In this document: positions 1 to 64,000 of the stretch, piece after piece
Position numbering within the stretch: the first letter of the stretch is position 1
Layout: each line of letters opens with the position of its first letter
Assembly: GCA_026004195.1 (NCBI GenBank)
Contig: BPIQ01000001.1
Coordinates: 653,871-717,870 of the forward strand
Direction: 5' to 3'
Origin: Candidatus Binatia bacterium
GTDB lineage: Bacteria > Desulfobacterota > Binatia > HRBIN30 > BPIQ01
Length of the DNA: 64,000 bases
Made by a program: the position numbers and the translations under genes
Notes under the pieces: generated by a model
Told to the model about the DNA's origin: nothing
The model's input: only the letters and a program-made list of their open reading frames with translations
The model's database searches: none

Positions 1-2
1 CT

Positions 3-1106
3 CACAACGGAAACCTGGTCAACGCGATCGAGCTGCGAGAGGAGCTCGAACGCCGGGGCTCGATCTTCCAGTCTTCCGTCGACTCGGAGGTCATCATCCA
101 CCTGATCGCTTCGACACCGGGAGCGAACCTGGTGGAACGGGTGGCGACCGCGCTCTCGCAGGTCCGGGGTGCCTACTCGCTCCTCTTTCTGACGGAGCGG
201 GAACTCCTCGCGGCCCGCGACCCCTACGGTTTCCGCCCGCTCGTCCTCGGGAAAATCGGGGACGCCGTCGTCCTGGCCTCGGAGACCTGCGCCCTCGACC
301 TGATCGGGGCGGAATACGTGCGCGAGATCGACCCCGGCGAGATCCTCCTCGTCGACCGCTCGGGCCTCCGCTCTTTCCGTCCGTTTCCTCCCGTCCGGCG
401 GAGGCAGTGCATTTTCGAGTACGTGTACTTCGCACGCCCGGACAGCGTCGTGTTCGGCCGCAACGTGTACGAGGTGAGAAAGGCTCTCGGGCGACAGCTC
501 GCCCGAGAACGACCCGTGGAGGCGGACGTGGTCGTTCCCGTGCCCGATTCGGGCGTTCCCGCGGCTCTCGGCTACGCCCAGGAGTCCGGCATCCCGTTCG
601 AACTCGGGCTCATCCGAAACCACTACGTCGGCCGCACGTTCATCGAACCGCGGCAGTCCATCCGCCACTTCGGGGTCCGGGTGAAGCTCAACGCTCAACC
701 GGACGTCCTCTCGGGCAAGCGGGTCGTGGTGGTCGACGATTCCATCGTGCGGGGAACGACCTGCCAGAAACTCGTCACCATGCTCCGCGGAGCCGGAGCC
801 AAGGAGGTGCACATGCGGGTGAGCTCGCCTCCGACGATCGGCCCCTGTTACTACGGCATCGACACGCCGAGCAGGGAAGAGCTCATCGCTTCCACGCACT
901 CCATCGAGGAAATCCGGCGCTTCATCGGGGCCGACAGCCTGGGGTACCTGAGCGAAGAAGGGCTCTACGCGTTCCTCGACCCGGGAAACCGGCAGGAAGG
1001 GTTCTGCGCCGCCTGCTTTACCGGCGACTACCCCGTGGCCTTCACGGACCGTGGGCGGGTACGCCAGCTCGTCCTCTTCGAGGCGAACGACGGCGAAAGG
1101 AACTGA
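3..1106 (+). CDS. purF: amidophosphoribosyltransferase, 5'-truncated at window edge
   Basis: Frame-3 translation from position 3 reads [15 protein letters not shown]... and runs into ORF 132..1106. PRTase motif [13 protein letters not shown] and the PurF C-terminal tail are present. The N-terminal glutaminase domain lies outside the window. Confidence 0.9.
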
Positions 1107-1109
1107 GCT

Positions 1110-2270
1110 TCACTCCTCGATCCGGAGACGGAGCGTCTTGGGATCGATCCGCAGCGCGGCTTTGCCTTCGAGGAGACGCCGCAGCTTGCGGCCCGCCACG
1201 TCGTAGCGCCACCCGCGCAGCAGCGGGACGTCGGCCGAAGCCTCCGACCCGAAGCACTCGAGGAACTTCCGGAGATCCGCCGTCGTGGCGACCAGAGCCG
1301 GGGCGACACGCGCCTCCGAGGCGCAGAGCCGCAGCGTCGCCTGCAGCACCTCGAGCACGCCCGGGACGCGGATCTCGCCGGGCTCCGAGACCGCGGGCCA
1401 CTCCTCGGCCGGAAGCCTCGCGCCCCGGCGGACGGCCTCGAGGACGGGCTTGGCGTAGCGCCGAAGACTCCGCGAGAGGGAAGGACGGAATTGCCCGAGC
1501 GACTCCGGCTTCTCCGGAGCCCGGCGGGCTATCTCCACGAGGATTTCGTCGCTCAGGATCGCCTGCCTCGGCTTGTTCGTCCTCCTGGCTTCCTCCTCGC
1601 GCCACGCGGCGAGCTCGCGGAGAATCGCCAGGTTCCGCTTCCTGAGCCCGCCGCGGCCTCGCACCCGGAGGTACGCTTCCCCGGCCGGCGGCAGCGCCTG
1701 GAGCGAACGATCGACGAGAGCGTCGAACTCTTCGCGGACCCACTCTTCCCTGCCGAGCTCGCGGAGCTCCGCGAGAAGTTTCTCCCTGAGCGGCAGAAGG
1801 TAACGCACGTCCGCGTGAGCGTAAGCGAGCTGCGCCGGCGAAAGAGGCCTGCGGGACCAGTCCGTCAGGGTTTCGGTTTTCTCCAGCCGCGTGTGAAGCA
1901 ACCGCTCGACCAGGGAAGCGTAACCCGGCTGGTAACCGAGGCCCACCATCGCGGCCGCGATCTGGGTGTCGAAGACGGGAGCGGGGACTTTCCCCGAAAG
2001 CCGGTAGAGGATCTCGAGGTCCTGCTGCCCCGCGTGCAGGACCTTCTCGATCTTCGGATCGTGCAGCACCTCGAAAAGCGGGCCGGGATCTCCCACGGCT
2101 CGACAGTCGACGACCGCCGTGCCCTCGCGCGTCGAGACCTGCACGAGCTCGAGCACGGGCGTGTAGGTTCGTTCTCCGACGAACTCGGTATCGAGGCCGA
2201 TCGCCGGCTCGCGTCGCAGCCGCCGGGCCAGCTCTTCGAGCCCGCGGGCGTCGTCGACGAAAAGCTCCAC
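1110..2270 (-). CDS. rnd: ribonuclease D (DEDDy 3'-5' exonuclease + HRDC)
   Basis: C-terminal 386 aa of minus ORF 1110..3131 (VELFVDDARG...IGLDTEF...HAGQQDLEIL... HRDC-like tail). The upstream 290 aa of that ORF is low-complexity antisense of lgt. GTG start chosen at 2268-2270 after GGAAGG. Start is approximate. Confidence 0.8.
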   Translation of the reverse strand: MELFVDDARGLEELARRLRREPAIGLDTEFVGERTYTPVLELVQVSTREGTAVVDCRAVGDPGPLFEVLHDPKIEKVLHAGQQDLEILYRLSGKVPAPVFDTQIAAAMVGLGYQPGYASLVERLLHTRLEKTETLTDWSRRPLSPAQLAYAHADVRYLLPLREKLLAELRELGREEWVREEFDALVDRSLQALPPAGEAYLRVRGRGGLRKRNLAILRELAAWREEEARRTNKPRQAILSDEILVEIARRAPEKPESLGQFRPSLSRSLRRYAKPVLEAVRRGARLPAEEWPAVSEPGEIRVPGVLEVLQATLRLCASEARVAPALVATTADLRKFLECFGSEASADVPLLRGWRYDVAGRKLRRLLEGKAALRIDPKTLRLRIEE

Positions 2271-2333
2271 CCTTCCGATCCTTCGCGCGCGACGGAGTTT
2301 CTGTACCTTCCGGCCGTGGTATAGTCGAGCCGC

Positions 2334-3095
2334 ATGGCCCCGGTGCTTTTCCGGCTTTGGGGGTTCGAGGTCGAGAGCTTCTGGGTCTTCGTGTTCCTCG
2401 GATTCGCCGCGGCGACCTGGGCGGGCTACGGGGAACTTCGCAGGCACGGACTCGACCCGAGCCTCGTCTACGACCTGGTGCTCTACGCCTACGTGGGAGG
2501 GCTCGTGGGCGCGAGGCTCTTCCTGGTGTTCACCGAGTGGGACGTCGTGCGGACCGATCCCTGGAATTTCCTGCTCTCGGGAAGCGGCTGGGTCTGGCAG
2601 GGAGGGCTTTTGGGGGGCACGCTCGCCGTCCTCTTCGCCGTCCGGAGGCTCGGCCTGCCGCCCGTCGCCGTGGCCGACGCAGCGGGACTCGCCCTGCCTC
2701 TCGGACAGGCCGTAGGACGAATCGGCTGCCAGCTCGCGGGCGACGGAGACTACGGCGTCCCGTCGGACCTCCCCTGGGCGATGAGCTACCCTCGGGGAGT
2801 CGTGCCGACGTTCGAGCGGGTCCATCCTACCCCGATCTACGAATCCCTGGGCCTGTTTTTCCTGTTCCTCTGGCTCCGGCGGCGGCGCGGCCGCGAGCCG
2901 GCCGGTGCCCTTTTCGGGTGGTATCTGGTCGGGTCGGGAATCCTGCGCTGGCTCGTCGAGTTCGTTCGCCGCAACCCGGCCGTCTTCCTGGGGTGGACTC
3001 TGGCGCAGTGGCTGAGCCTGCTCTCGGTCGGCGTCGGGCTTCTCTGGCTCTCGTGGGTCCGCGCGGCGGGCAACGTGCGAGCCGCCGATCGTTGA
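2334..3095 (+). CDS. lgt: prolipoprotein diacylglyceryl transferase
   Basis: 253-aa polytopic membrane protein. Blocks GARLFLVF, GRIGCQLAGDGDYG and LPWAMSYP resemble the Lgt signature region. Divergent from rnd. Confidence 0.8.
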   Translation: MAPVLFRLWGFEVESFWVFVFLGFAAATWAGYGELRRHGLDPSLVYDLVLYAYVGGLVGARLFLVFTEWDVVRTDPWNFLLSGSGWVWQGGLLGGTLAVLFAVRRLGLPPVAVADAAGLALPLGQAVGRIGCQLAGDGDYGVPSDLPWAMSYPRGVVPTFERVHPTPIYESLGLFFLFLWLRRRRGREPAGALFGWYLVGSGILRWLVEFVRRNPAVFLGWTLAQWLSLLSVGVGLLWLSWVRAAGNVRAADR

Positions 3096-3178
3096 TTTTA
3101 CGGCGGACCGAGAGCGAAAAACTCCCGGCACCGGTCCCGCGGAAAGGGCACGAAATTTGATGCCCTCCCCGCGGCGGA

Positions 3179-3598
3179 ATGCTCGCGAGGAAAAGACAGG
3201 GACATCCGCAAAGCGGGTTCACGATCGTGGAGCTCATGGTGAACCTCACGATGGTGGCGATCCTCTTCACCATCGCGCTGTCGGTCTACGACCATTATCG
3301 CAAGCGCGCCTACGAAGCCGCGGCGATCCACTACATGCGCTCGTGGGTTCCCGCGCAGGAACTCTACCTGCAGACCTTCGGTCACTATGCGGACGCGGAC
3401 GAGCAGCTCCAGACCGACCTCGGCGTCGTGCGAGTGCCCACGAACATTCCCTACACGTTCTCCATCGACAGCACGAGCCAGGAGACCGAGCGCTGGTGGG
3501 GACGCGGGCACCCGAGGCAGAGCGGCCTGCGCTACTTCTACATCGACGAGACGGGTGTGGTCCTGTCCTCGCTCTCGGGACCACCTACCCCGCCGTGA
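3179..3598 (+). CDS. type IV pilin-like protein (prepilin-type N-terminal cleavage/methylation domain)
   Basis: Short basic leader MLARKRQGHPQSG, then FTIVELMVNLTMVAILFTIAL, a class III signal peptide with G|FTxxE. 139 aa. Local GC is lower than the surroundings. Confidence 0.75.
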   Translation: MLARKRQGHPQSGFTIVELMVNLTMVAILFTIALSVYDHYRKRAYEAAAIHYMRSWVPAQELYLQTFGHYADADEQLQTDLGVVRVPTNIPYTFSIDSTSQETERWWGRGHPRQSGLRYFYIDETGVVLSSLSGPPTPP

Positions 3599-3599
3599 T

Positions 3600-4160
3600 T
3601 CAGCGTACCAATGCCTGGATGGCCTTGAACTCGGGCGTGCCGGCCCTCCGGAGCCACTCGAAGCACGCCATCTCGACCGAGCTCGGCACGGCTCCGGACC
3701 CGAGCATCTTTTCCCATCCCGCCCGGAGGTCGTGCTCGAAACGGGAGGAAATGGCGTCGCAGGGTACGTGCACGGCGTAACCCCGAGCGAGCAGGTCGTG
3801 CACGGTCTGGTTGACGCAGGCGTGCGCCTCGATGCCGCAGACCACCACCTGCTTGCGGCCCGTTTTGCGGAGCTCCTCGACGAACCGGGGCTCGCCACAG
3901 CAGCTCAGGGAGAGCTTGGCGATGGGCTCCGTGCCCTCGGGCAGGGCGCGGCGAATCTCGGGAACGAGAGGCCCCAGACCCTTCGGGTACTGCTCGGTGG
4001 CGAGCACGGGGATGCCGAGCGTTCTGGCGGCCTCGACGAGGATACGCACTCCCCTTTCCATCCGGTCGTGCCGCAGTGTCTTGCCCCGGTACGCCTCCTG
4101 TACGTCGACCACGACCAGGACGCTCGCGTCGCGGTCGAGAACCCGTTCGTGGCTCGCCAT
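3600..4160 (-). CDS. isochorismatase-family cysteine hydrolase
   Basis: 186 aa with VLVVVDVQEAY...VVVCGIEAHACV, the isochorismatase fold signature. Convergent with the pilin gene with a 1-bp gap. Confidence 0.8.
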   Translation of the reverse strand: MASHERVLDRDASVLVVVDVQEAYRGKTLRHDRMERGVRILVEAARTLGIPVLATEQYPKGLGPLVPEIRRALPEGTEPIAKLSLSCCGEPRFVEELRKTGRKQVVVCGIEAHACVNQTVHDLLARGYAVHVPCDAISSRFEHDLRAGWEKMLGSGAVPSSVEMACFEWLRRAGTPEFKAIQALVR

Positions 4161-4170
4161 ACGTCGCCCG

Positions 4171-4791
4171 TCAACGCGTCACGACCCGGATCCGCGGAGG
4201 CCGGACGTGGGGCAACCCGCGGGCGAGAAACGGGTGGAGGTGCGGCGCGATTCCCGGATGGTGGCGCGGCGGGAAAAAGCGCTCCCGGAAGACGAACGGC
4301 GCCTCCCTGTCGAGGGCGAACTGCTCCTGCAGGAGGAGGCGCAGCGTCAAGTGCCGGGAGCGCCCCCGGTCGAAGGAAGTCGTGACCAAGGGCTCGACGA
4401 AGACCGGCACGTGCGAAGGAGGCGCGACCGCCAGGTTCGACACCCGGAGCCGCAGGTCGACGCCGCGAGTCTCCGCCGCCAGCCGCTCGGCCACGAGAAG
4501 CCCCTCGAGCCAGCCCTGCACGTAGGCCCGCTCGATCCTCTCCGGGTCGAGCGGCGCGGCCGCGGCCGGAACGGGCCCCGGCGCGGGAGGTTCGTGCGCG
4601 GCTTCGGGAGCCGGGCGTTTCCCCGGCGGTTTTTCCTCGACGACGAGTCGAACCGTCTCTCGGCGGTCTTCGGGCACCGCCTCGACGGAATTCGTGTAGT
4701 GCCTCACGCCCTGTGCGTCCCGCCACTCGTAAATGTGGGCGTTCGCCACCGTAACGCAGAGCAGGACGAGCAGGGCGAACCCGACCGCCAT
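4171..4791 (-). CDS. secreted DUF4124-domain protein
   Basis: Signal peptide MAVGFALLVLLCVTVANA followed by HIYEWRDAQGVRHYTN, the DUF4124 core, and a Pro/Ala-rich tail. Confidence 0.65.
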   Translation of the reverse strand: MAVGFALLVLLCVTVANAHIYEWRDAQGVRHYTNSVEAVPEDRRETVRLVVEEKPPGKRPAPEAAHEPPAPGPVPAAAAPLDPERIERAYVQGWLEGLLVAERLAAETRGVDLRLRVSNLAVAPPSHVPVFVEPLVTTSFDRGRSRHLTLRLLLQEQFALDREAPFVFRERFFPPRHHPGIAPHLHPFLARGLPHVRPPRIRVVTR

Positions 4792-4882
4792 CGGCGGCGA
4801 TGATACTCGTCACCAGAGGGCAGGGCAACCCGCAACGCCCGGGAGTGGACCGAAAGAGCGCGATCGGCTATGGGCTTGGGCC

Positions 4883-5383
4883 ATGGCCAGAGGCCCTTGT
4901 GTGCTCGCTTCGGACGCGCCCTTGCTGGCACCGGAGGGCCCTCTGCCCGTCGGCAAGCTCGTCGGGAAGACCGTCCCCGTCCTCGGGCGGGGACCGAACG
5001 GCAGGCTCCGCTTCCACCTCGTGGGCGAGATACGACTCGTCGCGGAATCCGCGCCGGTGTGGAAGGTCGCCCTCGAGAACGGACGCTTTTTTCGGGCGGG
5101 ATCCGAGCAGGTGGTGTTCGACCCCGAAGAGAAGCCCGTGCGACTTTCCGACGTGCGCCCCGGAGCCGACCTCTTTCCCGCTTACGCCTATCCGCGAGGA
5201 TACCGCTACCGCACGGACGAAGGGGAGGAAAAGATATCGACCGGCGGTATTCGCGTCGTGGAAATCGGACCCGACGGCAGCGCCCCCGTCTACGCGGTGA
5301 GGCTTCGGACGGGCGACCGGTTCTTCCTGGATTGCGGCATCCTCTGCGCAGCGGAGCCACCCTCCGGCGGCCACGAGGAGTGA
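4883..5383 (+). CDS. hypothetical protein with degenerate Hint (Hedgehog/intein)-like features
   Basis: In-frame ATG of ORF 4733..5383. It begins MARGPCVLASDAPLLAPEGPLPVGKL (Hint_2-like Cys start) and ends ...VYAVRLRTGDRFFLDCGIL, resembling the VYDLxVEGDHTFF..HN block but without His-Asn. It lies 8 bp upstream of an acyl-CoA dehydrogenase. It overlaps a long antisense ORF that I reject. Confidence 0.35.
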   Translation: MARGPCVLASDAPLLAPEGPLPVGKLVGKTVPVLGRGPNGRLRFHLVGEIRLVAESAPVWKVALENGRFFRAGSEQVVFDPEEKPVRLSDVRPGADLFPAYAYPRGYRYRTDEGEEKISTGGIRVVEIGPDGSAPVYAVRLRTGDRFFLDCGILCAAEPPSGGHEE

Positions 5384-5390
5384 CGGACCC

Positions 5391-6575
5391 GTGGAAAGAA
5401 CGTCCCTCGATCGATTCCGGGAGGAATTGCGGCGGTGGCTCGAGGCCAACATCCCCGACGACCTGCGTCCGGAGCGGGCCGCCCTGCTCCCCGAAAACGA
5501 ACGGGTGGTGCGGTTGCGGGCCTGGCAAAAAAAACTCGCCGAGGCCCGCTGGGTCGGAATCACCTGGCCGCCCGAGTACGGAGGGCGCGGAGCTTCGATC
5601 GCGGAGCAGATCGTCTACACGCAGGAAATGGCGCGTGCCGACGCGCCCGAAATCATCGGAAGTCTCGGCATCGGCATCCTGGGCCCGCCGCTGCTGGCCT
5701 ACGGCACGGAGGAACAGAAGCGCCGGTTCGCCCGCCGGATCCTGACGGCCGAGGATCTCTGGTGCTTCGGTTTTTCCGAACCCTCGGCCGGATCGGACCT
5801 GGCATCGCTGCGTACGCGAGCGGTCCTGGAAGGCGACGTCTTCGTGGTCTCCGGACACAAGATCTGGACCACGCTCGCCCACCACGCCGACTGGTGCATG
5901 CTCCTCTGTCGAACGGACCCCGAGTCGCACCGCAAAGAAGGGATTTCCTGTCTCCTCGTCGACATGCGGAGCCCCGGCATCACGGTACGCCCGCTCCGGC
6001 AAATGAGCGGCGAGGCGGAGTTCAACGAAATCTTTTTCGACGAGGTTCGGGTGCCCCGGGAAAATCTTCTCGGCGAGCTGCACAAGGGCTGGAAAGTCGC
6101 GACCTCGGCCCTGCAGAACGAACGGGGCATCCTGTACGTGGTCGAGATGCAGATCCTGCTCGCCAAGACACGGAACCGGCTCCTCGAGCTCGCCAGGGAA
6201 CGCGGGAAGGCGGGAGACCTCGTCGTTCGGCAAGCGCTGGCCGACCTGTACACCGGAGTGGAGACGTTCCGCAACACGTGCCAGAGGATCCTGAACCGGC
6301 TCCTGAGGATGGAGATGCCCGGACCCGAAGCGTCGATCGTCAAGCTCCACTGGTCGGAGTTGACGCAGGCGATGGCACGAACGGCCATGGAGCTCCTGGG
6401 AACCGAGGGGCTTCTCTACCGCACGCCGGAGCCCGGCGGCGAGCGGCCGGCACCCGAGCAGTGGGTGCAGCGGGCGTTTCTCAATTCCCCCGCTGCCACC
6501 ATAGCCTCGGGCACGTCGGAAATTCTGCGGGGGATCATCGCCATGCAGGTACTCGGGCTGCCGAGAGGGAGCTAG
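5391..6575 (+). CDS. acyl-CoA dehydrogenase
   Basis: 394 aa. Has the ACAD N-terminal, middle and C-terminal domains (GFSEPSAGSDLASL, WTT, C-terminal GTSEILRGIIA). Confidence 0.9.
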   Translation: MERTSLDRFREELRRWLEANIPDDLRPERAALLPENERVVRLRAWQKKLAEARWVGITWPPEYGGRGASIAEQIVYTQEMARADAPEIIGSLGIGILGPPLLAYGTEEQKRRFARRILTAEDLWCFGFSEPSAGSDLASLRTRAVLEGDVFVVSGHKIWTTLAHHADWCMLLCRTDPESHRKEGISCLLVDMRSPGITVRPLRQMSGEAEFNEIFFDEVRVPRENLLGELHKGWKVATSALQNERGILYVVEMQILLAKTRNRLLELARERGKAGDLVVRQALADLYTGVETFRNTCQRILNRLLRMEMPGPEASIVKLHWSELTQAMARTAMELLGTEGLLYRTPEPGGERPAPEQWVQRAFLNSPAATIASGTSEILRGIIAMQVLGLPRGS

Positions 6576-6644
6576 AGCGCCGGAAGCTGCCGCCGGCCTC
6601 CTCGGTCGCGACACGGGACGGCGGCGGAAAAAGGAGGAGTACAC

Positions 6645-7940
6645 ATGGAACTTCGCAAGGTGGCCATCCTCGGGGCCAACGGAACCATGGGGGCCGGGAG
6701 CGCGGAAGTTTTCGCCGCGGGTGGCTGCGAAGTCTTCCTGCTCGCCCGCTCGCGGGATCGTGCCCTCGAAGGGGTGCGGGTCGCGCAGAACCTGGCGAAG
6801 TCCGAGAGGATCGCCGACCGCATGCAGGTGGGGAGCTACGACGAGGACTTCGAGAAGGCCGTGGGCTCGGCGGACCTCGTCTTCGAGGCTCTGGCGGAGG
6901 ACCTGCAGTTGAAAAGTCTCTTCTTCGAGAGGGTGGACGCCTGTCGGAGGCCCGATTCGGTCGTGGCGACGGTGTCGTCGGGACTTTCCATCGCTCGCAT
7001 GGCGAGCGGCCGTAGCGAAAGCTTCCAGAGACACTTTCTCGGCATTCACCTCTTCAACCCGCCGAACGTCATCGTCGGAACGGAAGTGATCCCCCACGGC
7101 GGAACGGATCCCGAGCTCGTGCGCGAACTCGTCCCCCTGCTCGAGCGCCGGTTCGGCCGGAAAGTCGTCGTCTGCCGAGACAAGCCGGCCTTTTGCGGGA
7201 ACCGGGTCGGTTTCAAGGTCCTCAACGAGGTGGCCCAGCTCGCCGGCCGCCACGGCGTCGCCTTCCTCGACTACCTGATCGGACCCCACACGGGCAGGGC
7301 GATGCCGCCGCTCGCCACGGTGGACCTCGTCGGGTGGGACGTCCACAAGGCGATCGTGGACAACGTCTACGAGCTCGTACGGGACGAAGCCCACGAGGCC
7401 TTCCGGCTTCCCGACTACATGGCGCGGCTCGTCGACGAGGGGCGGCTCGGCAACAAGACGCCGGACCGGGGCGGCTTCTACAAGCGCGTCCAGAAGGACG
7501 GGCGCCGCGTCGAACTCTGTCTGGACCCGTCCACGGGCGAGTACCACGAGCCGCGGGTCGAAAAAATCCCCTTCGTCGAACGCATGAAAGAGCTGCACCA
7601 CGTCGGAAAATACCGCGACGCCTGGCGGGAGTTCGCCTCGGCGACGGGTCCCGAGGCGGAACTCGCGCACCGGGTCGTTCTCGGTTACGTGAGCTATGCT
7701 CTCCACCGCGTCGGACCCGACGAGGTCGTGGACCACGCTCGGGACGTGGACCGGATCATGGCGTTCGGATTCAACTGGGCCCCTCCCACGGTCCTCGTGG
7801 ACCTCCTCGGCCTCCGGGAGACCTGGAATTTGCTCGATCGCTACGGCCTGCCCGTCCCGCCCCTGCTCCGCGAGGCCCGTCCGGGAGAGAGGCTCTACCA
7901 GGAGAGGAGCGGGAACATCGGCCGGTTTTTCGCCGGCTGA
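6645..7940 (+). CDS. 3-hydroxyacyl-CoA dehydrogenase (NAD-binding + C-terminal domains)
   Basis: 431 aa. VAILGANGTMGAGSA Rossmann motif and the HADH C-terminal domain. Confidence 0.85.
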   Translation: MELRKVAILGANGTMGAGSAEVFAAGGCEVFLLARSRDRALEGVRVAQNLAKSERIADRMQVGSYDEDFEKAVGSADLVFEALAEDLQLKSLFFERVDACRRPDSVVATVSSGLSIARMASGRSESFQRHFLGIHLFNPPNVIVGTEVIPHGGTDPELVRELVPLLERRFGRKVVVCRDKPAFCGNRVGFKVLNEVAQLAGRHGVAFLDYLIGPHTGRAMPPLATVDLVGWDVHKAIVDNVYELVRDEAHEAFRLPDYMARLVDEGRLGNKTPDRGGFYKRVQKDGRRVELCLDPSTGEYHEPRVEKIPFVERMKELHHVGKYRDAWREFASATGPEAELAHRVVLGYVSYALHRVGPDEVVDHARDVDRIMAFGFNWAPPTVLVDLLGLRETWNLLDRYGLPVPPLLREARPGERLYQERSGNIGRFFAG

Positions 7941-8011
7941 AGACGGCGCTTGCCCCGGCGGCGCCCGAGGTGGTAGCTTCGGACGAGATTCCGGCGACAC
8001 GAGGAGGAACG

Positions 8012-9241
8012 ATGGCGAGACCGGTTTACGTCCTCGGGGGGTACCAGACGGACTTTGCACGCAACTGGAAAAAGGAAAACAAGCACATCGTCGCGATGAT
8101 CCGCGAAGCGGTCGAGGAGGGACTCGCGGCCACGGGCCTCGAACCCGGGGACATCCAGGTGGGCCACGTCGGCAACTTCGCGGCCGAACTCTACACGATG
8201 CAGGGGCACCTCGGCGCGTTTCTGGTCGACGTGGATCCGGCCTTCTCCGGCCTCCCGACGGCGCGCCACGAGGCGGCTTGCGCCTCGGGTAGCATCGCCA
8301 TCCTCGCGGCCTCGGCGGAGATCGAAGCGGGCCGGTACGACTGCTCGCTCGTCGTGGGCGTCGAGCAGATGAAGACGGTCGATCCCGCCCGGGGCGGCGA
8401 TTTTCTCGGAACCGCCGCCTGGTACGAACGCGAAGCGAAAGGGATCGAGTTCCCGTTCCCGAAGCTCTTCGGCCGACTCGGCGACGAGTACGACCGGCGC
8501 TACGGCCTCAAGGACGAGCACCTGGCCCGCATCTCCGCCGTCAACTACTCCAACGCCAAGCGCAACCCGAACGCCCAGACCCGCACCTGGTACATGACCG
8601 AGGACCACGCACGCTGCGTCGGCAAGTTCAACACCGTGATCGGCGGCCGCATCAAGGTTTCCGACTGCTCGCAGGTGACCGACGGTGCCGTCTCCCTTTT
8701 CCTCGCCTCGGAACGGTTCGCCGCCGAGTACGCGAAGCGCCGGGGGCTCGCGCTCGAGAAGATCCCGCGGATCCTGGGCTGGGGGCACAGGACGGCGCCG
8801 ATCGAGTTCTCGGCCAAGATCGAGGAAAGCAAGAACAACCCGTACGTCCTGCCGCACACACGGCAAGCCATCCTCGACGCTTTCCGCCGTGCGGGCCTAC
8901 CGGACGTGTGGGCGGTCGACGCCATCGAGACGCACGACTGCTTCACGACCTCCGAGTACATGGCCATCGACCACTTCGGCATCACGGCACCGGGCGAATC
9001 CTGGAAGGCCATCGAGGACGGCACGATCGAGCTCGGCGGCAAGATGCCGATCAACCCGAGTGGCGGTCTGATCGGATGCGGCCACCCGGTCGGCGCGACG
9101 GGCGTGCGGCAGGTCCTCGACGCCTACCTCCAGGTCACCGGGCAAGCCGGGGAGTACCAGGTCGAGGGTGCGCGTCGCGTGGCCACGCTCAACATCGGGG
9201 GGAGCGGGACGACCAGCGTTTCTTTCGTCGTCGGCTTCTAG
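8012..9241 (+). CDS. thiolase-family protein (acetyl-CoA acetyltransferase/SCP-x-like)
   Basis: ATG at 8012 after GAGGAGG. MARPVYVLGGYQTDF... with CASGS active-site region and C-terminal GHPVGATG. Confidence 0.85.
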   Translation: MARPVYVLGGYQTDFARNWKKENKHIVAMIREAVEEGLAATGLEPGDIQVGHVGNFAAELYTMQGHLGAFLVDVDPAFSGLPTARHEAACASGSIAILAASAEIEAGRYDCSLVVGVEQMKTVDPARGGDFLGTAAWYEREAKGIEFPFPKLFGRLGDEYDRRYGLKDEHLARISAVNYSNAKRNPNAQTRTWYMTEDHARCVGKFNTVIGGRIKVSDCSQVTDGAVSLFLASERFAAEYAKRRGLALEKIPRILGWGHRTAPIEFSAKIEESKNNPYVLPHTRQAILDAFRRAGLPDVWAVDAIETHDCFTTSEYMAIDHFGITAPGESWKAIEDGTIELGGKMPINPSGGLIGCGHPVGATGVRQVLDAYLQVTGQAGEYQVEGARRVATLNIGGSGTTSVSFVVGF

Positions 9242-9275
9242 CCGCCGGGCGTCTCCGGTCGGTCCAGGCCTCTCC

Positions 9276-10466
9276 ATGGACGAACTCGACCGCGCCTCGC
9301 TCGAACTACACCGCCAGCTCCACGGAAAGCTGGCCGTGGCGAGCAAGGTGCCCCTGCGCACACGTTACGACCTCGCCATCGCGTACACCCCGGGAGTGGC
9401 GCAGGTCTGTCTCGAGATCGCACGCGACCCCCGGTCGGTCCACACGCTCACGATCAAGCGGAACACGGTGGCCGTCGTCTCGGACGGTTCGGCCATCCTG
9501 GGCATCGGCAACCTCGGTGCCGCAGCGGCGATCCCGGTCATGGAGGGAAAGGCCGTCCTCTTCAAGGAATTCGCGGACATCGACGCCTTCCCGATCTGTC
9601 TCGACACGCAGGACCCGAAAGAGATCGTCTCGGTGGTCCGCTCCATCGCCCCGGTTTTCGGCGGCATCAACCTCGAGGACATCTCCGCTCCCCGCTGCTT
9701 CGAAATCGAGCGCGACCTCCAGGAAATCGGAATCCCGGTCTTCCACGACGACCAGCACGGGACGGCCATCGTCGTCCTCGCGGCCCTGCTCAACGCGCTG
9801 CGCGTCACGGGAAAGGACCTCCGGCGGTGCCGCATCGTCTTCAACGGTAGCGGAGCGTCGGCGCTGGCCTGCGCCAAGCTCATCCTCTCGTGCGGGGAGG
9901 CCGGGCATCTGCCGCCGGTCGGAGATCTCGTCCTCTGCGACTCGAAGGGTATCGTCCACCGGGGGCGGGACGACCTGAACCCCTACAAACGCGAGCTCGC
10001 GGAAAAAACGAACGTCGAGCAGAGGCAGGGTTCGCTCGCGACCGCACTCGAGGGAGCCGACGTGTTCATCGGCCTCTCGCAGGCCAACCTCGTCACGCCC
10101 GCGATGATCCAGAACATGAATCCCGACCCCATCGTGTTCGCCATGGCGAACCCGGTCCCGGAAATCATGCCGGAAGCGGCGCTCGCAGCCGGGGCGGCCG
10201 TGGTGGGCACCGGTCGCAGCGACTTTCCGAACCAGATCAACAACGTCCTCGCCTTCCCCGGCGTCTTCCGTGGTGCGCTCGACGCGGGTGCCACGGTCGT
10301 CAACGACGAGATGAAGCTCGAGGCGGCGCGAGCGCTCGCCGACTACGTCCTCGAACCGACGCCGGAGCGGGTCCTTCCGGATCCTCTGGACCGGGAGGTC
10401 GCCCGACACGTGGGGCGGGCCGTGGCGCGAGCCGCCCGCGCAAGCGGCGTATGCCGGATCGGCTGA
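9276..10466 (+). CDS. NAD(P)-dependent malic enzyme (short MaeB-type)
   Basis: MDELDRASLELHRQLHGKL...YTPGVA...FNGSGASALACAKL...NQINNVLAFPG, the malic-enzyme signature. Confidence 0.85.
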   Translation: MDELDRASLELHRQLHGKLAVASKVPLRTRYDLAIAYTPGVAQVCLEIARDPRSVHTLTIKRNTVAVVSDGSAILGIGNLGAAAAIPVMEGKAVLFKEFADIDAFPICLDTQDPKEIVSVVRSIAPVFGGINLEDISAPRCFEIERDLQEIGIPVFHDDQHGTAIVVLAALLNALRVTGKDLRRCRIVFNGSGASALACAKLILSCGEAGHLPPVGDLVLCDSKGIVHRGRDDLNPYKRELAEKTNVEQRQGSLATALEGADVFIGLSQANLVTPAMIQNMNPDPIVFAMANPVPEIMPEAALAAGAAVVGTGRSDFPNQINNVLAFPGVFRGALDAGATVVNDEMKLEAARALADYVLEPTPERVLPDPLDREVARHVGRAVARAARASGVCRIG

Positions 10467-11089
10467 GGCTCTCTCGGCTGGCTTTCGTCGTCCTTTGGGC
10501 GACCCTCGCCTCCGCTCAGGACGGCCCGCTGCGCGAATATTCCGTCGGGGGCGTTCGCAGCGGTCGTTCTGTGCGAGAGCCGGCCAGCTCGGTGCGAGAG
10601 GGCAGTGCCGGCCCGGTGCGCTCCGGTCCCGTACGTTTCTCGAGCTCGGGCTCGATGCGGTCGGGACCGCTCAGCGAGGCGAGCTCCGGGCCCGTGCGAG
10701 AACCGTTCTCGGAAGCTTCGGCCGGGGAACCCCCGGGCGTGGGATCGGCCGGATCGGTGAAAAAAGCGAGCCGGGAGCCGCCGAGGGCGCGGATCGGGCA
10801 GACCTTCGGTGATCTCGAGGAGCTCCAGGAGCTCTTGCGCGAGCGTGCCCGGGCGAGCGCCGGTGCGACAAAAGAGCAGGGAGTCGAACGGGAGCCGGTC
10901 GAGAACGAAGCCCCGGGCTCTCTCCGGGCCGCGGTGCCGGCGGTTCCGGACTTTCCTCCCGCCGAGGAGCCCTCGGCCGTGGAAGCTCGGTCGGCGGAGA
11001 TGCTCGTCGCCCCGCCCGAGAACACGCTTTCCCCCCGCGGCGTGGAGACGGGACGGGAAGAAGTGCCCGGGGAACTCTCGGCACCCTGA
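10451..11089 (+). CDS. secreted low-complexity repeat protein (hypothetical)
   Basis: In-frame ATG inside ORF 9890..11089 gives signal peptide MPDRLRLSRLAFVVLWATLASAQD, then degenerate S-G-P-V-R/SVRE repeats. It overlaps the malic-enzyme stop by 16 bp. Confidence 0.45.
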   Translation: MPDRLRLSRLAFVVLWATLASAQDGPLREYSVGGVRSGRSVREPASSVREGSAGPVRSGPVRFSSSGSMRSGPLSEASSGPVREPFSEASAGEPPGVGSAGSVKKASREPPRARIGQTFGDLEELQELLRERARASAGATKEQGVEREPVENEAPGSLRAAVPAVPDFPPAEEPSAVEARSAEMLVAPPENTLSPRGVETGREEVPGELSAP

Positions 11090-11104
11090 GGCGGGGAGAG
11101 CCGC

Positions 11105-12079
11105 TCAGCCCCGGATCGCGGGCCAGACCTTCTCTTCGAAAAGGCGCAAGCTCTCCCAGCCCCACTCCGGGGGCATACCGGCGAGCAGGGGATGCAGGAC
11201 CACGTGGTCCGTTTCCCTGGCGAGCTCGACGCACTCCTCGGGCCGGAGGATCCGGTAGACGCCGCTCCTCTGCACGTCCTCCACGGATTTCGCGTCCACG
11301 TAGACCGAAGACCGCTGGTCGGGCGTCTGCCAGTCGGCATACGAGCGCGCGTCGTAGAGTGCGTAGGGCCCGACTCGCTCCCATGCGGCGTCGGGGTCCT
11401 CCGCCACGTGGACGAATCCGGGACCCCGGGGCAGCATGACGAAGCCGCCCGAGAACCCCACCTTCCGGCACTCCTCCTCGTAGGTCGCCGCCAGCGAGGG
11501 ATCGCCGATCGCGGGGAAGAAACCGCAGCCGAGCCGCGCCGCACGCCGCGCGGCCGCGGGCGTGGAGCCGCCGACGAGCATCGGGGGAAGTTCGGGCGGT
11601 ACGGGAGTGACCCGAACCTTCCGCCCCTGCCACTCGACCGTCTCACCCCGAAGGCACGCTCGCAGAACGCGGAAGCAATCCTCGAAACGACGGGCGCGCT
11701 GGCTCCGGTCGAGCCCCGCCATTTCGAACTCCTCGGGTCTGTACCCGAGACCGAGGACGTAGCTCACGCGGCCACGCCCGAGAAGCTGGAGGACCGCCAT
11801 TTGCTCGGCCAGGCGCACGGGGTCGTGGAGCGGCAGGAGAAGCGCGGCCACGTTGACGCCGATCCGCTCCGTGGCTCCGAGGATCGCCGCAGCCATCGTG
11901 AGGGGAGCAGGCAGGTAGCCGTCGTCCACGCCGTGGTGTTCGGAGACGACCGCTGTCGGAATCCCGAGTCGGTCCGCCCACACGCACTGCTCGAGGCAGG
12001 TGCGGTAGAGGACTTCGTGGGATACCGGAGAAAACGGGGCCCGCCGCAGGTCGTAGCGGAGGACGACGACGGCCATCAC
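11105..12079 (-). CDS. LLM-class (luciferase-like) flavin-dependent oxidoreductase
   Basis: 324 aa with a luciferase-like TIM-barrel pattern. Its start overlaps the stop of the upstream alcohol dehydrogenase, so the two are translationally coupled. Confidence 0.75.
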   Translation of the reverse strand: MMAVVVLRYDLRRAPFSPVSHEVLYRTCLEQCVWADRLGIPTAVVSEHHGVDDGYLPAPLTMAAAILGATERIGVNVAALLLPLHDPVRLAEQMAVLQLLGRGRVSYVLGLGYRPEEFEMAGLDRSQRARRFEDCFRVLRACLRGETVEWQGRKVRVTPVPPELPPMLVGGSTPAAARRAARLGCGFFPAIGDPSLAATYEEECRKVGFSGGFVMLPRGPGFVHVAEDPDAAWERVGPYALYDARSYADWQTPDQRSSVYVDAKSVEDVQRSGVYRILRPEECVELARETDHVVLHPLLAGMPPEWGWESLRLFEEKVWPAIRG

Positions 12080-13170
12080 TCGTACACGATCACGCTACGA
12101 GCGACCTCTCCCTTTTCCATGATGTCGAACGCCACGTTGATGTCCCGCAGCGGCAGTTTCCGGCTCACCAGCTCGTCGAGCTTGAGCTTGCCCGCCATGT
12201 AGAGGTCGAGAATGCGCGGCATGTCGTAACGGAATCGAGGCGAACCGTAGTACGAACCCAGGACGGCCTTCTCTTCGAGCGGAAAGGACACCGCCGGAAA
12301 GCTGATCTGGTCGGTGAACGGAGGCACGCCGACGAGCACGAGCTTCCCGCCCCGGCGCACGCACTGGAAAGCCGTCTGGATGACGCTCGCGTTCCCGATG
12401 ACCTCGAAGACGTACTCCGCGCCTTTCCCGTCCGTGAGAGCCTTGACCTGCTCGACCGGGTCCTTTTCCTTCGCGTTCACCGTGTGCGTCGCGCCGAATT
12501 CCTGCGCCATGCGGAGTTTCTTCTCGACGAGATCGACCGCGACGATGCGCTCGGCACCGCAGAGAGCGGCCCCCTGGATGACGTTGAGCCCCACGCCTCC
12601 GCAGCCGAACACGGCGACGTGATCCCCGGGCTCGATCTTGGCCGTGTTGAGAGCCGCCCCCACGCCCGTCATGACGCCGCATCCCACCAGGCAGGCGCTC
12701 GTGAGCGGTACGTCCTTGCGAATGGGAACCACCGCCTCCTCCGGGACGATCGTGTGGGTCGCGAACGTACCCACCCAGTGTCGCATGTCCTGCCCCTTCA
12801 CCCGGAACCTCGTGGTTCCGTCGTACGACCCTCCCTGCACGATGGCCATGGCCGCCTTCTCGCAGAGGTGCGGGCGGCCCCGCCCGCAGTCCCGGCAACG
12901 GCCGCAACTGTAGAGCCAGGTGAGGATCACGTGGTCGCCTTCCTTGACGGAGTGGACGCCGGGACCGACGGCTTCCACCACGCCGGCACCCTCGTGCCCG
13001 ATGATCACGGGCGGCGGCATGGGAAGAATCCCCCGCTGGATGCTGAGGTCGCTGTGGCAGACACCGCTGGCCGCCATCCGGACGCGAACCTCGCCTTCGC
13101 GCGGCTCCTGGAGTTCGACGTCTTCCACCCGGAGCGGCTCGTTGAAGTTGTAGAGCACGGCTGCTTGCAT
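12076..13170 (-). CDS. zinc-dependent alcohol dehydrogenase (MDR family)
   Basis: Internal ATG of ORF 12076..13605 with RBS AAAGGGGGA. MQAAVLYNF...GVCHSDL...GHEGAG...VFGCGGVGL. Confidence 0.85.
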   Translation of the reverse strand: MQAAVLYNFNEPLRVEDVELQEPREGEVRVRMAASGVCHSDLSIQRGILPMPPPVIIGHEGAGVVEAVGPGVHSVKEGDHVILTWLYSCGRCRDCGRGRPHLCEKAAMAIVQGGSYDGTTRFRVKGQDMRHWVGTFATHTIVPEEAVVPIRKDVPLTSACLVGCGVMTGVGAALNTAKIEPGDHVAVFGCGGVGLNVIQGAALCGAERIVAVDLVEKKLRMAQEFGATHTVNAKEKDPVEQVKALTDGKGAEYVFEVIGNASVIQTAFQCVRRGGKLVLVGVPPFTDQISFPAVSFPLEEKAVLGSYYGSPRFRYDMPRILDLYMAGKLKLDELVSRKLPLRDINVAFDIMEKGEVARSVIVYE

Positions 13171-13255
13171 CGTGTTCTCCCCCTTTCTCGCTGTGCTCGG
13201 GCGACCCGAAAAAGGCGCGTGGATCGTAGTACCACCCTCTGCTAAAAGCAATGCG

Positions 13256-13975
13256 GTGTCGGTACGACAACTCGCAGGCCGCACGGCGGTCGTGACGGGC
13301 GCGAGCCGCGGCATCGGCCGGTCGTTGGCGCTCCTCCTCGCCTCCCGCGGGGCACGCGTCCTGGCCGTCGCGCGGAGCGAGCCCGAACTCGGCACCCTGC
13401 GCGAGGAAGCGCGGCGGCACGAAGGGGACGTCTTCCCCCTGCCGGGAAATCTCCGCGATCCGGCCTTCCTCGCACGGCTCCCCGCGGAAGCGAAGAGGGT
13501 CGTCGGGGACGTGGACATCCTCGTCAACAACGCCGGCTGGGCCCCCCGGCGGACCCCTTTCGACCGGCACCGCGAAGAGGACATTCGGGCGATGCTCGAG
13601 CTCAACCTCGAAGCGGCCGTGTTCCTGACCTTCTTCTTCCTGCCGGAAATGAAGCGCCGAAACCGCGGTTGGGTCCTGAACGTGGGGTCCGCCTTCGCGT
13701 TCGACCCGCGGCCCGGCGAGGCGGTCTACCTCGCGACGAAAGCCGCCCTCCACGTCTTCAGCCGCTGCCTCGCCCGCGAACTCGGCTCCCACGGCATCCG
13801 CGTCGGTGTTCTGGCTCCGGCTCACGTGGACACGGCACTGCTTCCGGCGAATCGGCGCGTGGACCGGGCCGCGTTCCTCCGACCGCGGGAAGTCGCCGAG
13901 GCTGCGCTACCCTTTTTCCTCGCCTCGGAACCCGAAGACGACGTCGAGATCCGGGTGGCGCGAGGCGACGGATGA
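13256..13975 (+). CDS. SDR-family oxidoreductase
   Basis: GTG chosen to give MSVRQLAGRTAVVTGASRGIG. Catalytic YxxxK region present. Start is uncertain. Confidence 0.7.
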   Translation: MSVRQLAGRTAVVTGASRGIGRSLALLLASRGARVLAVARSEPELGTLREEARRHEGDVFPLPGNLRDPAFLARLPAEAKRVVGDVDILVNNAGWAPRRTPFDRHREEDIRAMLELNLEAAVFLTFFFLPEMKRRNRGWVLNVGSAFAFDPRPGEAVYLATKAALHVFSRCLARELGSHGIRVGVLAPAHVDTALLPANRRVDRAAFLRPREVAEAALPFFLASEPEDDVEIRVARGDG

Positions 13976-14700
13976 AACTGTCCGGACGAACCGCGCTGGT
14001 CACCGGAGGCGCGCGTCGACTCGGGCGCGAGATCGTTCTCGGCCTCGCCCGGGAGGGTGCCGATGTCGCGTTGAGCTACCTTCGGTCCGAATCCGAGGCG
14101 AGGGAAACGGAAACGCTCGTGCGCTCGCTCGGTCGGCGTTCCCTCTCGCTGCGCTGCGACGTGCGCGACCCGGACGAGGTGGGCGATCTCGTCGCTCGCG
14201 TATGGCGAGAACTCGGGGCTCTCGACATCCTCGTCGTGAACGCCGCCGTCTTCCGCCGCACGCCCATCGAGAGCACGACCGAGGAAGATTGGAGAGAACA
14301 GTTCGAGGTCAACGCCGCGGGAGCGTTTCGATGTGCGCGAGAGGTCGGACTGCGAATGCGAGAGCGGGGCGGCGCCATCGTGTTTCTGGCCGACGTGGCG
14401 GGCCTGCGGCCCTGGCGTGACTTCGTCCCCTACTCCGCGAGCAAGGCCGCCGTGATCTCGCTCACGAGGGGCCTCGCCCTGGCCCTGGCCCCGAACGTCC
14501 GGGTCAACGCGGTCGCTCCGGGGCCCATCCTCCCGGCCGAGAATCTTTCCGACGACGACTTCCGGAAGGCGGCCGAGGCCACGCTGCTCCGGCGGGCGGG
14601 AACCCCACGAGACATCGCCGAAGCGGTCTCTTTTCTCGCCGCTGCACCCTACGTCACCGGAGTCGTTCTTCCCGTCGATGGGGGGCGTCACCTTCGCTGA
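13972..14700 (+). CDS. SDR-family oxidoreductase
   Basis: MKLSGRTALVTGGARRLG... Its ATG overlaps the upstream SDR stop (ATGA). Confidence 0.8.
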   Translation: MKLSGRTALVTGGARRLGREIVLGLAREGADVALSYLRSESEARETETLVRSLGRRSLSLRCDVRDPDEVGDLVARVWRELGALDILVVNAAVFRRTPIESTTEEDWREQFEVNAAGAFRCAREVGLRMRERGGAIVFLADVAGLRPWRDFVPYSASKAAVISLTRGLALALAPNVRVNAVAPGPILPAENLSDDDFRKAAEATLLRRAGTPRDIAEAVSFLAAAPYVTGVVLPVDGGRHLR

Positions 14701-15250
14701 GAACGAACTCTGGCACGCGGTCTTCGGGAACTCGAACCCGGTCGAGGTGGAGATCGGGCCCGAGCGCGGGACCTTCCTGCTGGCGGCGGCCGCGGCCCGT
14801 CCCGACCGCAACTACGTCGGGATCGAGCGATCGGCCTCTCGGGTCCGGAGAATCGAGAGCCGTCTCGAGCGCGAACCACGACCCAACGTGCGCGTCGTGC
14901 AGGGCGACGCCTTCTTCGTCCTCGAACACTGTATCCCACCCGAGTCGGTCTCGGCTTTCCACCTCTACTTCCCCGACCCGTGGTGGAAACGCCGACACCA
15001 CCGGAGACGGGTCACGACGCCCCGCTTCGCGTCTCTTCTCGTCCGCGCGCTTCGGAGCGGGGGGACCGTCCACTTCGCGACCGACGTCGAGGAAACTTTC
15101 CGGCTCGGTTGCACGAGCTTCGAGGCCACCGGACGACTCGAGCGGGTCTCCGACCGCTGTCCCCGTCCCGTGGTGACGGCCTACGAACGAAAAGCCCTCG
15201 CCCGGGGCCGGCCGATTTTCGAGGCGACGTACCGGAAAAAAGAGGCGTGA
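14678..15250 (+). CDS. trmB: tRNA (guanine46-N7)-methyltransferase
   Basis: VEVEIGPERGTFLL...FPDPWWKRRHHRRR motifs. Confidence 0.8.
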   Translation: MGGVTFAENELWHAVFGNSNPVEVEIGPERGTFLLAAAAARPDRNYVGIERSASRVRRIESRLEREPRPNVRVVQGDAFFVLEHCIPPESVSAFHLYFPDPWWKRRHHRRRVTTPRFASLLVRALRSGGTVHFATDVEETFRLGCTSFEATGRLERVSDRCPRPVVTAYERKALARGRPIFEATYRKKEA

Positions 15251-15254
15251 AGCC

Positions 15255-15935
15255 CTACCTCGCGTGGGGGTAGTGTCGTGCCAGGCGCTCCGGGGGAACG
15301 CCGGCGTAGAAAAGCAACCGGAGCGTCCACATCCTCACGATGGTCCGGAGCACCCCCTGGGTCCGCCACCGCCGCGACGACGTCACGACCTTCGCTCGAA
15401 GGCAGGCGATGCGCCCCGCCCTCTTCATCGCCCGGGAAAGGGCCAGGTCTTCCATCAGAGGCCATTCGGGGTAGCCCCCCAGTGCCTCGAAAACGGAGCG
15501 GCGAACGAAGAGAGCCTGGTCGCCCGTAGCGACCCGGGTCGCCCGGGAACGAAGGTTGATGAGGGTCGCGGTGAGCGCGAGGAGCGGACTCGAGGGCTCG
15601 AGCCTGAGGTCGAACCGTCCTCCGCACACCCTCTCGTCCGCCAGAGCCGAAAAAACCGCTTCGGGATACCGTGGGGGAAGGCGTGTGTCGGCGTGAAGGA
15701 AGAGGAGGACGTCTCCGCGTGCGACCCGGGCACCGGCGTTCATCTGTACGGCACGGCCCCGCGGGGAGAAGAGGACCCGGTCGGCCAGCGGCGCCGCCCG
15801 CTCCACGGTCCGGTCGTGGCTTCCCCCGTCGACCACGAGGATCTCGGCCACGCCGGGCTGGCGTGCGCTCCGGAGCGTTTCCTCGATCACCGCTTCCTCG
15901 TCGAGAGTGGGCACGATCACGGACAGCCGCGACAT
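15255..15935 (-). CDS. family-2 glycosyltransferase (TIGR04283-like)
   Basis: Internal ATG gives MSRLSVIVPTLDEE...ILVVDGGSHD. Confidence 0.75.
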   Translation of the reverse strand: MSRLSVIVPTLDEEAVIEETLRSARQPGVAEILVVDGGSHDRTVERAAPLADRVLFSPRGRAVQMNAGARVARGDVLLFLHADTRLPPRYPEAVFSALADERVCGGRFDLRLEPSSPLLALTATLINLRSRATRVATGDQALFVRRSVFEALGGYPEWPLMEDLALSRAMKRAGRIACLRAKVVTSSRRWRTQGVLRTIVRMWTLRLLFYAGVPPERLARHYPHAR

Positions 15936-16008
15936 GGCGATTAGCGCTCCCCGGTCACGACGCCTTTTCGTTTCCACGCACGTTCGATCTTTGCTCTCCG
16001 GCCGCACG

Positions 16009-16746
16009 ATGGTAAAACACCCTCTCGCCGTGAAGAGGTTCCTCTTCGCCCTGGCCGTTTTCCTCGCCGCCCTCGGGGCGAGATCGGTCCGGGCTCAGGA
16101 CACCGCCCGAGCCGCCTCCGAGGACCGTGCGCGCGTCCTCGCGCGCGAAGCGGTCGAATCTTTCCGGGAAGGCGAAGCCGCAGGGGCGGCGGAGGACAAG
16201 CTGCGGGCTTACCGAAAGGGCGAGGAACTGGCGGAAAAGGCGGTGAAGCTCGACCCCGCGAGCGCCGAGGCGCACTGGGCGCTTTTTGCCAACCGGGGCC
16301 GCCGCCTTCTCTCCGAGGGCGCGACGCCGAACCCGTTCGCGCTGCGCCGTCTCCAGAAAGAGCTCGAACAGTGCCTGGCACTCGATCCCCGGCACTACGA
16401 CGCGCTGGTGGCGCGCGGCGGCCTCTACCGGCAGCTCCCGTGGCTCCTCGGGGGCAACCTGAAGAAAGCCGAGAAAACGCTCCGCCGGGCCGTCGCCATC
16501 AACCCGGAGGCCGTGGGGGGGAGGCTCGAGCTCGCCCGGACGTACATCGACATGGGGAACCGGCGCCGCGCGGTCGAAGTCCTCGAAGAGGCTCTTTTCT
16601 GGGCGGAACGGTTGGGACGCCCCAAGGAAACGGCCGAGGCGCGAGCCTTGCTGTACGAAGTCCTGGGCGAGGAGGCCCGGGACCTCGTCCCGCCCGAGTG
16701 CCCGGCCGCGCCGCAGCCGGTCAGTTCCCTCGCCCGAACGTTCTGA
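16009..16746 (+). CDS. secreted TPR-repeat protein
   Basis: Signal peptide MVKHPLAVKRFLFALAVFLAALGARSVRAQ, then TPR-like helical repeats. Confidence 0.65.
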   Translation: MVKHPLAVKRFLFALAVFLAALGARSVRAQDTARAASEDRARVLAREAVESFREGEAAGAAEDKLRAYRKGEELAEKAVKLDPASAEAHWALFANRGRRLLSEGATPNPFALRRLQKELEQCLALDPRHYDALVARGGLYRQLPWLLGGNLKKAEKTLRRAVAINPEAVGGRLELARTYIDMGNRRRAVEVLEEALFWAERLGRPKETAEARALLYEVLGEEARDLVPPECPAAPQPVSSLARTF

Positions 16747-17056
16747 GGTAGGAAAGGAGGTTGTCGATGTCCTCTTCGCTCAAGGAGGGAGCGAAGGGCA
16801 TCATGGCCGTACCTTGCCTTCCGTTCCGGATGGCGTCTTTCATCTTCGCGACGTCGGCCCGCGCCCAGTAGTCCGGATCCGCGAAATTCGTGGGGGGTGG
16901 CTCCAGGAGGCGGCCGGCAGGGCCGTCCCCTCGCCCGCTCTCCCCGTGACAATACGCGCACCGCTTCGCGTAGATCTCCTTGCCCGCTTCCGGGTCGGCT
17001 GCATGGCTCGCCGAAGCCAGCAGCGCGAAAACGAGTGCCCAGAGGCCGCGGCGCAT
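16721..17056 (-). CDS. class I c-type cytochrome (mono-heme)
   Basis: Signal peptide plus CAYCHG heme-binding motif and a distal Met region. 111 aa. It overlaps the TPR gene 3' end by 26 bp on the opposite strand. Confidence 0.8.
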   Translation of the reverse strand: MRRGLWALVFALLASASHAADPEAGKEIYAKRCAYCHGESGRGDGPAGRLLEPPPTNFADPDYWARADVAKMKDAIRNGRQGTAMMPFAPSLSEEDIDNLLSYLRTFGRGN

Positions 17057-17148
17057 GCTCCTTTTCCGTTCGGGCTCCTTTTTTGCTCCCGTGTCCCGCT
17101 CCGCCGCAATCCCCCGGGGGCGGATTGCGCGCCGCGAGGGCCCGTACT

Positions 17149-17622
17149 ATGCCTCGTCGGGACATGAAACGGCGAGACCAGATCCGGCTCACGCCGGAAG
17201 AACAGAGAGAATTCCTCGAGACCCAGCAAACCATCGTCCTCTGCACGATCGACCCGAGAGGATACCCGCACGCCGTGGCCATGTGGTACTGCGTCGAGGA
17301 CGGTGCGGTGCTGATGACCACGTACGCGAAATCCCAGAAGGTGATGAACATCCGCCGCGACCCGAAGGTGGCTCTCCTCGTGGAGTCGGGCCGGACCTAC
17401 GACACCCTGAAGGGCCTCATGATCCGCGGCCGGGCCGAAATCCTCGAGGATCTCGACCTCTGCGTGCGAGTCCTGACGAAGATCCACGAAAAGGGCGGCG
17501 GATCGGTGCCCCCCGGCGTGGAGGAAGCCATGCGCGAGCGGGCCCGCAAGCGCGTGGTGCTGCGGGTGCGCCCGGAGCGGGTCGCGAGTTGGGACCACTC
17601 CAAGCTGGGCGGTACCTACTGA
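17149..17622 (+). CDS. PPOX-class (pyridoxamine 5'-phosphate oxidase-like, possibly F420-dependent) protein
   Basis: In-frame ATG in ORF 16897..17622. Split-barrel FMN-binding-like sequence LCTIDPRGYPHAVAMWY. Confidence 0.65.
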   Translation: MPRRDMKRRDQIRLTPEEQREFLETQQTIVLCTIDPRGYPHAVAMWYCVEDGAVLMTTYAKSQKVMNIRRDPKVALLVESGRTYDTLKGLMIRGRAEILEDLDLCVRVLTKIHEKGGGSVPPGVEEAMRERARKRVVLRVRPERVASWDHSKLGGTY

Positions 17623-17649
17623 ACCCTCGCACGCCGAACACCCGAACCC

Positions 17650-19245
17650 TCACATGCGGAACACGCCGACCCTCGGTTCGGGGATCGGCGCATAGCGCGT
17701 CGCCGCCAGGGCGAGACCCAGGACGTCGCGGGTTTCGGCCGGGTCCAGGATGCCGTCGTCCCAGATCCTCGCCGTCGAGTAGTAGGCGTTCGACTCCGCC
17801 TCGTACTGGGCGAGGATGGGCTCGACGAACCGCCGCTTTTCTTCTTCCGTCATCCTCGCCCCCTGCTCTTCCTTGACCACGAGCAAGGTCTGCGCGGCCT
17901 GCTCCCCGCCCATGACCGAAATGCGCGCGTTCGGCCAGAGAAAGAGAAAGCGCGGTCCGTACGCCCGCCCGCACATGCTGTAGTTGCCCGCGCCGTGCGA
18001 CGCACCGACGATGACGGTGAACTTGGGAACCTGCGCGTTGGCGACCGCGTGCACCATCTTGGAGCCGTCTTTCGTGATCCCACCGTGCTCGTAGCGCTTG
18101 CCGACCATGAAGCCGGTGATGTTCTGGAGAAAGACGAGCGGGATGCGGCGCTGGCAGCAAAGCTCGACGAAGTGCGTTCCTTTCAGGCTGCTTTCCGAGA
18201 AGAGAACCCCGTTGTTCGCCACGATGCCGACGAGATAACCGTGGATCCGGGCGAAGCCGGTCACGAGCGTCGTCCCGTACAGCGCCTTGAACTCGTGGAA
18301 GCGGCTTCCGTCGACGACTCTCGCGATCACCTCCCGTACGTCGAAAGGTTTCCGGGGGTCGCTCGGAACGATGCCGTAGAGTTCCTCGGGGTCGTACGCG
18401 GGAGGTTCGGGCGAGGCGTCGGGCCGGAGCACGGGCTCGGGCGGGGGGAGGTTGCCCAGGGCTTCCCGGGCGAGAAGGAGAGCGTGCTCGTCGTCCCTGG
18501 CGAGGTGGTCGCACACGCCGGAAATCCGGGTGTGCACGTCGCCTCCGCCGAGTTCCTCGGCACTCACGACTTCGCCGGTGGCCGCCCGGACGAGGGGCGG
18601 TCCGCCCAGAAACACGGTGCCCTGCCGCTCGACGATGATGTTCTCGTCGCACATCGCGGGCACGTAGGCACCCCCGGCCGTGCTCGAGCCCATCACGACG
18701 GCGACCTGCGGGATGCCCATCGCGGACATGACGGCCTGGTTGTAGAAAATCCTTCCGCCGTGGTTCTCGTCGGGAAAGATCTCGGCCTGGAGCGGCAAGT
18801 AGGCGCCGCCCGAGTCGACGAGGTAGACGCAGGGGAGCCGGTTTTCCATCGCGATCTTCTGCGCCCGGAGCTGTTTTTTCACCGTCACGGGGAACATCGT
18901 GCCCCCTTTCACCGTCGCGTCGTTCGCGAGCACGACCACCTCCCGCCCCGCGACACGGCCGATCCCCGTGACGAGCCCCGCCGCAGGAACGTCGAACCCG
19001 TACATACCCCAGGCCGCCAGCGGCGAGAGTTCGAGAAACGCGGTATCGGGATCCAGAAGCCTCTCGATGCGGTCCCGTACGAGAAGTTTTCCCCGGCTCA
19101 CGTGGCGCCTGCGCGCCTCTTCGGGGCCCATGGCACGAACCTGCTCGAGCCGGCGGCGCAGCTCCGCCACCCGCTCGGCCATGACCCTGCGGTTTTCTTC
19201 GAACTCCGCGCTTCCCGGGCGCACGCGCGTCTCGAGCCGCAACAC
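17650..19245 (-). CDS. methylcrotonyl-CoA/propionyl-CoA carboxylase carboxyltransferase (β) subunit
   Basis: 531 aa with two crotonase-fold carboxyltransferase halves ([15 protein letters not shown]). Confidence 0.9.
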
Positions 19246-19249
19246 GGCG

Positions 19250-20032
19250 TCACGACCCTGGCGCCCAGGCCGGACGCCGCTTTTCGAGAAAAGCCGCCAT
19301 GCCTTCCTGCGCCTCGTCGCCGACGCGAAGCTCGGCGAGGAGCCGAGCCGTCTTTTCTTCGACGGCTTCCCAGTCCGTCGGGTCGATCACCCGGAGGAGC
19401 TCTTTGACGGCCCCGGCCGCGCCGGGAGCACCGAGAAGCAGGTTGCGGAGCGTCTCCTCGACCCGTTCGTCGAGCTTCTCGGCCGGCACGACCTCGTCGA
19501 CGAGCCCGAGACTGCGCGCCGCCGCGGCATCGAAGGTCTCGCCGGTCAGAAAAAGCCGCCGCGCGGCTCCGAAGCCGATTTTCCGGACCACGTACGGAGA
19601 GATCATGGCAGGCACGATTCCGAGCCGAACCTCCGTGAACGCGAAGTGCGCGGCATCGGCGGCCACCGCGAGATCGCAAGCGGCAACGAGCCCGACACCC
19701 CCGCCCCTTGCCGCACCGTTGACCCGCGCCACGACGGGACGCGGAAAGCGGTAGAGGCGAGAAAACACCCGGGCCGTGGCCCTCGCTTCCCGGGCGTTCT
19801 CCTCGGGCGTCGCCTCTTTCATGGCCTTCATGTTCCGCAGGTCCGCACCCGCCGAAAAAACCTTCCCGCGCCCCGTCAGCACGAGAGCACGGACCGAGCG
19901 GTCTTTTTCCCACTCGTCGAGAACCGAGAGGATCTCTCCGACCATCGTGCCGTCGAGCGCGTTTCCCACCTCGGGGCGGTCGAGTACGATGCGACCCACC
20001 CCACCTTCGAGCCTGGCCTCGATCGTCGTCAT
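19250..20032 (-). CDS. enoyl-CoA hydratase/isomerase (methylglutaconyl-CoA hydratase-like)
   Basis: C-terminal 260 aa of ORF 19250..21454 starting [21 protein letters not shown]. Crotonase fold. Start codon position is ±2 nt. Confidence 0.8.
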
Positions 20033-21822
20033 GCCCCACCCCGCTCTTGCAAGAGTTCTTCCGGAACCTCGACTTCCATGGAGAGGAGACCCTGCGCGAG
20101 AGTCTTGCCCTGGTGGTCGACGCGAAGGGACAGCGTCCCACCTCCTCCGAGGGCACGGTCGAGGACGAAGTTCAACGCGAGGAGGTTGGGAAGTTCGAAG
20201 CGCTCGACGCCGCCACGCACCAGTTCTCCGAAATGCAGGGCGACCCGTTCCGCGGAGAGAAAAGACCGCAAGAAGTCGTAGAGCGCAGCCGAGCGCGCCA
20301 CGACACCGATGTTCGCCCGGTCCCCTTTGTCCCCCGACCTCGCGAAGGCGATCTCGCGGAGCCGAACGCGTCGCACGGGTCCCGAGAAGGAGCGCCGGGG
20401 CGGCGGTTCGGGAACGGGAAGCTCGCCCCACTCCGCACGGGGAACGTCCTGGAGCGGGCACTCGACCCGCTTCCGCACGGAGCCCCCTTGCCGGATCTCC
20501 ACGACGGGCTCCACCCCCTCCCGAGGGAACCGTGCCGGCCAGAAGCCGTAGGCCGTCTGGACCGAAGGCCGTCCCTCCAGGACCCCGAAGCCGGGCGGTA
20601 GCTGCAAGCCGAATCCCAGGAACTGGAGGGCGAACGCCTGGACTTTTTTTCGGTCCGAATCCCGGACGCCGGCGCGAAAGACGATTTCGTTGGGCTCGAC
20701 TTTCGGGGCGGCAGGTCCCCAGCAAGCGTCGTAACCGATGGCGTCGGCCCTGAGGTCCTCGAACTCCCTGCCCACCCTGTGCCAGAGCATTTCTTCGAAT
20801 CGCCTGGCTTTCGCGAGCACGTCGGGCCCGCTCAGAAGGCAGCTTCCCACCGCCTTGTAACCGGCCTCGTAGACGATCGAAGCTTTCAGCTCCCGGGGAG
20901 GCGGCCCCCCCCGCGCCGAACGAACCCGGACCCGGTCCGGCCCCTCTTCCCGCACCTCGACCGACGTGAAGTCCGCGGTGACGTCCGGGGTCGCGTACGC
21001 CCGCGGATCGGCGATCTCGTAGAGGAGCTGCTCCGTGACGGACTTCCTGTTGACGACGCCGCCGGTGCCCGGGTGCTTCGTGACGACGAACTCTCCGTCG
21101 GGCGACACCTCCGCGATCGGGTAACCCATGTCGAGCATGCTCGGAATTTCCTGCCAGTCCGTGAGGTTGCCCCCGGTAGCCTGCGCACCGCACTCGAGGA
21201 TGTGTCCGGCGATCGTCCCGGCCGCGAGCTTGTCCCACTCGTCCCAGGCCCACCCGAACTCGTGGACGAGAGGAGCGAGGACGAGCGCCGCGTCCGTCGT
21301 TCTGCCGGTGACGACGACGCGTGCGCCGAGCCGCAGCGCTTCGACCACGGGTTTCGCCCCGAGGTAAGCGTTGGCAGCGGCGACTTTCCCCGCGATTTCG
21401 GAGAAGGGCCGCCCGTCGTCCAGGTTCGAGAGGTCGTACCCCCGTGCGTGCCACTCGGGAAGGCTTCCGAGGATGTCGTCCCCGTAGACCACGCCGATCG
21501 GCCAGTCGAGACCCGCTTCCGCGAGCACGCGTTCCACGGCGCGGGCGCAGCCCGCCGGATGGATCCCCCCCGCGTTCACGACGAGCGTGACCGGCCGCTC
21601 GCGGAGCAACGGGACGCAGTCGCGGAGCTGGAAGACGAAATCTCTCGCGAAGCCGGCCTCCGGGTCGGCCGCGCGCTGGCGCTGGAGGATCACCATCGTG
21701 ATCTCCGCGAGGAAGTCCATCGTCACGTAGTCGAGAGGACCCCCTTCGAGCTGCCGCCGGAGGGCCTGCGGGTCGTCTCCCCAGTAACCTCCGGCGTTCG
21801 CGACGCGCACGACGCTTTTCAT
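20029..21822 (-). CDS. AtuA-like acyclic terpene utilization family protein (DUF1446)
   Basis: Internal ATG gives MKSVVRVANAGGYWGDDP...DYVTMDFLAEITM, the DUF1446 N-terminus. 597 aa. Its stop overlaps the start of the hydratase. Confidence 0.8.
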   Translation of the reverse strand: MKSVVRVANAGGYWGDDPQALRRQLEGGPLDYVTMDFLAEITMVILQRQRAADPEAGFARDFVFQLRDCVPLLRERPVTLVVNAGGIHPAGCARAVERVLAEAGLDWPIGVVYGDDILGSLPEWHARGYDLSNLDDGRPFSEIAGKVAAANAYLGAKPVVEALRLGARVVVTGRTTDAALVLAPLVHEFGWAWDEWDKLAAGTIAGHILECGAQATGGNLTDWQEIPSMLDMGYPIAEVSPDGEFVVTKHPGTGGVVNRKSVTEQLLYEIADPRAYATPDVTADFTSVEVREEGPDRVRVRSARGGPPPRELKASIVYEAGYKAVGSCLLSGPDVLAKARRFEEMLWHRVGREFEDLRADAIGYDACWGPAAPKVEPNEIVFRAGVRDSDRKKVQAFALQFLGFGLQLPPGFGVLEGRPSVQTAYGFWPARFPREGVEPVVEIRQGGSVRKRVECPLQDVPRAEWGELPVPEPPPRRSFSGPVRRVRLREIAFARSGDKGDRANIGVVARSAALYDFLRSFLSAERVALHFGELVRGGVERFELPNLLALNFVLDRALGGGGTLSLRVDHQGKTLAQGLLSMEVEVPEELLQERGGA

Positions 21823-22235
21823 CCGTCCTTCTCCCTTCCCACGACCAGGGTCCGGCCGTCTGCGAGCAGCACCCGGGCGTCCTGGACGTAGAGAAACGTT
21901 CCCGCGAACGCCGTGCCGGGCGGAGCCTGGCTCAACGCGTCGACCGACGGTCCCGTGCCCCGCAGGACGAAATCCACCCGGCGGACCCCGACCTCGTCGG
22001 TGAGAAGCCACGGGTCCCCGGCCGTGAGTCGCCGGTAGGCGACGATCTCCCAGCTTCTCGTGCCCCGAGCCGTGTCGACCCGTACGACGAGAGGCCCCGG
22101 ACTCCCCGGCTCGACGACACGGCCCTCGATGCGGTAGAGGGCCGGTTCCCCACGCGGGAAGAACGCCTGCGCGGGCGAGAAAGTCAGGGCCAGACACACG
22201 CCGAGAGCCCACGACCGACCGTCGGGAAGCTTGAC
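21819..22235 (-). CDS. small secreted hypothetical protein
   Basis: Signal peptide ...SWALGVCLALTFSPAQA. Its stop overlaps the AtuA start (ATGA). The ORF's first codon is TTG, so I chose the internal GTG. Start is uncertain. Confidence 0.5.
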   Translation of the reverse strand, partial: VKLPDGRSWALGVCLALTFSPAQAFFPRGEPALYRIEGRVVEPGSPGPLVVRVDTARGTRSWEIVAYRRLTAGDPWLLTDEVGVRRVDFVLRGTGPSVDALSQAPPGTAFAGTFLYVQDARVLLADGRTLVVGREKDG

Positions 22236-22369
22236 CCTCGCCCGAGGGTGTGCGAGCTTTCGGCCGACTCGAACGGTTGCCAACGCCGCTCCTCGTTCGC
22301 GCAGTTTAGAGAAAACGACGACGAAGGGTCAATTCGGGCTTCGCGACCGTCGCGCTGCCGAGACATCCC

Positions 22370-23479
22370 GTGATTGTCGGCGTCCCCAGGGAAACGAAAC
22401 CCGACGAGAACCGCGTCGCCATCACCCCGGGCGGCGTCGCAGCGCTCGTAGCCCACGGACACCGCGTGCTCGTCGAACGCGGAGCCGGGGAAAGGAGCGG
22501 GGTGGCCGACTCCGAGTACCGAAAAGCGGGCGCCCGAATCGTCTCCCGTGCCGAGGTCTGGACCCGGGCGGAGCTCGTCCTGAAAGTCAAAGAACCGCTC
22601 CCTTCCGAGTTCCGCTTTCTCCGCCCCGGCCTGGTCGTCTTCACCTATCTCCACCTCGCGGCCAACGAGCGCCTCGCACGCGAGCTTCTCCGCAAGAAGG
22701 TCACCGCCATCGGTTACGAAACCATCGAACTCGACGACGGCTCCCTGCCCCTTCTGACCCCCATGAGCGAGATCGCCGGCCGGCTCGCCATCCAGGTCGG
22801 GGGCTGGTGCCTCGAGGCGCAGAACGGCGGCTCGGGGATCCTCCTGAGCGGGGCCTCCGGCGTGAGGCCCGCCAAGGTGGTCATCCTGGGTGCGGGCACC
22901 GCGGGCTCCAACGCTTGCCAGATCGCGGTGGGCATGGGCGCCCACGTGAGCATCGTCGACCGAAATCCCGCCAAACTCCGTTACGTGCACGACATCGTGG
23001 GGGGACACGTCACCACCGTCATGTCGAACCGCGCCAACATCGAGGAAGAGGTCGTGGGTGCCGATCTGGTGATCGGAGCCGTCCTCGTTCCGGGAGCCAA
23101 AGCACCCCGGCTTCTCGGCCGCAAGCTCCTGCGGCGCATGAGGAGGGGCTCCGCCCTCGTCGACATCGCCATCGACCAGGGCGGGTGCGCCGAGACCTCG
23201 CGTCCCACCACCCACGAACGCCCGATCTACGTGGCCGAAGGGGTCGTCCACTACTGCGTGACGAACATGCCCGCCGTCGTACCTCGCACCTCCACGTTCG
23301 CGCTCACCAACGTCACGCTCGCCTACGCCCAGGAAATCGCGGACAAGGGAATCGAGAGGGCTCTCGAGGAAAACGTGGCGCTACGCCGCGGGCTCAACAC
23401 GTTCGGGGGGTACCTGTGCCATCGGGGCGTGGCGACTTCGCTCGGCCTCCCGTTCCGCGACCCGGCCACCCTCCTGTAG
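22370..23479 (+). CDS. ald: alanine dehydrogenase
   Basis: MIVGVPRETKPDENRVAITP...VVILGAGTAGSNA, the AlaDH/PNT family. Confidence 0.9.
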   Translation: MIVGVPRETKPDENRVAITPGGVAALVAHGHRVLVERGAGERSGVADSEYRKAGARIVSRAEVWTRAELVLKVKEPLPSEFRFLRPGLVVFTYLHLAANERLARELLRKKVTAIGYETIELDDGSLPLLTPMSEIAGRLAIQVGGWCLEAQNGGSGILLSGASGVRPAKVVILGAGTAGSNACQIAVGMGAHVSIVDRNPAKLRYVHDIVGGHVTTVMSNRANIEEEVVGADLVIGAVLVPGAKAPRLLGRKLLRRMRRGSALVDIAIDQGGCAETSRPTTHERPIYVAEGVVHYCVTNMPAVVPRTSTFALTNVTLAYAQEIADKGIERALEENVALRRGLNTFGGYLCHRGVATSLGLPFRDPATLL

Positions 23480-24109
23480 CTCTTCCGCGGAAACTTCGTC
23501 GAGCATCTTTTCGACGAGCCGCTCCACGCCGATCCGCGCCAGCTCGCCGGCCGAGAGCCATTTCGGGCCCCCGCGCCAGAACATCCACCACCGGAGAAGG
23601 TTCGACGTCAGCTCCTGCTGCGTTTCCTGGAAGGAGCCCTGCCACACGACCTTTCCGTCCCGGGAACGCACGAGGTAGAGGCGGAAACCCACGGAAGCCG
23701 GCTTCCGCGCCCCGAGCTCGGTTCCCACCCGCTCCCTGAAGCGCAGGATTTCCCCGCAGAGCACCGCGTCGGCTCCCACCTCCTGCCCGAGAGTCCGGGC
23801 GCGGTCGAAAAGCGGGCGCGAGCGGTCCGTGCGCGCGAGGGCTTCTCGGACTTCGAGGTCGGGCACCACGGCGAAGCGGGACTGCTCGGCCAGGACACCG
23901 TGAATCTCGGCGGTCACGATCGCTTCGGCTCCTTCCTCGACCGTCACCTCCGGGTCCACGGGCTTTCCGGGCAGGACGTGTCGCTCGAGGGGAAGGACCG
24001 CGATCCGGGGAAGGCGGCCCCCGATCAGGACCTCGCCGCCACGCCGCAAGGTCCCCGCGCAGCCCGTGAGAAAGCCGAGTGCGAGGAAAACGACGCCAGG
24101 AAGCCTCAT
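23381..24109 (-). CDS. putative lipoprotein (uncharacterized)
   Basis: C-terminal 242 aa of ORF 23381..26299. MRLPGVVFLALGFLTGC carries a lipobox. Its ATG overlaps the aspS stop (ATGA). Its 3' end overlaps the ald 3' end by about 99 bp on the opposite strand. Confidence 0.55.
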   Translation of the reverse strand: MRLPGVVFLALGFLTGCAGTLRRGGEVLIGGRLPRIAVLPLERHVLPGKPVDPEVTVEEGAEAIVTAEIHGVLAEQSRFAVVPDLEVREALARTDRSRPLFDRARTLGQEVGADAVLCGEILRFRERVGTELGARKPASVGFRLYLVRSRDGKVVWQGSFQETQQELTSNLLRWWMFWRGGPKWLSAGELARIGVERLVEKMLDEVSAEELQEGGRVAEREAERSRHAPMAQVPPERVEPAA

Positions 24110-25887
24110 GGCTTGGGAAGAACCACGCGCAGCCCGAGCTCGCGGAGCTGCTCCTCGGCCACCTCGCTCGGAGCGTCCGTCAGAGGACAGACCGCGCGCT
24201 GCGTTTTCGGGAAGGCGATCACGTCGCGCAGCGACTCGGCGCCGCTCGCGAGCATCACCAGGCGGTCGAGACCCAGCGCGATCCCCCCGTGCGGCGGTGC
24301 CCCGTAGGACAGCGCGTCGAGAAGAAATCCGAACTGCCGCCTCGCTTGCACCTCCGAGAGTCCGAGGAGCTCGAAGATTTTCGTCTGCAGTGCCGGGTCG
24401 TGGATTCTCAGGCTGCCGCCGCCGAGTTCCGTTCCGTTGAGAACCACGTCGTAAGCCAGCGCCCGCACGCCCAGAGGGTCGGACTCGAGGCGCGGGATGT
24501 CCTCGGGCCGCGGTGCCGTGAAGGGATGGTTGACGGAAACGATCCTCTTCTCTTCCCGGCTGTACTCGAAGAGCGGAAAGTCCGTGACCCAGAGGAACGC
24601 GAGTTTCTTCTCGTCGACGAGACCCAGGAGACGCCCGAGGTGAAGCCGGAGCTGGCCCGTCGCCTCCCGGGCGACCTCGCGAGGCCCGGCCACGAAGAGC
24701 ACGACGTCGCCGGGCGAGAGGTCGCACCGCCGCGCGATGTCCTCCTTCTCGGCGTCGGTCAGGTACTTCGCGATGGGAGACTGCCACACCGAAGGCGACT
24801 GGACGCGGGCCCAGGCCACGCCTTTCGCCCCGAAGGGAGCGACGATTTCGGGCAGCGCGTCGAGGTGGCTTCGCGAGAGCCTCTCGCCCTCGGGCACGCG
24901 GAGCGCCCGCACCACGCCCTCTCGTTCGAGGGCGTCGCGAAAAACGCGGAACTCGCTCCGCGCGGCCGCTTCGCTCACGTCCGTGATCTCGAGACCGAAG
25001 CGCAAATCCGGCCGGTCCGTGCCGTAACGGGTCGTGGCTTCCTCGTAGGAGAGACGTGGAAAGGGCGTCGGAACGGACCGGCCCGCCGCGCCGAAAGCCG
25101 CGGCCAGCATCCCCTCGACCACGGAGAAAATCTCCTCCGGATCGACGAAGGACATCTCGAGGTCGATCTGGGTGAATTCCGGCTGGCGGTCCGCGCGGAG
25201 GTCCTCGTCCCGGAAGCACCGTGCGATCTGGTAGTAGCGTTCGAAGCCTCCGACCATGAGGATCTGCTTGAAGAGCTGCGGGGACTGGGGGAGCGCGTAG
25301 AAACGCCCGGGGTGGACACGGCTCGGCACGAGGTAATCGCGCGCTCCCTCCGGCGTGCTGCGCGTGAGGATCGGGGTTTCGATCTCCACGAACCCTTCCG
25401 CGTCCAGGAAGTCCCGTACCGCCTTCACGATCCGGTGGCGCAAGAGGAAGCGGTCCCGCACCGCGGGCCGGCGGAAATCGAGGTAGCGGTAACGCAACCG
25501 CAGAGCCTCCGAAACCTCGTCCGCTTCGTCGAGCACGAACGGCAACGGGCGCGACGCCGCGAGCAGCTCCATTTCCCGCGCGACGACTTCGACGTCCCCC
25601 GTGGGAAGCGCCGGGTTGCGGGTTTCTTCGCTCCGCGCGGCGACGGTTCCCCGCACGGCCACGACGAACTCCGACCGGAGTCCGCGTGCGACCTCGTAGG
25701 CCGCGGAGCTGCGCGCCGGATCGCAGACCACCTGGACGATCCCGGCCCTGTCGCGCAGGTCGACGAAGATCAACCCTCCGTGGTCGCGCGTGCGTGCGAC
25801 CCAACCCATGAGCGTCACCTCGGACCCCACGTCCCGGGCCCGAAGCTCCCCGCAGGCGTGCGTGCGTCGCCAGCCGACCGTGCTCAT
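24106..25887 (-). CDS. aspS: aspartate--tRNA ligase
   Basis: Internal ATG of ORF 24106..26670. 593 aa with OB-fold anticodon-binding N-terminus, class II motifs and the GAD insertion. Confidence 0.9.
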   Translation of the reverse strand: MSTVGWRRTHACGELRARDVGSEVTLMGWVARTRDHGGLIFVDLRDRAGIVQVVCDPARSSAAYEVARGLRSEFVVAVRGTVAARSEETRNPALPTGDVEVVAREMELLAASRPLPFVLDEADEVSEALRLRYRYLDFRRPAVRDRFLLRHRIVKAVRDFLDAEGFVEIETPILTRSTPEGARDYLVPSRVHPGRFYALPQSPQLFKQILMVGGFERYYQIARCFRDEDLRADRQPEFTQIDLEMSFVDPEEIFSVVEGMLAAAFGAAGRSVPTPFPRLSYEEATTRYGTDRPDLRFGLEITDVSEAAARSEFRVFRDALEREGVVRALRVPEGERLSRSHLDALPEIVAPFGAKGVAWARVQSPSVWQSPIAKYLTDAEKEDIARRCDLSPGDVVLFVAGPREVAREATGQLRLHLGRLLGLVDEKKLAFLWVTDFPLFEYSREEKRIVSVNHPFTAPRPEDIPRLESDPLGVRALAYDVVLNGTELGGGSLRIHDPALQTKIFELLGLSEVQARRQFGFLLDALSYGAPPHGGIALGLDRLVMLASGAESLRDVIAFPKTQRAVCPLTDAPSEVAEEQLRELGLRVVLPKP

Positions 25888-27179
25888 GACCCGCCCGTTT
25901 TCGCCGACTCCCCGCCTCCGAGCCTGCGCAGCGCCGTGAGCACGGTCTCGGCGTCGCCCCCGAGCGGCACGGAGCGGCGGAAGTCCCGCTTGGCCACCAT
26001 GTCGCGGACCGTGGCCGCGCCGTCCGCGAGCTCTTCTTCCCCCACGATGAGCGTGAAGCGTGCCCCCTCCCTGTGGGCACGCCGCATCTGACTCCGGAGA
26101 CTTCGGTCGCCGCTTTCCATCTCGACGCGGACGCCGGCCCTCCGGAGCCGGTGGGCGAGCCCCTGTGCCGCCTTTTCGGCGGGCCGACCGACGGGGGCCA
26201 CGAACACCTCCACCCCTCCGGGCTCGGGGTGCGGTCCCGCCACCATGGCGAGTCGCTCGATCCCGAGAGCCACGCCCACGGCGGGAACGTCCGGCCCACC
26301 CAGTGCTTCGACGAGCCCGTCGTACCGCCCTCCGCCCCCGATCGCGTTCTGCGCCCCGAGCCCGGCCGCGAGTACCTCGAAAGCCGTCCGGCAGTAGTAG
26401 TCGAGCCCTCGCACGAGCCTCGGGTTTTCCCGGAACGCGATTCCCTCCGCCGAGACCAGCTCGCGCACGCGGGAGAAGTGCTCGCGGCACGCCTCGCACC
26501 AGAACTCCGGCAGCGACGGTGCGTTCTCGGTCGCCGCCCGGCAAGCTTCTTCCTTGCAGTCGAGGATGCGCAACGGGTTGCCCCCGAGTCGACGGCGGCA
26601 GTTTTCGCACAGGCGCTCGCCGAGCCGCTCGCCGAACTTGCGCACCGCCTCGCGGAAGCGAGGTCGGCACGCCGAACAGCCGAGAGAATTGAGCTCGAAC
26701 CAGGCCCGCTCCACCGCGAGCTCGTCCAGGAGGTCCGCCACGAGGAGGATCACCTCCGCGTCGAGTACCGGATCTTCGCGCCCGAAAGCCTCGACGCCGA
26801 TCTGGTGGAACTGCCGGTACCGACCCTTCTGAGGGCGCTCCCGCCGGAACATAGGTCCGATGTAGTAAAACTTAGCTTCGGGGTTCTTTACATAGATGCT
26901 GTGTTCCACGTAGGCACGGACGACCGAGGCGGTGCCTTCGGGACGCAGAGCGAGCCGCGTTCCGTCCCGGTCCTCGAACGTGTACATTTCCTTTTCCACG
27001 ATGTCGGAAAACTCGCCGATGGAGCGACCGAAAAGCGCCGCCTTTTCCGCCACCGGAAGTCGGATTTCGTCGTAGTGGTAGCGCGCGAAAAGCGTTCGCG
27101 CCGTGCGCTCGATCCAGCTCCACCGCGCGCTCTCTTCGGGAAGAACGTCGCGAAAACCCTTGACTGCGGAGATTTTCAT
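25884..27179 (-). CDS. hisS: histidine--tRNA ligase
   Basis: 431 aa with class IIa HisRS motifs. Its stop overlaps the aspS start. Confidence 0.9.
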   Translation of the reverse strand: MKISAVKGFRDVLPEESARWSWIERTARTLFARYHYDEIRLPVAEKAALFGRSIGEFSDIVEKEMYTFEDRDGTRLALRPEGTASVVRAYVEHSIYVKNPEAKFYYIGPMFRRERPQKGRYRQFHQIGVEAFGREDPVLDAEVILLVADLLDELAVERAWFELNSLGCSACRPRFREAVRKFGERLGERLCENCRRRLGGNPLRILDCKEEACRAATENAPSLPEFWCEACREHFSRVRELVSAEGIAFRENPRLVRGLDYYCRTAFEVLAAGLGAQNAIGGGGRYDGLVEALGGPDVPAVGVALGIERLAMVAGPHPEPGGVEVFVAPVGRPAEKAAQGLAHRLRRAGVRVEMESGDRSLRSQMRRAHREGARFTLIVGEEELADGAATVRDMVAKRDFRRSVPLGGDAETVLTALRRLGGGESAKTGGS

Positions 27180-27277
27180 CCGGAGGAGCTTGCGCGGGGG
27201 GTGGCGAGTAGCTATCAGAGGGGTTCCGCCAAGTCAACGAAGGAACGGGCCGAGCACAGGGGAGAACGACCCGGCAC
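27180..27277. promoter_or_regulatory. divergent intergenic region between hisS and the giant secreted-protein gene
   Basis: 98-bp noncoding gap between divergently oriented start codons. Promoters were not resolved. Confidence 0.3.
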
Positions 27278-30200
27278 GTGGCTCGAAGAACGACACCGCG
27301 AACGCATGCGAGCCCCCGGATGTTTCCCCGCGTTCTTTCCCGCGCGGTGCTTCCGGCCTTCCTGGGCATGCTGCTCTTCGCGCCTCCCGCCCTCTGCCAA
27401 CCGCGCGGCATCCAGCAGCTCAACGGATTCGAGGGCGGCGGCGCCGGCGACTACACGACGCAAGGGGCTACGGTCGTCGAGCCCGAGCTCTTTCCCCCTC
27501 CGGACCCTCCTCCGGAGGGTGTCTTCGGTTTCGTGGCCCGGAGCGGCCGCTTCGTCCTGCGAACGCGCAGCGTATCGGGCGAGGTGTCCTACGCGGAAGC
27601 GGCGCTTCCCGTCGCCGCGAACCAGGTGAGCGACGGAATCTGGGCCTGCTTCCGAACCCTTCCGTCCTCCCCGCGGCGCATCCGGAGCTGGTGGGCCGGT
27701 ACGACCCCGGTCTTCGAACTTTGGCTCGAGCCCGACGGTAGGGTCCGGCTCCAGGCAGGAGCTCGGTCCGAAATTTCCACGACGGCGATGGCCGACTGCA
27801 CCTTCGACTTCACGCACTACGAAGTTCTTTACTTCGCGAACGGCTCCCTCACGCTCCGGGTCGGGGGGTTCGTGGAAGCCACCCTGTTCCCGGGCCTCTC
27901 CTCGCCCGTCGACCGAACGAGAATCGGACCCGACGAGCCCTCCGGCGGGAGCCTCGAACTTTTCTGGGACGACCACACGTTCGGCCAGAGCTCGCTGTTC
28001 CACGGCGAGCTCCGTATCGCTTCCCTTCACCCCACGCAGGACGGCCAGTTCGCCGAGTGGACGGCGCAAACCAACCGCACGGGCCCGCCCTGCGACGACC
28101 TGGGCCTTTTCGGCTGCGTCCTCGAGCGCCCCCCGGACGGGGAAGAGACCCTCGTTTCGTCGGACGCGGCCGGCACGAGGGCTTCTTTCTGCCACGAAAC
28201 GACGGCGGACCTTTTTCTTTTCGGCGAAATGCTCGCCGTCAAAACACTGGCCATCGCGCGAGGAGATCCCGGCGCGGGGTTCGAGCTCGGGCTCGAGCTC
28301 GACTCGCCGGCTTGCGGGGGAACCTCGGGCGGCGTGCCGGTGGCGAGTCCGTTCTCCCCCGATTCGTCCTTCCGGGGATTCGCACGCGTGGACGAGGTGA
28401 ATCCCCTGGGGCCGGCTCCCTGGCAAGGCATCGACATCGACCGGACGGAGATCTTTCTCGCCCAAGCCTCGGACGGCGCTCGGGTAGAGGTCACGCAGGT
28501 CTTCCAGGAGGTGGCGTACGACACGACGGGGTTCCCCACGCCCACACTCTCGCCCTCGCCGACGCCGACCGTCACGCCCAGTCCCACGAAAACGCGCACG
28601 TTCACGCCCACCGCCACACCGAGCGTCACTCCCACCGTCACGCGCACCCCGACGCCCAGCCCGACCCCCACCGTTTCGCCCACACCCACTCCATCCCGGA
28701 CCCCTACTCCTTCCCCGACTCCTACGCCCACCCCCACCGCCACGCCGTCTCGGACCCCGACCCTGACCGCCACTCCGAGCCCGACGCCCACGCGGACACC
28801 TACCCCGACTCCCACCACGAGCCCGACGCCGTCCTTCTCACCCTCCTCCACGCCTTCGCCCCTTCCGACGCCTACCGGGACGTTCACACCGAGCGCCACG
28901 CCCAGCCACACGCCTTCTCCGTCTCCCACGGCGACCTTCACGCCCACTCCGCTTCCGACCGCCACTCCCACGAGCCCGTTGCGAGCTCTCACGCACCTGA
29001 ACGGCTTCGAGGCCGGGTCGCGGGAAGACTACAGGGTCGGTGCAGGCGTACCGACCGCCACTTCGCTGGCCCGAAGCGGCCTCTGGGGCATGGGGACCGC
29101 GTCGGCGGGAGCGCCGGAATATCTCTTTTTCGAGCTCGCATCGCCCACGGGTGTCTTCACGGACGGCTTCTGGGCATGCCGTCGCACGTCTTCCCTTTCC
29201 GCCTCGCGCCGGATCCGGTCGTGGCTTTCGAGCCCCGTGATCGCCGTGGTCTCGCTCTACCTCGAACCCGACTTCCGGGTCTCCGTCCGGGTCGAGGGCA
29301 CACCGCTCGGGACGAGCAGCACGCCTATGAGCGCGTGCCCGAACTTCACGCGCTACGAGCTCCAGTACGAAGCGGGAGGGTTCGTCCGCCTGCGCGTCGA
29401 CGGTAGCCAGGAGGTCGAAGCCACCCACGCTTCGACGGCCACGATCGTGCGAAGCCACATCGGACCCGATACGACCGGCTCACCCGTCGACCTCGTCTGG
29501 GACGATCATACCTTCTCTCCTTCGCTCGTCTTCCCCGGAGAGCTGCAAATCCGCGGGCTCGCGGTCACGACCGACGAACAGATCACGGGGTGGGGCAGCG
29601 GAGGCGGGTGCGGCGTGCCGGGGCTCTTCACCTGCGTTCGAGACGTTCCGCCGAACGAATCCCTGTTCGTACAAACCACCCTCGACGGAGCGAGAATCGC
29701 CTTCTGCCACGAGCCGACGAGCGAGGCGGGCATTTTCGGTTCGATTCTCGCCCTCAAAGTCACGGCTCACGCACGGCGCGAGAGCCAGTCGGTCCAGAGC
29801 CCGATGAACCTTTTCGTCCGTACCGACGCTCCGGCGTGCGGAGGAGCGGATCCGCAGAGACACGACGCGCCGGCGAATTTCGTGCCGGAGGTGTTCTACC
29901 AGGGCTTCGGCCGGATTCTCGAGACGAATCCGCGAACGGGTCTCCCGTGGACGGGGGCGGAAATCGACCGCACTTCGGTGGGCGTGACCCACTTCAACGA
30001 CAACGAAGCGGCACGTCTCGCTCAGGTACACGTCTCGGTCGCGTTCGACACGACGGGATTCCCGTCTCCCACGGCGACCCCCAGTCGAACCCCGACTCCC
30101 ACACCCACGCCGCGGCCCCCCACGCCCACCGCGAGCTTCTCGCCGACGAACTCACCCACGCCCACGCGCACGGCGTCTTCGACACCCACCCCCAACCCCA

Positions 30201-31759
30201 CCTCGACGGCGACGGCCACGTTTTCCGCCACACCTTCCCGAACTCCCACGAACACACGCACGCCGACCATCACCCGAACTCCCACGAACACGCGCACGCC
30301 GACGAGGACCCCCACCCCACCGCCCACCTCGGAGATCACCGCGACTCCTTCGGCGACTCTCACGGCCACGCCGAGCCCCGCTCCCACGACTCCCACCCCG
30401 ACGCCCGAATCTCCTACGCGCACCCCCACCGCTTCCGCGACTTCCACTCCTGCTTCCGCCTCTCCGACGCCGACAGCGAGCGAGGTCCCGACCGGCTCGC
30501 CGACCACGACGCCGGCCGAGGGCACGCCGACACCGACCGCCCCCACGGCGGCGCCGACTCCGAGCCCCACTGCATCCGCTTCCCCGTCTCCCACGGCCAC
30601 CGCGAGCTCGCTTCCCACTCCCGGCGTCGATCTACTCATTCTGAGCGGCCCCGAAACCCAGCCCTGCGTCTTCGACGTCGCGGCGAGTCTCATCGGCTTC
30701 GGTAACGCCTCGACACCGCTTTCGCGAATCGGGAACGACCCGCTCTTTTCCGACCCCACGGAGCTACGCTCCCGATACCGCGCCATCGTCGTCCCGGGGG
30801 GCCTGTCTCCGGCGGATTTCACGCAACTCGCGCGCCTGGTCGCTCCCGGAGGAGTTCTTTCGGAATTCGCGCGGCTCGGTGGCTCGCTCGTCCTCGACCT
30901 CCGGGGGTCGTTGCCCGACCCGCCGCCCGACGCCCTGGCTCCACGGGGCGTGAACGCGGACCTGAGCCGCACGCACGCGACGGGTGTCATCGTCGCCCCT
31001 TCCCATCCTTACTTCACGGGCTTCGGCTTCGCCGGAAGGATGCTCGGACCGGATGACTTCGAGGGCTGGGACCCCGTCGACCAGGGAAGCCTCACCGACA
31101 TCGGCGATGCGACGATCCTCGTCGGCAACGAAAGCCTGGCTCCCTCGATGATCGAGTACGCCTGGGGAAGCGGAAAGGTGATCGCCACGACCCTCAACTT
31201 CTGTGCGCAGGGCGCGAACGGGCCCGACCGTCCGGCCCTCGAGAATCTCCTGCGCTACGCGAGGTTCTTTTCCGGCACGGCCCTCACCCCGGCTCCTACG
31301 TTCACACCGACCTGGACTCCCACCGACACCCCGGTACCGCCCACTCCGACACGGACGCCCACCGGGCGGGCCACGGCCACGCCGACCCCTTCGCCGTCCC
31401 CCACCACCACCTTGCCGACGCTGCGTCCCGGAGACATCGACCGGAACGGGAAGCTCGAAGAGGCCGATCTGCGACTTCTCCTGCGGCTGCTCTTCGAGTT
31501 CAGCGGGATACCGGTTTCCGCCTCCGGTGCTCCGCGCGAAGCGGACGCGAACTTCGACGACTTTCTCACCGCGGCGGACGTCGTGGGATGGCTCGCCGCC
31601 CGCGCGGCCGAAAACGAGCGCCCGCCGTTCCAGGACAACGCCGGACCCGCCCTGCAAATCCCCTACCGCAAGGCCCTCCGCGGGAACGCGATCCGACCTC
31701 GCCCCTACGGCGCGAAGAGTGGTTCGCGCTCCTTCGGGGGTCCCGCGGCTTCCACGTAG
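27278..31759 (+). CDS. giant secreted multidomain protein with tandem duplicated ~400-aa domains, Pro/Thr linkers and a C-terminal dockerin-like module
   Basis: 1493 aa with an N-terminal signal peptide (alternative start at MFPRVL). Domains A (aa ~45-430) and B (~565-985) share collinear blocks, including LNGFE, WACxRT..SxRRIRSW and [11 protein letters not shown]. Thr/Pro-rich linkers are encoded at about 28.54-28.98, 30.06-30.61 and 31.29-31.41 kb. The tail [14 protein letters not shown] + [12 protein letters not shown] forms two EF-hand-like dockerin loops. Confidence 0.8.
28540..28985. repeat. low-complexity coding repeat (Pro/Thr linker 1)
   Basis: Reiterated ACGCC/CCCAC/CCGAC triplets encode (T/S)P repeats. 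They create spurious ORFs on both strands. Confidence 0.7.
30060..30615. repeat. low-complexity coding repeat (Pro/Thr linker 2)
   Basis: Same PT-codon reiteration, including near-duplicate CGAACTCCCACGAACAC units (TPTNTRTPT). Confidence 0.7.
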
Positions 31760-32109
31760 GCGAGAAGGGCGCGCTCGAGCTCGCGCACGCTCGCGAGCAC
31801 GCGGTCCCGCAGCTCCGGGTGCTCCTCGGTCTTCGAACCCAGCGCGTACTGCCCGGTCACGATCGTCCTGTAGCGTTCCTCGCCCTCGTCGGCGAAATCC
31901 GTCGCCTCGAAAACGACCATCGTGTCCCCGTCCGGAGAGTTCCGCACCGTGATCGTGCTGATGAGACGGATCCGCGGGACGGGCTCCGCCGTGGGCTTCG
32001 GAGTCGGTTCGTACCATCCGAGCTCCTGCACCACGGGTGGCGGAGCGACGGCCCAGACGAAGGGTAGGAGAGAAAAAACCCAGAGGAGCGTCCACTTCGA
32101 GAACCGCAT
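31705..32109 (-). CDS. small secreted hypothetical protein
   Basis: Internal ATG gives signal peptide [22 protein letters not shown]. 134 aa. Its 3' end overlaps the giant gene 3' end by about 55 bp on the opposite strand. Confidence 0.5.
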
Positions 32110-32172
32110 TCGTTTCCTCCAAGAGCCACGCGCGACCTTATCGGCACGCCGGGACCTTTGCAAAGCCGGGTT

Positions 32173-33528
32173 TCACGGGGCGCGGCAGTTCGGGTCGGGG
32201 TGGAGACAGGGAGCGCGGACGACGATCTCGCGTTCGTTGCCGACGTTCCCCCCGACGTCACGCAAACGAACCTTGAGACGCGTGTCGCCGGGCGGGAAAG
32301 CCATCTCGAGTGCCACCCGTCCGCAGAACTGGACGGTGGAGGCGGGGTCGATCGTGGCGAAGCGGCCGAGCGGGTCCAGCGTGCAGGGCTCCGCTGGCTC
32401 CTTGGCCTCGAAGCGGCAGCCGAAGTCGTTGAGTGCATCCGAAACCGCCGGGTTTCCCTCGAAATCGGGGGGATCGACACCGGGAACTCCTCCCGTGGGT
32501 CTCGGGGTCGGAAGGCTGGGCTCGCACACGAGAGGGTTTCCGTCACCGAGCTTTTTCGAGGAAAGGATCTGGATGTCGGGACGACCTCCGGGGTTGAAAA
32601 CCTGCCGGCCCACGCGGAGCCCGCTCGTGCCCCTGCGGCCTTCGACCACGAGGAGGAAACCACTCGGAACCGGGCGGCAGAAAACGGGGATCCCCCCCTC
32701 GGTCACCTCGATCGGCGCGTCGCAGGGGTCGAACACTCCGTCGTCCCGCCTGGCGACGAAGGCCGTCACCTGCGGTCCGAAGGGCAGCGGTTCGGTGGGG
32801 GTGCGCGTCTGCGTGGCCGTCGGTGTGCGGGACGGCGAGGGCGTGGGGGTCGGAGTCGGTGTTCGCGTGGGCGTCCGGGTCAGGGACGGCGTGAACGTCA
32901 CGGTGGCAGTAGGGACGGGGGTGCGCGTCCGCGTGGGCGACGGCGTGAAGGTGGGGATTCTCGTTTCCGTCGGGGTCCGGGTCGCCGTTCCGGTTCGCGT
33001 GGGCGTGGGAGTGCGGGTGGGAGTGGCCGAGTGCGTGGGCGTGGGAGTACGGGTGGGAGTCCTCGAAGAGGTCACCGTGGGGGTAGGGCTCGCGGCGCGG
33101 GTCGCGGAGGGCGTGGCGGTCGGGGACCATGTGACGGTGCCGGTCGGGGTCGGAGTCGGAGTCCGGGAGAAGAATTCCGTCGGGGAGCCGGTCGGCGTGA
33201 CCGACGGAGATCCGGAGGGCGGAGTGCCGGTCGGAGTCTCCGTGGGAGACACGGAAACGGTCGCGGAAAAAGTGGGAGAAGGTGGGGTAGGCGAACTTCC
33301 GAAGAGGAAAAGGACCGCCACGAGGTCGGCGGCACCGACTCTGCCGTCGCCGTCGACGTCGGCTCCGGGACATCCTCCTTCTGCGAAGATCCCCTCGACG
33401 AGCGCCGGAAGGTCGGCGTCGTCGAGAAACCCGTCGCAGTTCGCGTCACCGGGAAAACCCGGCGCGGTCGCGAACGCCTGCGTGTGGCAGAGGAGACCGA
33501 GCCCCACAAGGAAGAGCGGAACCCGCAA
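32173..33528 (-). CDS. secreted protein with N-terminal dockerin-like double Ca-loop module, Pro/Thr linker and C-terminal Cys-containing domain
   Basis: Signal peptide [33 protein letters not shown] and [13 protein letters not shown] match DxNxDGxxxxxD loops. A PT-rich linker of about 175 aa precedes a roughly 200-aa C-terminal domain with 8 Cys. Confidence 0.75.
32780..33306. repeat. low-complexity coding repeat (Pro/Thr linker in dockerin-like protein)
   Basis: Reiterated GGNGTNGG on plus, encoding PT on the minus strand. Causes multiple artefactual overlapping ORFs. Confidence 0.7.
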
Positions 33529-33549
33529 GGGACGGCCTCTCTCGCTCGT

Positions 33550-34848
33550 TCAGCGATCCGCGAACGTGAACATCGTGATGCCGTCGCCCAGAATGGGCAG
33601 GTGGAGCTGCGGAGCCGCGAAGACGAGCCTACCGGGGCCACCTTCTCGCTCGAAGTCCGTGCAGGAAAAGTTCTCCCCGCGGAGCTCGAACTCGAGAGGT
33701 GGAACCCCGACGAGGGCGTTCGGATTCTCGACTCGTCCGAAAGACCGTTCGGTGGTGAACGCCAGAGCCAGAGAAATTCCCGTCCCCTCGTCCCCACAGG
33801 GCAGAGCGGATTCCTGCGAGAGCTCGACGGGAAACCCCTGGAGACCCAGTTGCGGAAGCGGCGCGATCACCATGGCCCCGGGGGAGACGTCGCGGTCGTC
33901 GGGCTGCACGACCCCCAAGGGGCCGTTGCAGACACCCGGATGCGGAGCACCCGCTCCCTCCACGAGACCTCCCGCCGCGAGGCAATCCTGTTCCGTAAAA
34001 CCGTCCACCCCCACCGTACCGAGCACGTGGTTCTGGACGAGCCCGGCGGAGAAAGACGCGCTCGGGCGGCACGAGAGAAGGATCGCGTCCCGGTCCACGA
34101 CCGTCTCGCCGTTCCGCTCTCCGCGGGCGACCGCACGCACCACCTGCCCTGCAGGACGACCGCAAGAGAGAAGCCCTGCCGCCGAGACCGGAGCCATCGG
34201 CTTCAGGCAAAGGACGAGACCGGCCAAGGCTCGGAGGTCGGCGAACAGGTATTCCGACGTGTCCACGATGTCCACGACGGCCACACCCGTCTGCGGGTCG
34301 GTCGGGCCCGCATGGAACACGATCTCGCCCTGGAAGGGCCCGAGGGCGAGACCGTTGACGCCGAACGACGAGCCACCGGGCGAGAGGACGAAACGCCGGG
34401 TGCCGATCTCGGGGCGGAATTGCCCGCGCAACGGCACCTCCACCGGAACGGGATCCGTGCAAGCCGATTCCCCGGCCGGCAGGAGCTCGCGGAGTGCGGC
34501 CGAGAGGCTCCGCGCGACACTCCCCCCTCGCAACCGGACGGCGGAAATTTCCACACCCGTCGGGTCGCAATCGGGAAGGTCCGGGTCGGGTGTCGCGAGA
34601 CACACCGAGAGCGAGAACGTGCACTTCCCGTCGACGGCTCCGTCCTCGTCGCACTCGGGATCGCCGTCGGCGCAGTCGACGACCCGCGATCCCGGTGCCC
34701 TCGGCTCCACTCCTCCCCACGTGAGGAGGCAATCCGTCGAACGTCGACCGCCGCCTTCGATTTCGCAGTTCTCGGGACAATCGGCCCCGGCGAGAACGGG
34801 CAAAAGGCAGAAAACGAGCGCCGAGGAAACGATGCCGAATCTTTTCAT
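33550..34848 (-). CDS. secreted cysteine-rich hypothetical protein
   Basis: Internal ATG with GGGGAAAG RBS. Signal peptide [22 protein letters not shown], then a Cys/Asp-rich N-terminal segment ([11 protein letters not shown]...[19 protein letters not shown]). 432 aa. No recognisable family. Confidence 0.6.
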
Positions 34849-34990
34849 GCGCTTTCCCCCCGGAAGACTCGCGGAGAGCGCAAGATAGAGTCTTCCGGGC
34901 GACGAATCAACGCACGGAAAACCGGCCCGGCCCTGCGACGTCGAATTCCTTTCCCGAACGATCGATCCGACCGCCGAACGGCACGCGCTC

Positions 34991-35710
34991 TCAGGGCCCC
35001 AGGATGCGGAGCTCCACGCGGCGGTTCCGCGCCCTTCCTTCGGGCGTGTCGTTCGACGCGATCGGTCTCGACTCGCCGTATCCGACCACCGAGAGCCGCG
35101 CCGGGTCGATGCCGGCCGCGACGAGATAACGGTAGACCGCTCGGGCACGGCGTTCGGAGAGCTTCTGGTTGTAAGCCTCGCTCGCGATCGAATCCGTGTG
35201 TCCTTCGATCACGACCTTGACGTCCGGATTCTCGCGGAGGATGGCCACGGCCTCCTCGAGCACGGGCCGGGCATCGGGACGGATATCGCTCTTGTCGTAG
35301 TCGAACTCGACCCCGCGCAGGATGATCTTTTTCTTGACGGGCCGGGGGGTCGGGGTCGGGGGTGGGAGCGTGGGGGTCGGTGTCGGTGTCGGAGCTTCCG
35401 GATCGAACACCATGTGGCCCACGAGGCCACAGAGCACGAGACCCACGGCCCCGCCGATCAGCGCCCCTTTCCACTGCTCCTTGTCGTCGCAAACGACGAC
35501 CGGGGGCTCCCCTTCGACGTTGAGCGCCGTGCATCCCGGCCGGTTGTTCTGGATGACCCACCCGGTTCCCGCCCCGACGGCGCCGCACGCGAGCGCCGGG
35601 ACGAGCGTGCCCTTCCCCCACGGCTTGCGCGCCATTCGCCGTGCGAAGTCGCATCCGCAGAGAACGAGCAGGCACGCGCAAGCGGCCACCAACGTTCGGC
35701 TTCTGAGCAT
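34991..35710 (-). CDS. OmpA-family protein (membrane N-terminal part + PT spacer + OmpA C-terminal peptidoglycan-binding domain)
   Basis: C-terminal ...FDYDKSDIRPDARPVLEE...NRRVELRI is the OmpA_C motif. A short PT spacer ([21 protein letters not shown]) links to a Gly-rich membrane N-terminal part. Confidence 0.8.
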   Translation of the reverse strand: MLRSRTLVAACACLLVLCGCDFARRMARKPWGKGTLVPALACGAVGAGTGWVIQNNRPGCTALNVEGEPPVVVCDDKEQWKGALIGGAVGLVLCGLVGHMVFDPEAPTPTPTPTLPPPTPTPRPVKKKIILRGVEFDYDKSDIRPDARPVLEEAVAILRENPDVKVVIEGHTDSIASEAYNQKLSERRARAVYRYLVAAGIDPARLSVVGYGESRPIASNDTPEGRARNRRVELRILGP

Positions 35711-35778
35711 ACGGGAAAACCTGCGCTCGGGAGTTTTTAGTTTTTCAGAACCCGGGGCCGTTTTTCAAAAGAAAAACG
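35711..35778. promoter_or_regulatory. AT-rich intergenic region upstream of ompA-family gene
   Basis: Local GC drops sharply (TTTTTAGTTTTTCAG...TTTTTCAAAAGAAAAACG). This is a likely promoter or terminator region between minus-strand genes. No clean hairpin was identified. Confidence 0.3.
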
Positions 35779-36252
35779 CTACGGGACCGATTTCCCTCCG
35801 GGCTCGGGCGGCAGAGGTACGAGCCGGACGAGCACGATCCGTCCTTCTTCCACTTTCTTCGCGCTCGGCCGGTAAAAGCCGAGCCAAGCGAGCCAGTACT
35901 TCCGGGCGTAGAGTTCGCCGAGCCGCTCGGCGAGGCCGGGATCCGTCGAGAGTTCGGCGCGTGCAGCCACGAACGGACCGTCGGGGGAGAGCCCGACGAA
36001 AAGCCGACGACCCTTCCGGGCCCTCCTGGCCTTGTAGCTCGTCGGTTTCGTGTTGATCCAGAGCTCGCCGTCGAGAAGCCCGAACCAGACCGGCGCCGCC
36101 GGGCTCCGCGTCCCGTCCTTTCTTTCGGAAGCCACGTAAATCGTCTTCGCCCGCTCGAGCTCCCGCCGCATCTCGGGAGGCCACCCGACGGCGAACGCCG
36201 ACCCGGCCACCGCGATCCAGAACAGCACCGACCTTCCGACCGACCGTCTCAT
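35779..36252 (-). CDS. DUF2255-like protein with N-terminal signal-like sequence
   Basis: C-terminal 157 aa of ORF 35779..36927. Its ATG overlaps the purM stop (ATGA). ELERAKTIYVASERKDGTRS...PVWFGLLDGELWI... matches the DUF2255 pattern. The hydrophobic N-terminus is MRRSVGRSVLFWIAVAGSAFA. Confidence 0.6.
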   Translation of the reverse strand: MRRSVGRSVLFWIAVAGSAFAVGWPPEMRRELERAKTIYVASERKDGTRSPAAPVWFGLLDGELWINTKPTSYKARRARKGRRLFVGLSPDGPFVAARAELSTDPGLAERLGELYARKYWLAWLGFYRPSAKKVEEGRIVLVRLVPLPPEPGGKSVP

Positions 36253-37307
36253 GGCATTTTCTCCCCGACCTTCGGCTTCTCGAAGCGTGCGGCACGCGGG
36301 CCGCGTCGGATCTCGCCGATCCACCAAGCCTGCTCTCCCCCGCGCCCGAGTTCCCCGAGGAGCTCGGGGGCGACCTTCCTCTCGACGACGAGCACGAACC
36401 CCACCCCCATGTTGAACGTCCGGTACATTTCTCTCTCCCCGACGGGCCCGAGCCGAGCGACGAGGTCGAAAATCGGCGGGACCGGCCACGTACCCTTCCA
36501 GAACACGACCCCGTGCCCCTCCGGCAGCACACGCGGGACGTTCTCGACGAGTCCTCCGCCCGTGATGTGAGCCATGGCCTTGACCCGGAAGCGCGTCAGG
36601 ATCCGGCGGACGAGCGGGACGTAAATCCTGGTCGGCCGCAAGAGCTCGTCGGCGAGCCTGCAGCCGAGCTCCGGAATGCGCGCGTCGAGGGGGAGCGCGG
36701 CTTTGTCGAGAAGGACGCGGCGCACCAGCGAGAAGCCGTTGCTGTGGAGGCCCGCCGAAGCGAGGCCGATCACGGCATCCCCCTCCCGCACGTCCCGGCC
36801 GTCGACGACTTTTTTCTCCTCGACCACGCCGACGACGAAGCCCGCAAGATCGTACTCCCCGCCGGGGTAGAACGACGGCAGCTCCGCGATTTCCCCGCCC
36901 ACCAGCGCGCAACCGGCCTCCCTGCACCCCTCGGCGATGCCCGCGAGGACTTCCTTCGCCACGCGCGTTTCGAGCCTTCCGGTCGCGAAGTAGTCGAGGA
37001 ACACGAGCGGCTCCGCCCCGAGCGTGAGTACGTCGTTGACGTTCATCGCCACGAGGTCGATTCCCACCTCGCGATGCCGTGCCGCGGCCAGGGCCACGCG
37101 CAGTTTCGTCCCCACGCCGTCCGTGGACGCGACCCAGAGGGGCCGGCGGTACCGGCGCGGCGCGCGGAAGAGAGCCCCGAACCCGCCGATGCCCCGGAGA
37201 ACCTCGGGCCGCGAGGTCTTCCGTGCGAGCTCGGCGATCGTATCCACCAGCCGACTCGCCCTGCGCGCGTCGACCCCTGCCGATCGGTAACTCAGCCCTC
37301 GCGCCAT
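36249..37307 (-). CDS. purM: phosphoribosylformylglycinamidine cyclo-ligase (AIR synthetase)
   Basis: Internal ATG of ORF 36249..38546. MARGLSYRSAGVD...DGVGTKL...HITGGG. 352 aa. Confidence 0.9.
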   Translation of the reverse strand: MARGLSYRSAGVDARRASRLVDTIAELARKTSRPEVLRGIGGFGALFRAPRRYRRPLWVASTDGVGTKLRVALAAARHREVGIDLVAMNVNDVLTLGAEPLVFLDYFATGRLETRVAKEVLAGIAEGCREAGCALVGGEIAELPSFYPGGEYDLAGFVVGVVEEKKVVDGRDVREGDAVIGLASAGLHSNGFSLVRRVLLDKAALPLDARIPELGCRLADELLRPTRIYVPLVRRILTRFRVKAMAHITGGGLVENVPRVLPEGHGVVFWKGTWPVPPIFDLVARLGPVGEREMYRTFNMGVGFVLVVERKVAPELLGELGRGGEQAWWIGEIRRGPRAARFEKPKVGEKMP

Positions 37308-37367
37308 GGAGAAAGAACGTCGCTCTTGTCTTGACCGCGCCCGGCGAGACCCGTATGGGAAGGCGCC

Positions 37368-38558
37368 GTGCGCGTCTTCGGGTCGAAGGAAACGCTCGGG
37401 TTCCTCGCCTGCCTTTTCGTCCTGTTCCCCGCCCCCTCTTACGCGGAGCCCTACCTCGCCCTTCGGGCCGGCGAGCCCTGCGACGCCTGTCATACCAACA
37501 TGACCGGCGGTGGCAAGCGGACGGACCTCGTAGCCATGCACGCGCGCGAGATTCTCCGCTACCCGCGCTGGCTCGGAACGTTCTTCGCCGACGCGGACCG
37601 CTTCACGGGAGAGCTTCACCCCCGCGTGTCCCTCGGCGCGGATCTCCGGACTTCCTACACCGCCCTCTTCCAGGACGAACCCGACGAACGAGGGCTCGTC
37701 GAGAACAACACGGCCTTTCGGGACTTTCACGAAAGCCGCCTCGACGTGACGCAGGCCACGGGCTTCCTCGAGCTCGAACTTTTCACGGACCGGCTGGCCC
37801 TCTACGTCGACCAGCGCCTTTCGCCCACGACGGACAACCGCGAAGCGTTCGCGTTGCTGCGGGGGCTTCCCTGGAACGGCTTTCTCAAGGTGGGACGGAT
37901 GTTCCTGCCCTACGGCCTCCAGCTCCAGGACGACCGGGCTTTTGTCCGCGACGGCTACGAAGGCGTCTCGCCACGAACCGGCTTCAGTTTCGACGCGAGC
38001 CAGGGTGCACTGGAGCTCGGAATCCGACCCGGCCCGTTCCGTTTCGTCACGGCGGTGTCCGAGGGCCGCGGCGGGGACAGAGACGTGCAGTGGACGGGCA
38101 CCGGGAGCCTCTGGCTCGGCGAACTCCCGTGGGTCGACCACGCGATGCTCGGAGGATCCTTTTCCCTCGACGACGCGGGCGACGATCCGACCTGGCTTCT
38201 CGGCGCGTTCGGGGGTCTCTCCCGGGGCCCCGTCGTTCTGCTGGCCGAAGTCGACTTCCGCAGCGAGAAGGGAGAGACGACCGGCGGGGGACGACACGGC
38301 ACTTTTCTCGCTTATGCCGAGGCGAACTATCTCCTGTTCGGCTGGCTCAACGCCAAGCTCGCCTTCGATTACGCGGACGACGACGGAGACCTCCGGCAAC
38401 GGGCCGACGACAGCGAGAATCGGCTGAGTGTCGGCTTCGAGCCTTTTCTCTCCCGTTTTCTCCAGCTCCGCTTCTTCTACCGCGTGGGAAACGGCGTGAG
38501 GTCGAGACCCGAACACAATCGCGACGAGCTTCTGGCCGAGGCGCACCTCTTCTTCTGA
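37368..38558 (+). CDS. putative outer-membrane β-barrel protein with N-terminal CxxCH motif
   Basis: Signal peptide MRVFGSKETLGFLACLFVLFPAPSYA, then EPCDACH near the mature N-terminus. Alternating amphipathic strands and a C-terminal ...HLFF aromatic terminus. 396 aa. Confidence 0.6.
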   Translation: MRVFGSKETLGFLACLFVLFPAPSYAEPYLALRAGEPCDACHTNMTGGGKRTDLVAMHAREILRYPRWLGTFFADADRFTGELHPRVSLGADLRTSYTALFQDEPDERGLVENNTAFRDFHESRLDVTQATGFLELELFTDRLALYVDQRLSPTTDNREAFALLRGLPWNGFLKVGRMFLPYGLQLQDDRAFVRDGYEGVSPRTGFSFDASQGALELGIRPGPFRFVTAVSEGRGGDRDVQWTGTGSLWLGELPWVDHAMLGGSFSLDDAGDDPTWLLGAFGGLSRGPVVLLAEVDFRSEKGETTGGGRHGTFLAYAEANYLLFGWLNAKLAFDYADDDGDLRQRADDSENRLSVGFEPFLSRFLQLRFFYRVGNGVRSRPEHNRDELLAEAHLFF

Positions 38559-38579
38559 ACACCCCCGCGCCCCCCGTTT

Positions 38580-39017
38580 TCACGAATCGCCGGAGTCGGC
38601 ACGCGGAGCCCCGTCGAGGATCCAACCGACGATCAGAGCGATCTCGTCCTCGGAAAGCGGGGCTTCCCCGAGCGGCATGCGGCTGCCCTCGCCCGCCCGG
38701 GGCCCCCCGAGCTTGCGGACGAGAAAGCTTCGCTCCGGCTCGAACGGTGCCACCCGAAGATCTCCGGCCGCCCGCGCGGCGGGATTGTCCGGCTCGACGC
38801 CCACGAGCTCGTCGAAGGCGGCAGGCCCGGAAAGGTCGAGCCCGCCGGCCCGCGTCTGCGGAGAGTGGCAGGGCCCGGAGGTACAGCGCCGGTCGAAGAT
38901 CTCGCGCTGGATGCGTCCGAAGTCTCCACCGGTCGTGAACGCGACGGGCCCGTCACCGGCACAACCGAAAAGGCACAGGGCGGCCGCGCACCCGATCCGG
39001 CGGAGAAAGGCCCCCAC
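38580..39017 (-). CDS. lipoprotein with PSCyt1-like (Planctomycete-type cytochrome c) domain
   Basis: Lipobox LFGC, then IQREIFDRRCTSGPCHS...AGGLDLS...MPLGEAPLSEDEIALIVGWILDGA, matching the PSCyt1 layout but with CX4CH instead of CxxCH. 145 aa. Confidence 0.55.
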   Translation of the reverse strand: MGAFLRRIGCAAALCLFGCAGDGPVAFTTGGDFGRIQREIFDRRCTSGPCHSPQTRAGGLDLSGPAAFDELVGVEPDNPAARAAGDLRVAPFEPERSFLVRKLGGPRAGEGSRMPLGEAPLSEDEIALIVGWILDGAPRADSGDS

Positions 39018-39056
39018 GAGGCGACCCGGACGCGAGCAGCCGCGGAGAGGGTTCCC

Positions 39057-39422
39057 TCAACGAGAACGGGCTTCGAGCACCGTGAGAGCGCTCATCCCGT
39101 GCTTCGTATGCTTTTCGCCCTTGACGACGGCGTTCTCGCCCGCGAGTTTTTTCGCTTCCTCGTACGGCTCGGAGTTCGCGTGGTCGTCGATGAGGAGATA
39201 GAGTTCGCCGTTTTCCGTGAGAAGCCCGATCGGTTTACCCCCTTTGGCGCACATCTTCGCGCAGCTCGCGTGTCCGGCACCCCTCTTACCGTGGCCGAGA
39301 TAACAGGCGAGGTCGACGATTTCCCCTTCGACGGTGACCGGCTCCGCGAAGACCCTGCCGGTCCAGAAAAACACGAGGCCCGACACGAGAGAAAGGAGAA
39401 CCGCCTGTCGGAACGTTCTCAT
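39057..39422 (-). CDS. small secreted Cys/His-containing hypothetical protein
   Basis: Internal ATG gives signal peptide MRTFRQAVLLSLVSGLVFFWTGRVFA. The mature ~95 aa carries CYLGHG...HASCAKMCAKGG. Confidence 0.45.
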   Translation of the reverse strand: MRTFRQAVLLSLVSGLVFFWTGRVFAEPVTVEGEIVDLACYLGHGKRGAGHASCAKMCAKGGKPIGLLTENGELYLLIDDHANSEPYEEAKKLAGENAVVKGEKHTKHGMSALTVLEARSR

Positions 39423-39473
39423 ACCCACCGCTCCCTTGGACAACGATGCCGGGCCCTAGTAAACTCTCCCAAC

Positions 39474-40679
39474 GTGGCCTTGTCAATCGGAGAGGGCGCA
39501 AGCGGCGCGGGAGTGTCCGCGAAGCTCCCGTTCGCCGTGCTCTCCCGCGCGGAGGGGGTCTCGCACGGAAACGAATCGGCGGAAGAGACCGGCGGCTACA
39601 CGTTCCGGGAACAGGCCTTTTTCGTCTACGGGACGGGGCTCGCCATCGGACTCCACCTGGCCCTCGTCCATGTCTTCATCTTCCGAACGTGGGCCGTCCT
39701 CCCGATCACGATCGCGGCCACGTTTCTCTTCTCGAGCGCCACGCTCGGCCTCTGGCGGTGGGTTTTCCCCCGTCTCGCTCACCTCCCGTCGCGCCCGCGC
39801 CTTCTCGCGCAGGCGGGCATTTCCGTGGGCGTTTTCGCGGTGACTTCCGTCCTCGTGACCGAGGGGAACGCGGCGCTCACCGCCGCCCGCTCCCTCTTCC
39901 AGCCCTACACGGGAGGGGACCGCGTGGTGACCATCCCGTCGTACATGATCCGCTGGGCCCCGCTCGTCTACACGCTCATCCCGATCGCGCCGACGGCCAT
40001 CATGTGCGTCATCGGCTTCAACCATCACTGGTGGCGCATTTTCCGTCTCGAGGGGCGGCAGAGAGAACTCCAGGCCTGGGCCACCTCGGCCCAGCTCGCG
40101 GCCCTGCGCGCGCAGATGAACCCGCACTTTTTCTTCAACTCGCTCAACTCGATCGCACAGTTGATCTCCTCGGACCCCCGCCAGGCGGAGCGGTGCGTGG
40201 AGCAGCTCGCCGAGGTCTACCGCTACCTCCTTCGCCGCTCGGACAAGGACTTCGTGCCCCTGACGGACGAACTCAAGGTCACGCAGGCTTACCTCGAAAT
40301 CGAGCGGGCCCGGTTCGGCGACGAACTCCGGGTCCAGTGGCACGTCGATCCGGGTGCCGGCGAGACGAGCGTCCCCGCCTTCGTGCTGCAGCCGCTCGTC
40401 GAAAACGCCGTGCGGCACGGGGTGTCGGGAAAACTCGGCGGTGGGGTCGTGCGCGTCGAAGCCCTGCTCCGCAACGGCGACCTCGAGCTCCGAGTGTCGG
40501 ACACCGGCGCAGGGATCGCCGACTCGTCGTCCGTTTTCGAAAGCGGCGTGGCCCTGCGGAACATCCGCGAGCGGCTCGTGAACCTCTACGGCCCGGCGTA
40601 CGCCCCCGAAGTCCGGAGTCGGCCCGGAGAGGGCACCTCCGTGCGCATCCGAATCCCCGTGACGGAGACGCGGTCGTGA
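39474..40679 (+). CDS. sensor histidine kinase, LytS/YehU family
   Basis: Polytopic N-terminal membrane region, then NPHFFFNSLNSI (His_kinase PF06580) and HATPase_c (VENAVRHG...DTGAGI). GTG start chosen downstream of the opposite-strand gene. Start is uncertain. Confidence 0.75.
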   Translation: MALSIGEGASGAGVSAKLPFAVLSRAEGVSHGNESAEETGGYTFREQAFFVYGTGLAIGLHLALVHVFIFRTWAVLPITIAATFLFSSATLGLWRWVFPRLAHLPSRPRLLAQAGISVGVFAVTSVLVTEGNAALTAARSLFQPYTGGDRVVTIPSYMIRWAPLVYTLIPIAPTAIMCVIGFNHHWWRIFRLEGRQRELQAWATSAQLAALRAQMNPHFFFNSLNSIAQLISSDPRQAERCVEQLAEVYRYLLRRSDKDFVPLTDELKVTQAYLEIERARFGDELRVQWHVDPGAGETSVPAFVLQPLVENAVRHGVSGKLGGGVVRVEALLRNGDLELRVSDTGAGIADSSSVFESGVALRNIRERLVNLYGPAYAPEVRSRPGEGTSVRIRIPVTETRS

Positions 40680-41425
40680 TCCGCGCTGTCGTGGTCGACG
40701 ACGAAAAGCTCGCCCGGGACCGTCTCGTCGGCTTTCTCCGGGAAGCCGGCGACGTGGCCATCGAAGGCGAGGCGAGAAACGGGCCCGAAGCGCTACGGTT
40801 GATCGAGGAGAAGGACCCGGACCTCGTGCTTCTCGACGTGCAGATGCCGGGCATGAACGGGTTCGAAGTCCTGCGCCGGCTCCAGAAGCGTCCGCACGTC
40901 GTCTTCGCCACGGCGTACGACGAGTACGCGCTCCGGGCCTTCGAGGTGGAAGCGGTCGACTACCTCCTCAAGCCGGTCTCGCGAGACCGGCTTCTCGAGG
41001 CACTCCGGCGCGTACGGGCGAGGCTCGAATCCCATGCGCCGCCGCCCGACTTCGCCGCGCTCGTGCGGAGGTTCGAAGCCTCTCGCCCCCGCTACCTCGA
41101 ACGCATCCCCGTACATCGCGGCAGGCAGATCCTGCTCCTGCCGGTCGAGACCGTTTTCTGGTTCGCCGTCGAGTTCCGGCTCGTCTACGCGCACACGGCG
41201 ACGGACCGCTACATGACGAACTTCACGCTACGGGAACTCGAAGAGAAGCTCGACCCGGACGTTTTCTTCCGGGCACACAAATCCAGGCTCGTGAACCTCG
41301 AGCAGGTGCGCGCCATTCGACGATCGCTGGGCCGCTACCGACTCGTCATGAAGGACGAGAAAGCCACGGAGCTCGAGCTCAGCCGGACCCAGGCCCGGGT
41401 GCTCCGCGCCCGGCTCGGCTGGTAG
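40676..41425 (+). CDS. LytTR-family response regulator
   Basis: REC domain (VVVDDEKLARD...DLVLLDVQMPGMNGFEV) plus LytTR DNA-binding domain. Its GTG overlaps the kinase stop (GTGA). Confidence 0.8.
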   Translation: MIRAVVVDDEKLARDRLVGFLREAGDVAIEGEARNGPEALRLIEEKDPDLVLLDVQMPGMNGFEVLRRLQKRPHVVFATAYDEYALRAFEVEAVDYLLKPVSRDRLLEALRRVRARLESHAPPPDFAALVRRFEASRPRYLERIPVHRGRQILLLPVETVFWFAVEFRLVYAHTATDRYMTNFTLRELEEKLDPDVFFRAHKSRLVNLEQVRAIRRSLGRYRLVMKDEKATELELSRTQARVLRARLGW

Positions 41426-41428
41426 CCG

Positions 41429-42307
41429 TCAATTTCCCGCGCGCGGCACCCGCGCCGGACGAAAAAGGACCTTGTTGTCCTTCACGACGAGCTGCCCGTT
41501 GAGATAGAGCTGCACCGCTTGCGACAGCACCTTGCCCTCGAGGGCCTTGCCCCGGCTTTTCACGTCTTCGAGGGTGTCCTCGCCGACGCGGATGGGGAAG
41601 ACGTCCTGCAGGATGATGGGCCCCTGGTCGAGCTGCTCGGTCACGAAGTGGGCCGTGCACCCCGAAACGCGCACGCCTTCCTCGAAAGCCTGCCGGTAGG
41701 CGTTCGCTCCCGGATGGTAGGGAAGCAAGGAGGGATGGATGTTGATGATCCGGTTCGGGTATCTGCCGACGAACTCGGGGCTCAGAATCTGCATGTAACG
41801 GGCCAGAACGACGAGGTCGACCCGGTACTCGGAGAGTTTCTCGAGGAGAAAGGCCTCGTGGGCACGTTTGTCCGTCGAGGGGTGCCAGAAGAAGGGAATT
41901 CCCGCCTTCTCGGCCACGGGGCGCAAGACCTCGTGGTTGGACAGCACGACCACGAGCTCGCCGTTGATCCGACCCGCGTCCCGATCGGCGACGAGGGCCT
42001 CGAGACAGTGCGGCTCTTTCGTCACGAGGATGCCCACCCTCTGCCGCTGTTGTTCGCCGTAGAGATGCGTCGTCACCTCCATGTGGATCTCGTCTCCGAT
42101 CTTCCGGAGTCCGAGCACGAGCTCGTCGAGGCTCACGGAAAGTTCGGTCACGTCGACCACCATCGTCATCACGAAAAGACCCTCGACGACCTTCTGTTCG
42201 ACTTCCTCGATGTTGCAGTTGCACCGCGCGAGAAACGTGGAAATTCGGGCGACGACGCCCTTTTGATCCCGCCCGACGACCGACACCACGGCCCGGTTTT
42301 TTTTCAT
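41429..42307 (-). CDS. purU: formyltetrahydrofolate deformylase
   Basis: ACT domain (VVSVVGRDQKGVVARIS) plus formyltransferase domain (HPSLLPYHPGANAY). ATG chosen at MKKNRAVV. Start is ±1 nt. Confidence 0.85.
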   Translation of the reverse strand: MKKNRAVVSVVGRDQKGVVARISTFLARCNCNIEEVEQKVVEGLFVMTMVVDVTELSVSLDELVLGLRKIGDEIHMEVTTHLYGEQQRQRVGILVTKEPHCLEALVADRDAGRINGELVVVLSNHEVLRPVAEKAGIPFFWHPSTDKRAHEAFLLEKLSEYRVDLVVLARYMQILSPEFVGRYPNRIINIHPSLLPYHPGANAYRQAFEEGVRVSGCTAHFVTEQLDQGPIILQDVFPIRVGEDTLEDVKSRGKALEGKVLSQAVQLYLNGQLVVKDNKVLFRPARVPRAGN

Positions 42308-42386
42308 CGAAAATGCGGATAACTTGACGCCGCGGGCGTTGCAACGCCCCACGTGCCTCGAGAAGGCGGAACGGAGGAAGGACGAC

Positions 42387-42920
42387 GTGAGCTGGAACGT
42401 CCTCGTCACGAGCCAGGAGGGAGCGGGAGCCGACCTCCTGCGGGAGCTCCGGGCTCTCGGACATTTTCGCTGGAGTCCCTACCGGAACGTTCTCTTCGGC
42501 ACGGTGGAGGACCCGGAAGCCTTCTTGCAGCGGCTCGAGGAACTCCGGGAACGAAAGCCTTTCGTCGGGTCCTGGCTCGGCAAAGCCATCCCGGTCGAGG
42601 AAGTGTTCCCGATCGAACCCGCCACCCTTCTCGACGAGTTGCGGCGACGGCTCGAGCCGCGGCTTCCCCGACTGGCCGGCCGTTCCTTCCACGTACGGGT
42701 CGACCGCCGGGGACACAAGGGCTCGATCCACACCCATCGGCTCGAGCAAGAGCTCGGGGCTTACGTCGTCGAGGAGCTCGCGAGGCGAGGGACACCCGCG
42801 AGCGTTCGCTTCCGCGACCCGGACTGGGTCGTCCTGGTCGAAATCGTCGGAGACGAGGCGGGACTCGCCCTCGTTTCCCGCGAAACGCGGGAACGCCACC
42901 CCGTGGTCCGGGTGGACTGA
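42387..42920 (+). CDS. THUMP-domain protein (putative RNA-modification accessory)
   Basis: WNVLVTSQEG...FHVRVDRRGHKGSIHTHRLEQELGAYV...DWVVLVEIVGDEAGLAL, a THUMP-like fold. The ORF table starts at TTG 42324; I used the internal GTG. Start is uncertain. Confidence 0.5.
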   Translation: MSWNVLVTSQEGAGADLLRELRALGHFRWSPYRNVLFGTVEDPEAFLQRLEELRERKPFVGSWLGKAIPVEEVFPIEPATLLDELRRRLEPRLPRLAGRSFHVRVDRRGHKGSIHTHRLEQELGAYVVEELARRGTPASVRFRDPDWVVLVEIVGDEAGLALVSRETRERHPVVRVD

Positions 42921-42932
42921 ACGGGCGACCCC

Positions 42933-44747
42933 CTAGGACGAAGGCGGTTCGCCTACGGGAACCTTCAGGCGCTGGCCCGAATAGATCCTGCTATCCCGTA
43001 GCCCGTTGGCCTCTTGCAAGGCACGAACCGTCGTTCCGTAGCGCCTGGCAATGACGAACAGCGTCTGTCCCGGCTCCACGCGGTGGAGAACGTAACGGGC
43101 GCGGCGTCGGGCTCGCGCCGAAGACTTCGCGGGAATTCGCAGGATTTCCCCGGCCAGGATTCGGCTTCCCCGGATCCCGTTCGCCCGCCGGAGTGCGTCC
43201 ACGGACGTGCCGTGACGGCGAGCGATTTCGTGGAGCGTGTCCCCCGGCCGAACGCGGTAGACGGAGTGCCCGCCCCGCGCCGAACCGCGGGACCGGGCGA
43301 CCGAAGAGGACCCGCGTGCCCCGACGGGAAGCGGGCGATTTCCGGAAGGAATCCGCAGCGCTTGTCCGACGAGAATCGTACTGCCTCGAAGGCCGTTGGC
43401 GCGACGTACGGCCTCCACGGACGTGCCGTAACGCCGGGCGATCCCCAGGAGAGTGTCGCCGCGCCGAACGCGATGGACGAAATAGAGCCTTTTCTGGGCC
43501 GCGAACCGTTCGTTCGCGGGGAGCCGAGCGTATCGAATTCGGAACGAGTCCCGGTCGAGCCCCGGCGGGAGCCGCAGCAGGTAGCCGCGCGGCACGTGGA
43601 GCTTCCCTCGACGCACCTCGGACGTGAGCGCGGGATTCCACTCCGCGAGTTCGTCGGGGTGGACCCCCAGGACCCGGGCGAGGCTCCGGAAGGGAACGTA
43701 GTCCGGTACGACCACCTCCTCGGTCTCCAGAGGGGCGAGCGGAGAAAGAGGTCCGAAGTACCTCTCGGGCTCGGCGTCCACCTCGATGGCGGCCAGCACC
43801 TCCGCGTAGAAGTTCCGCGAGGCGAAACCGAACGTGGGGGAGCGGTATTCCCGAAGGATTCGCTCGATGTCGCGCGTCCCGAGTCGCTCCACGGCCCGTG
43901 CCATGCCCTGGGGGCCGTGGTTGTAGGCCGTGACGGCGAGCGGCCAGGTACCCAGGAGCTCGTAGTTCCTACGCAAAAAACGCGCCGCGGCGTCGGCGGC
44001 ACGCAACGGGTCGAACCGCTCGTCCACGGCTTCGTCGATACGCAGGAAAAGCCGGCCGGTGGAACGGAGGAACTGCCAGACGCCGGCCGCTCCCGCGCTC
44101 GACCGCGCGCGGAGGTCGAAACTCGACTCGACGAGCGCCAGCCGGGAAAGCTCGGGCGGCACGCCGTGCCTCCGGAACGCCTCCTCGATGGCCGGGAAAT
44201 AACGGCGCGAAACTTCGAGCCCCCGGGCGAAACGCTCGCCGATTCCCCGCTGCGACCGAACACGAGCCGCAGCCTCCCGAATTTCCGCACGGCTCGCACC
44301 CTCGAAAACGTCCCGCAGCCGCTCCTCTTCCGGAGTGAGGTGCTGCGACGTGCCGTGTTTGTGGGCCAGACGCCGGAGCACTCCCGCCAATCGTTCCCGC
44401 TCGCGCTCCACGCCCGACCGAATTTCCCGCTCGATCGCCCCTTCGTCGAGCCCCGCGCGCCGCAGGTGGCCGAAATCGAGTACCGCGTAGACGCGGTCGG
44501 GATCCTCGGGGTCGTGGAGTAGCACCCGGTCCCGCGAAGTCGTGAAGACCTTCTTCCAGAACTCCACCTGTCGGGCCACCGTGGGCGGCACCGGGAGTTC
44601 CTCGGCCCGGACGGCTCTCGCACCGGCGTGGTAGAGCGAGATCGCCCCCCAGAGGGAAAACAGCAGCACCGCGGGCTTTCCGGCGATGCCCGAGACCCGG
44701 TCGCGCATTTCGACAGCCACCTCCGCCACCACGATTCCGAAAAACAC
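42933..44747 (-). CDS. mltD: membrane-bound lytic murein transglycosylase D-like (SLT domain + 3 LysM)
   Basis: SLT catalytic region (ESSFDLRARSSAGAAGVWQF), then three LysM repeats (YRVRPGDTLHEIARRHG..., YVLHRVEPGQTLFVIARRYG...). Confidence 0.85.
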   Translation of the reverse strand: MFFGIVVAEVAVEMRDRVSGIAGKPAVLLFSLWGAISLYHAGARAVRAEELPVPPTVARQVEFWKKVFTTSRDRVLLHDPEDPDRVYAVLDFGHLRRAGLDEGAIEREIRSGVERERERLAGVLRRLAHKHGTSQHLTPEEERLRDVFEGASRAEIREAAARVRSQRGIGERFARGLEVSRRYFPAIEEAFRRHGVPPELSRLALVESSFDLRARSSAGAAGVWQFLRSTGRLFLRIDEAVDERFDPLRAADAAARFLRRNYELLGTWPLAVTAYNHGPQGMARAVERLGTRDIERILREYRSPTFGFASRNFYAEVLAAIEVDAEPERYFGPLSPLAPLETEEVVVPDYVPFRSLARVLGVHPDELAEWNPALTSEVRRGKLHVPRGYLLRLPPGLDRDSFRIRYARLPANERFAAQKRLYFVHRVRRGDTLLGIARRYGTSVEAVRRANGLRGSTILVGQALRIPSGNRPLPVGARGSSSVARSRGSARGGHSVYRVRPGDTLHEIARRHGTSVDALRRANGIRGSRILAGEILRIPAKSSARARRRARYVLHRVEPGQTLFVIARRYGTTVRALQEANGLRDSRIYSGQRLKVPVGEPPSS

Positions 44748-44833
44748 AAAAAATCCTACTCGGCCGCGGCCGGGCGGTCAACGGAAGAGATCCGAGGTGG
44801 ACTTGCCCCGGGCTCCTTGCTAAGCGAGTTCGC

Positions 44834-45646
44834 ATGGCGGGTCGCTTCGAGGGCCGCGTGGCCGTGGTCACCGGAGCCGCTTCCGGAATCGGGGCCGCGA
44901 CGGCGAAACGCTTCGCGGAGGAAGGCGCACGCTTGTGTCTCGCCGACATCGCGCGGGAAAAAGGAGAAGCCTTGGCCCGTGCCCTGGAACGAACGGGCGC
45001 CGAGGTGCTCTTCGTCCCGACCGACGTCCGGGACCGGGAGGCCGTCGAGTCGCTCATGCAAGCGGCCGTCGATCGCTTCGGGCGACTCGACGTCGTTTTC
45101 AACAATGCCGGCATCGGTGCCTACGGAAAGACACCCGACCTCGACCCCGAGCTCTGGCACGAGGTGCTCGCCGTCGACCTCCACTCGGTCTTCTACGGAT
45201 GCCGCGCCGCGATCCCTCACATGCGAAAGCAGGGAAAGGGCTCGATCGTCAACACAGCGTCGATTTCGGGTCTTTTCGGCGACTACGGGCTCTGCGCTTA
45301 CAACGCCGCGAAAGCGGCCGTCGTGAACTACACGCGAACGGTAGCGATCGACCACGCAAGGGAAAACATCCGCGTGAACTGCGTGTGCCCGGGGCCCATC
45401 GAAACCGCACTGCTCGAACCTCTCCTCTCCTTGCCGCGGGCCCGCGAGGAATACGAGGACCGGGTTCCCCTGGGGCGCCTCGGGCGAGCCGAAGAGGTGG
45501 CCGCGGCCGTCGCCTTCCTCGCCTCCGACGACGCTTCCTACATCACGGGTGCGGCGTTGGTCGTCGACGGCGGTATCACGGCGGCCACGGGGCAGCCCAG
45601 CATCACCCGGCTGCTCGGCCTCGACCGAGAGACGGGCGGCGCATGA
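44834..45646 (+). CDS. SDR-family oxidoreductase
   Basis: MAGRFEGRVAVVTGAASGIG...NAGI...YNAAKAAV. Confidence 0.85.
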   Translation: MAGRFEGRVAVVTGAASGIGAATAKRFAEEGARLCLADIAREKGEALARALERTGAEVLFVPTDVRDREAVESLMQAAVDRFGRLDVVFNNAGIGAYGKTPDLDPELWHEVLAVDLHSVFYGCRAAIPHMRKQGKGSIVNTASISGLFGDYGLCAYNAAKAAVVNYTRTVAIDHARENIRVNCVCPGPIETALLEPLLSLPRAREEYEDRVPLGRLGRAEEVAAAVAFLASDDASYITGAALVVDGGITAATGQPSITRLLGLDRETGGA

Positions 45647-46749
45647 ACTTCGATTTTTCCGAGGACCAGAAGCTTCTGCAGAAGACGGCCCGGGAGTACC
45701 TCGAGAAACACTGTCCGGTCGCGACCGCTCGTGCCGTCCTCGAGGGAGGCGAACCTTTCGCCCGCCGCCTCTGGGCGGAAATCGGCGAGCTCGGCTGGCT
45801 CGCGACGGCGGTGCCCACGTCTTTCGGTGGCGCGGGTTTCGGGGCCCTCGAGCTCTGCCTTCTCGCTTACGAACTCGGCCGGGCTCTGGCCCCGGTTCCC
45901 TTTTCTTCCACGGCCTATCTGGCCATCGAGGCTCTTCTGGTAGCCGGGTCGGAAGAGCAGAAGGCGCGTTTTCTCCCGGAACTCGCTACCGGCACGAAGA
46001 TCGGCACCCTGGCTTTCGTGGAAACTCCGGGCCGAACTCCGTTCCGAAACCTCGAGACGCGAGTCGAACACGGGAGGCTCCACGGCAAAAAGCTCGTCGT
46101 ACCCGATGCCGTGGCCGCCGACCTGGCGGTCGTCGTGGCGCGAGAGGGGGACCGAACCGTTCTGGCCGTGGCGGAATTGGCCTCCGACCGGGTGCGCCGC
46201 GTGCCCCTGGCCTCGATCGATCCGTCGCGTCCCGTGGGTTCGCTCGAATTCCGGGGGGCCAGCTGCGAGGTCCTGGCCGAATCCGGGGAGGACGTCGTCG
46301 CCCACGTCTTCGACCGTGCGGCGGCGCTCTTCGCGTTCGAGCAACTGGGCGGGGCCGAGCGAGCCTTCGCGTCGACACGCGAATACTGCCTCGAGCGTTA
46401 CGCCTTCGGACGGCCCGTCGCCTCCTTCCAGGCCATCAAGCACCGGTTCGCGGACCTGTTCGTGGGGCTCGAGCTCGCCCGCTCGAACGCTTACTACGCG
46501 GCCTGGGCGCTCGCCGAAGCTCCCGAAGAGCTGCGGTTCGCCGCGCCCAACGCGCGGATCGCGGCCAGCGAGGTGTTCGAGCTCGCCTCCACCGAAATGA
46601 TCCAGCTCCACGGCGGCGTAGGGTTCACCTGGGAGTACGACTGCCACCTCTTCTACCGCCGCGCCAAGGCGCTCGGGCTCGTTCTGGGGAGCCCGAGGTT
46701 CTGGAAGGACTTGCTCGTTCGCCGACTCGCCGGCCCGGCGGATTCGTGA
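45643..46749 (+). CDS. acyl-CoA dehydrogenase-family protein
   Basis: Its ATG overlaps the SDR stop (ATGA). MNFDFSEDQKLLQKTAREYL... with ACAD C-terminal GGVGFTWEYDCHLFYRRAK. Confidence 0.8.
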   Translation: MNFDFSEDQKLLQKTAREYLEKHCPVATARAVLEGGEPFARRLWAEIGELGWLATAVPTSFGGAGFGALELCLLAYELGRALAPVPFSSTAYLAIEALLVAGSEEQKARFLPELATGTKIGTLAFVETPGRTPFRNLETRVEHGRLHGKKLVVPDAVAADLAVVVAREGDRTVLAVAELASDRVRRVPLASIDPSRPVGSLEFRGASCEVLAESGEDVVAHVFDRAAALFAFEQLGGAERAFASTREYCLERYAFGRPVASFQAIKHRFADLFVGLELARSNAYYAAWALAEAPEELRFAAPNARIAASEVFELASTEMIQLHGGVGFTWEYDCHLFYRRAKALGLVLGSPRFWKDLLVRRLAGPADS

Positions 46750-46761
46750 GAGGGAGCGACC

Positions 46762-47998
46762 ATGGACTTTCGTGACACGCCGGAAGAGGCGGCTTTTCGG
46801 GCCGAAGCACGGGCCTGGCTCGAGAAAAACGCCCGAGCGCTGCGGCCGGGGGCACGTCGTGCCGCCACGCAGAGCCGAGCCGACGCCGACACCGTCCGCC
46901 GCGCGAAGGAGTGGCAGGCCAGAAAGGCCGCCGCCGGCTGGGCGTGCCTCACGTGGCCGCGGGAATACGGCGGCCGGAGCCTGCCACCGATCTACTCCGT
47001 GATCTGGAACCAGGAAGAAAGCCGCTTCGACACCCCGCCGAACCTCTTCGCGATCGGACAGGGCATGCTCGGCCCCACGATCATGGCGCACGGGACCGAG
47101 GAGCAGAAAAAGCGCTACCTGCCGCCCATGCTCCGCGGAGAGGAAATCTGGTGCCAGCTCTTCAGCGAACCGGGAGCAGGGTCGGACCTCGCGGCTCTGC
47201 GAACGTCCGCAGTTCGCGACGGGGACCACTGGGTGCTCAACGGGCAAAAAACCTGGACCAGCGGCGCGCACTACTCGAAGTGGGGCATGATCCTCACGAG
47301 AACCGACCCCGACGCACCCAAGCACGAGGGGATCACGTACTTCATCGTCGACATGGAATCGCCGGGGATCGAAATCCGGCCCATCCGGCAGATGAACGGC
47401 GAAGCCAACTTCAACGAGGTGTTCTTCACGGACGTCAGGGTCCCCGACTCCAACCGGGTCGGCGAGGTGAACGGCGGCTGGAAAGCGGCGCTCACGACCC
47501 TCATGAACGAGCGGGCCGCCCTCGGGAGCGGCTTTGCGGGACCCACGTTCGAAGACCTTCTCGAGCTCTGCCGCACGACCCTGGTGGACGGCCGTCCTGC
47601 CTGGGAGGACGCGAGCGTCCGCGTACGGCTGGCCGACTTCTACGTGCGGTGGAAGGGGCTCCAATACACGAACTATCGACTCCTGACGGCGCTCTCGCGC
47701 GGGACGACACCGGGCCCCGAGGCGTCGATCGGAAAGCTGGTAGCAGCCAGACTCCGGCAAGAAATGGCGAGTTTCGCCGCGGATCTGCAGGAAGCCGCGA
47801 GGCGTGCTTCTCGGGGCCGAGTCGCCGGCGGAAGGAATCTGGCAGCAGTCCTTCCTCGGGGCTCCCGGACTCCGGTTGGCCGGGGGCACCGACGAGATTC
47901 TGCGCAACATCATCGCGGAGCGGGTGCTCGGCCTTCCCGCGGAAATTCGCGTGGACAAGGGCATCCCCTTCCGGCAGCTACCGCGAGGGCGCGCCTGA
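46762..47998 (+). pseudogene. acyl-CoA dehydrogenase with internal +1 frameshift (or sequencing error)
   Basis: Frame 1 (46762..) encodes an ACAD through ...EMASFAADLQ, then degenerates to a Gly/Arg-rich tail. The conserved ACAD C-terminus ...GAPGLRLAGGTDEILRNIIAERVLGLP is found in the +1 frame (ORF 47804..47998), with no stop between. The shift point is near 47790-47805. Confidence 0.7.
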
Positions 47999-48155
47999 AC
48001 GCCGCCGGCGAACGACCTCGGTACCGCGCGGACGCGCGGCAGAAACTTGACAAGGTCCCGGGGGCACGTTAGCGTCACGAGCCGAAGCGGTGCTCCTTCG
48101 GCGAAGAACGAGGCACCGGGTTGCAGCGACTCGCTCGCCGAGCGGGAGGCGGCAC

Positions 48156-48998
48156 ATGTCGAACACGCTGAAGACGACGTTCCTTCTCGGTCTGCTCACG
48201 GGTGTGATCCTGGCCATCGGCCAGTTTTTCGGTGGCACGAGCGGACTCGTCGTCGCTTTCGTTTTCGCCGCGGTGACGAACCTCGGGAGTTACTGGTTCT
48301 CCGATCGAATCGTGCTCTCGATGTACGGGGCCCGTCCGGTCACACCCGACCAGGCGCCCGAACTCCATGCTACGGTGCGAGAACTTTGCACCCAGGCCCG
48401 GCTTCCGCTACCGCGGCTCTACGTCATCGAATCGCCTTCCCCGAATGCGTTCGCGACCGGAAGAAACCCCCGGCACGCGGCCGTGGCCGTCACGACGGGG
48501 CTTCTTCGAATCCTCGACGAGCGAGAGCTTCGAGGCGTTCTCGCCCACGAGCTCGCGCACGTGCGAAACCGGGACATCCTCACTTGCTCGATCGCGGCCA
48601 CGCTGGCCGGGGCCATCATGATGCTCGCCAACATGGCTCAGTGGGCCGCCTTCTTCGGCGGGATGCACAGGGATCGAGACAACGGGGGCAACGTGATCGC
48701 GCTGGTGCTCACGGCCGTGCTCGCACCGATCGCGGCCCTTCTGATCCAGGCGGCGATTTCTCGAGCCCGCGAGTTCCAGGCCGACGCGACGGGCGCGCGG
48801 ATTTCCGGAGACCCTCTGGCCCTGGCATCGGCCCTCGAACGTCTCGGGCAAGCCAGCCGGCGTCTGCCCCTGGACGCCCATCCCTACACGGCTCATCTCT
48901 TCATCGTGAATCCTCTCGAGGGTAACCGTCTGGCCGGCCTCTTCTCCACGCATCCCCCGCTGGAAGAGCGGATTGCCCGGCTCAGACGCATGGCCTGA
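48156..48998 (+). CDS. htpX: zinc metalloprotease HtpX (M48)
   Basis: ATG after [16 protein letters not shown] zinc motif with four membrane helices. Confidence 0.9.
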
Positions 48999-49463
48999 GT
49001 GTTGGGAGAGAACGGGAGCGTGGAGGGAGAAAAAACCGAACGGGGCTTCAAAGTCGAAGATCGCCGGCGTTTTACGGCGGACGGCCGGCCTCGGGAAGAG
49101 GTCTCTTCGACGGAAGAGCCCGCTCCCGGGACGAGCGAGGGTACCGAACCTCGCCCGGAACATCGCGGCGAAGAGTCCGGGGGAACTCGGGTCTTCGGGG
49201 AGGGTTCCCGACCGTCGGAAATCACCTTCCAGAACTTCATCGTGAGCTTGAGCACCCAGGCGCTCGTGCTGCTGGGGGAAATGGAGGACCCGGTGCAGGG
49301 AGGGAGCAAACCCGACCTCGAAGGAGCCAAACAACTGATCGACATCCTGGCGATGCTGCAGAAGAAGACCGCCGGGAACCTCGACGAGGGCGAGTCGAGG
49401 CTTCTCGACGACATGCTCTACAACCTGCGCATGCAATTCGTGAAGCGGGTCAGCGGCGGCTGA
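48999..49463 (+). CDS. DUF1844-domain protein
   Basis: FQNFIVSLSTQALVLLGE...AKQLIDILAMLQKKTAGNL is the DUF1844 core. The start codon (GTG) is uncertain. Confidence 0.6.
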   Translation: MLGENGSVEGEKTERGFKVEDRRRFTADGRPREEVSSTEEPAPGTSEGTEPRPEHRGEESGGTRVFGEGSRPSEITFQNFIVSLSTQALVLLGEMEDPVQGGSKPDLEGAKQLIDILAMLQKKTAGNLDEGESRLLDDMLYNLRMQFVKRVSGG

Positions 49464-49489
49464 ACGCTTCTCCTACGCTCGGAGGAATC

Positions 49490-50980
49490 ATGGGTCAGGC
49501 AAAGGTGAAGGCGCACGGGGCGCGTGTCGCGCTCGCACTCTTGCTCGTCGTGGCACTGGGCGTTCCCGGCGCCGGCGCGATCAGCTTCTGGTCGGAAAAA
49601 AAAGAGGAGCCCGAAGTCTCCCGAGAGGAGGGCGGGGGTACGGCCGAGCGACCCCGGGTCGCCTTGCCGGACTTCACGGTGCTGGCCGAGAAGCTCGGTC
49701 CCGCGGTCGTGAACATCTCGACCACCTCGAAAGCCACCGCGTTCGGCTCTTCGGAGTCGCCGTTCGGCCCCGAGGATCCCTTCCACGAGTTCTGGAAGAG
49801 GTTCGAGCCTTTCTTCGGCCCGTTCCCCCCGAGACCCGTCCCGCAGAAGAGCCTCGGCTCGGGTTTCCTGATCAATCGGGACGGCTACATCCTGACGAAC
49901 AACCACGTGATCGAAGACGCCGAGGAAATCACGGTGCGGCTCAACGACGAAACCGAGTACGCGGCCAGAATCGTGGGACGCGACCCGAAAACGGACATCG
50001 CCGTGATTCGCATCGAGGGGAACTTCGACATCGAGCCGGTCGTGATGGGCGACTCCGACGCGCTCAAGGTCGGCGAGTGGGTCATGGCCATCGGCAATCC
50101 CTTCGGCCTCGACCACACCGTGACGGTCGGGATCGTGAGCGCGAAGGGACGTTTCATCGGGCAGGGAAGTTACGACAACTTCATCCAGACGGATGCCGCC
50201 ATCAATCCGGGGAACTCCGGCGGGCCGCTCATCAACCTCGAGGGGAAAGTCGTCGGCATCAACACGGCGATTTTCAGCCGGACCGGAGGCAACATCGGAA
50301 TCGGCTTCGCGATTCCGATCAACCTCGCCAAGGACATTCTCCCCGACCTCATCGAAAAGGGGAAAGTCACTCGTGGCTGGCTAGGGGTCCTGATCCAGAA
50401 GGTGACGCCGGACATCGCCGAGTCGCTCGGACTCGAAGAGCCCAGGGGCGCTCTGGTGGCGGACGTCCTCGAGGGCCCGGCCCGGGAAGCCGGCATCAAG
50501 GTGGGGGACGTGATCGTCGAGTTCGACGGTCACGCCATCCGAGAATCCAGCGACCTGCCCTTGCTCGTCGCGAGAACCCGCCCCGGCAAAAAGGTCAAGG
50601 TCAAGGTCATCCGGGACGGGAAGCCCCGCACTCTCGAGGTCACGATCGCCGAGATGAAGGAGGAGGAAGTCGAAGTCGCGACGACGGAAACCGAGGACAT
50701 CGGGCTCACCGTACAGACTCTCACCCCCGACCTGGCCGAAAGCCTGGGTATCGAGAGGACCCTCAAGGGGGTCCTCGTGACCGGAGTCGAGCCGGGGAGC
50801 CCGGCGGACCGCGCGGGCTTGCGAAGGGCGGACGTGATCCTGGAAGTGGACCGCGAACCGGTCGAAGACGCCGACACGTTCCGCAAAGTCCTGCGTGCCA
50901 AGAAGACGCAGAAGAGCATCCTCCTCTGGGTACGGCGGGGAGAAAACACGATCTTCCTTGCCCTCAAACCGAAGAGATAG
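49490..50980 (+). CDS. DegP/HtrA-family periplasmic serine endoprotease with two PDZ domains
   Basis: Signal peptide, then catalytic triad context (TNNHV, D, GNSGGPL) and two PDZ domains. Confidence 0.9.
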   Translation: MGQAKVKAHGARVALALLLVVALGVPGAGAISFWSEKKEEPEVSREEGGGTAERPRVALPDFTVLAEKLGPAVVNISTTSKATAFGSSESPFGPEDPFHEFWKRFEPFFGPFPPRPVPQKSLGSGFLINRDGYILTNNHVIEDAEEITVRLNDETEYAARIVGRDPKTDIAVIRIEGNFDIEPVVMGDSDALKVGEWVMAIGNPFGLDHTVTVGIVSAKGRFIGQGSYDNFIQTDAAINPGNSGGPLINLEGKVVGINTAIFSRTGGNIGIGFAIPINLAKDILPDLIEKGKVTRGWLGVLIQKVTPDIAESLGLEEPRGALVADVLEGPAREAGIKVGDVIVEFDGHAIRESSDLPLLVARTRPGKKVKVKVIRDGKPRTLEVTIAEMKEEEVEVATTETEDIGLTVQTLTPDLAESLGIERTLKGVLVTGVEPGSPADRAGLRRADVILEVDREPVEDADTFRKVLRAKKTQKSILLWVRRGENTIFLALKPKR

Positions 50981-53270
50981 GCGGAAGAAAAACTCCCGGC
51001 GCCTGCAGGCCTGGTTCAGCCTTTTCGCGCTCGCGGGGACTCTCGTCCTGTTCGGTGCGGGCGCGATCGCGGTCTACGCGGTCTCGCTCGACCGGGTCCT
51101 GGTCGAGAAGTTTTCCGGGCGCAGGTGGGACTTTCCCTCGAAGATCTACTCCGACTCGACGCTCCTCTACCCCGGCGTGAATCTCCGGGCTCTCGGGCTC
51201 GAACGCAGGCTCGAGCGGCTCGGCTACAGAGAAGTCGGGGAGAGGGTTTCGCGCCCCGGGCAGTACCGTCGCTCCGCGGAGCGACTGGAAATCTACCTAC
51301 GCCCCTTTCCCTATGCCGCGGGCCCCAGTCCGGCCCGAGCCGTCTCGGTGCACACGAAGGGAGGGCGAGTCGTCCGAATCGAGGACGCCGTGACCGGTGC
51401 GGAGCTACCGTCCCTGGAACTCGAGCCCGAGCTGGTCGCGGGCCTCTACCAGGACGTGTGGGAACAGCGGCGGTTTTTGCCCCTGGAGAAGATTCCCGCC
51501 CTCCTGGTCCACGCGGTCCTGGCCGTCGAGGACCAGCGTTTTTTCGAGCACCACGGAATCGACCCGCTCGGCATCGCCCGCGCTTTCTGGACGAACCTCG
51601 CTTCCGGCAGGATCGTGCAGGGAGGGTCCACCCTCACGCAGCAACTCGTGAAGAACTTCTTTTTCGGGAGCGAACGCAGCTTCCGCAGGAAGTTCCGCGA
51701 AGCCCTCATGGCGTTGCTGGCCGAGCGTCGGTATTCGAAACGCAAGATCCTCGAAACGTACCTGAACGAGATCTACTGGGGGCAGAACGGACCGCAGGGG
51801 ATCTTCGGCGTGTGGGAGGCGTCCCGCTTCTACTTCCGGAAAGAACCGTCGGAACTCTCCTTGCCGGAAGCCGCGCTCCTGGCGGGTCTCATCCGAGCTC
51901 CCAACGCCTATTCTCCCTTTCGCAACCCGGAACGGGCACGCGCACGGCGGAACCACGTCCTTCGCCTGATGCACCGCCGGGGCATCCTCACGAAGGCACA
52001 ACTCCGGGAAGCCGAAGCCGCGCCCCTGGGTGTCGTGCCTCCACCCGAGGAACGCCCCGACGCTCCCTACTTCGTCGATTTCCTGCGCCGGGAGCTGCTG
52101 CGGAACTACCCCGAAGAGACGCTCGTCCGCGACGGCCTCTGGATCCTGAGCACGCTCGACGTCGAAATGCAAAAGGCCGCCGAGCGAGCCGTCCGGGAGG
52201 GTCTCGAGGAACTCGAGCGGCGATACCCTCGCCTGGCGAAGAGCGGGGCGCCACTCGAGGCCTGTCTCGTGGCCCTTCGCCCCCAGACCGGAGAAATCAA
52301 GGCGATGATGGGGGGGCGGGACTACCGACAGACGCAGTTCAACCGGGTCACCCAGGCCCGGAGGCAGCCGGGATCCGTCTTCAAGCCCTTCGTGTATCTC
52401 GCCGCACTCGATCACGCCCCGGGTCGCAGCGCCGTGCGCCCGACGACGCTCCTGCTCGACGAGCCGTTCACCTGGGAGTACGACGGCCGGCGATGGTCGC
52501 CGGAGAACTACCGCAGCGTTTTCTTCGGGCCCGTGACCGTCCGTACGGCGCTCGAGCGGTCGCTCAACGCCGCCACGGCCCGTCTCGCGCGCGAGACGGG
52601 GCTCGAGCGGATCCGTTCGGTGGCCCGCAGGATGGGAATCGAAAGTCCGCTGCCGCTGTACCCGGCCATGGTTCTCGGGGCCGTCGACGTCACCCCTCTC
52701 GAAGTCGCCACGGCTTACGCCGCTCTCGCGAACCAGGGCTTGCGGGCCACCCCTTTCGCCGTCCGCGCGGTCCTCGACCCGTCCGGGAAGCTCGTCGAAC
52801 GGCGGCCGGTGGAGATTCACCAGGCCGTGCGACCCGAGGTCGCCTATCTCGTCACCCATATCCTCGAAGGGGTCCTCGACCGTGGTACGGGCGCGGACGT
52901 CCGCCGACTCGGTTTCCTGGAACCGGCGGCCGGGAAGACCGGGACCACGAACGACTACCGGGACGCGTGGTTCGCCGGTTTCACCCCGGACCTGGTCGCG
53001 GTGGTCTGGGTGGGCTTCGACGACAACCGTCCCGTGGGCCTCACCGGAGCACAGGCTGCGCTCCCGATCTGGGTGCGCTTCATGAAGGAGGCCACTGCGG
53101 CGTACCCGAGCCGTCCGTTCCAGCCACCTCCCGGCGTTCGTCTCGTTCGGATCGACCCCGAAAGCGGAAAACTCGCCACCGAACGCTGCCCGCGATCCAT
53201 CGAGGAGGCATTTCTCGAAGGAGAAGAGCCCGTCGAGCCCTGCCCTCTCCACCGCGACGTGTTATTCTGA
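50895..53270 (+). CDS. class A penicillin-binding protein (transglycosylase + transpeptidase)
   Basis: GT51 motifs (EDQRFFEHHGID, GGSTLTQQLVKN) and transpeptidase motifs (SVFKP, SLN, KTGTT). The only in-frame ATG is 86 bp inside the degP 3' end. Confidence 0.8.
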   Translation: MPRRRRRASSSGYGGEKTRSSLPSNRRDRRKKNSRRLQAWFSLFALAGTLVLFGAGAIAVYAVSLDRVLVEKFSGRRWDFPSKIYSDSTLLYPGVNLRALGLERRLERLGYREVGERVSRPGQYRRSAERLEIYLRPFPYAAGPSPARAVSVHTKGGRVVRIEDAVTGAELPSLELEPELVAGLYQDVWEQRRFLPLEKIPALLVHAVLAVEDQRFFEHHGIDPLGIARAFWTNLASGRIVQGGSTLTQQLVKNFFFGSERSFRRKFREALMALLAERRYSKRKILETYLNEIYWGQNGPQGIFGVWEASRFYFRKEPSELSLPEAALLAGLIRAPNAYSPFRNPERARARRNHVLRLMHRRGILTKAQLREAEAAPLGVVPPPEERPDAPYFVDFLRRELLRNYPEETLVRDGLWILSTLDVEMQKAAERAVREGLEELERRYPRLAKSGAPLEACLVALRPQTGEIKAMMGGRDYRQTQFNRVTQARRQPGSVFKPFVYLAALDHAPGRSAVRPTTLLLDEPFTWEYDGRRWSPENYRSVFFGPVTVRTALERSLNAATARLARETGLERIRSVARRMGIESPLPLYPAMVLGAVDVTPLEVATAYAALANQGLRATPFAVRAVLDPSGKLVERRPVEIHQAVRPEVAYLVTHILEGVLDRGTGADVRRLGFLEPAAGKTGTTNDYRDAWFAGFTPDLVAVVWVGFDDNRPVGLTGAQAALPIWVRFMKEATAAYPSRPFQPPPGVRLVRIDPESGKLATERCPRSIEEAFLEGEEPVEPCPLHRDVLF

Positions 53271-53813
53271 GTGCCGATGCCCAAACCGACGACGTGGCAG
53301 GTAGTCTTCCTGCTCCCGCTCGGAGCTTGCCTCGCTTCGCCTCCGAAGCCCGCCCCACCCCTTGCTCGCGCCGCGGAGCCGGAATCGGATTTGCCGCCCC
53401 CGACCCGGATCGTGCCCGCGGGGGGACCGCAACTCGCGGCCTCTCCCGCGCAGGCGTTCGTCGAACAAGGGCGCGAGGCATTCGAAGCCGGCCGGTTCGA
53501 CCTGGCTCTCGACCGGCTGGAGACCGCCGTGCGGATCGACCCGACCAACGCGGAAGCGTACTACTGGCTCGCACGGCTCCACTACCGGAGGGGCCGTCCG
53601 GACCAGGCGGTCGCTTTCGCCCGGAAGGCCGCCCTGCTTTTCTCCCGTGTCGATCTTTCCTGGGCTTCCCGCGCGTATGCTTTCGAGGGGGCCGTCCTCG
53701 AAGAACTCGGGGAGGTTTCCGCGGCAAGAGACGCCTACGGGAAAGCCCTGGAGAACGACCCTGGAAACCCTGCTGCCCGAGCGGGCCTTGCGCGGCTCGG
53801 CCTTTTTCGGTGA
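53271..53813 (+). CDS. TPR-repeat lipoprotein
   Basis: LPLGAC lipobox, then TPR repeats (AEAYYWLARLHYRRG...). Start is GTG 53271 or ATG 53277. Confidence 0.6.
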   Translation: MPMPKPTTWQVVFLLPLGACLASPPKPAPPLARAAEPESDLPPPTRIVPAGGPQLAASPAQAFVEQGREAFEAGRFDLALDRLETAVRIDPTNAEAYYWLARLHYRRGRPDQAVAFARKAALLFSRVDLSWASRAYAFEGAVLEELGEVSAARDAYGKALENDPGNPAARAGLARLGLFR

Positions 53814-53823
53814 GTTCGAAACG

Positions 53824-54825
53824 ATGAAAATCCTCGCCATCGAAAGCTCGTGCGACGACACGGCAGCGGCTGTCCTGGACGGGGAGCGGGTCCTCTCCAC
53901 GATCGTGTCCTCCCAGGATCCCGTCCACGCCCGATACGGCGGCGTCGTGCCGGAGCTGGCCTCGCGCTCGCACATCCGGTCGATCGTCCCGGTGGTTCGC
54001 CGCGCCCTCGAAGAAGCGGCCCTGGAGCTCGGGGAAGTGGACGCCGTCGCGGCCACCTACGGTCCGGGTCTCGTGGGCTCCCTCCTCGTCGGTCTTTCGG
54101 CCGCCAAGGCCATCGCGCTGAGCCGCGGGCTTCGGTTTCTCGGCGTGAACCACCTCGAGGGCCACGTACTCTCTCCCCGTCTCGAGCAAGACGTGCCCTT
54201 TCCGTACCTGGCTCTCCTCGTCTCCGGAGGCCACACGAGCCTCTGCCTGGTCGAAGATGTCGGGCGGTACCGGGTGCTCGGCCAGACCCGAGACGACGCC
54301 GCCGGCGAGGCGTTCGACAAGGCCGCCAAGATTCTCGGGCTCGGCTATCCCGGAGGCAGGGTCATCGACAACCTGGCCGCCCGCGGGGATCCCACGACGG
54401 TCCGCCTGCCCCGCGCCCGGTTGAAAAGCGGGTCTTCCGAACCGTGCTTCGACTTCAGCTTCAGCGGACTCAAGACGGCGCTCTGGCAGTGCGTGCGAAA
54501 CCGGGACCCGAGGGAAATCGGCATCGAGAACCTCGCCGCGTCGTTCCAGGAAGCGGTCGTCGACATGCTGCTCGAGCCGACCGTCGCGGCGATCACGAAA
54601 TTCCGGTGCCGGCGACTGGTGCTGGCCGGGGGAGTGGCTGCCAACTCCCGGCTGCGCGCGAGGGCCCGAGAAGAAGCCTCGCGCCTCGGCGTGGACCTTT
54701 TCCTCACCCCCCTTCGGTACTGCACCGACAACGCCGCGATGATCGGGCTCGCGGCTTTCTACCGGCTCCGGCGGGGGGAACGTTCGCCTTGGACGCTCAA
54801 TGCGGAACCGAACCTCGCCCTGTGA
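53824..54825 (+). CDS. tsaD: tRNA N6-adenosine threonylcarbamoyltransferase
   Basis: MKILAIESSCDDTAAAV...GVNHLEGH, the Kae1/TsaD family. Confidence 0.9.
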   Translation: MKILAIESSCDDTAAAVLDGERVLSTIVSSQDPVHARYGGVVPELASRSHIRSIVPVVRRALEEAALELGEVDAVAATYGPGLVGSLLVGLSAAKAIALSRGLRFLGVNHLEGHVLSPRLEQDVPFPYLALLVSGGHTSLCLVEDVGRYRVLGQTRDDAAGEAFDKAAKILGLGYPGGRVIDNLAARGDPTTVRLPRARLKSGSSEPCFDFSFSGLKTALWQCVRNRDPREIGIENLAASFQEAVVDMLLEPTVAAITKFRCRRLVLAGGVAANSRLRARAREEASRLGVDLFLTPLRYCTDNAAMIGLAAFYRLRRGERSPWTLNAEPNLAL

Positions 54826-55628
54826 GAACGCGCCGCCACCGGCCGCGGCTCGGCCAGCACTTCCTCGCGGATCGGGTGCTCGCCCGCAGGATCGCGGAGC
54901 TCGCGCTCGAGGAACCGTCGGAGTTCTACGTCGAGGTCGGACCCGGCCTCGGTGCCCTGACCGAGCACCTCGTTCCCCGCGTCCCCAGGATCCTTCTGCT
55001 CGAGATCGATCCTAGCCTGGTTCGCGCGCTCCGGGATCGCTACGGATCGATGCCCCACGTGGAGGTCCGCGAAGCCGACGCCTCGGAGTTCGACTGGAAA
55101 TCCTCGACCGCCTCCGTCTCCAGCGTCACGGTGGTCGGAAACCTGCCCTACCGCGTGGGCACCAGGATCGTGACCGACGTTCTGGGGCAGGTCGACAAGC
55201 TCCGCACGGCGGTTTTCATGCTGCAGCGAGAGGTGGCGGAACGGCTCGTGGCGGAGCCCGGGAGCCGCGATTACGGGAGCCTCAGCGTCCTCGCACGACT
55301 CCGGCACGACCTCCGGATCGCCCTGCGCGTGCGTCCGGGCGCCTTCCGGCCCCCGCCGAAGGTACATTCGGCCGTCGTGGTCGCAAGGCGGCTCTCCCGG
55401 CCCCGCGTCGAGGTGCCCGACGTCGCCGCGTTCGAAGGCCTCGTGCGGGCGCTGTTCCGCGGACGTCGGAAGCAGCTACGCAACGTCGCTTCCTCGATCT
55501 GGCAGGACGCCGAAGCCGTGTTGCGCCGCGCCGGGATCGATCCGAGCCGCAGGGCCGAAACCCTGAGCCTCGAGGAGTTCGCGCGTCTCGCGCATCTCGG
55601 ACGTCATGCCCGAGCTGCCCGAAGTTGA
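54822..55628 (+). CDS. rsmA: 16S rRNA (adenine1518/1519-N6)-dimethyltransferase
   Basis: Its GTG overlaps the tsaD stop. LGQHFL...EVGPGLGALT...NLPY motifs. Confidence 0.85.
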   Translation: MRTRRHRPRLGQHFLADRVLARRIAELALEEPSEFYVEVGPGLGALTEHLVPRVPRILLLEIDPSLVRALRDRYGSMPHVEVREADASEFDWKSSTASVSSVTVVGNLPYRVGTRIVTDVLGQVDKLRTAVFMLQREVAERLVAEPGSRDYGSLSVLARLRHDLRIALRVRPGAFRPPPKVHSAVVVARRLSRPRVEVPDVAAFEGLVRALFRGRRKQLRNVASSIWQDAEAVLRRAGIDPSRRAETLSLEEFARLAHLGRHARAARS

Positions 55629-56409
55629 GACCATCCGCCGACAGCTCGCCCGACGAGTCCTGCGAACCACCCTCGAGCGTGTCGAGGTTTTCGAGACCCG
55701 GCTGCGGCGCCGGGTTCCGGCGAGGAGGCTCCACGGCCTCGAGGGCCGGATGCTCGCGGCGTTGGAACGGTACGGCAAGTACCTGCTTTTCCACTTCGCC
55801 CCGGACGGCCCGACGCTCTTTTTCCACCTCGGGATGACGGGACGCCTCCTCTGCGACGGCACTCCACCCCCGCACACCCACCTGCGGCTGCGGTTTTCGC
55901 GCTCCGTCGTCCTCTACGCCGACGCGCGCCGATTCGGTATCCTGGGCCTGTCCTCGCGAAGGTTTCCCGAAGAGCTTTCCCGGTTGGGCCCGGACGCCCT
56001 CTCCGAGACTTTCTCCCCCTCCTACCTGGCAGCCCGCTCCCGGGGAAGGAAGCGCGCCATCCACAGCCTGCTTCTCGACCAGCGGGAAGTCGCCGGGATC
56101 GGCAACATCTATGCCTCGGAAATCCTCCACGTAGCGGGTATCCGGCCGTATCGGCCCGCGGGCTCTCTCGAGCCCCGGCACTTCCGACACCTCGTCGGCG
56201 CCACGCGCGCGGTTCTCCGCGAAGCGATCCGGCACCGGGGCACGTCGATTTCCGACTATCGCGACGTGGCCGGCAGGCCGGGCCGCTACCAGCACCGGCT
56301 GCGCGTATACGGGCGCGCCAGCATGCCCTGCCCGGCCTGCGGCGAACCCCTCCGCTCCTCCCGGATCGCCGGTCGCACCTCGTTTTTCTGCGAGCGGTGT
56401 CAGGTTTGA
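55606..56409 (+). CDS. mutM: formamidopyrimidine-DNA glycosylase
   Basis: MPELPEVE N-terminus, H2TH region and a C-terminal CxxC...CxxC zinc finger. Confidence 0.9.
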   Translation: MPELPEVETIRRQLARRVLRTTLERVEVFETRLRRRVPARRLHGLEGRMLAALERYGKYLLFHFAPDGPTLFFHLGMTGRLLCDGTPPPHTHLRLRFSRSVVLYADARRFGILGLSSRRFPEELSRLGPDALSETFSPSYLAARSRGRKRAIHSLLLDQREVAGIGNIYASEILHVAGIRPYRPAGSLEPRHFRHLVGATRAVLREAIRHRGTSISDYRDVAGRPGRYQHRLRVYGRASMPCPACGEPLRSSRIAGRTSFFCERCQV

Positions 56410-57326
56410 GCCATTCGCCACCAGGCTTCGGCCTCGTCCAGGACCCGCTCTTCCGGGAGTCCGTGGCGGCAGAGGACGCGGCAACCGCAGGTTCCGTCAC
56501 GCCGCGCCACGACCGTGCGAAAAAGCGGGGAACGCGGAGACCACGAGGGAAAGGACTCCTCGGGAAAGAGCGCCAGCCCCCGGCACCCGGCGGCGGCCGC
56601 GAGGTGCGTGATCCCCGAGTCGTTTCCGGCATAGAAGCTCGCACGCTCGAGAAGAGCGACGACCCTCGGAAGTTCCTGCCGGAAAAGAACGGCCCCTTCG
56701 GGAAAGTAGAGTCCATCTTCCGCCGGCCCTACCAGCCACACCACCGCGCCGCCTTTCGCTTCCCACCAGCGGGCGAGCGCCGGAAAACCTTCCCAGTTCT
56801 TTCTCTTCGAACCGCTGCCCGGATGGAGTGCCAGAAGAGGTTTGCCACCGAGTTTCTGCCGGTCGAGCCAACCTGCCACCCACCGCCGCTCCTCCTCGCG
56901 GGGCGAAAGGAAAACCGGTTTCGGTTCCACACCGAGACACCGGGCATAGTAGTCGACGGCGTGCTCTCCCGCGGCGAACGCGCGGAACGAGTAGACGCGA
57001 GCCCGGCGGCGCCCTCCGGATTCCGAAAGGCAGCGCAGGAAATCCGCGTCACCCCGACCGCTCCACGAGTGGACTTCGTCCACTCCCTCCAGCAGCTTCC
57101 GGGGCACCCACGGAGGCTCCGGGGAGTAGAGCTCCGCCACCTCGCGCGAGTCGAGATCGTGCGTTTCGATCGCCTCGTCGCGCAACAGGGAGAGCCACTC
57201 CGATCGAGCGACCAGCAGGATCTCGGCGTCCGGCCGCTTCTCTCGGAAGCCGAGGAGGGCCGGCAAGAAACACAGAAAGTCGCCGAGGGCTCCGGGGTAG
57301 AGAAAGAGAACCCGCCTCCCCCGCAC
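56400..57326 (-). CDS. family-9 glycosyltransferase (heptosyltransferase-like)
   Basis: GTG chosen to give MRGRRVLFLYPGALGDFL, a canonical GT9 N-terminus. The ATG 72 bp further upstream would overlap the cysK start codon on the opposite strand. Confidence 0.7.
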   Translation of the reverse strand: MRGRRVLFLYPGALGDFLCFLPALLGFREKRPDAEILLVARSEWLSLLRDEAIETHDLDSREVAELYSPEPPWVPRKLLEGVDEVHSWSGRGDADFLRCLSESGGRRRARVYSFRAFAAGEHAVDYYARCLGVEPKPVFLSPREEERRWVAGWLDRQKLGGKPLLALHPGSGSKRKNWEGFPALARWWEAKGGAVVWLVGPAEDGLYFPEGAVLFRQELPRVVALLERASFYAGNDSGITHLAAAAGCRGLALFPEESFPSWSPRSPLFRTVVARRDGTCGCRVLCRHGLPEERVLDEAEAWWRMAQT

Positions 57327-57396
57327 CGCGTGCGTCCCACGATCCGAAATTGACACCGCAGGAACCCGCCGATAAGGTCTCCCGAGAAAGCTTCCC

Positions 57397-58329
57397 ATGC
57401 GCCCCTCCGTCGTGCAATCTCCCCTCGAGCTCATCGGTGAAACTCCCGTGGTTCGCCTGAACCGCCTCGTCGGGAAGGAGGACGCGGAGGTCTGGGGAAA
57501 GCTCGAGTCCATGAACCCGGGCGGGAGCGTGAAAGACCGCATCTGCCTCAACATGGTCGCGGTGGCCGAAGAGCAGGGACTTCTCCGTCCGGGTGACGTG
57601 ATCATCGAGCCCACGAGCGGAAACACGGGAATCGGGCTCGCCCTCGTGGCCGCGGTCCGGGGGTACCGCCTCGTCCTGACGATGCCGGATACGATGAGCG
57701 AGGAACGCCGCAGCCTGCTGGTCGCCTACGGCGCCGAGCTCGTGCTGACGCCGGACAACAAAGGCATGGGCGCGGCGATCGAGCGGGCCGAAGAGCTGCT
57801 CGAGGAACACCCGAACGCGTTCATGCCGCAGCAGTTCAGTAACCCTGCCAACCCCGACGCCCACAGAAAGACGACGGCGCGGGAACTCCTCGAGCAGTTC
57901 CCGAAAATCGACGCTTTCGTCGCCGGAGTCGGTACCGGCGGCACGATCACGGGCGTAGGGGAGGTGCTCAAGCAGACGTGGAAAGACATCCTGCTCGTGG
58001 CCGTCGAACCGGCAGCCTCCCCCGTACTCTCGGGGGGAGAGCCCGGATTCCATCGGATCCAGGGAATCGGCGCCGGTTTCGTGCCGGAAATTCTCAACAC
58101 GGAAATCTACGACGAAGTCATCACCGTGACGGACGAGGACGCCCTCGAGTACACGCGGCGGCTCGCCCGCGAAGAAGGGCTCCTCCTCGGCATTTCCTCC
58201 GGAGCCAACACGTACGCGGCGCTCCAAGTGGCGCGCCGGCTCGGACCGGGAAAGACCGTCGTCACGGTCTTCTGCGACACCGGCGAACGCTACCTTACGA
58301 CGGAGGTTTTTCGGGGTGAAGGAATCTGA
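57397..58329 (+). CDS. cysK: cysteine synthase A
   Basis: PLP-lysine motif (SVKDRI) and the TSGNTG loop. 310 aa. Confidence 0.9.
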
Positions 58330-59173
58330 AACGCCGCAGGCGAAACTCGAGCGACTGCGTCTCTTGCTCGGACGGATGGACTCGGCCCTCCTCGCCTTTT
58401 CGGGCGGAGTGGACTCGAGCTTTCTCTTGCGCGTGGCGCGGGATGTCCTCGGCCCCCGGCTCGTGGCCCTCACGGTCCGGAGCCCGACCGCCGACCCTCG
58501 CGAGGCGCAGAGTGCGGTCTCGCTCGCCCGCGAACTCGGCGTGGAACACGTCTGCGTCGACTCGGACGAGCTCGCCATCCCTGGCTACGCCGAAAACCCC
58601 GTCGACCGGTGTTATTTCTGCAAGGGGAACCTTTTCGAGCTCTGCCACCGCGAAGCGAGCCGCCGGGGGATCTCGGCGATCCTCGACGGCGTGAACGTGG
58701 ACGACCTGGGCGACTACCGCCCGGGATTGCGGGCGGCGGACGAGCACCGCGTGCGACACCCGCTCGTCGAAGCGGGACTGCGCAAGCAGGACATCCGTGA
58801 ACTCAGCCGGGAGATGGGCCTTCCGACCTGGGACAAGCCCGCGAGCCCGTGTCTTTCGTCCCGCTTTCCCTACGGGACGCGCATCACGCGGGAGCGAATC
58901 GCGCAAGTCGCCGCCGCCGAGGAACACCTGCGCAGCCTCGGTTTTCGAGCCTGCCGCGTCCGCTACCACGAGGCGATCGCACGGATCGAAGTCCCGGTGA
59001 CGGATCTCGCGAGACTTTGCGACGAAGAGTTGCGCACGAGCGTCGTGCGACGGCTCCGGGAACTCGGCTTTACCTACGTGACCCTCGACCTCCAGGGACT
59101 CCGCAGCGGGAGCCTCAACGAGGTGCTCTTCGCAGACGCGAACGTGCCCAATCCAGGTCCTCGGGCGTCGTGA
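58316..59173 (+). CDS. LarE-like PP-loop ATP pyrophosphatase (TIGR00268 family)
   Basis: SGGVDSS PP-loop and a conserved DRCYFCK cysteine motif. It overlaps the cysK stop by 14 bp. Confidence 0.75.
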
Positions 59174-59801
59174 TCTTCCTGTTTTCCCGGCTCCCACGGA
59201 CGACCCACACGGGCCGGCCGAGCCGTTCGACCAGCGCGGCGTCGTCCGTCGCCCGGTAACCTTCCTGCCGTGCCCGCTCGTGCGCCTCGGCCAGGAGCGA
59301 GCGGCGGAACACTTGCGGGGTCTGCACCGCCCGGAGACGCACACGATCGAGGGTTCGGAGGACCTTCCCGCTCGAATCCACCTCTTTGATCGTGTCCGTC
59401 ACCGGGAGCGCCGCCACGACCGCTTCCAGCTCGGCTGCCGCGTGGATGCAGTCTTCGACGAGACGCGGGGAGACGAAAGGCCGCGCCGCGTCGTGGACGA
59501 GAACGAGAGCCCAATGCTCCGGGGACGACCGTAACGCCCGGTAGACCGACTCCTGCCGAGTGGCCCCCCCTTCCACGACGCGAATCGGGAAGGCGCGGAT
59601 TTCCCGCAGTGCGTCGGAGGCCCTCTCCACGCAGCCTGCCGGGACCGCCACGGTGAGCGAGCCGATGTGCGGGCTCCGCGCGAGGGCCGAGACCGTCCAC
59701 CAGAGGAGCGGCCGTCCCTCGAGCTCGACGAAGGCCTTGGGCAGGGTCTCCCCGAGCCGAGTTCCCTGCCCCGCGGCCGCCACCAGGGCGCCGACTTCCA
59801 C
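59115..59801 (-). CDS. ispD: 2-C-methyl-D-erythritol 4-phosphate cytidylyltransferase
   Basis: VAAAGQGTRLG...AFVEL..., IspD family. Its 3' end overlaps the larE-like 3' end by about 59 bp on the opposite strand. Confidence 0.85.
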   Translation of the reverse strand: MEVGALVAAAGQGTRLGETLPKAFVELEGRPLLWWTVSALARSPHIGSLTVAVPAGCVERASDALREIRAFPIRVVEGGATRQESVYRALRSSPEHWALVLVHDAARPFVSPRLVEDCIHAAAELEAVVAALPVTDTIKEVDSSGKVLRTLDRVRLRAVQTPQVFRRSLLAEAHERARQEGYRATDDAALVERLGRPVWVVRGSRENRKITTPEDLDWARSRLRRAPR

Positions 59802-59821
59802 GCGTTCTCACCTCGCCCGAC

Positions 59822-59862
59822 GAAAAGAAAAGGCCGGGTCGCGGCGGGCAACCCGGCCTTTT
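59822..59862 (-). terminator. rho-independent terminator downstream of carD
   Basis: GGCCGGG..CCCGGCC stem with a 13-nt loop. On the minus strand it is followed by TTTTCTTTTCG immediately after the carD stop. Confidence 0.6.
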
Positions 59863-59881
59863 CGGAGCCCTTCCGCGGAGT

Positions 59882-60364
59882 TCAGTGGGAAAAGATCTGA
59901 TTGAGCTCCGCCATGATCTTTTCTTCCGGGTGCGAGCGGGCGATGGAGAGCTCCTTGACCAGGAGATTCCTGGCCGTGTCGAGCATCTTCCGCTCCCCGA
60001 ACGAGAGTTCCTTGTCCCCTTTCAGGACGCAGAGATCGCGGAGCACCTTCGCGATCTCGAGCACGGAACCGGTCTTGATCTTCTCGGTGTACTCTCTGTA
60101 GCGGCGATTCCAGGTCTGCTGGTCCACCTCGACCTTCTTCTCGCGCAGGATCTTGTACACCTTGGACACCATGTCCTTGCCGATGACCTTCCGCAAGCCG
60201 ACCGCCTGGACGTTCTCGGTGGGAATCATGATCGTCATGTCCGTGTCGAGGATCCTCAGCATGTAGAAGTTCTTCTGGGTACCCGAGACGGAGCGTGTCT
60301 GGATGCCCTCGATCACGCCGACCCCGTGTGCCGGATAGACCACCTTCTCACCTACCTTGAACAT
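59882..60364 (-). CDS. carD: CarD-family transcriptional regulator (RNAP-interacting)
   Basis: MFKVGEKVVYPAHGVGVIEGI..., the CarD/CdnL N-terminal Tudor-like domain. 160 aa. Local GC is lower than the surroundings. Confidence 0.9.
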   Translation of the reverse strand: MFKVGEKVVYPAHGVGVIEGIQTRSVSGTQKNFYMLRILDTDMTIMIPTENVQAVGLRKVIGKDMVSKVYKILREKKVEVDQQTWNRRYREYTEKIKTGSVLEIAKVLRDLCVLKGDKELSFGERKMLDTARNLLVKELSIARSHPEEKIMAELNQIFSH

Positions 60365-60878
60365 GCGGCCAAGCCCCCCTTTCGGTCGAGATGATCAAGC
60401 TCCGCGAATTATACCGGCTCGGTTCTCCTCGAGCAACGAGGATCCGGCACAGCACCAGAGCGTCCCGTCCGGGGCCGTAATAACCCGCTCGGCGTCCGTG
60501 CTCCAAAAAGTTCAAGCTTCGGTAGAGGTTTTTGGCCGGCTCGTTGTCTTCGGCCACTTCCAGGAACACCCGCTCGACCCCCTCTTTCGCCGCGGACTCG
60601 AGGAACTCCCCGAGAAGTCGGCGGGCCACGCCCCGACGACGCCACGGCGGCGAAACGACGAGGTTCAGGATTTCCGCCTCCGGGGGGAGGACCCTCGCGC
60701 AAAGGAAGCCCACGAGGCGTCCCTCCGCTTCGGCGACGAGCCCCGACGCATGCGGGGACTCGAGTTCCCGTTCCAGTGCGGCACGGCTCCAGGCGAGCGC
60801 GCCTGCTTCGCACGAGAGGGCAGCCAGGTCCTCGAGCTGCGAGGGGGAAGGGGCGAGGATCCGGAAGCTGCCGCTCAC
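60348..60878 (-). CDS. rimI: GNAT N-acetyltransferase (RimI-like)
   Basis: Acetyl-CoA binding motif RRRGVARRLL. Its 3' end overlaps the carD start by 17 bp. Confidence 0.7.
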   Translation of the reverse strand: MSGSFRILAPSPSQLEDLAALSCEAGALAWSRAALERELESPHASGLVAEAEGRLVGFLCARVLPPEAEILNLVVSPPWRRRGVARRLLGEFLESAAKEGVERVFLEVAEDNEPAKNLYRSLNFLEHGRRAGYYGPGRDALVLCRILVARGEPSRYNSRSLIISTERGAWPHVQGR

Positions 60879-62308
60879 CGGGCGTCCGCCGCCAAGAGCA
60901 CGACTTCGAGCGTCTTGTCCCGATAACGGTGCTGGAACCCGCGCACCGGACGCTCGAGCTTCACGTAGGTCGTGAAGTCCGGAGGAAACGCGGGTGAGAC
61001 GGCCGCCAGCCGCCGTACCGTGGGATCGACGACCTTTCCCCGGACGACGAAGTAACCGTTCTCGAGGGCGAGGTCGAGCTTGTAGTCGGGCATCTCGTCC
61101 GGAACTCCGAGAGCGAGCTTCTCGGCGGAGGGAGGAATCCGCCGCGGGAGCTCCATGCGAAAGTAGTAGCCGTTCGCGTGCTCTCGCAGGACGTAGACCT
61201 CGCCGTACCGGCGCTCCCGTTCGATCTTGTCCTCGAATTCCGACCCGTGGAACCCGTCGACTCCGACGGCACCCCTCTTTTCCGCAGCGTCCGCGAAGGC
61301 GAGCCGAAACACGGGTGCGAGAAGGGCCCCGAGCACGGCACCGTAGAAGCTCGCGCGGAGGGGAGTCTCCCCGACGGGCCTACCCTGGAAGACCGCTTCG
61401 CGGAGTCTCCAGCAGGTCTCCACCGCGGCCGCGACGAGCCCGAGGAGCACGAGGCCGTGGAGCTGCGAGCTGAACAGGTCCCGCCCGAGGTAAAGTGCGC
61501 CCGCGACGGCGAAAAGAACGGGGTAGAGGACGATGTCGTGGATCACGTTGAGTCCCGTGGCAGCCGCGGCCGAGAAGAAACGGCGGTCGCCGACGGCCCG
61601 CTCGAGGGCTTCTTTCTGCCGTGCGGGCAACGCCCCCAGCACCGGGAGCAAAAGCGCGGCCGCCCAGCGGACAAACCTCCGGCGGGAAGGTCTTCCCGGG
61701 TCCCCCAGAGCCTCGAGCGCTTCTTCGAAGGGTTCGGACAACACCCCCTGCGCGGCTCTGGGCGGAGGAGCGGAAACGAGCTGGAGTTTCGGCTTCGGGG
61801 CCGAGATGGGTTTTTCGATCCGGGCCGGCGCCGGGGAGGCCGCGACAGCGGCCGCAGCCGCGACCCCGGTGGGTTGCGCGGGCGCTGCGGGCTTCGGCGC
61901 CGCAGCGACCTCCCGCTTTTCCTGCGCTGCGCTCGGTGCCGGAGCTTCCGCCGGAGCCGGTCGAGCAGCCCCGTTCCCCTTCTTGAAGCGGGAAGGGAAG
62001 TCCTCGGGAAACTCGACGTCGGGATGAAGCCGCTTGGCCTTGGCGATCAGCTGCTCTTCCGTCTCCGGATGCTCGGGATCCGGAACGCAACAGTCCACCG
62101 GGCAGACCGCGGCACAGGCCTCGTGATCGTAGAACCCGACGCACTCCGTGCACTTGTCGGGAACGATGTAGAAAATGTCCTCGCGCAGCGGTGGGTGCTT
62201 CTGCCCGTCGAGCTCCCATTCGACCCCGCCCGGGTAGATGGCCGTGTTCGGACACTCCGGTTCGCAGGCACCGCAGTTGATACATTCGGACGTGATGACG
62301 GTCGCCAT
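60875..62308 (-). CDS. ferredoxin (7Fe-type two-cluster motif) fused to Ala/Pro-rich linker, transmembrane segment and unknown C-terminal domain
   Basis: N-terminal [12 protein letters not shown] + [18 protein letters not shown] (CxxCxxCxxxCP and CxxCx8CxxxCP). About 90 aa of AP-rich linker, about 4 predicted TM helices, then a soluble roughly 120-aa C-terminal domain. Its stop overlaps the rimI start (ATGA). Confidence 0.75.
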
Positions 62309-62362
62309 GACGGCCCTCCTCGACCCATCTTACGGCCGGGCGAGTTCGGCGCAAGCCACGGC

Positions 62363-64000
62363 TCAGGCAAAGAGCGGTGCCAGGACGAGGGAGACGACCG
62401 ACATGAGCTTGATCAGGATGTTCAGCGAAGGACCCGCCGTATCCTTGAAAGGGTCGCCGACCGTGTCCCCGACCACGGCCGCCTTGTGCGAATCGGAGCC
62501 CTTGCCGCCGAAAGCCCCGCCCTCGATGTACTTCTTCGCGTTGTCCCACGCCCCGCCGGCGTTGGCCATGAAAATGGCGAGAAGGACCCCCGACACCGTG
62601 ACGCCGGCCAGCATTCCCCCGAGCGCGTGCTTGTCCACCGCACCCACGACGACCGGCGTGACCACCGCCAGGAGGCCGGGGAGGACCATGCGGCGAATCG
62701 CCGCCGCCGTGGAAATGTCCACACACCTGGCGTAGTCGGCTCGGGCTTTGCCCTCCATCAGCCCCGGAATCGTCCGGAACTGCCTCCGAACCTCGTCGAT
62801 CATGTCGTAAGCGGCTTCCCCGACCGCACGCATGGCGAGCGCGCTGAAGAGAAAGGGGAGCATCCCGCCCAGGAAGAGCCCCGCGATCACGTAAGGATTG
62901 GTCACGTCGATGGTCTCGATCCTCGCGGAGGCCTGGAAGGCGGAAAAAAGGGCGAGGGCGGTGAGCGCGGCGGACCCGATCGCGAACCCCTTGCCGATGG
63001 CGGCCGTCGTGTTCCCCACGGCGTCGAGCTTGTCGGTGCGGGAGCGAACCTCGGGACCTAGCCCGCTCATTTCCGCGATGCCACCGGCGTTGTCGGCGAT
63101 CGGCCCGTAAGCGTCGACGGCCAGCTGGATCCCGGTCGTCGAGAGCATCCCGAGTGCGGAAATGGCGATCCCGTAGAGGCCGGCGCAGTAGTAGGCGAAG
63201 ACGATCGCCGCCGCGATGAAAAGAACCGGCGGCGCCGTCGAAAGCATTCCGAGACCCAGCCCCGCGATGATGTTCGTCGCGGCCCCGGTCTGCGACTGCT
63301 CGGCGATGCGACGTGCCGGAGAACGCGACTCGGAGGTGAAATATTCCGTCAGGACACCGATGGCGATGCCCGCCGCGAGCCCCGCTACGGTCGCCCAGAA
63401 AATCCCGCCCGCGGAGAGCTCCACCAGAGTGCCGGTGACGTTCGTCTCGGGCCCCACCGGCGCCGGGACGAAAGCACGCACCACGGGATAGGTCGCCGCC
63501 AGCATCAGAACCCCCGCACCGAACGTCCCCAGGTTGAGCGCCGCCTGCGGGTTCCCGCCCTCTCGGGTCCGCACGGCGAACGTACCCACGATCGACGCCA
63601 GCACCCCTACCCCCGCCAGAGCGAGCGGAAGCAGCACGATCCGGATGTCCCCGTAAGCCACCCCCAGGACCATCGTGCCGACGATCGAGCCCACGTAGCT
63701 CTCGAACAGGTCGGCCCCCATCCCCGCCACGTCCCCGACGTTGTCTCCCACGTTGTCCGCGATGACGGCAGGGTTCCGGGGGTCGTCTTCGGGAATCCCG
63801 GCCTCGACCTTGCCCACCAGATCCGCGCCCACGTCGGCCGCTTTCGTGTAGATCCCGCCCCCGACCCGGGCAAAAAGAGCGATCGACGAGGCGCCGAACG
63901 AAAAGCCGGTGAGCACGTTCATCACGCGCCCCGGATCTTCGAAAAGCTGCGAGTAGAGCCAGTAAAGCAGGCTGAGACCCGAAATCCCCAGCCCGACGAC
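62363..64000 (-). CDS. hppA: membrane-bound proton-translocating pyrophosphatase, 5' end beyond window
   Basis: C-terminal ...[34 protein letters not shown] and multiple DxxxD/GG motifs of H+-PPase. The reading frame stays open to the window edge. Confidence 0.85.

Follow-up and report, generated by a model that had tools for sequence, protein, structure and literature searches.

We analyzed a 64-kb window of Binatia DNA and, within it, a forward-strand open reading frame (ORF) that the ORF list and its translation give as starting with GTG and encoding a 1493-aa product; an alternative ATG start lies at codon 15 (nt 27320). The product runs from a signal peptide through domains A, B, and C, each followed by a PT linker, to a dockerin-like module (Table 1). 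Binatia belong to the Binatota, a phylum of soils and sediments that is known from metagenomes only. The gene order aspS-hisS, giant gene, n0-n1 is fixed in eight Binatia assemblies, with n0 and n1 syntenic at all eight loci and n2 and ompA also syntenic in L002. The n0, n1, and n2 genes lie on the opposite strand, convergent to the giant gene, and the last 55 nt of the giant gene overlap the 3' end of n0 (31705-32163, minus strand). None of the three products received an assignment from Pfam, NCBIfam, or PDB sequences. PT linkers occur in the products of n1 and of the adjoining OmpA-family gene, and n1 also encodes a dockerin-like module. The locus was free of phage genes and of any toxin domain or immunity gene. 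The giant protein is 33 to 45% identical between orthologs, versus about 60% for the adjacent hisS. The giant gene has been inherited vertically and stably at a housekeeping locus, and its product is a conserved, fast-evolving secreted protein, a candidate surface protein of the Binatota with a probable role in contacting polysaccharides or other cells.

Table 1. Features of the giant gene and its product
Feature	Coordinates	Strand	Residues (aa)	Basis
Whole gene, modular secreted protein	27278..31759	+		ORF list, translation, GC3, intact orthologs of identical layout
N-terminal Sec-type signal peptide	27278..27397	+	1-40	Read from sequence
Domain A, N-terminal lobe, predicted ConA/LamG-type beta-jelly-roll	27398..27988	+	41-237	
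Domain A, C-terminal lobe, predicted beta-sandwich	27989..28516	+	238-413	DSSP of model
PT linker 1, 160 aa	28517..28996	+	414-573	Composition scans
Domain B, paralog of A with both lobes, six Cys, and invariant residues	28997..30067	+	574-930	BLASTP, HMM, tree
PT linker 2, 182 aa	30068..30613	+	931-1112	Composition scans
Domain C, predicted class-I glutamine-amidotransferase-like alpha/beta domain	30614..31282	+	1113-1335	
PT linker 3	31283..31426	+	1336-1383	Composition scans
Dockerin-like module, two 12-residue EF-hand-type loops	31427..31612	+	1384-1445	Pfam Dockerin_1
C-terminal tail and stop codon, non-conserved	31613..31759	+	1446-1493	Orthologs end right after dockerin

Many long spurious ORFs arise in high-GC DNA, and the ortholog assemblies L001 and L008 are frameshifted, which would fit an artefact, either a pseudogene created by misassembly or frameshift or a fusion of spurious ORFs due to high GC. 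However, third-position GC was of the coding type (0.78 to 0.82) throughout, also in the PT linkers, which is what a single real gene should show, and the frameshifts were limited to assemblies in which housekeeping genes are broken as well. Intact orthologs of 1353 to 1384 aa that share its architecture occur in four independent assemblies (P0003, P0004, P0006, and P0007), and a frameshift-split ORF, which the sequence-only reading had named as one of two observations that would speak against it, was not borne out. The AF2 folds of domains A and C were also confident. An artefact is thus vanishingly improbable and effectively refuted already; the giant gene is a real, conserved secreted-protein gene of uncultured Binatia.

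By a heuristic reading, the N terminus is a Sec-type signal peptide with a basic n-region, a hydrophobic stretch, and a predicted cleavage between ALC and QP. All full-length orthologs have a hydrophobic leader with an A-x-A-like end just before an [LF]xRFNGFE motif, in agreement with the earlier proposal that the protein is secreted. Because an OmpA-family gene adjoins the giant gene, Binatia are presumably diderm, and Sec export by itself would therefore reach the periplasm only.

Domains A and B aligned collinearly over their full length by BLASTP, with 37% identity, 50% positives, and E=1e-61, a similarity that chance would not produce, and domain B gave an HMM match with an i-E of 7.9e-134. 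The tandem duplication proposed in the sequence-only reading therefore stands, as does its collinearity, but the identity is slightly higher than the 30 to 35% given there and the unit measures about 360 to 373 aa rather than about 400. Both copies contain all of the shared blocks that it listed (LNGFE, DG[IF]WAC, RRIRSW, LEPD, WDDHTF, GEL[RQ]I, FCHE, LA[VL]K, PACGG, and DTTGFP), except that the S(P/A) placed before RRIRSW reads AS in domain B. Conservation of Cys in each copy was likewise correct, with six aligned positions and not five: residues 124, 174, 272, 280, 305, and 346 in domain A and 634, 687, 778, 786, 810, and 854 in domain B. With two more in domain C, the mature protein has 14 Cys, every one at an invariant column and with an even number per domain, which strengthens the proposal of a disulfide-stabilized extracellular fold. 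The Cys are missing from the phage relatives described below, which fits adaptation to an oxidizing extracytoplasmic compartment.

Binatia-type copies also have an invariant polar and aromatic set, D79, R94, R96, W98, Y145, and H193 in domain numbering, together with D179, and both copies keep all invariant residues. In a tree of the copies, domain B grouped with the second copy of L002 with 100% bootstrap support, and the copy-2 (99%) and copy-1 (81%) clades were distinct across genera. These results show that the A/B duplication is ancient, and the lasting distinctness and retained invariant residues suggest that both copies are under selection. Domains A, B, and C had no match in Pfam, NCBIfam, or PDB sequences, and for A and B the Pfam search was empty even at E<=1. 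The other observation that the sequence-only reading had named as speaking against it, a confident match of A or B to a well-characterized family, was therefore not made in these databases.

The structural models indicate that what was taken as a single A/B domain combines two parts, a ConA/LamG-type jelly-roll followed by another beta-sandwich. The A/B unit has the two-sheet curved beta-jelly-roll of the ConA-like superfamily and the concave cleft of the PL7/PL20 jelly-roll. The N-terminal lobe of A carries a GFE...DD motif and the Binatia-specific residues D79/W82/R94/R96/W98/Y145/H193, and the C-terminal lobe carries W221, P245, K282, and (D/N)P...W. Without its N-terminal partner, the C-terminal lobe (HMM positions about 200 to 360) also occurs as repeats in other extracellular proteins; it was seen alone in P0022, P0044, P0130, and P0133, which carry modules of the fn3, TIG, beta-helix, and cohesin/dockerin types.

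By structure comparison, the fold neighbors of A/B are mostly carbohydrate-active or carbohydrate-binding, and the closest include true lyases, at 10 to 13% identity. Two of the neighbors, Cip1 (PDB 3ZYP) and the PL20 endo-beta-1,4-glucuronan lyase (PDB 2ZZJ), both from Trichoderma reesei, are secreted like the Binatia protein, but they have a single lobe without the second beta-sandwich, are only 11 to 13% identical to the Binatia unit, and show no HMM-level relationship to it. They resemble the unit in the placement of a Glu toward the N terminus and an Asp on the C-terminal strand (Glu7 and Asp206 in Cip1), residues that bind a structural Ca2+ in Cip1 and the PL20 lyase (PMC3764139). The analogous sequence positions in the unit are E12, shared by 52 of the 59 aligned copies, and D191 and D192, the first invariant and the second present in 58 of 59. 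By this analogy, the GFE...DD motif, which is common to the whole superfamily, is probably a structural Ca2+ site of the jelly-roll. Wider kin by fold belong to the ConA-like lectin/glucanase superfamily (the Pfam clan of Laminin_G_3), although Laminin_G_3 (PF13385) itself was matched by only 2 of 47 distant relatives.

The third domain that had been placed after A and B is present. Its predicted fold is of the ThuA/STM3548/GH42-trimerisation/GIFT type, with the flavodoxin-like topology of GATase1. We ruled out an active GATase1 with a Cys-His-Glu triad, since the nucleophile-elbow Cys is missing: the position after strand 93-97 is never Cys, either here or in the orthologs, which read LGGxAVI[NH][VI] followed by S, A, N, or G, and the only invariant Cys are a pair elsewhere (residues 1130 and 1309, C20 and C199 of the domain). 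Domain C thus appears, from the model, to be a non-catalytic GATase1-like fold. Known domains of this kind include STM3548 (2GK3), a Planctomyces protein (3RHT), a ThuA-like protein (1T0B), the GH42 trimerisation domain (3TTS), and the IFT52 GIFT domain (5FMS). Domain C has no sequence-family membership with these and differs from them in being extracytoplasmic and fused to lectin-like modules, and it has motifs of its own (HPxxTGxGxGG, EYxxGxGxV, and NLLxYxRFF) besides the Cys pair.

Composition scans confirmed the three PT linkers, and the DNA of linker 1 is weakly repetitive (61 to 76% matches). The dockerin type I pattern is a tandem pair of segments, each about 22 residues long, in which an EF-hand-like Ca2+ loop, D-x-[DN]-x-[DN]-...-[DE] with its last residue at position 12, precedes a helix. 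Both EF-hand-type loops of the C-terminal module (aa 1386-1397 and 1423-1434) fit the loop pattern, in line with the double motif originally described. The module scored 19.5 bits (E=0.0011) against Dockerin_1 (PF00404), and 17.9 bits in another scan, below the Pfam gathering threshold of 22.9 bits. Because the ortholog modules pass this threshold (P0011, 40.9 bits; P0014, 40.5; P0021, 42.8; P0004, 29.3), we assign the window module to the dockerins even though its own score falls short. The placement of a duplicated EF-hand-type loop-helix module after a PT linker at the C terminus is shared with cellulosomal and non-cellulosomal dockerin-bearing proteins. The Binatia protein differs from that class in having no recognizable glycoside hydrolase, and several orthologs carry a Cys-bracketed variant of the module (CxGDCNGDG...C). 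No cohesin was seen in the 64-kb window, and n0, n1, and n2 had no Pfam Cohesin match. Neither the folds nor the general layout is unfamiliar: jelly-rolls of lectin-like type, PT linkers, accessory domains of GATase1-like fold, and dockerins are known building blocks, and the giant protein overturns no established knowledge.

Profile comparison showed that the A/B unit is homologous over its full length to proteins of the phage distal tail module. Against the phrog_6368/phrog_2448 profile, hhalign gave 100% probability and E=5.7e-47 over 348 columns; a direct hmmscan of the unit against PHROG was weak (E of 0.002 to 0.003), and 38 and 31 of 47 intermediate relatives matched phrog_6368 and phrog_2448, respectively. 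Foldseek against BFVD returned E values down to 3e-20 and TM scores of 0.65 to 0.81 over about 370 to 400 columns, with one match labeled "virion structural protein." The phage genes follow tape-measure and baseplate genes or stand among minor tail proteins, whereas hisS and conserved non-phage genes flank the Binatia gene at eight of eight loci, with no phage or prophage structural module around it. The phage proteins, of about 330 to 400 aa and with function unknown (for example, Pseudanabaena phage Pam4 gp35, Brevundimonas phage Delta gp31, and the "virion structural protein" of Achromobacter phage AchV4), share GFE, DD, W221, P245, K282, and (D/N)P...W with the Binatia units. They are single stand-alone units rather than two copies in a modular protein, and they have none of the six Cys and lack the D79/R94/R96/W98/Y145/H193 set, PT linkers, the GATase1-like domain, and a dockerin. 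In the tree, the Binatia copies formed one group against four phage-like sequences that were preset as the outgroup, so the tree does not give the direction of transfer between phage and cell. Clustering at 50% identity divides the superfamily into at least 325 clusters, which range from the tail modules of phages to surface proteins of cells and have no Pfam, NCBIfam, or PDB entry; this unnamed superfamily can now be given a fold, characteristic motifs, and a delimited Binatia subfamily. Two carbohydrate-binding modules (CBMs) of siphophage adhesion devices, CBM2 of the Lactobacillus phage J-1 evolved Dit (5LY8) and the mycobacteriophage Douge baseplate upper protein (8ZDO), resemble the unit at the level of fold only, with 9 to 13% identity; such CBMs are insertions in Dit/BppU proteins, and the Binatia units are free-standing and two-lobed.

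We propose, with even credence, that the giant protein is a dockerin-tethered, multivalent extracellular glycan-binding protein. After export, the protein would fold oxidatively into its disulfide-stabilized form, and the dockerin-type module would tether it, in a Ca2+-dependent manner, to a putative cohesin-like partner on the cell surface or an extracellular scaffold. PT spacers of 160 to 180 residues could then hold both lectin-like units tens of nanometers outward, where they may bind a polysaccharide or glycoconjugate multivalently, much as baseplate CBMs of phages attach to glycans of the host surface. An acidic glycan is hinted at by the invariant Arg-x-Arg-x-Trp on one beta-strand face.

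The main rival to this glycan-binding proposal, although unlikely, is that A and B are catalytic, as a new polysaccharide-lyase-like family (PL7/PL20-type beta-elimination) or glycanase family acting on acidic polysaccharide. In that case, the dockerin would bring an enzyme with two catalytic heads into a cellulosome-like assembly. R94, R96, Y145, H193, D79, and D179, all of residue types that PL7/PL20 lyases use, are invariant in Binatia-type copies and missing from the phage relatives. The suspected cleft residues of Cip1 (His98, Arg100, Gln104, and Asp116) are at a similar sequence position, but Cip1 itself showed no convincing lyase activity, and its own function is unknown (PMC3764139). 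Depositors labeled one phage homolog, Pam4_35, a "polysaccharide lyase," but the label is unverified. Moreover, no PL or GH family was matched in Pfam, NCBIfam, or PDB sequences, the low identity to lyases is set in a fold common to many non-catalytic lectins and CBMs, and an arrangement of tandem modules of identical type with long spacers between them is more characteristic of binding modules. The C-terminal strand that carries H193 beside the probable Ca2+-ligand Asp is, in Cip1, on the side opposite the cleft. An extended form of the lyase reading, that A and B founded a new disulfide-braced lyase-like family on acidic polysaccharide, derived from or ancestral to the phage family, and that with n1 they make up an unnoticed cohesin-dockerin-type assembly in the Binatota, is improbable.

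The conserved synteny and the dockerin-like module and PT linkers of the neighbors would also fit a structural or envelope protein that works with n0, n1, n2, and the OmpA-family protein, as a periplasm- or outer-membrane-anchored complex or a surface-layer part in which the jelly-rolls make protein-protein contacts. Non-catalytic GATase1-like domains often oligomerise, as in the GH42 trimerisation domain and IFT52. However, the neighbors are convergent and hence not in one operon with the giant gene, the spacers are long for a periplasm, and the fold neighbors point overwhelmingly to carbohydrates; we consider this role rather improbable. The full-length phage homology and the fast evolution relative to hisS would suit a domesticated phage receptor-binding module deployed for or against other cells, serving adhesion to prey or partner bacteria, bacteriocin-like targeting, or a phage-soaking decoy. 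We regard domestication as very improbable, given a locus free of phage, toxin, and immunity genes, its stable vertical inheritance, and a tree that groups the Binatia copies only relative to the preset phage-like outgroup. The homology also offers a concrete route to ask what the unannotated phage tail proteins bind.

The giant gene encodes a real, conserved, signal-peptide-bearing, modular protein, in which two paralogous two-lobed units, A and B, a third domain, C, and a dockerin-like module are separated by PT linkers (see table). The ORF is unbroken, and its third-position GC is 0.78-0.82 in each segment, PT linkers included, a coding signature like that of the adjoining housekeeping genes. 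The GC content of the window is 65-70%, and it contains many spurious long ORFs; for the giant ORF, a reading as an artefact was excluded. Promoter and terminator scans returned sites at a frequency not above the chance count.

Modules of the giant protein (aa positions) and features of its locus (window positions)
Feature	Position	Strand	Description
Giant gene	27278..31759	+	GTG start; product 1493 aa
Leader	aa 1-40
Domain A	aa 41-413
PT linker 1	aa 414-573
Domain B	aa 574-930
PT linker 2	aa 931-1112
Domain C	aa 1113-1335
PT linker 3	aa 1336-1383
Two-loop dockerin-like module	aa 1384-1445
Non-conserved tail	aa 1446-1493
n0	31705-32163	-	152 aa; N-terminal hydrophobic segment
n1	32173-33528	-	451 aa; convergent with giant gene
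n2	33550-34848	-	~432 aa; secreted Cys-rich protein; likely start MKRFGIV
OmpA-family protein	34991-35710	-	comes after n2; own short PT linker at 35315-35413

The sequence-only reading, which described a giant secreted protein with a tandemly duplicated domain, was right overall. A and B align collinearly over their whole length with 37% identity (E=1e-61), confirming the duplication, and every one of the shared motif blocks listed in that reading was found in both copies. It gave five conserved Cys per copy, for which we counted six aligned Cys instead. Each of the 14 Cys in the mature protein occupies an invariant column (6, 6, and 2 per domain), and their conservation and even number fit disulfide formation after export. 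From the order of the residues and their lobe membership, our guess is that the pairs would be 84-134, 232-240, and 265-306.

A, B, and C had no match in Pfam, NCBIfam, or PDB sequences, and searches of these resources and PHROGs with the three domains and the full protein returned nothing or low-complexity matches to the PT linkers only. Matches of the window protein to AaBglC and circumsporozoite protein were rejected as such linker similarity. An exact look-up of the window protein returned no identical record, the ten family members that we looked up were named only "hypothetical protein," and a literature search on Binatia and dockerin found no papers. The earlier view that the duplicated domain could not be placed holds for the curated resources (Pfam, NCBIfam, and PDB sequences); it does not hold at the level of the fold or outside curated families, where the domain belongs to an uncurated, phage-linked superfamily.

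We searched 1.84 billion cluster representatives exhaustively with HMMER (cut-off E<=1e-3) and obtained 325 proteins, 15 of which, at E<=1e-30, were of the Binatia type. Most of the others were stand-alone proteins of 330-400 aa that aligned over their full length. Two PHROG families of unknown function matched many of the 47 stand-alone relatives (phrog_6368, 38/47; phrog_2448, 31/47), and Pfam gave only stray matches to these proteins, namely Laminin_G_3 and SO2946-like_C (PF22237; 4/47 distant relatives, E ~3e-4); our literature search on PF22237 found nothing useful. A profile-profile comparison of the 15 Binatia copies with the 47 relatives gave a probability of 100% (E=5.7e-47) over 348 columns. 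The homologous gene of Pseudanabaena phage Pam4 directly follows the tape-measure and baseplate genes and was labeled "polysaccharide lyase" by its depositors, and that of Brevundimonas phage Delta lies among minor tail proteins. These results show that A and B are homologous to phage tail-module proteins.

No Pfam model describes the C-terminal half of the A/B unit, which is also found alone in large proteins that carry fn3, TIG, right-handed beta-helix, or cohesin/dockerin modules; the very large extracellular proteins P0022, P0044, P0049, P0130, and P0133 of other organisms carry 2 to 6 tandem repeats of it. A and B are therefore composites of two lobes. Outside the Binatia type, the Cys-free proteins P0024, P0027, P0028, and P0072 carry the full two-lobed unit twice in tandem, so duplication of this unit happened more than once. 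Since there are non-Binatia members such as P0151, a hypothetical protein of Streptomyces rubiginosohelvolus, the superfamily is not limited to phages and Binatia.

The folds of the giant protein domains are established at the level of predicted structures. The AF2 model of domain A, built from a 59-sequence alignment, is all-beta and confident (mean pLDDT 92, pTM 0.91); no solved structure covering both lobes was found. When this model was compared with predicted viral structures by Foldseek, it matched phage proteins of 306-365 aa over the full length (TM 0.65-0.81); one of these carries the annotation "virion structural protein." The predicted structures thus independently confirm the sequence-based link to phage proteins. 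The model of domain C (pLDDT 85.9) has a GATase1-like fold. The position of its nucleophile elbow is Cys in none of 10 orthologs, and a catalytic GATase was ruled out because the nucleophile is absent.

We compared residue conservation between Binatia-type copies (n = 18) and phage-like relatives (n = 41). Residues conserved across the superfamily were G10-F11-E12, G50, G177, D191-D192, W221, P245, K282, P336, and W342; those invariant, or present in 17/18, in the Binatia-type copies only were the six Cys and Y19, D79, R94, R96, W98, Y145, D179, H193, and Q367. The Trichoderma reesei proteins Cip1 and PL20 hold a structural Ca2+ on the opposite side from the cleft, with an N-terminal Glu and a C-terminal-strand Asp as its ligands (PMC3764139). 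The GFE...DD pair of A and B sits in an analogous position, from which we infer a putative fold-stabilizing Ca2+ site. In the domain A model, R94, R96, and W98 occupy alternate positions on one beta-strand (residues 93-100) and should therefore face one side; because two arginines cannot be buried, this face is probably the exposed concave sheet.

The C-terminal module of the window protein scored 17.9-19.5 bits against Dockerin_1, under the cutoff of 22.9, and keeps both 12-residue loop patterns. It is of the plain PGD[IV]N[GN]DG type, shared with the orthologs P0011, P0014, and P0021, and ortholog modules of this type exceeded the Pfam cutoff (40.5-42.8 bits). Many other orthologs (P0003, P0004, P0006, P0007, P0008, and P0013) end in a Cys-bracketed variant, C-x-G-D-C-[ND]-x-[DSN]-G ... 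C ... G-C, for which one of four tested was above the cutoff (29.3 bits). Judged by orthology, the C terminus of the giant protein is dockerin-type. No cohesin was found in the 64-kb window. The neighboring n1 product starts with a signal peptide, after which come a Cys-containing, dockerin-like EF-hand pair, ~100 aa of PT linker, and, at the C terminus, a conserved domain of ~190 aa that also contains Cys. This last domain has no Pfam or NCBIfam family; in PDB, n1 gave weak matches to LpqN (E 4.5e-4) and to a group I dockerin (E 0.029).

We conclude that the giant protein is a dockerin-bearing, secreted, lectin-like modular protein, a familiar sort of protein. Its two jelly-roll units, projected on long PT spacers, would bind a possibly acidic glycan multivalently. 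Domain C, with its GATase1-like fold, would serve assembly or accessory binding, and the dockerin would tether the protein to a putative partner. The main rival explanation, in which A and B would be enzymes of the lyase type, is allowed by the fold neighbors and by the invariant Arg, Tyr, and His residues, but it has no sequence-family support, and Cip1 itself is without demonstrated activity. An envelope-structural role and a phage-derived targeting role are less likely. Within an unnamed superfamily the giant protein serves as the defining cellular member, and for its uncultured phylum it is a candidate surface protein.

A word-indexed homolog search with domain A found a single relative, P0001, and the 59-sequence profile found three. 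The P0001 contig (locus L001) is syntenic with the window and frameshift-ridden. A scan of species-representative genomes added seven loci, all in MAGs (four labeled Candidatus Binatia and three "uncultured (delta proteo)bacterium"), and all seven encode the A-PT-B-PT-C layout. The place of the giant gene is identical in 8/8 loci, with aspS and hisS upstream on the minus strand and convergent small or medium genes downstream. HisS is ~60% identical between these genomes and the modular protein 33-45%; given this difference and the fixed locus, the giant gene is chromosomal, vertically inherited, and fast-evolving. A prophage, island, or mobile element was ruled out by the conserved housekeeping synteny.

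The A/B duplication is ancient. By neighbor joining, the second copies of L003-L008 group together in one clade (99% bootstrap), and so do the first copies of L003-L007 in another (81%). Window B joins the second copy of L002 (100%) and window A its first copy (57%); deeper nodes lack resolution. These copy-specific clades show that the duplication is older than the divergence of these genera and that the copies were not homogenized. P0011 and P0014 have a single unit followed by C and a dockerin, and no further A/B paralogs were found in the window.

The ortholog records P0001, P0010, P0015, and P0025 are frameshifted translations with Arg-rich out-of-frame stretches (frameshift regions, L001 8530-12510 and L008 7150-8250). 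In their source assemblies, aspS or hisS is likewise broken, and the records therefore misrepresent the true products.

Downstream, n0 directly follows the giant gene in 7/8 loci (44-50% identity), and the C-terminal domain of n1 lies beside it in 7/8; L003 has no match to either. The 3' end of n0, which has no family assignment, overlaps the non-conserved tail of the giant ORF by 55 nt. The n2 protein had no Pfam, NCBIfam, or PDB-sequence match and is 48% identical to its L002 counterpart, where n2 and the OmpA-family gene follow n0 and n1 as in the window. The mechanical ORF list gives aspS as 24106-27179 (-), 854 aa, overlapping hisS at 25884-26670; since its Pfam domains begin only at residue 285, the true start is well downstream. 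GC skew shows a strong local swing across 28000-34000 (-0.14 to -0.21 over 28-32 kb; +0.12 over 32-34 kb). It falls where the PT linkers of the giant gene (+) and n1 (-) have their C-rich codons, and it reflects linker composition rather than a replication signal.

Follow-up and report, generated by a model that had tools for sequence, protein, structure and literature searches.

A conserved cluster of predicted secreted proteins with dockerin-family modules in Candidatus Binatia

Many bacteria that are not cellulolytic have dockerin-like modules, often without a cohesin nearby, and to our knowledge the binding targets of these modules are largely unknown. Non-cellulosomal dockerin-like and cohesin-like modules are reportedly spread across bacteria and archaea. 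Large extracellular proteins with dockerin/EF-hand Ca2+-binding modules have also been described in Omnitrophota; these giants exceed 30,000 aa, carry membrane anchors and many dockerin and TSP3 repeats, and are proposed to function in attachment, not in cellulose degradation (bioRxiv 10.1101/2023.11.21.568195). For the class Binatia, no paper that mentions dockerins turned up in the literature search. The gene cluster described here, from a 64-kb stretch of DNA of an uncultured Candidatus Binatia bacterium (the window), is real and conserved, and is a new variant of the non-cellulosomal dockerin systems. With two dockerin proteins, 3-4 candidate partners and orthologue sets at hand, the locus makes the question of orphan dockerins tractable.

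Composition and conservation of the cluster

The locus (31705-35710, minus strand) holds genes for an OmpA lipoprotein, protein X, DocY and a small secreted protein, and a plus-strand gene for a giant protein of 1,493 aa (27278-31759) is convergent to them. Four minus-strand genes for secreted proteins beside the giant had been predicted, and all four are found where the original prediction placed them. Sec signal peptides are present on X, DocY, the small protein and the giant. The gaps of 21 bp between X and DocY and 63 bp between DocY and the small gene are operon-like, and these three genes probably form one operon. Phage genes are absent near the giant gene, which overlaps the 3' end of the small gene by 55 bp.

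Protein X (432 aa, 33550-34848, minus strand) consists of a signal peptide, a Cys-rich N-module and a beta-barrel, and with 17 Cys and 28 Asp it corresponds to the Cys/Asp-rich secreted protein that had been noted. The N-module (aa ~23-146, nt ~34411-34782, minus strand) has the pattern CPxxC..GGG..DC...C.DGDP.CD.DG..C.F..C...DP.LP.C. The C-terminal domain (aa 147-432, nt 33553-34410, minus strand) is modelled as a disulfide-rich beta-barrel, to which no solved structure is closely related. Orthologues of X are 31-49% identical to the window protein.

DocY (451 aa, 32173-33528, minus strand) shows the expected succession of an N-terminal double dockerin loop, a long linker and a Cys-rich C-terminus. 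Its signal peptide is followed by a dockerin module with two 12-residue loops (aa 25-78, nt 33295-33456, minus strand), a PT linker of ~175 aa (aa 76-249, nt ~32782-33303, minus strand) and domain Y (aa 250-440, nt 32209-32781), which is Cys-rich (8 Cys in the C-terminal domain) and, according to its model, a generic Ig-like sandwich. Domain Y orthologues are 40-44% identical to the window copy.

The small secreted protein, likewise foreseen, is encoded at 31705-32109 (minus strand) and measures 134 aa; its signal peptide is followed by a Pro-rich segment and an alpha/beta domain of ~85 aa with the conserved motif FEATD.AD.G. It has no accepted match in Pfam, NCBIfam, PHROG or the PDB, and a Pfam TetR_C_31 match (E 0.0022, below the cut-off) was taken as spurious. 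Its gene invariably separates DocY from the convergent giant, and its orthologues are 44-46% identical in loci L004 and L007 and 46-50% in L017 and L018. Sequence and profile searches of the PDB with X, Y, the small protein, giant domains A/B and giant domain C returned nothing significant. The X barrel, Y, the Cys-rich N-module, the small protein and domain C are flagged as sizeable families without Pfam annotation.

The giant secreted protein consists, after its signal peptide, of domain A (27404-28531), PT linker 1 (28514-29005), domain B (29000-30052), PT linker 2 (30038-30643), domain C (30614-31285), PT linker 3 (31268-31456), a dockerin with two 12-residue loops (aa 1384-1445, nt 31427-31612) and a C-terminal tail of 48 aa, all on the plus strand. 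The orthologues of the giant share this layout, and all complete ones examined end in a dockerin-like module. Domain C has no Pfam or PDB match; a resemblance to GATase1/ThuA-like alpha/beta domains is not claimed, because Pfam gave no match. A phrog_15511 match on the PT linker was treated as spurious.

Domains A and B are an internal duplication (40% identical) and belong to a sequence family of 359 representative clusters. The window copies themselves have no Pfam match. Among 60 relatives, 3 match Laminin_G_3 (PF13385, best E 3.3e-6), and matches to phage families are found for 35 (phrog_6368) and 22 (phrog_2448). The relative P0155 matches a 'minor tail protein' of Streptomyces phage Hiyaa, and domain A of the window has a match to a Mesorhizobium phage protein (E 4e-4). 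Thus, A and B appear to be LamG-type units related to phage proteins, with a putative binding role. The giant's ~380-aa units fall in the same sequence family as the phage proteins of phrog_6368, phrog_2448 and Hiyaa, but unlike those they are cellular, in tandem, PT-spaced and fused to a dockerin; their presence here shows that cells, too, use a LamG-type unit that is otherwise found in phage proteins.

The core arrangement of X, DocY and the small gene facing the giant was found in eight other Binatia contigs, with HisS identity down to ~60% (the window and L007 share 60%). In L002-L007 the DocY gene comes after that of X; L004, L007 and L017 show DocY, the small gene and a convergent giant in this order, and L018 shows DocY with the small gene. 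Judged by this recurrent gene order, the cluster is kept across deeply divergent Candidatus Binatia genomes, and the dockerin genes are upheld as a conserved unit. However, hisS and aspS are also syntenic with the cluster, and part of its conservation may therefore simply reflect genome stability.

Among loci that extend far enough for synteny to be judged, a LytS-type histidine kinase (39477-40679, plus strand, PF06580/PF02518) and a LytTR response regulator (40676-41425, plus strand, PF00072/PF04397) adjoin the cluster in the window's own genome (L001) and in L002, L004, L006 and L007; with L005 included, the linkage extends to six loci. Their orthologues are 51-62% identical, the response regulator being partial in L002. 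The pair is directly upstream of X and co-oriented with it in L004, L006 and L007, and the response regulator is upstream of X in L005, so the pair may regulate the cluster.

The OmpA-family peptidoglycan-binding lipoprotein (239 aa, 34991-35710, minus strand) shares a lipoprotein-type signal peptide, glycine zipper matches and an OmpA_C domain (PF00691, E 2.4e-28, 98.8 bits against a cut-off of 27.2 bits) with lipoproteins of the YiaD/Pal type. Its N-terminus, MLRSRTLVAACACLLVLCGC, fits a lipobox as read by eye. The best NCBIfam match is the YiaD glycine-zipper/OmpA lipoprotein family, at 144 bits against a cut-off of 175 bits, and the protein is therefore a family-level member, not an equivalog. 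Unlike the YiaD/Pal-type proteins, it is below equivalog cut-offs and carries a PT spacer, which had been predicted and was found as a stretch of 38 aa (nt 35422-35309). The gene adjoins the cluster, directly upstream, in L001-L003 only, the subclade of the window; in L004, L006 and L007 a LytTR regulator stands where it would be. OmpA was rejected as a core anchor on these grounds, and it is a lineage-specific neighbour and no core part of the cluster. The proposal that an OmpA-type peptidoglycan anchor supports a surface complex is weakened accordingly.

Identity of the dockerin modules

Two dockerin-like modules had been predicted, one N-terminal (DocY) and one C-terminal (giant), and both are present. 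Each has tandem F-hands ~30 residues apart, with 12-residue loops that carry D/N at positions 1, 3 and 5 and D/E at position 12. The DocY module has a conserved Cys pair and the giant's module an 8-residue insertion between the repeats. A six-frame scan of the whole 64-kb window gave just two instances of the double-loop motif; both belong to this locus and lie ~2 kb apart, and the motif is found in 0/100 Markov-simulated sequences.

Against PF00404 (Dockerin_1, Pfam gathering cut-off 22.9 bits), the window dockerins score below the cut-off, both in the full proteins (12.8 and 10.9 bits) and as isolated modules (19.8 bits for the giant, 16.8 bits for DocY). Orthologous modules score above it, with 30.3, 27.6, 37.2 and 38.2 bits for DocY and 29.3, 47.9 and 41.1 bits for the giant, and Dockerin_1 is the top Pfam family for the orthologous cluster modules. 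Dockerin HMM scoring thus fails for the window's copies, which are the most degenerate in the set, but succeeds for their orthologues. Among related modules, 9/17 match PF00404 (best E 7.7e-10). The module profile matches the solved dockerins 4fl4, 2mte, 1daq and 4cj0 at E ~1e-9, and the model, with helices at residues 39-48 and 66-77, superposes on 2ccl_B and 4fl4_A at 1.9-2.0 Å with 29% identity. By sequence and model, both modules are genuine members of the Dockerin_1 family and predicted Ca2+-binding F-hand pairs, in agreement with their original description as dockerin-like.

Possible partners and roles of the cluster

Tentatively, and at a little under even likelihood, the dockerins are taken to attach long-linker proteins to a non-cohesin receptor, and the result would be an adhesin-like assembly, tethered and extracellular. 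Both dockerins would most likely act as Ca2+-dependent docking pegs, DocY and the giant would be held on one shared receptor, and the PT spacers would hold the giant's LamG-type heads outward in the resulting binding assembly, with the adjacent LytS/LytTR as a possible regulator. Docking as the role of the dockerins, the partner proposed for them and the extracellular location are inferred, as are the assembly and surface anchoring of the cluster proteins.

Within the locus, the receptor could be the small protein or X, the latter above all through its Cys-rich N-module. Cohesin (PF00963) was not found among the 35 window protein sequences scanned, consistent with the earlier statement that the locus has no recognisable cohesin. 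The Cys-rich protein X, or domain A/B, had been suggested as the partner; the models of the X barrel and domain Y are not cohesin-like, and the X N-module, modelled at low confidence, stays a candidate. It is unlikely that the cluster encodes a new non-cohesin dockerin receptor (X N-module, X barrel or small protein); if it did, this would be a second Ca2+-dependent docking pair across the dockerin/PT-tagged secretome of Binatia and related lineages that are expected to be diderm. Genes with the Cys-rich N-module outside the cluster (L011 and L013-L015) have no dockerin genes nearby, and the L012 protein with this module has its own C-terminal dockerin-like module. To judge from gene content, the L011-L015 neighbourhoods neither support nor exclude a pairing of N-module and dockerin.

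Rather doubtful, yet with a good deal in its favour, is the alternative that there is no locus-specific assembly and that the dockerin-like module with its PT linker is a secretome tag of the whole lineage. In Binatia and in related MAGs, the combination is carried by at least four domain families that are unrelated to one another (X paralogues, with the dockerin-like tag on 16/48 by strict regex, Y paralogues, giants and PQQ propellers). It is thus lineage-wide, not locus-specific, and gives no evidence for a locus-specific assembly, so that the shared PT-linker architecture can no longer be cited for a complex. With a tag this generic, the partner may be encoded elsewhere or be no protein; the tag might serve in retention on glycan or LPS, as a Ca2+-stabilised cap, or in binding a receptor encoded elsewhere. 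In this position of giant orthologues the dockerin belongs to one or the other of two classes, a swap that speaks against a partner in the locus co-evolving closely with it, and the absence of a partner-like fold among the X barrel and Y models and the co-synteny of hisS and aspS point the same way. The cluster proteins would then, with the same doubt, act independently, their adjacency reflecting an operon of unknown function and conserved synteny, and the locus would simply illustrate how modular and PT-linked the secretome of Binatia is. Against this, the genes of the two dockerin proteins still face each other in deeply divergent genomes, one specific DocY dockerin subtype (GDANCDG...C.GAD) is kept in 7/7 loci where it is visible, and the only two modules of 64 kb are neighbours.

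The cluster proteins could also be periplasmic. An improbable reading is that LytS/LytTR controls a system in the periplasm or associated with the envelope (in envelope remodelling or stress, for instance), with OmpA as its tie to peptidoglycan, and not an extracellular surface structure. This reading would fit the position of the LytS/LytTR pair or of OmpA directly upstream in the respective loci, the SLT/LysM transglycosylase and class A PBP encoded elsewhere in the window, and the C-termini, at which no outer-membrane translocation or cell-surface sorting signal was noticed by inspection. However, three PT linkers with ~430 residues in one protein would be hard to fit in the periplasm, OmpA is outside the conserved core, and proximity alone suggests the regulatory link. 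A complex of the cellulosome type, in which dockerin-bearing enzymes assembled on a scaffoldin degrade polysaccharides, can be dismissed as highly improbable: cellulosomal enzymes typically have PT linkers and modules of the Dockerin_1 family, and LamG-type domains could bind carbohydrate, but Pfam and NCBIfam searches (E <= 1) of the cluster proteins gave no family of glycoside hydrolases, polysaccharide lyases, carbohydrate esterases or CBMs, no cohesin or scaffoldin was found among the 35 window protein sequences scanned, and the Binatia lineage is expected to be diderm.

In the tethered, non-cohesin reading that is preferred here, the dockerin family, the conserved gene unit and the lack of a local cohesin are retained from the earlier interpretation, whereas the OmpA anchor and the PT-linker argument are given up.

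Comparison with known dockerin systems

The window modules resemble type I cellulosomal dockerins (2ccl_B, from C. thermocellum Xyn10B, and 4fl4_A, from a GH9 protein) in the duplicated F-hand of ~22 residues, the 12-residue DxDxDG-type Ca2+ loop with Asp at position 12, the two main helices and the PT-rich linker that joins the module to its cargo. They differ in that the locus is without cohesin or scaffoldin and without carbohydrate-active enzyme cargo, one module (DocY) is N-terminal and has the Cys pair, the giant's repeats are separated by the insertion, and the window copies are degenerate.

Like the non-cellulosomal dockerins (Peer et al. 2009, FEMS Microbiol Lett), which are reportedly on non-cellulolytic proteins and often have no detectable cohesin in the genome, the Binatia modules are orphan within the window; unlike those systems, they are in a compact, deeply conserved cluster with few candidate partners. 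With the Omnitrophota giants they share the occurrence of dockerin Ca2+-binding modules on large proteins, but the Binatia proteins have one dockerin each, PT linkers and different cargo domains.

Gene content and the dockerin-like modules

As originally described, four genes lie on the minus strand within 31705-35710. They encode an OmpA-family lipoprotein (34991-35710) with a glycine zipper and a 38-aa PT spacer; X (33550-34848), a 432-aa protein with 17 Cys and 28 Asp; DocY (32173-33528), a 451-aa protein with a signal peptide, two 12-residue loops, a PT linker (PT-rich spacer, aa 76-249) and the Cys-rich C-terminal domain Y; and a small secreted protein of 134 aa (31705-32109). Intergenic gaps are 142 bp (OmpA-X), 21 bp (X-DocY) and 63 bp (DocY-small). 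Convergent to these is the plus-strand gene for the giant, a 1,493-aa protein (27278-31759) organised as A, PT, B, PT, C, PT and a double loop. It overlaps the 3' end of the small gene over 55 bp, within the 48 codons by which its ORF runs beyond the dockerin (31613-31759, plus strand). The stop directly follows the dockerin in the giant orthologues of L004, L007, P0133 and P0136, and the extension may be a recent stop-codon loss or a real tail. X matches 'hypothetical protein KatS3mg076_0609' at 100% identity, the latter being encoded on a 1.70-Mb contig of a Candidatus Binatia MAG, and the window DNA is also found in the Logan assembly of run DRR290133 (L001).

A six-frame search of the 64 kb finds the double-loop motif only twice, each time within this locus, and 0/100 simulated sequences contain it. 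The two modules fall below the Dockerin_1 (PF00404) Pfam cut-off of 22.9 bits, both in the full proteins (12.8 and 10.9 bits) and in isolation (19.8 and 16.8 bits). Modules at the same position in orthologues exceed this cut-off and have Dockerin_1 as their best family (30.3, 27.6, 37.2 and 38.2 bits for DocY; 29.3, 47.9 and 41.1 bits for the giant). Related modules match PF00404 in 9/17 cases (best E 7.7e-10) and EF-hand_1 in 12/17, and their profile matches EF-hand proteins and the solved dockerins 4fl4, 2mte, 1daq and 4cj0 at ~1e-9. Thus, dockerin and EF-hand models do recognise this module family, and the original description of the loops as dockerin-like is borne out. Its accompanying claim of no recognisable cohesin also holds among the 35 protein sequences scanned (cluster proteins, neighbours and other signal-peptide-bearing proteins of the window). 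No known surface-sorting signal was noticed on inspection of the C-termini of the cluster proteins.

Conservation of gene order and flanking genes

The cluster is found again in further contigs of Binatia. In L002 and L003, purM, OmpA, X and the start of DocY are followed by a contig end within PT-linker DNA. A LytTR response regulator, X and DocY occur in this order in L004-L007. L004 additionally has a kinase upstream of the regulator. Beyond DocY, it extends through the small gene into a convergent giant, of which the 3' part is present, encoding domain C, a PT linker and the dockerin; L005 stops within the PT linker of DocY. L007 carries a complete giant (A-PT-B-PT-C-PT-dockerin), then hisS and aspS, matching the window. 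DocY precedes the small gene in L017 and L018, with a convergent giant visible in L017. HisS of the window and L007 are only 60% identical, and identity to orthologues is 31-49% for X, 40-44% for Y, 44-50% for the small protein and 35-37% for the giant. Thus, judged by these identities, cluster order is retained over deep divergence. As hisS and aspS are also syntenic, this conservation need not all be functional. PT-linker DNA breaks metagenome assemblies (L001, L002, L003 and L006 all terminate in it) and yields long spurious Gly/Val-rich or Arg-rich ORFs in other frames and on the opposite strand (28027-28992 and 30022-30990, minus; 31922-34888 and 32158-35220, plus).

The proposed OmpA-type anchor stands as a gene (PF00691 E 2.4e-28) but not as a general cluster member, being adjacent solely in L001-L003, the subclade of the window. 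At 39477-41425 (plus), a histidine kinase of the LytS type (PF06580) is paired with a LytTR response regulator; the two are linked to the cluster in L002, L004, L006 and L007 (51-62% identical; regulator partial in L002). In the last three of these, the pair is directly upstream of X in the same orientation, and in L005 the response regulator precedes X.

Between purM and the LytS/LytTR block lies a conserved 395-396-aa protein without a Pfam match (37368-38558, plus; L001:2874-4064, L002:3220-4407, L003:1237-2424, L006:75-971). It carries a CxxCH motif (CDACH) near the N-terminus and ends '...HLFF', resembling an outer-membrane beta-barrel signal; from these motifs, the protein may be an outer-membrane barrel that carries haem. 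Two small secreted Cys-containing proteins without Pfam matches (38580-39017 and 39057-39443, both minus; L006:1011-2006 and 2031-2429; L007:7277-7645) are conserved beside the kinase: one of 145 aa with 'FDRRCTSGPCHSP' and one of 128 aa with 'CYLGHGKRGAGHASCAKMCAKGG'. The domain of the former is doubled in L006, a PT linker separating the copies. A type IV pilin/pseudopilin-like gene (3179-3598, plus; N-terminal methylation motif PF07963 at 20.8 bits against a cut-off of 21.2) is 28 kb away from the cluster.

Protein families of the cluster

The duplicated ~380-aa units A and B of the giant (27404-28531 and 29000-30052, plus) are 40% identical to each other. A word-indexed homology search left the giant's domains without a match and failed to recover even the PT-linker proteins used as queries, whereas an exhaustive HMMER search gave 359 representative clusters for the A/B unit at E <= 1e-3; word-index negatives for linker-rich proteins are not to be trusted. 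The family consists mostly of stand-alone proteins of ~340-410 aa. Sampled relatives match Laminin_G_3 (3/60) and the function-unknown phage families phrog_6368 (35/60) and phrog_2448 (22/60). Domain A itself matches a Mesorhizobium phage protein (E 4e-4), and the relative P0155 a protein of Streptomyces phage Hiyaa annotated as 'minor tail protein'. Matches of the window's own A and B to the two phrog families reach only E ~2e-3, and no phage genes are found near the giant gene in the window. Domain C and the small protein have no family or PDB match.

At least 48 proteins belong to the family defined by the C-terminal ~285 residues of X; apart from one EF-hand match on P0023, precomputed Pfam annotation assigns them no domain. 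Most of aa 147-432 is modelled confidently (pLDDT > 90 except low-confidence loops at ~233-262). Foldseek finds no PDB match at E <= 1e-3, and the domain is read as a soluble, disulfide-rich barrel without a close solved relative. The Cys-rich N-module of X (34411-34782, minus), modelled at low confidence and without a Pfam family, is mobile: in MAGs of Binatia and Myxococcales (L011-L015), it also stands at the head of PQQ_2 beta-propeller proteins, of which one ends in a dockerin-like module. Many X paralogues carry a four-cysteine dockerin-like module and PT linker in its place.

This module belongs to one of two classes. The four-cysteine class has Glu at loop position 12 ('CxGDCNgDGxVtvnELvxxVniaLG...C..D.N.DG.vtvnELv.AVnnAL.GCP'; P0005-P0044, P0127-P0135, L009:3920, L012:12098) and is found widely on secreted proteins of Binatia. 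In the other, 'GDANCDG...C.GAD' class, position 12 is Asp; DocY keeps this class in 7/7 loci with a visible N-terminus. Giant orthologues have either class; in some, the four-cysteine module takes the C-terminal place of the Asp-type dockerin.

Possible roles of the dockerins

It is tentatively proposed that both dockerins act in Ca2+-dependent docking, tethering the giant, as a LamG-type binder, and DocY to one shared non-cohesin receptor in an extracellular, adhesin-like assembly. X, above all its N-module, and the small protein would be the local candidate receptors. The cargo of the dockerin-like module with PT linker spans no fewer than four unrelated families (paralogues of X, paralogues of Y, giants and a PQQ propeller), which weakens the case for a docking partner encoded within the locus. 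This generality favours the main rival, itself possible if somewhat doubtful, that the tag serves retention or stability across the lineage and each protein acts on its own. A periplasmic or envelope system controlled by LytS/LytTR would accord with synteny in six loci (L002, L004-L007 and L001, the window's own genome), but is unlikely. A cellulosome-like enzyme complex is very improbable.

The locus, being compact and conserved, is suited to testing which partner orphan dockerins have, and it exposes several unannotated protein families. Full-text search found no paper mentioning Binatia together with dockerin. Non-cellulosomal dockerins without cohesins were reportedly already known from Peer and colleagues in 2009. 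Dockerin-type giant proteins also occur in Omnitrophota, where a role in attachment has been proposed (10.1101/2023.11.21.568195).

Follow-up and report, generated by a model that had tools for sequence, protein, structure and literature searches.

A gene in a 64-kb window of a Candidatus Binatia genome (the window being the whole stretch of DNA that was analysed) encodes a predicted outer-membrane protein of 396 residues that belongs to a large unannotated family built like Cyc2, a fused cytochrome-porin. Together with a small c-type cytochrome encoded beside it, this protein probably makes up a conduit that carries electrons through the outer membrane, to which it would contribute a single c-type haem on a Cyc2-like architecture. 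Such an electron route is probable because the Cyc2-like haem-porin is usually found beside a FoxE-like small cytochrome. The features of the locus, in window coordinates, are as follows.

37357..37363, + strand: Shine-Dalgarno-like GGGAAGG, read from the sequence, 4 nt 5' of the GTG start
37368..38558 (stop included), + strand: open reading frame with a GTG start, 396 aa, gene for the predicted fused monohaem cytochrome c/16-strand porin
37368..37445, + strand: predicted signal peptide of the porin protein, aa 1-26, MRVFGSKETLGFLACLFVLFPAPSYA, from sequence features and the family alignment
37446..37523, + strand: putative haem-binding segment, aa 27-52, EPYLALRAGEPCDACHTNMTGGGKRT, where the porin protein shows its highest conservation
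37479-37493, + strand: CxxCH motif C38-D-A-C41-H42, aa 38-42, the sole CxxCH in the porin protein
37611..38555, + strand: predicted 16-strand beta-barrel, aa 82-396, with a beta-signal-like H393-L-F-F end, from DSSP on the AlphaFold2 model
37905..37997, + strand: L3-like loop, aa 180-210, LPYGLQLQDDRAFVRDG..., between strands 5 (aa 171-179) and 6 (aa 211-219)
38580..39017, - strand: open reading frame KatS3mg076_0614, the partner, a 145-aa lipoprotein-like small c-type cytochrome (PSCyt1/FoxE-like)

The product of the porin gene is 100% identical to KatS3mg076_0613, an NCBI entry named 'hypothetical protein' [Candidatus Binatia bacterium]. Its signal peptide is of the n-h-c type and ends in SYA, with cleavage predicted before the invariant E27-P28-Y29. 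Leaders across the family alignment are hydrophobic and variable, and all terminate at the junction between A and EPY; mean conservation is 0.29 in the signal peptide as against 0.78 in the haem segment that follows it. The protein ends in ...AEAHLFF. A sequence-only reading of this DNA had pointed to a signal peptide and a C-terminal HLFF, and both are present in the 396-residue product.

The same reading singled out the sequence EPCDACH, which is indeed present, although it lies 12 residues past the predicted cleavage site and not about 15. Across 222 aligned family members C38, C41, H42, G47 and R51 are 100% conserved and 14 of the 26 positions of the haem segment are conserved at 85% or more, giving an extended family signature of AEPYxAxRxGxxCxxCHxNxxGGGxR. 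Homologues retain the motif, and CxxCH falls within the first 140 residues in 225 of 230 full-length family proteins (representatives down to E about 1e-36). When all six frames of the window were read, two CxxCH-bearing open reading frames of at least 60 aa were found. Judged from the sequences, the occurrence of CxxCH in the porin protein is far above chance expectation, and the alignment of 222 members supports the proposal of a conserved haem-c-type motif over a chance Cys pair. The other option that had been raised, a redox-active CxxC pair, gives way to a CxxCH motif because the His after the second Cys is invariant. A subclade of the family carries an additional, second CxxCH. From these patterns we infer that haem is attached covalently to the porin protein. 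The family has no conserved Met, and H393, which is 95% conserved in the family alignment, is the lone other His available as a possible sixth ligand; an open or unusual haem coordination is therefore possible, with H393 as a candidate distal ligand.

An exhaustive search with the porin protein returned a family of 963 cluster representatives at E<=1e-3 (clusters at 50% identity). Its hosts are Binatia, Nitrospirota, Ignavibacteria, Bacteroidota and others, all of them uncultured metagenome-assembled genomes, and the family turns up often in metagenomes from soil, sediment and groundwater. Scans of the porin protein against Pfam and NCBIfam assigned no model (Pfam had no family at E<=1), and the family profile matched no PDB sequence. 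The named database entries are all "hypothetical", and one relative is annotated 'porin' and has a Porin_4 match. No earlier description was found in the literature on Binatia and Cyc2 or on PSCyt1 and the outer membrane.

The outer-membrane beta-barrel that had been proposed from the letters is supported by structure prediction. Neither of the outcomes that the sequence-only reading had named as refuting its proposal, a predicted fold other than a barrel or homologues devoid of the Cys/His motif, was observed. The AlphaFold2 model of the porin protein (pTM 0.80, barrel pLDDT about 90) is a barrel with 16 strands by DSSP, and its top Foldseek matches in the PDB are 16-strand porins (VhChiP, E 5e-12), with OprP (2o4v) at rank 3 (E 1e-11, TMq 0.60) and OprO (4rjw) at rank 23. 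General and specific 16-strand porins (OprP, OprO, VhChiP, OmpF, PorB) share this barrel fold at Foldseek E values of 5e-12 to 1e-9 and TM scores of about 0.55-0.6, but their sequence identity to the Binatia protein is only 10-14% and, unlike it, they are without a haem motif and an N-terminal extension. The Binatia protein also has a long conserved loop between strands 5 and 6, like porin L3. Its conserved stretch begins at K174, within strand 5, and the loop contains 7 positions conserved at 85% or more, as against none in loops L1, L5 and L6. This L3-like loop sits where porins have their constriction loop and, by analogy with porin topology, would be placed in the lumen.

A CxxC near the N-terminus had also suggested a likeness to MtrB/PioB, and the occurrence of two N-terminal Cys in an outer-membrane barrel is what speaks for a sheath that surrounds a separate multihaem cytochrome. 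The barrel of PioB, MtoB and MtrB has about 26 strands (PMC10654088), as against the 16 of the Binatia model with its matches to 16-strand porins, and the protein has no match to PF11854 at E<=1. A search for multihaem cytochromes and ccm genes nearby found none: neither the window nor the related loci examined contain a multihaem cytochrome, no oxidase, ccm or other respiratory genes lie near the porin gene, whose neighbours are housekeeping genes, and the second CxxCH open reading frame in the window is monohaem and 20 kb from the porin gene. Gene context in the Binatia clade likewise shows neither a conserved operon nor respiratory genes; it was the distant family members alone whose context proved informative. 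The sheath was rejected on the lack of a Pfam match, the 16-strand porin fold and the lack of a multihaem cytochrome nearby, and its probability is practically negligible. MtrAB, PioAB and MtoAB share a presumed purpose with the Binatia protein, the movement of electrons across the outer membrane via a barrel and a c-type cytochrome, but they do so with a barrel of ~26 strands round a separate decahaem protein, whereas the Binatia protein would have one haem fused to 16 strands, and it matches them neither in sequence nor in structure.

The sequence-only reading had not mentioned the small cytochrome gene that adjoins the porin gene on the opposite strand. The two genes are convergent, with a stop-to-stop distance of 21 nt, and in the window they are not co-transcribed because they lie on opposite strands; in the loci gathered, the partner gene is nearly always directly upstream on the same strand. 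Metagenomic loci were collected by a degenerate DNA pattern scan, and the partner gene adjoins the porin gene in 23 of the 28 that have at least 1 kb of flank on both sides, compared with 0 of 120 Cyc2 loci; among loci with any usable flank the figure is 60 of 89. The adjacency is found in Ignavibacteria-type and other loci, and BLASTP ties the window partner to partners from other phyla. In the Binatia clade the partner lies within 4 kb of the porin gene in 3 of 4 genomes, and the relative L122 has no partner gene within 10 kb. When a third conserved gene was sought in 110 loci, those that recurred most were a subtilase-like open reading frame (9 loci), an ECF sigma factor (8) and a putative anti-sigma factor (6). 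At one Nitrospiraceae locus a Cytochrome_P460-like protein is encoded directly upstream in place of the usual partner.

This adjacency bears on whether the protein could be an ordinary substrate-specific porin, in which the Cys pair would form a disulfide or metal site, no haem would be bound and the cytochrome neighbour would be coincidental. Haem attachment to the porin protein is predicted from sequence, one relative carries the 'porin' annotation and Porin_4 match noted above, and a conserved acidic L3-like loop is expected of a cation-selective porin. However, a CxxC redox or metal site needs no His of the kind that, with both Cys, is invariant among the 222 sequences; the existence of a subclade with a second CxxCH and the frequency of a c-type cytochrome partner in these loci, when set against the Cyc2 controls, also argue against an ordinary porin, which we regard as very improbable.

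The comparator for the Binatia cytochrome-porin is Cyc2 (Acidithiobacillus ferrooxidans Cyc2, Mariprofundus Cyc2PV-1 and Leptospirillum Cyt572). The sequence-only reading had called a haem-binding outer-membrane protein unusual and did not consider Cyc2, which is a precedent; because Cyc2 is known, a haem-bearing outer-membrane protein is not unprecedented. Cyc2 is a fused cytochrome-porin for which OprP and OprO were reported as templates (Keffer et al., 2021; PMC8406198). Published criteria for Cyc2 comprise a signal peptide, a single N-terminal CXXCH, a length of at least 365 aa and an OprO/OprP-like 16-strand porin, an inclusion filter of [A-x-]P-x-F-A-R-[Q/K]-[T/Y] upstream of CXXCH, P-x-L 4 residues downstream of it, either a blastp match to a known Cyc2 at E<=1e-5 or a match to the FeGenie HMMs, and Fe(II) oxidation activity (PMC8406198).

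The Binatia protein has the signal peptide, the single CXXCH near the N-terminus, a sufficient length (396 aa) and the 16-strand OprO/OprP-like porin. It differs from Cyc2 around the motif, where it has A-E-P-Y-L-A-L-R-A-G upstream (family consensus AEPYxAVREG) and T-N-M-T-G-G-G-K-R downstream, so that the family-invariant N44, G47-G49 and R51 stand in place of P-x-L. Across the family, FAR[Q/K][T/Y] of Cyc2 is replaced by [LIMF]-A-x-R-x-G, and the downstream P-x-L...G..FK by the invariant N-x-x-G-G-G-[KM]-R. The two groups nevertheless share the pattern A-x-P-x-x-A-x-x-x-G-x-x-CxxCH, a gene that often stands alone and a barrel sequence that is poorly conserved when compared with the haem segment. 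Cyc2 and the Binatia protein both have about 400 residues and a CxxCH that comes about 11-12 residues into the mature chain. In both, the short haem segment is joined to a 16-strand barrel that among solved folds lies nearest to OprP/OprO, and the spacing from P to the first Cys is 10 residues in the Binatia protein and in 54 authentic Cyc2-type open reading frames, the Cyc2 references having been drawn from a motif scan of GTDB genomes.

Similarity between the two was also assessed with profiles. The Binatia protein scores 5.6 bits on an HMM built from 36 canonical Cyc2 open reading frames, which thus does not detect it, and divergent family members with ALPRFASRTG..CxxCH score 20-25 bits. 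HMM-to-sequence scores against Cyc2 (5-18 bits) were dropped as stand-alone evidence because they are low and the signal peptide accounts for part of them. When haem segments were aligned with hhalign, the family matched Cyc2 with 95% probability (P 5e-8) over the first 19 columns only; this match beats 30 of 30 column shuffles in which CxxCH was held fixed (best shuffle P 3e-6), and reversed nulls gave <1%. The haem segments of accepted Cyc2 subgroups match one another over 41 columns (P 1e-17 to 1e-22), compared with 19 columns (P 5e-8 to 1.5e-5) between the family and Cyc2 subgroups. Comparison of barrel with barrel was not significant (21%), and in a calibration the barrels of FARQY-type Cyc2 matched other Cyc2 barrels at <1%, so the barrel profile test is uninformative either way, because accepted Cyc2 subgroups also fail to find one another.

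These data also bear on the proposal that the protein is a divergent but bona fide Cyc2, forming a fourth cluster and acting as a stand-alone Fe(II) oxidase, with the neighbouring cytochrome as a lineage-specific, Cyc1-equivalent periplasmic acceptor. Identity of architecture, size, strand number and OprP/OprO-like fold, the common spacing from N-terminus to CxxCH, the shared A-x-P...A...G..CxxCH positions, the members with intermediate motifs and the mutually unrecognisable barrels of accepted Cyc2 subgroups are all consistent with it. We nonetheless consider it unlikely, since the haem-segment match is less than half as long as that among accepted subgroups, the Cyc2 HMM score is very low, an equally invariant N-x-x-G-G-G-x-R takes the place of FAR[Q/K][T/Y] and PxL, and the partner gene was seen at none of the Cyc2 loci.

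The window partner contains C45-TSGP-C50-H51 (Cx4CH) and M114-P115. Among 77 partner domains the Cys motif is CxxCH in 46, Cx3CH in 3 and Cx4CH in 28, with His always after the second Cys, and Cx3-4CH is able to bind haem c in other cytochromes. The two Cys, the His and the Met-Pro are invariant in the partner family, and M114-P115 is invariant in the partner alignments. The window partner scores 148 bits on the partner HMM. Pfam matches of partners are to cytochrome c families only, and the window partner itself has none; one partner from another phylum scores 29 bits on PSCyt1 (PF07635, Planctomycete cytochrome C), for which the gathering score is 22, and the window partner has a weak match (E 6e-4) to NCBIfam TIGR03806 (SO2930-family dihaem cytochrome). 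PSCyt1 and TIGR03806 show the same pattern as the partner, namely a helix, C..CH, ...L.L..., ...S.L..K..., MP and W I..GA, but most partners, including that of the window, score below the curated cut-offs of these models. The usual setting of PSCyt1 also differs, as it is found in very large multidomain planctomycete proteins, whereas the partners are stand-alone lipoproteins of 130-150 aa beside a porin.

Among solved structures, the best match to the partner-family profile is FoxE (E 1.2e-11), an Fe(II) oxidoreductase (PMC10654088). FoxE is a dihaem protein of Rhodobacter ferrooxidans SW2 (PDB 5MAB/5MVO), and the partner profile aligns to both of its haem domains over C..CH, the RMPxG Met-Pro that supplies the distal Met in FoxE, and the W-I..GA helix at the C-terminus; M114-P115 of the partner aligns to RMPLG and RMPPG of FoxE. 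A profile restricted to Binatia-clade partners matches FoxE at E 0.0044, and the single window partner sequence found no match among PDB sequences. The partner-family profile also matches the haem domain of hydrazine synthase (E 1e-6), so the similarity to FoxE may be a general property of cytochromes of this subclass. FoxE has two domains and CxxCH where the window partner has one domain and Cx4CH, and FoxE is paired with FoxY and FoxZ, whereas the window partner is apparently a lipoprotein paired with a cytochrome-porin. The AlphaFold2 model of the window partner (pLDDT 60) is all-alpha; its N-terminal helix leads into the Cys motif, and another helix lies at the C-terminus. A Foldseek search with this low-confidence model gave nothing significant.

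We propose that the two proteins would act in sequence. One c-type haem would be bound covalently at C38/C41 on a short N-terminal segment, with H42 as its proximal ligand, and this segment would probably combine with the conserved acidic L3-like loop to create a site for redox chemistry, located in the barrel lumen or at it. From outside, this site would be accessible to a small, soluble redox-active species, for which Fe2+ is the leading candidate, and electrons would pass onward through physical interaction with the partner, the small His/Met monohaem lipoprotein cytochrome encoded at 38580-39017 (-), and from it into the periplasmic and inner-membrane chain. The opposite direction of electron flow is also possible. 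Fe(II) oxidation by the porin protein is our leading guess for its function.

The same module might instead have another job, such as reduction of extracellular acceptors (Fe(III), Mn(IV) or humics), oxidation of Mn(II) or sulfur species, detoxification of Fe(II), or reaction of H2O2, NO or hydroxylamine at a five-coordinate haem. The ligand pattern described above, with no conserved Met and one other His, leaves room for such coordination, and the Gly-rich N-x-x-GGG-x-R that follows the haem does not resemble electron-transfer cytochromes of class I. This assignment would also suit the Cytochrome_P460-like protein upstream at the Nitrospiraceae locus, the lack of a terminal oxidase nearby and the presence of the family in heterotroph-rich soil and sediment lineages (Ignavibacteria, Bacteroidota, Binatia). 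However, Cyc2 and FoxE, which among characterised proteins come nearest to the porin and to the partner respectively, are both Fe(II) oxidases, the invariant Met-Pro of the partner is that of an electron carrier with His/Met ligands, and direct evidence points to none of the alternative substrates, so that another job appears decidedly unlikely.

In its fullest form, the conduit of cytochrome-porin and partner may be an undescribed and widespread two-component system, in which a Cyc2-sister or Cyc2-convergent cytochrome-porin works with an obligate FoxE-like lipoprotein cytochrome and enables uncultured lineages of soil and sediment to oxidise Fe(II), or to carry out another extracellular redox reaction, in a way that current Cyc2 HMMs and motif filters would miss; the Binatia protein would then be its first member to be recognised. 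We put this forward tentatively. Cyc2 is the main genetic marker for inferring microbial Fe(II) oxidation from genomes and metagenomes, and the Binatia-protein family is excluded from Cyc2 inventories because the published criteria require PxFAR[Q/K][T/Y]. If the family is functional, organisms capable of electron exchange with iron or comparable substrates outside the cell would be substantially undercounted, given 963 clusters in several phyla, and the FoxE-like partner would offer a testable answer to the question, posed by Cyc2-type proteins, of what accepts electrons in the periplasm. Comparison of PxL...FK with NxxGGGxR on the same 16-strand scaffold would reveal the essentials of a trans-membrane redox site with one haem. 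In descriptions of Binatia, methylotrophy and alkane degradation predominate, and a functional conduit of this kind suggests that they would gain an unrecognised link to metal redox cycling.

The open reading frame at 37368-38558 (+) begins with GTG, 4 nt downstream of a GGGAAGG element, and encodes, as the sequence-only reading had it, a protein of 396 aa, annotated in a Candidatus Binatia MAG, with 100% identity, as 'hypothetical protein KatS3mg076_0613'. Its N-terminus reads MRVFGSKETLGFLACLFVLFPAPSYA up to the predicted cleavage site and EPYLALRAGEPCDACH beyond it, and its C-terminus reads AEAHLFF. CxxCH is scarce in this stretch of ~68% G+C: across the six reading frames of the 64-kb window, just two ORFs with a length of 60 aa or more carry it. 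In the target protein it does lie near the mature N-terminus, at 12 residues past the predicted cleavage site rather than the roughly 15 first estimated. An AlphaFold2 model built from a 38-sequence alignment (pLDDT 81.6, pTM 0.80) agrees with the earlier β-barrel call: it places 16 strands at aa 82-395, with barrel blocks mostly around 90, and before them the segment with the haem motif (aa 27-81), which is partly helical and modelled with lower confidence. The top Foldseek matches in the PDB were exclusively 16-strand porins, including VhChiP (E 5e-12), OprP (2o4v; rank 3, TMq 0.60) and OprO (4rjw; rank 23). The strand and loop pattern also fits porin topology, with short periplasmic turns and a 31-residue strand 5-6 loop of the L3 type, which by analogy with porins would lie inside the barrel lumen.

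The target protein had no match in Pfam, NCBIfam or a profile search of PDB sequences. A word-indexed search yielded at least 295 unannotated homologs of 390-410 aa, and 963 cluster representatives reached E<=1e-3 in an exhaustive profile search, 531 of them with <=1e-10. Named members come from Binatia, Nitrospirota, Ignavibacteria, Bacteroidota, a Phycisphaeraceae-labelled MAG and 'Deltaproteobacteria' MAGs, and all are 'hypothetical' except one 'porin' with a Porin_4 match. CxxCH within AEP[YF]xAxRxGxxCxxCHxNxxGGGxR is retained by 225 of the 230 full-length sequences retrieved, which extend to representatives at E about 1e-36; since the motif persists across homologs, the objection that the sequence-only reading had raised against itself, homologs devoid of the Cys/His motif, falls away. 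Residues invariant in 38 close relatives include E27, P28, Y29, R33, G35, C38, C41, H42, N44, G47, G48, G49 and R51, and an alignment of 222 family sequences shows C38, C41, H42, G47, R51, G176 and G218 to be 100% conserved, H393 (95%) to be the sole conserved His besides H42, and no Met to be conserved. Conservation is highest in the haem segment (aa 27-52) and next highest in strand 5 and the first half of the strand 5-6 loop (K174-x-G...P-x-G....D-D..F-x-R); the remaining predicted external loops are variable. A subclade (P0186, P0218, P0225, P0228, P0238, P0261 and P0263) carries a second CxxCH ~82-93 residues C-terminal of the first, so its members would be dihaem cytochrome-porins.

Fused cytochrome-porins are already known, Cyc2 being the example. 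Cyc2 proteins are recognized by a signal peptide, one CXXCH, a length of at least 365 aa, AxPxFAR[Q/K][T/Y] upstream of CXXCH and PxL four residues downstream, and their porin domain has 16 strands as modelled on OprO/OprP (Keffer et al.; PMC8406198). As references, GTDB genomes were scanned with a DNA pattern for FARQ...CxxCH, from which 54 ORFs with PxFAR[QK]x4CxxCH were drawn, including those of Sideroxydans, Gallionella and Acidithiobacillus MAGs; the distance from P to the first Cys is 10 in these ORFs, as it is in the target protein. HMM-to-sequence scores between the target family and Cyc2 were weak (5-18 bits) and limited to the leader and haem motif. Profile-profile comparison gave 95-96% at full length, 95% over 19 columns for the haem segment alone (P 4e-8), 21% for barrel versus barrel and <1% for reversed null profiles. 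In calibration, the haem-segment match (P 5e-8 to 1.5e-5) was better than 30 of 30 column shuffles with CxxCH fixed (best shuffle 3e-6), and haem segments of Cyc2 subgroups match one another over 41 columns (P 1e-17 to 1e-22). Divergent family members such as ALPRFASRTGAKCQSCH scored 20-25 bits on the Cyc2 HMM and 140-180 bits on the target-family HMM.

Within canonical Cyc2 (loci L002-L121), the barrel-only profile of the FARQY type scored <1% by hhalign against the other two motif subgroups, and the haem segments 99%; barrels that are mutually unrecognizable despite matching haem segments make barrel sequence a poor criterion for Cyc2 membership generally. The target family resembles Cyc2 fully in architecture and in how the haem site is built upstream of CxxCH, whereas the downstream half differs, though it is equally conserved, and the family lacks two defining Cyc2 motifs and falls short of the similarity criterion. 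We conclude that the family would work like Cyc2, yet should not be classed as Cyc2; a remote common origin of the two is plausible.

A small secreted or lipoprotein-like CxxCH/Cx4CH protein abuts the family gene in three loci of distant members (L127, L128 with two copies, and L130), and by BLASTP all are homologous to the convergent 145-aa neighbour of the target (38580-39017, -; CTSGPCH), referred to here as the partner. For an unbiased test of pairing, metagenome contigs were scanned with a DNA pattern for CxxCHxNxxGGGxR and then with a partner HMM. The family gene was found in 110 metagenome loci, and the partner lay within 1.5 kb in 60 of the 89 whose flank reached 600 nt or more and was present in 23 of the 28 with at least 1 kb on both sides, almost always directly upstream on the same strand; the same HMM found it in none of the 120 canonical Cyc2 loci (905 kb). 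Within the Binatia clade, the window has the partner next to the target, though in convergent orientation, L124 and L125 have it as a two-domain version 3-4 kb away, and L122 lacks it within 10 kb. No third gene recurred comparably among the 110 metagenome loci (within L131-L250), where the commonest other ORFs encode a subtilase-like protein (9/110), an apparent ECF sigma factor (8/110) and a putative anti-sigma factor (6/110).

Pfam-annotated sigma-70/ECF genes also adjoin the module in L128, L129 and L130, which may point to control by envelope stress or other signals in some lineages. In L129 (Nitrospiraceae, TARA Oceans), an ECF sigma/anti-sigma pair lies just downstream of the family gene, and directly upstream the usual partner is replaced by a 542-aa protein (6315-7943, +) with three CxxCH and with Cytochrome_P460 and faint Cytochrome_CBB3 matches. 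L127 encodes a small lipoprotein (5825-6235, +) with a faint cupredoxin (Copper-bind) match 2 kb upstream of the partner-porin pair, and a YceI-family protein follows directly downstream; this recalls Acidithiobacillus, in which rusticyanin adjoins cyc2.

Pfam matches of partner proteins were to cytochrome c families only: one exceeded the gathering score for PSCyt1, and weak matches were to Cytochrome_CBB3, Cytochrom_C and PccH. The window's partner also matched TIGR03806 (SO2930 dihaem cytochrome family) weakly. C45, C50, H51, M114-P115 and W132-I133 are invariant in partners; Cys spacing among partner domains is CxxCH in 46, Cx3CH in 3 and Cx4CH in 28, and a crude pattern places a lipobox upstream of 62 of 87, LFGC of the window's partner aligning with LSGC of L124. 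Among all PDB sequences, a 15-sequence partner profile matched FoxE best (E 1.2e-11), with both FoxE haem domains aligning, including C..CH and RMPxG, followed by a haem domain of hydrazine synthase alpha (1e-6), cytochromes c6 (1e-4) and PccH. A Binatia-only profile also ranked FoxE first (E 0.0044); the window's partner as a single sequence matched no PDB sequence. Its AlphaFold2 model is weak (pLDDT 60) and all-alpha, with an N-terminal helix leading into the Cys motif, and a fold search with this model was non-significant.

The target lies among housekeeping genes that include hisS, an OmpA-family gene, purM (divergent), purU, SLT/LysM, DegP, PBP1, TsaD and H+-PPase. The sequence-only reading had proposed a search for multihaem cytochromes or ccm genes nearby; neither these nor oxidases occur in the 64-kb window. 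Synteny with Binatia-clade relatives is order-level only.

Other features of the window
16721-17146 (-): class-I cytochrome c, 141 aa, CAYCH (Pfam Cytochrome_CBB3 1e-14, Cytochrom_C 5e-14)
27278-31759 (+): very long unannotated ORF, ~1,490 aa, after hisS
32174-34849 (-): two adjacent ORFs, ~450 and ~430 aa, no Pfam matches
39057-39422 (-): 121-aa secreted Cys/His-rich protein (containing DLACYLGHGKRGAGHASCAKMCAKGG), no Pfam or NCBIfam match
39474-40679 and 40676-41425 (+): LytS-type histidine kinase and LytTR regulator pair

The class-I cytochrome, encoded 20 kb away from the target between genes for a TPR protein and a carboxyltransferase, is the sole c-type cytochrome in the 64 kb besides the target and partner. 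The Cys/His-rich protein has a 120-aa counterpart with 59% identity in the closest Binatia relative (L124 16386-16748), and in both genomes the gene lies between the partner gene and the LytS/LytTR pair. It may serve the module as an accessory that senses metal or redox state. The two adjacent ORFs are upstream of the OmpA-family gene (34991-35635, -) in an arrangement syntenic with L124, and the region comprising them and the very long ORF is a conserved Binatia envelope-related block.

The target and partner would together form a two-protein electron conduit across the outer membrane. In this scheme, the porin would hold one covalently bound haem at the lumen or periplasmic mouth, beside the conserved acidic loop, and an outer-membrane-anchored His/Met cytochrome would collect or deliver the electron. 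It is fairly probable that the target is a haem-bearing cytochrome-porin that takes part in electron transfer. Its family, for which neither a curated model nor a description in the literature searched was found, is a distinct sequence family, whose haem-site signature differs from that of Cyc2 and which has a conserved partner of its own. As to the substrate, Fe(II) oxidation is the foremost hypothesis because, for each of the two components, the closest characterized analogue is an Fe(II) oxidase; the likelihood that this conduit serves Fe(II) specifically is somewhat less than even.

Follow-up and report, generated by a model that had tools for sequence, protein, structure and literature searches.

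Attachment of haem c through a CX4CH motif is accepted for a number of cytochromes (PMC10454114; PMC5566968), haem being bound through it in cytochrome c3 and in others (PMC10454114). Two further systems are relevant for the locus analysed here. FoxE of Rhodobacter ferrooxidans SW2 is a periplasmic dihaem Fe(II) oxidoreductase with His/Met c-type haems, in which the Met of each repeat, equivalent to the Met discussed below, coordinates the haem carried by its partner (PMC10654088). For the Cyc2 porin, OprP and OprO have been reported as templates, and its signature consists of AXPXFAR[Q/K][T/Y] five residues upstream of the CXXCH motif and PXL four residues downstream (PMC8406198). Neutrophilic and acidophilic iron oxidisers that possess Cyc2, a fused cytochrome-porin, have periplasmic cytochromes such as Cyc1, whereas the locus described below, which lies in a 64-kb stretch of DNA (the window), encodes a CX4CH lipoprotein. 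To our knowledge, no iron-oxidation or extracellular electron-transfer system has been described in uncultured Binatia.

The lipoprotein gene occupies positions 38580–39017 of the minus strand, begins with a GTG start codon and specifies 145 aa. Since its GC content at the three codon positions (0.75/0.59/0.82) is coding-like, a pattern absent from the overlapping ORFs, and since an identically annotated NCBI protein from a Candidatus Binatia bacterium MAG (KatS3mg076_0614) matches it over the full length with 100% identity, we regard the gene as real. As read from the sequence, the product is a bacterial lipoprotein, with a signal peptide (38961–39017, minus strand; MGAFLRRIGCAAALCLFG followed by C19) that ends in a lipobox with an invariant Cys. 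The context of Cys19 is …CLFGC-AGDG, and the consensus of the homologues is C-A-G-[DEGT]-G; the Cys together with AG[DEGT]G was retained in P0006, P0073, P0091, P0113, P0154, L014 and L016. The additional Cys at position -4 is presumably a slight departure from the PROSITE-type lipobox rule. Cleavage by signal peptidase II would yield a mature protein of about 127 residues starting at the lipidated Cys19. The earlier description of a 145-aa lipoprotein with CTSGPCH at this position was thus confirmed with regard to the ORF, the motif and the conserved lipobox Cys19. Two other readings of the gene were considered and rejected. Export via Tat, suggested by an 'RR' in the signal, is at odds with a context off the Tat consensus; apocytochromes c, moreover, use the Sec route. 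The idea of a pseudogene derived by truncation from the two-domain form was discarded as well, given that no remnant of a second domain was found, that the ORF ends 21 nt from the stop codon of the neighbouring barrel gene and that the same single-domain form is present in locus L001.

Exactly two cysteines were read in the mature protein, both within CTSGPCH (38865–38885, minus strand), a CX4CH motif formed by Cys45, Cys50 and His51. Further downstream, Met114-Pro115 (38673–38678, minus strand) constitutes the predicted distal (sixth) haem ligand motif. Apart from the landmark string SRMPLGEAPLSEDEIALIVGWILDGA, the C-terminal Met-Pro...WI..GA helix is also present (SRMPLG...IVGWILDGA), and its Trp is invariant in close relatives and conserved in at least 90% of the diverse ones defined below. 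The layout is that of PSCyt1, comprising an N-terminal helix that ends in the haem motif, a central 'PG.P..S.L..K' segment and a C-terminal 'MP....L....I..I..WI..GA', whereas the PSCyt1 motif is CXXCH instead of CX4CH, and its usual place is at the N-terminus of PSD1/DUF1553 giants instead of in a free-standing single-domain lipoprotein.

The earlier note had proposed this PSCyt1 resemblance and a search with PF07635. When scanned against Pfam, the 145-aa protein gave no PF07635 match even at E≤1 (gathering score 22 bits), the scan yielding a sub-threshold CTI match (E 0.35); the NCBIfam scan gave a weak match to TIGR03806 (E 5.7e-4), far below the cut-off of that model. The L001 orthologue likewise lacked any Pfam match. 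A homologue profile search, on the other hand, matched 18,254 proteins at E≤0.001, and PF07635 was detected in relatives, with 24 bits in P0010, 42.6 bits in P0014 and 19.2 bits, below the cut-off of 22, in the positional orthologue of L014. P0014 itself contains CX4CH, and its best PSCyt1 stretch (193–253) opens at CAVSGCH. The Pfam families that matched relatives belonged exclusively to the cytochrome c clan, PSCyt1 being the most frequent. Accordingly, the resemblance stands by way of profiles, relatives and the C-terminal landmark, but neither by a direct PF07635 match nor by the CXXCH motif; the nearest named family is, by these sequence comparisons, PSCyt1 (PF07635), a link that runs through profiles and relatives only. 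The domain is indeed free-standing in the 145-aa protein, yet it is not exceptional in this, since free-standing and tandem forms are common in the family: many relatives carry one to eight tandem domains, or fusions to CHRD, Ig-like or Cu-monooxygenase-like domains.

Three alignments were compared, namely 12 close domains (A1), 63 diverse CX4CH domains (A2) and 36 CXXCH sister domains (A4). The only invariant columns in the 63 diverse domains were Cys, Cys, His, Met and Pro. These five were likewise invariant in the 12 close domains, a conservation that in both sets goes far beyond chance, and in the 36 sister domains, where Ser and Trp were added to the set. The conservation of the Cys and His residues in orthologues, on which the earlier proposal depended, was therefore borne out. 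Comparison of the CX4CH and CXXCH profiles by hhalign gave a probability of 100% and an E-value of 5.5e-45 over 108 columns, end to end; single-member gaps aside, the sole difference was a two-residue indel inside the motif. PSCyt1 matches were obtained for 16 of the 63 CX4CH domains (E≤0.01), alongside five matches to Cytochrome_CBB3 and two to Cytochrom_C, and for 22 of the 36 CXXCH domains, one member of which matched PccH, a cytochrome c family.

With regard to solved structures, a search of PDB sequences with a broad CX4CH profile placed FoxE (5MAB) first, at E 1.6e-7; with the narrower first profile, FoxE reached only E 0.01. For both FoxE repeats the alignment began at the haem motif and ran as far as the C-terminal helix, pairing CX4CH with CTTCH and RMP with RMP. 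Cytochromes c6 ranked after FoxE and were aligned at Met-Pro. An AF2 model of the cytochrome domain, built from 12 sequences, had a pLDDT of 68.8, with low confidence around the motif, and a Foldseek search of this model against the PDB returned nothing significant, the best match being hydrazine synthase alpha (E 1.5). Taken together, the invariant haem set, the alignment with CXXCH domains, the cytochrome c Pfam matches and the FoxE match led us to assign the protein as most likely a PSCyt1-like monohaem c-type cytochrome lipoprotein.

Under this assignment, haem would be covalently attached to Cys45 and Cys50, with His51 as proximal iron ligand and Met114 as distal ligand, in a fold of the cytochrome c clan where CX4CH may represent a two-residue insertion in the attachment loop. 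The likeness to FoxE, the best solved-structure match, exists at the profile level only and extends to the predicted nature of a periplasmic His/Met c-type haem protein. FoxE, however, has two repeats, CXXCH motifs and crosswise Met ligation, in contrast to one repeat, CX4CH and a lipid anchor; in view of the crosswise ligation, own-haem ligation by Met114 in a single-domain protein is an assumption. FoxE is also encoded together with foxY, for a PQQ protein, and foxZ, whereas no foxYZ-like genes are found near the 145-aa cytochrome. Tetrahaem cytochrome c3 and other multihaem proteins share the attachment spacing of CTSGPCH, but they differ in fold, and the domain described here is monohaem with a conserved Met-Pro. 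Multihaem CX4CH sites, such as those of cytochrome c3, are bis-His ligated. As far as we could find, the literature contains no demonstrated haem attachment for a member of the CX4CH branch.

The gene that faces the cytochrome (37368–38558, plus strand) encodes a 396-aa protein predicted to be a porin of the outer membrane with 16 strands and, in its N-terminal part, CDACH (residues 38–42; 37479–37493), and CxxCH was present in 118 of 120 barrel homologues. Pfam and NCBIfam scans of the barrel returned no match. Its AF2 model (pLDDT 82.9) comprised 16 strands plus the N-terminal CxxCH segment, and the top PDB match was OprP (E 1.9e-12), with OprO also among the top matches. With Cyc2 the protein shares a signal peptide, just one CXXCH in the N-terminal part, a porin of 16 strands and a size of at least 365 aa. 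The residues preceding its motif are AEPYLALRAGEP-C, the consensus of the family being AEPY[IFM]AVREG..C; the family pattern AEPY[LFIM]A[LV]R, with three-residue spacing, matches the Cyc2 sequence AXPXFAR[Q/K][T/Y] only in part, and PXL is absent downstream of CxxCH, where TNMTGGGKR is found instead. Judged by the published description of Cyc2, the modelled architecture is thus Cyc2-like, but the signature motifs are lacking. A small periplasmic cytochrome encoded beside the barrel is a further likeness to the Cyc2 pathway, to which locus L013 adds a dihaem c4-like cytochrome.

The earlier note had set the cytochrome gene directly next to this CxxCH barrel. Adjacent they are, but not in the same operon: as the two genes are convergent, with 21 nt between the stop codons, they are not co-transcribed. 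Upstream of the cytochrome gene, a 128-aa ORF on the minus strand (39057–39443; NCBI start at 39422) encodes a secreted product (about 120 aa) that belongs to no known family and carries a conserved Cys-His-Cys-Cys pattern (C..H..CA.MCA), hereafter the Cys3-His protein. Pfam and NCBIfam scans with it returned nothing, and a PDB search gave a chance-level ribosomal match only. Because both genes are on the same strand with a gap of 39 nt, they are probably co-transcribed, as far as gene arrangement can tell. This likely partner of the cytochrome had gone unmentioned in the earlier note. Divergent from the pair, a LytS-type histidine kinase with His_kinase and HATPase_c domains is encoded at 39474–40679 (plus strand; the start codon is uncertain, with GTG at 39474, 39513 or 39537), followed by an overlapping gene for a LytTR-family response regulator (40676–41425, plus strand). 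In the region 37200–39800, one promoter-like site was detected, in the divergent intergenic region, and a terminator scan performed no better than on shuffled sequence.

The order small protein, cytochrome and convergent barrel was found in the window and in L001, L014 and L016, and also in the partial locus L015, the Cys3-His protein lying beside the cytochrome homologues in all four. Both two-component genes accompany the cluster in the window and in L014–L016, the kinase keeping the same position in L014, L015 and L016 and the regulator showing 61–62% identity in these loci. Beyond the window, the cytochrome-barrel arrangement was seen in four Binatia-type loci and in L013, a distant MAG. 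A metagenome scan yielded six mostly short loci, with the barrel in none. P0003 and P0004, two-domain homologues, are followed by a 366/367-aa gene that was considered as a barrel and rejected by means of L018, where the equivalent gene looks soluble and has no barrel match, so that this context is a different one. Since the link to the CxxCH barrel is one of conserved synteny, the 'small redox envelope module' suggested previously is a fair reading.

Considering these results as a whole, we think it somewhat probable that the protein is a Sec-exported, lipid-anchored monohaem c-type cytochrome that relays electrons between the haem-porin and inner-membrane partners. It would act as a membrane-tethered periplasmic one-electron carrier that links these outer- and inner-membrane redox components, for instance while a metal such as Fe(II) is oxidised outside the cell or in the periplasm. 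The conserved cluster with a haem-motif pore hints, at the sequence level, at a candidate route for electrons across the cell envelope, and the pairing provides a concrete candidate for outer-membrane electron transfer in Binatia. More tentatively, and with appreciable doubt, the cluster may represent an undescribed envelope electron conduit of Binatia and some other uncultured lineages, with four parts: a 16-strand haem-porin that is not a canonical Cyc2, a one- or two-domain CX4CH PSCyt1-like lipoprotein cytochrome, the secreted Cys3-His protein of an unnamed family and, in control, the divergent LytS/LytTR two-component system, which would often be set over the cytochrome-porin cluster. The partner in electron exchange for such a conduit would be a metal outside the cell or in the periplasm, as in Fe(II) oxidation, and the CX4CH branch would also rank as the first large group of His/Met monohaem domains with this attachment spacing.

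The proposed partnership with the porin has to be weighed against the possibility that the protein is a genuine haem c lipoprotein serving as a general periplasmic electron carrier for a different enzyme (a terminal oxidase, peroxidase or copper monooxygenase, for instance), its adjacency to the haem-porin being merely inherited Binatia gene order. In line with this, members of the barrel family far outnumber the close family of the cytochrome. In L002, L004 and L005 no cytochrome gene adjoins the barrel, and in L003 the cytochrome is 4 kb away. Close cytochrome homologues are also encountered in unrelated settings, beside SLT and UGSC genes; L008–L012 carry fusions of the domain with a Cu2_monoox_C-like one, and multidomain redox proteins (L022) contain it too. 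Furthermore, conservation extends to the genes flanking the cluster (OmpA, SLT-LysM), as plain synteny would predict. The triad, however, is kept at about 50% protein identity, and the distant L013 carries dihaem cytochrome c, cytochrome and barrel in this order, all on one strand. Because the adjacency persists there at identities of 34% for the cytochrome and 30% for the barrel, inherited order alone is hard to credit, and we consider the general-carrier explanation rather unlikely.

A role in metal homeostasis or detoxification, of copper for instance, instead of energy conservation appears less probable still. In such a module, metal binding would fall to the Cys3-His protein and metal entry or release to the porin, with the cytochrome supplying or removing electrons, for example in Cu(I) or Fe(II) oxidation. 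A dedicated two-component system divergent from the operon is compatible with this, as is the absence of respiratory genes from the 64-kb window, which contains no cytochrome-maturation genes either. A homologue of the Cys3-His protein was found in an Elusimicrobiota MAG, surrounded by genes for RND efflux, OEP and multicopper oxidase; this, however, is one distant occurrence of the small protein. The mer genes that adjoin the barrel in L004 and L005 point in the same direction, but they look inserted, since they are absent from L002, which has the same upstream flank (ABC transporter, DUF2255, PD40-like). Moreover, none of the three cluster proteins was matched by a metal-binding family.

That CX4CH is no haem site at all, haem having been lost and Cys, Cys and His having become a disulfide or metal site in a structural lipoprotein, is very improbable: the non-canonical spacing, the missing direct Pfam match and the low-confidence model around the motif would fit, but the residues that do not vary across diverse members are precisely those that bind haem (Cys, Cys, His, Met-Pro), haem is bound by CX4CH sites in cytochrome c3 and elsewhere among cytochromes, and CX4CH gives way to CXXCH or CX3CH both from domain to domain of one protein and from one orthologue to another.

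The cytochrome assignment is consistent with this alternation. The earlier note had treated CX4CH as a deviation from CxxCH; it is no one-off, being the majority state among the best 158 family members (223 of 378 domains). By these sequence counts, the spacing is a common, undescribed variant of the PSCyt1-like domain, forming a large conserved sub-branch. For annotation, this means that a large set of predicted proteins carries a cytochrome c domain often missed by standard Pfam and NCBIfam scans; pipelines that count haems by CXXCH only would undercount CX4CH proteins. In addition, the alternation of CX4CH, CXXCH and CX3CH in one His/Met monohaem fold offers a natural experiment on the tolerance of cytochrome c maturation. 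Two motif swaps illustrate it: the L013 lipoprotein immediately upstream of the barrel homologue has CKICH, and the fusion protein of L012 has CAACH where those of L008–L011 have CNVSTCH.

The 145-aa ORF encoding the predicted monohaem c-type cytochrome (38580–39017, minus strand, GTG start) is a real gene, as indicated by its codon-position GC content (0.75/0.59/0.82), which matches the pattern of real genes in this window of 67.6% GC, and by KatS3mg076_0614, an NCBI protein from a Candidatus Binatia MAG that is identical to its product end to end. ORFs overlapping it in other frames did not show a coding-type codon-position GC pattern. The N-terminus (MGAFLRRIGCAAALCLFG-C19-AGDG) harbors a conserved lipobox, in which Cys followed by AG[DEGT]G closes a hydrophobic signal; this was also observed in the homologues P0006, P0073, P0091, P0113 and P0154 and in the orthologues from loci L014 and L016. 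Apart from the lipobox Cys, the mature protein contains two cysteines, both within a CTSGPCH motif read from the sequence (residues 45–51; DNA 38865–38885, minus strand), and SRMPLG is present at residues 112–117, with IVGWILDGA further on. The domain is free-standing, as the earlier note stated, but not exceptional in this respect, since several lipobox-bearing homologues are likewise single-domain proteins of 160–190 aa, and this form is therefore ordinary in the family.

CX4CH and Met-Pro are conserved, and the cytochrome is homologous to cytochrome c domains which bind haem at the same positions. Nine close homologues were found, several being proteins of 251–254 aa with two domain copies, and Cys, Cys, His and Met-Pro were unchanged in 12 of 12 aligned close domains. 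A profile of these 12 domains, run against 1.84 billion representative proteins, retrieved 18,254 matches at E ≤ 0.001 and 6,202 at E ≤ 1e-10. Within the best 158 of the 18,254 matching proteins, 378 domains were delimited, with CX4CH in 223, CXXCH in 125 and CX3CH in 7, the remainder being partial matches, except for two domains with other spacings; nearly all of these 378 kept a Met-Pro or Met-Ala close to the C-terminus. In a diverse alignment of 63 CX4CH domains (22–55% identical to the cytochrome), invariance was confined to both Cys of the motif, its His and the Met-Pro pair, so that the Cys and His residues on whose conservation the earlier note had staked its reading are retained throughout. 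A His/Met c-type haem site would be conserved in this way, and little else would. Haem attachment through CX4CH is accepted for other cytochromes (PMC10454114, PMC5566968); our literature search found no description of this spacing in a His/Met monohaem domain, where, judged by sequence comparison, it is a widespread variant.

With regard to family assignment, the PSCyt1 kinship proposed earlier was recovered through relatives, but not in the cytochrome itself. The suggested search with PF07635 (PSCyt1, the Planctomycete-type cytochrome c domain) gave no match even at E ≤ 1; the only sub-threshold Pfam match was to the cytochrome part of fatty-acid cis/trans isomerase, and NCBIfam returned TIGR03806, a dihaem cytochrome family, at an E value of 5.7e-4, far below its cut-off. 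By contrast, the close two-domain homologue P0010 scored 24 bits against the PSCyt1 cut-off of 22, and P0014 scored 42.6 bits, its best-matching stretch opening at CAVSGCH. When the 63 CX4CH domains were scanned singly against Pfam, 16 matched PSCyt1, 5 Cytochrome_CBB3 and 2 Cytochrom_C, and no other family was hit; among 36 CXXCH sister domains, the respective numbers were 22, 13 and 10, and one matched PccH, another cytochrome c family. Profile–profile comparison aligned both sets over 108 columns (probability 100%, E 5.5e-45), the sole difference being a two-residue gap within the haem motif. On these similarities, we assign the cytochrome to a known kind, the PSCyt1-type cytochrome c domain, its variant features being CX4CH attachment and a lipoprotein form within a conserved haem-porin cluster. 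A fold search with the AF2 model of the domain, which was of only moderate confidence (pLDDT 68.8), found no significant match, and the model carries no weight in this assignment.

Among PDB sequences, the CX4CH profile matched the Fe(II) oxidoreductase FoxE best (5MAB, E 1.6e-7), and both FoxE repeats aligned to it, with CX4CH over CTTCH and RMP over RMP; cytochromes c6 ranked next, aligned at Met-Pro. The two haems of FoxE are His/Met ligated, and each takes its Met from the opposite repeat (PMC10654088). Whereas FoxE consists of two repeats with crosswise Met, the window cytochrome is a single domain, and in view of that crosswise arrangement we regard ligation of its own-domain haem by Met114 as likely, though unproven. 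The similarity to FoxE may be taken as a weak pointer to Fe(II).

The gene for a secreted 128-aa protein (39057–39443, minus strand; the NCBI start lies seven codons later) is located 39 nt upstream on the same strand, an arrangement which suggests that both genes are co-transcribed. This small protein belongs to an unnamed family of about 120 aa with 29 homologues, without relatives in Pfam, NCBIfam or PDB, and conserves GEIVDL.CY...G..H..CA..C.K.G.PIGLL...YLL (also written C...H..CA.MCA), the three Cys and one His of which suggest a site for metal binding or redox chemistry. In an Elusimicrobiota MAG, a homologue (L017, 5001–5378) is surrounded by genes for RND efflux, OEP and multicopper oxidase. 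Divergent from the small-protein gene, a LytS-type histidine kinase and a LytTR response regulator are encoded at 39474–41425 (plus strand), and the intergenic region contains one sigma-70-like site (39437–39465). Downstream, the cytochrome gene adjoins the gene for the 396-aa CxxCH barrel (37368–38558, plus strand), as had been noted, although the two are convergent, with 21 nt between their stop codons. Farther genes are of housekeeping or envelope type (purM, purU, OmpA, SLT-LysM, DegP, PBP1), and no respiratory or cytochrome-maturation genes were found in the 64-kb window. A 390-aa ORF (33550–34722, minus strand), with a signal peptide, a Cys-rich region near its N-terminus and no Pfam family, adjoins the gene for an OmpA-like lipoprotein (34991–35710).

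The order of the cytochrome with the small protein, the haem-motif porin and the two-component system is conserved. On a 4.77-Mb contig (L001), the small protein is followed by a 161-aa CX4CH lipoprotein and a convergent barrel, with 48%, 55% and 50% identity, respectively, to their window counterparts. L014 and L016 show the full order (SLT-LysM, regulator, kinase, small protein, cytochrome, barrel, OmpA), and L015, truncated by the contig end, follows it from the regulator into the beginning of the cytochrome gene; in all three, the LytS/LytTR pair occupies the same position (57–62% identity). Their cytochromes carry CX4CH in two domains, separated by a linker of about 100 residues rich in Pro and Thr, and the window protein is 55–56% identical to the first domain; it is thus a conserved member of the cluster in a one-domain version. 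That it is a fragment was ruled out, as no second-domain remnant lies between its stop and that of the barrel. In the distant MAG L013, three genes follow one another on one strand, encoding a dihaem cytochrome c, a lipoprotein homologue of 178 aa with the canonical CKICH, and a barrel homologue; the last is 30% identical and has the same N-terminus (AEAYLAVREG..C..CH.N.TGGGKR).

In the barrel, a signal peptide and an N-terminal CDACH precede a 16-strand porin, and its family has at least 295 matches, all unnamed, with an almost invariant N-terminus (AEPY.A.REG..C..CH.N.TGGGKR) and a C-terminal FF. Of 120 homologues, 118 keep CxxCH, and the N-termini of the other two are truncated or mis-called. 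In the AF2 model (69 sequences, pLDDT 82.9, 16 strands), a partly helical N-terminal segment of about 45 residues carries CxxCH and precedes the strands; Foldseek against PDB ranked OprP first (E 1.9e-12) and OprO sixth, the two templates that have been reported (PMC8406198) for the porin portion of Cyc2, an iron oxidase in which a cytochrome is fused to a porin. Like Cyc2, the barrel has an N-terminal CXXCH fused to an OprP/OprO-type porin. Cyc2 is, however, defined by AXPXFAR[Q/K][T/Y], placed five residues before CXXCH, and by PXL four residues after it (PMC8406198), whereas the barrel has AEPY[LFIM]A[LV]R... at a spacing of three residues and TGGGKR instead of PXL. As these signature motifs are missing, Cyc2 membership is not established, and we describe the modelled barrel, compared with Cyc2 by its published motifs, as Cyc2-like by architecture. 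Mercury-resistance genes (HMA-domain protein, MerA-like reductase) lie directly downstream of the barrel homologue on two metagenome contigs (L004 and L005, 6252–8700), MerT being listed for L005 only; they are missing at the equivalent place in L002, and hence look like an insertion.

The cytochrome would be exported by Sec and lipidated at Cys19, with haem attached at Cys45 and Cys50 and His51 and Met114 as axial ligands, thus forming a tethered periplasmic one-electron carrier. Under the E. coli rule, which is not known to hold in this lineage, the +2 residue (Ala) would direct it to the inner face of the outer membrane, beside the porin. By analogy with Cyc2 and periplasmic cytochromes, an electron relay between the haem-porin and inner-membrane redox partners would be its most economical function. 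Alternatively, it may be a general electron carrier whose place beside the porin is inherited synteny only: no cytochrome gene adjoins the barrel in L002, L004 and L005, the nearest one in L003, a two-domain form, lies 4 kb off, and these loci, together with the far larger barrel family, count against strict coupling. A metal-homeostasis module is a further alternative. A non-haem site at the Cys and His residues is much less likely than either, given that the Met-Pro is invariant with them. To the specialist, the cytochrome is moderately interesting rather than startling, and it is the cluster that deserves experiment, as a candidate conduit for electrons across the envelope in Binatia.

Some close homologues adjoin SLT, UGSC-family and haem-biosynthesis genes. 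In the contexts of P0003 and P0004 and in L018 (1093–2193), 251-aa two-domain CX4CH homologues are followed by one or two genes for small UGSC-family (seleno)proteins and by a soluble protein of about 367 aa without a Pfam match; P0004 also has haem-biosynthesis genes a few positions away, namely ALAD and a TP_methylase/HEM4 fusion. By gene content, this UGSC-associated setting is a second, different conserved context of the domain. The domain is also fused to a His-rich C-terminal domain (HH...H, HxH...M) in proteins of about 450–550 aa, encoded in L008–L011 (~5560–7218; four MAGs, of which three are Binatia and one is labelled delta proteobacterium), with CNVSTCH as haem motif, and in a Gemmatimonas MAG (L012, 5803–7317), with CAACH, where Pfam names the C-terminal domain Cu2_monoox_C (28.5 bits); this fusion may be a cytochrome-fed copper monooxygenase. 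Finally, L022 (1833–8511) encodes a 983-aa protein in which CX4CH occurs three times and CXXCH once; beside it lie a 768-aa protein containing CXXCH twice and a five-haem cytochrome, in a predicted further redox cluster using the CX4CH domain.
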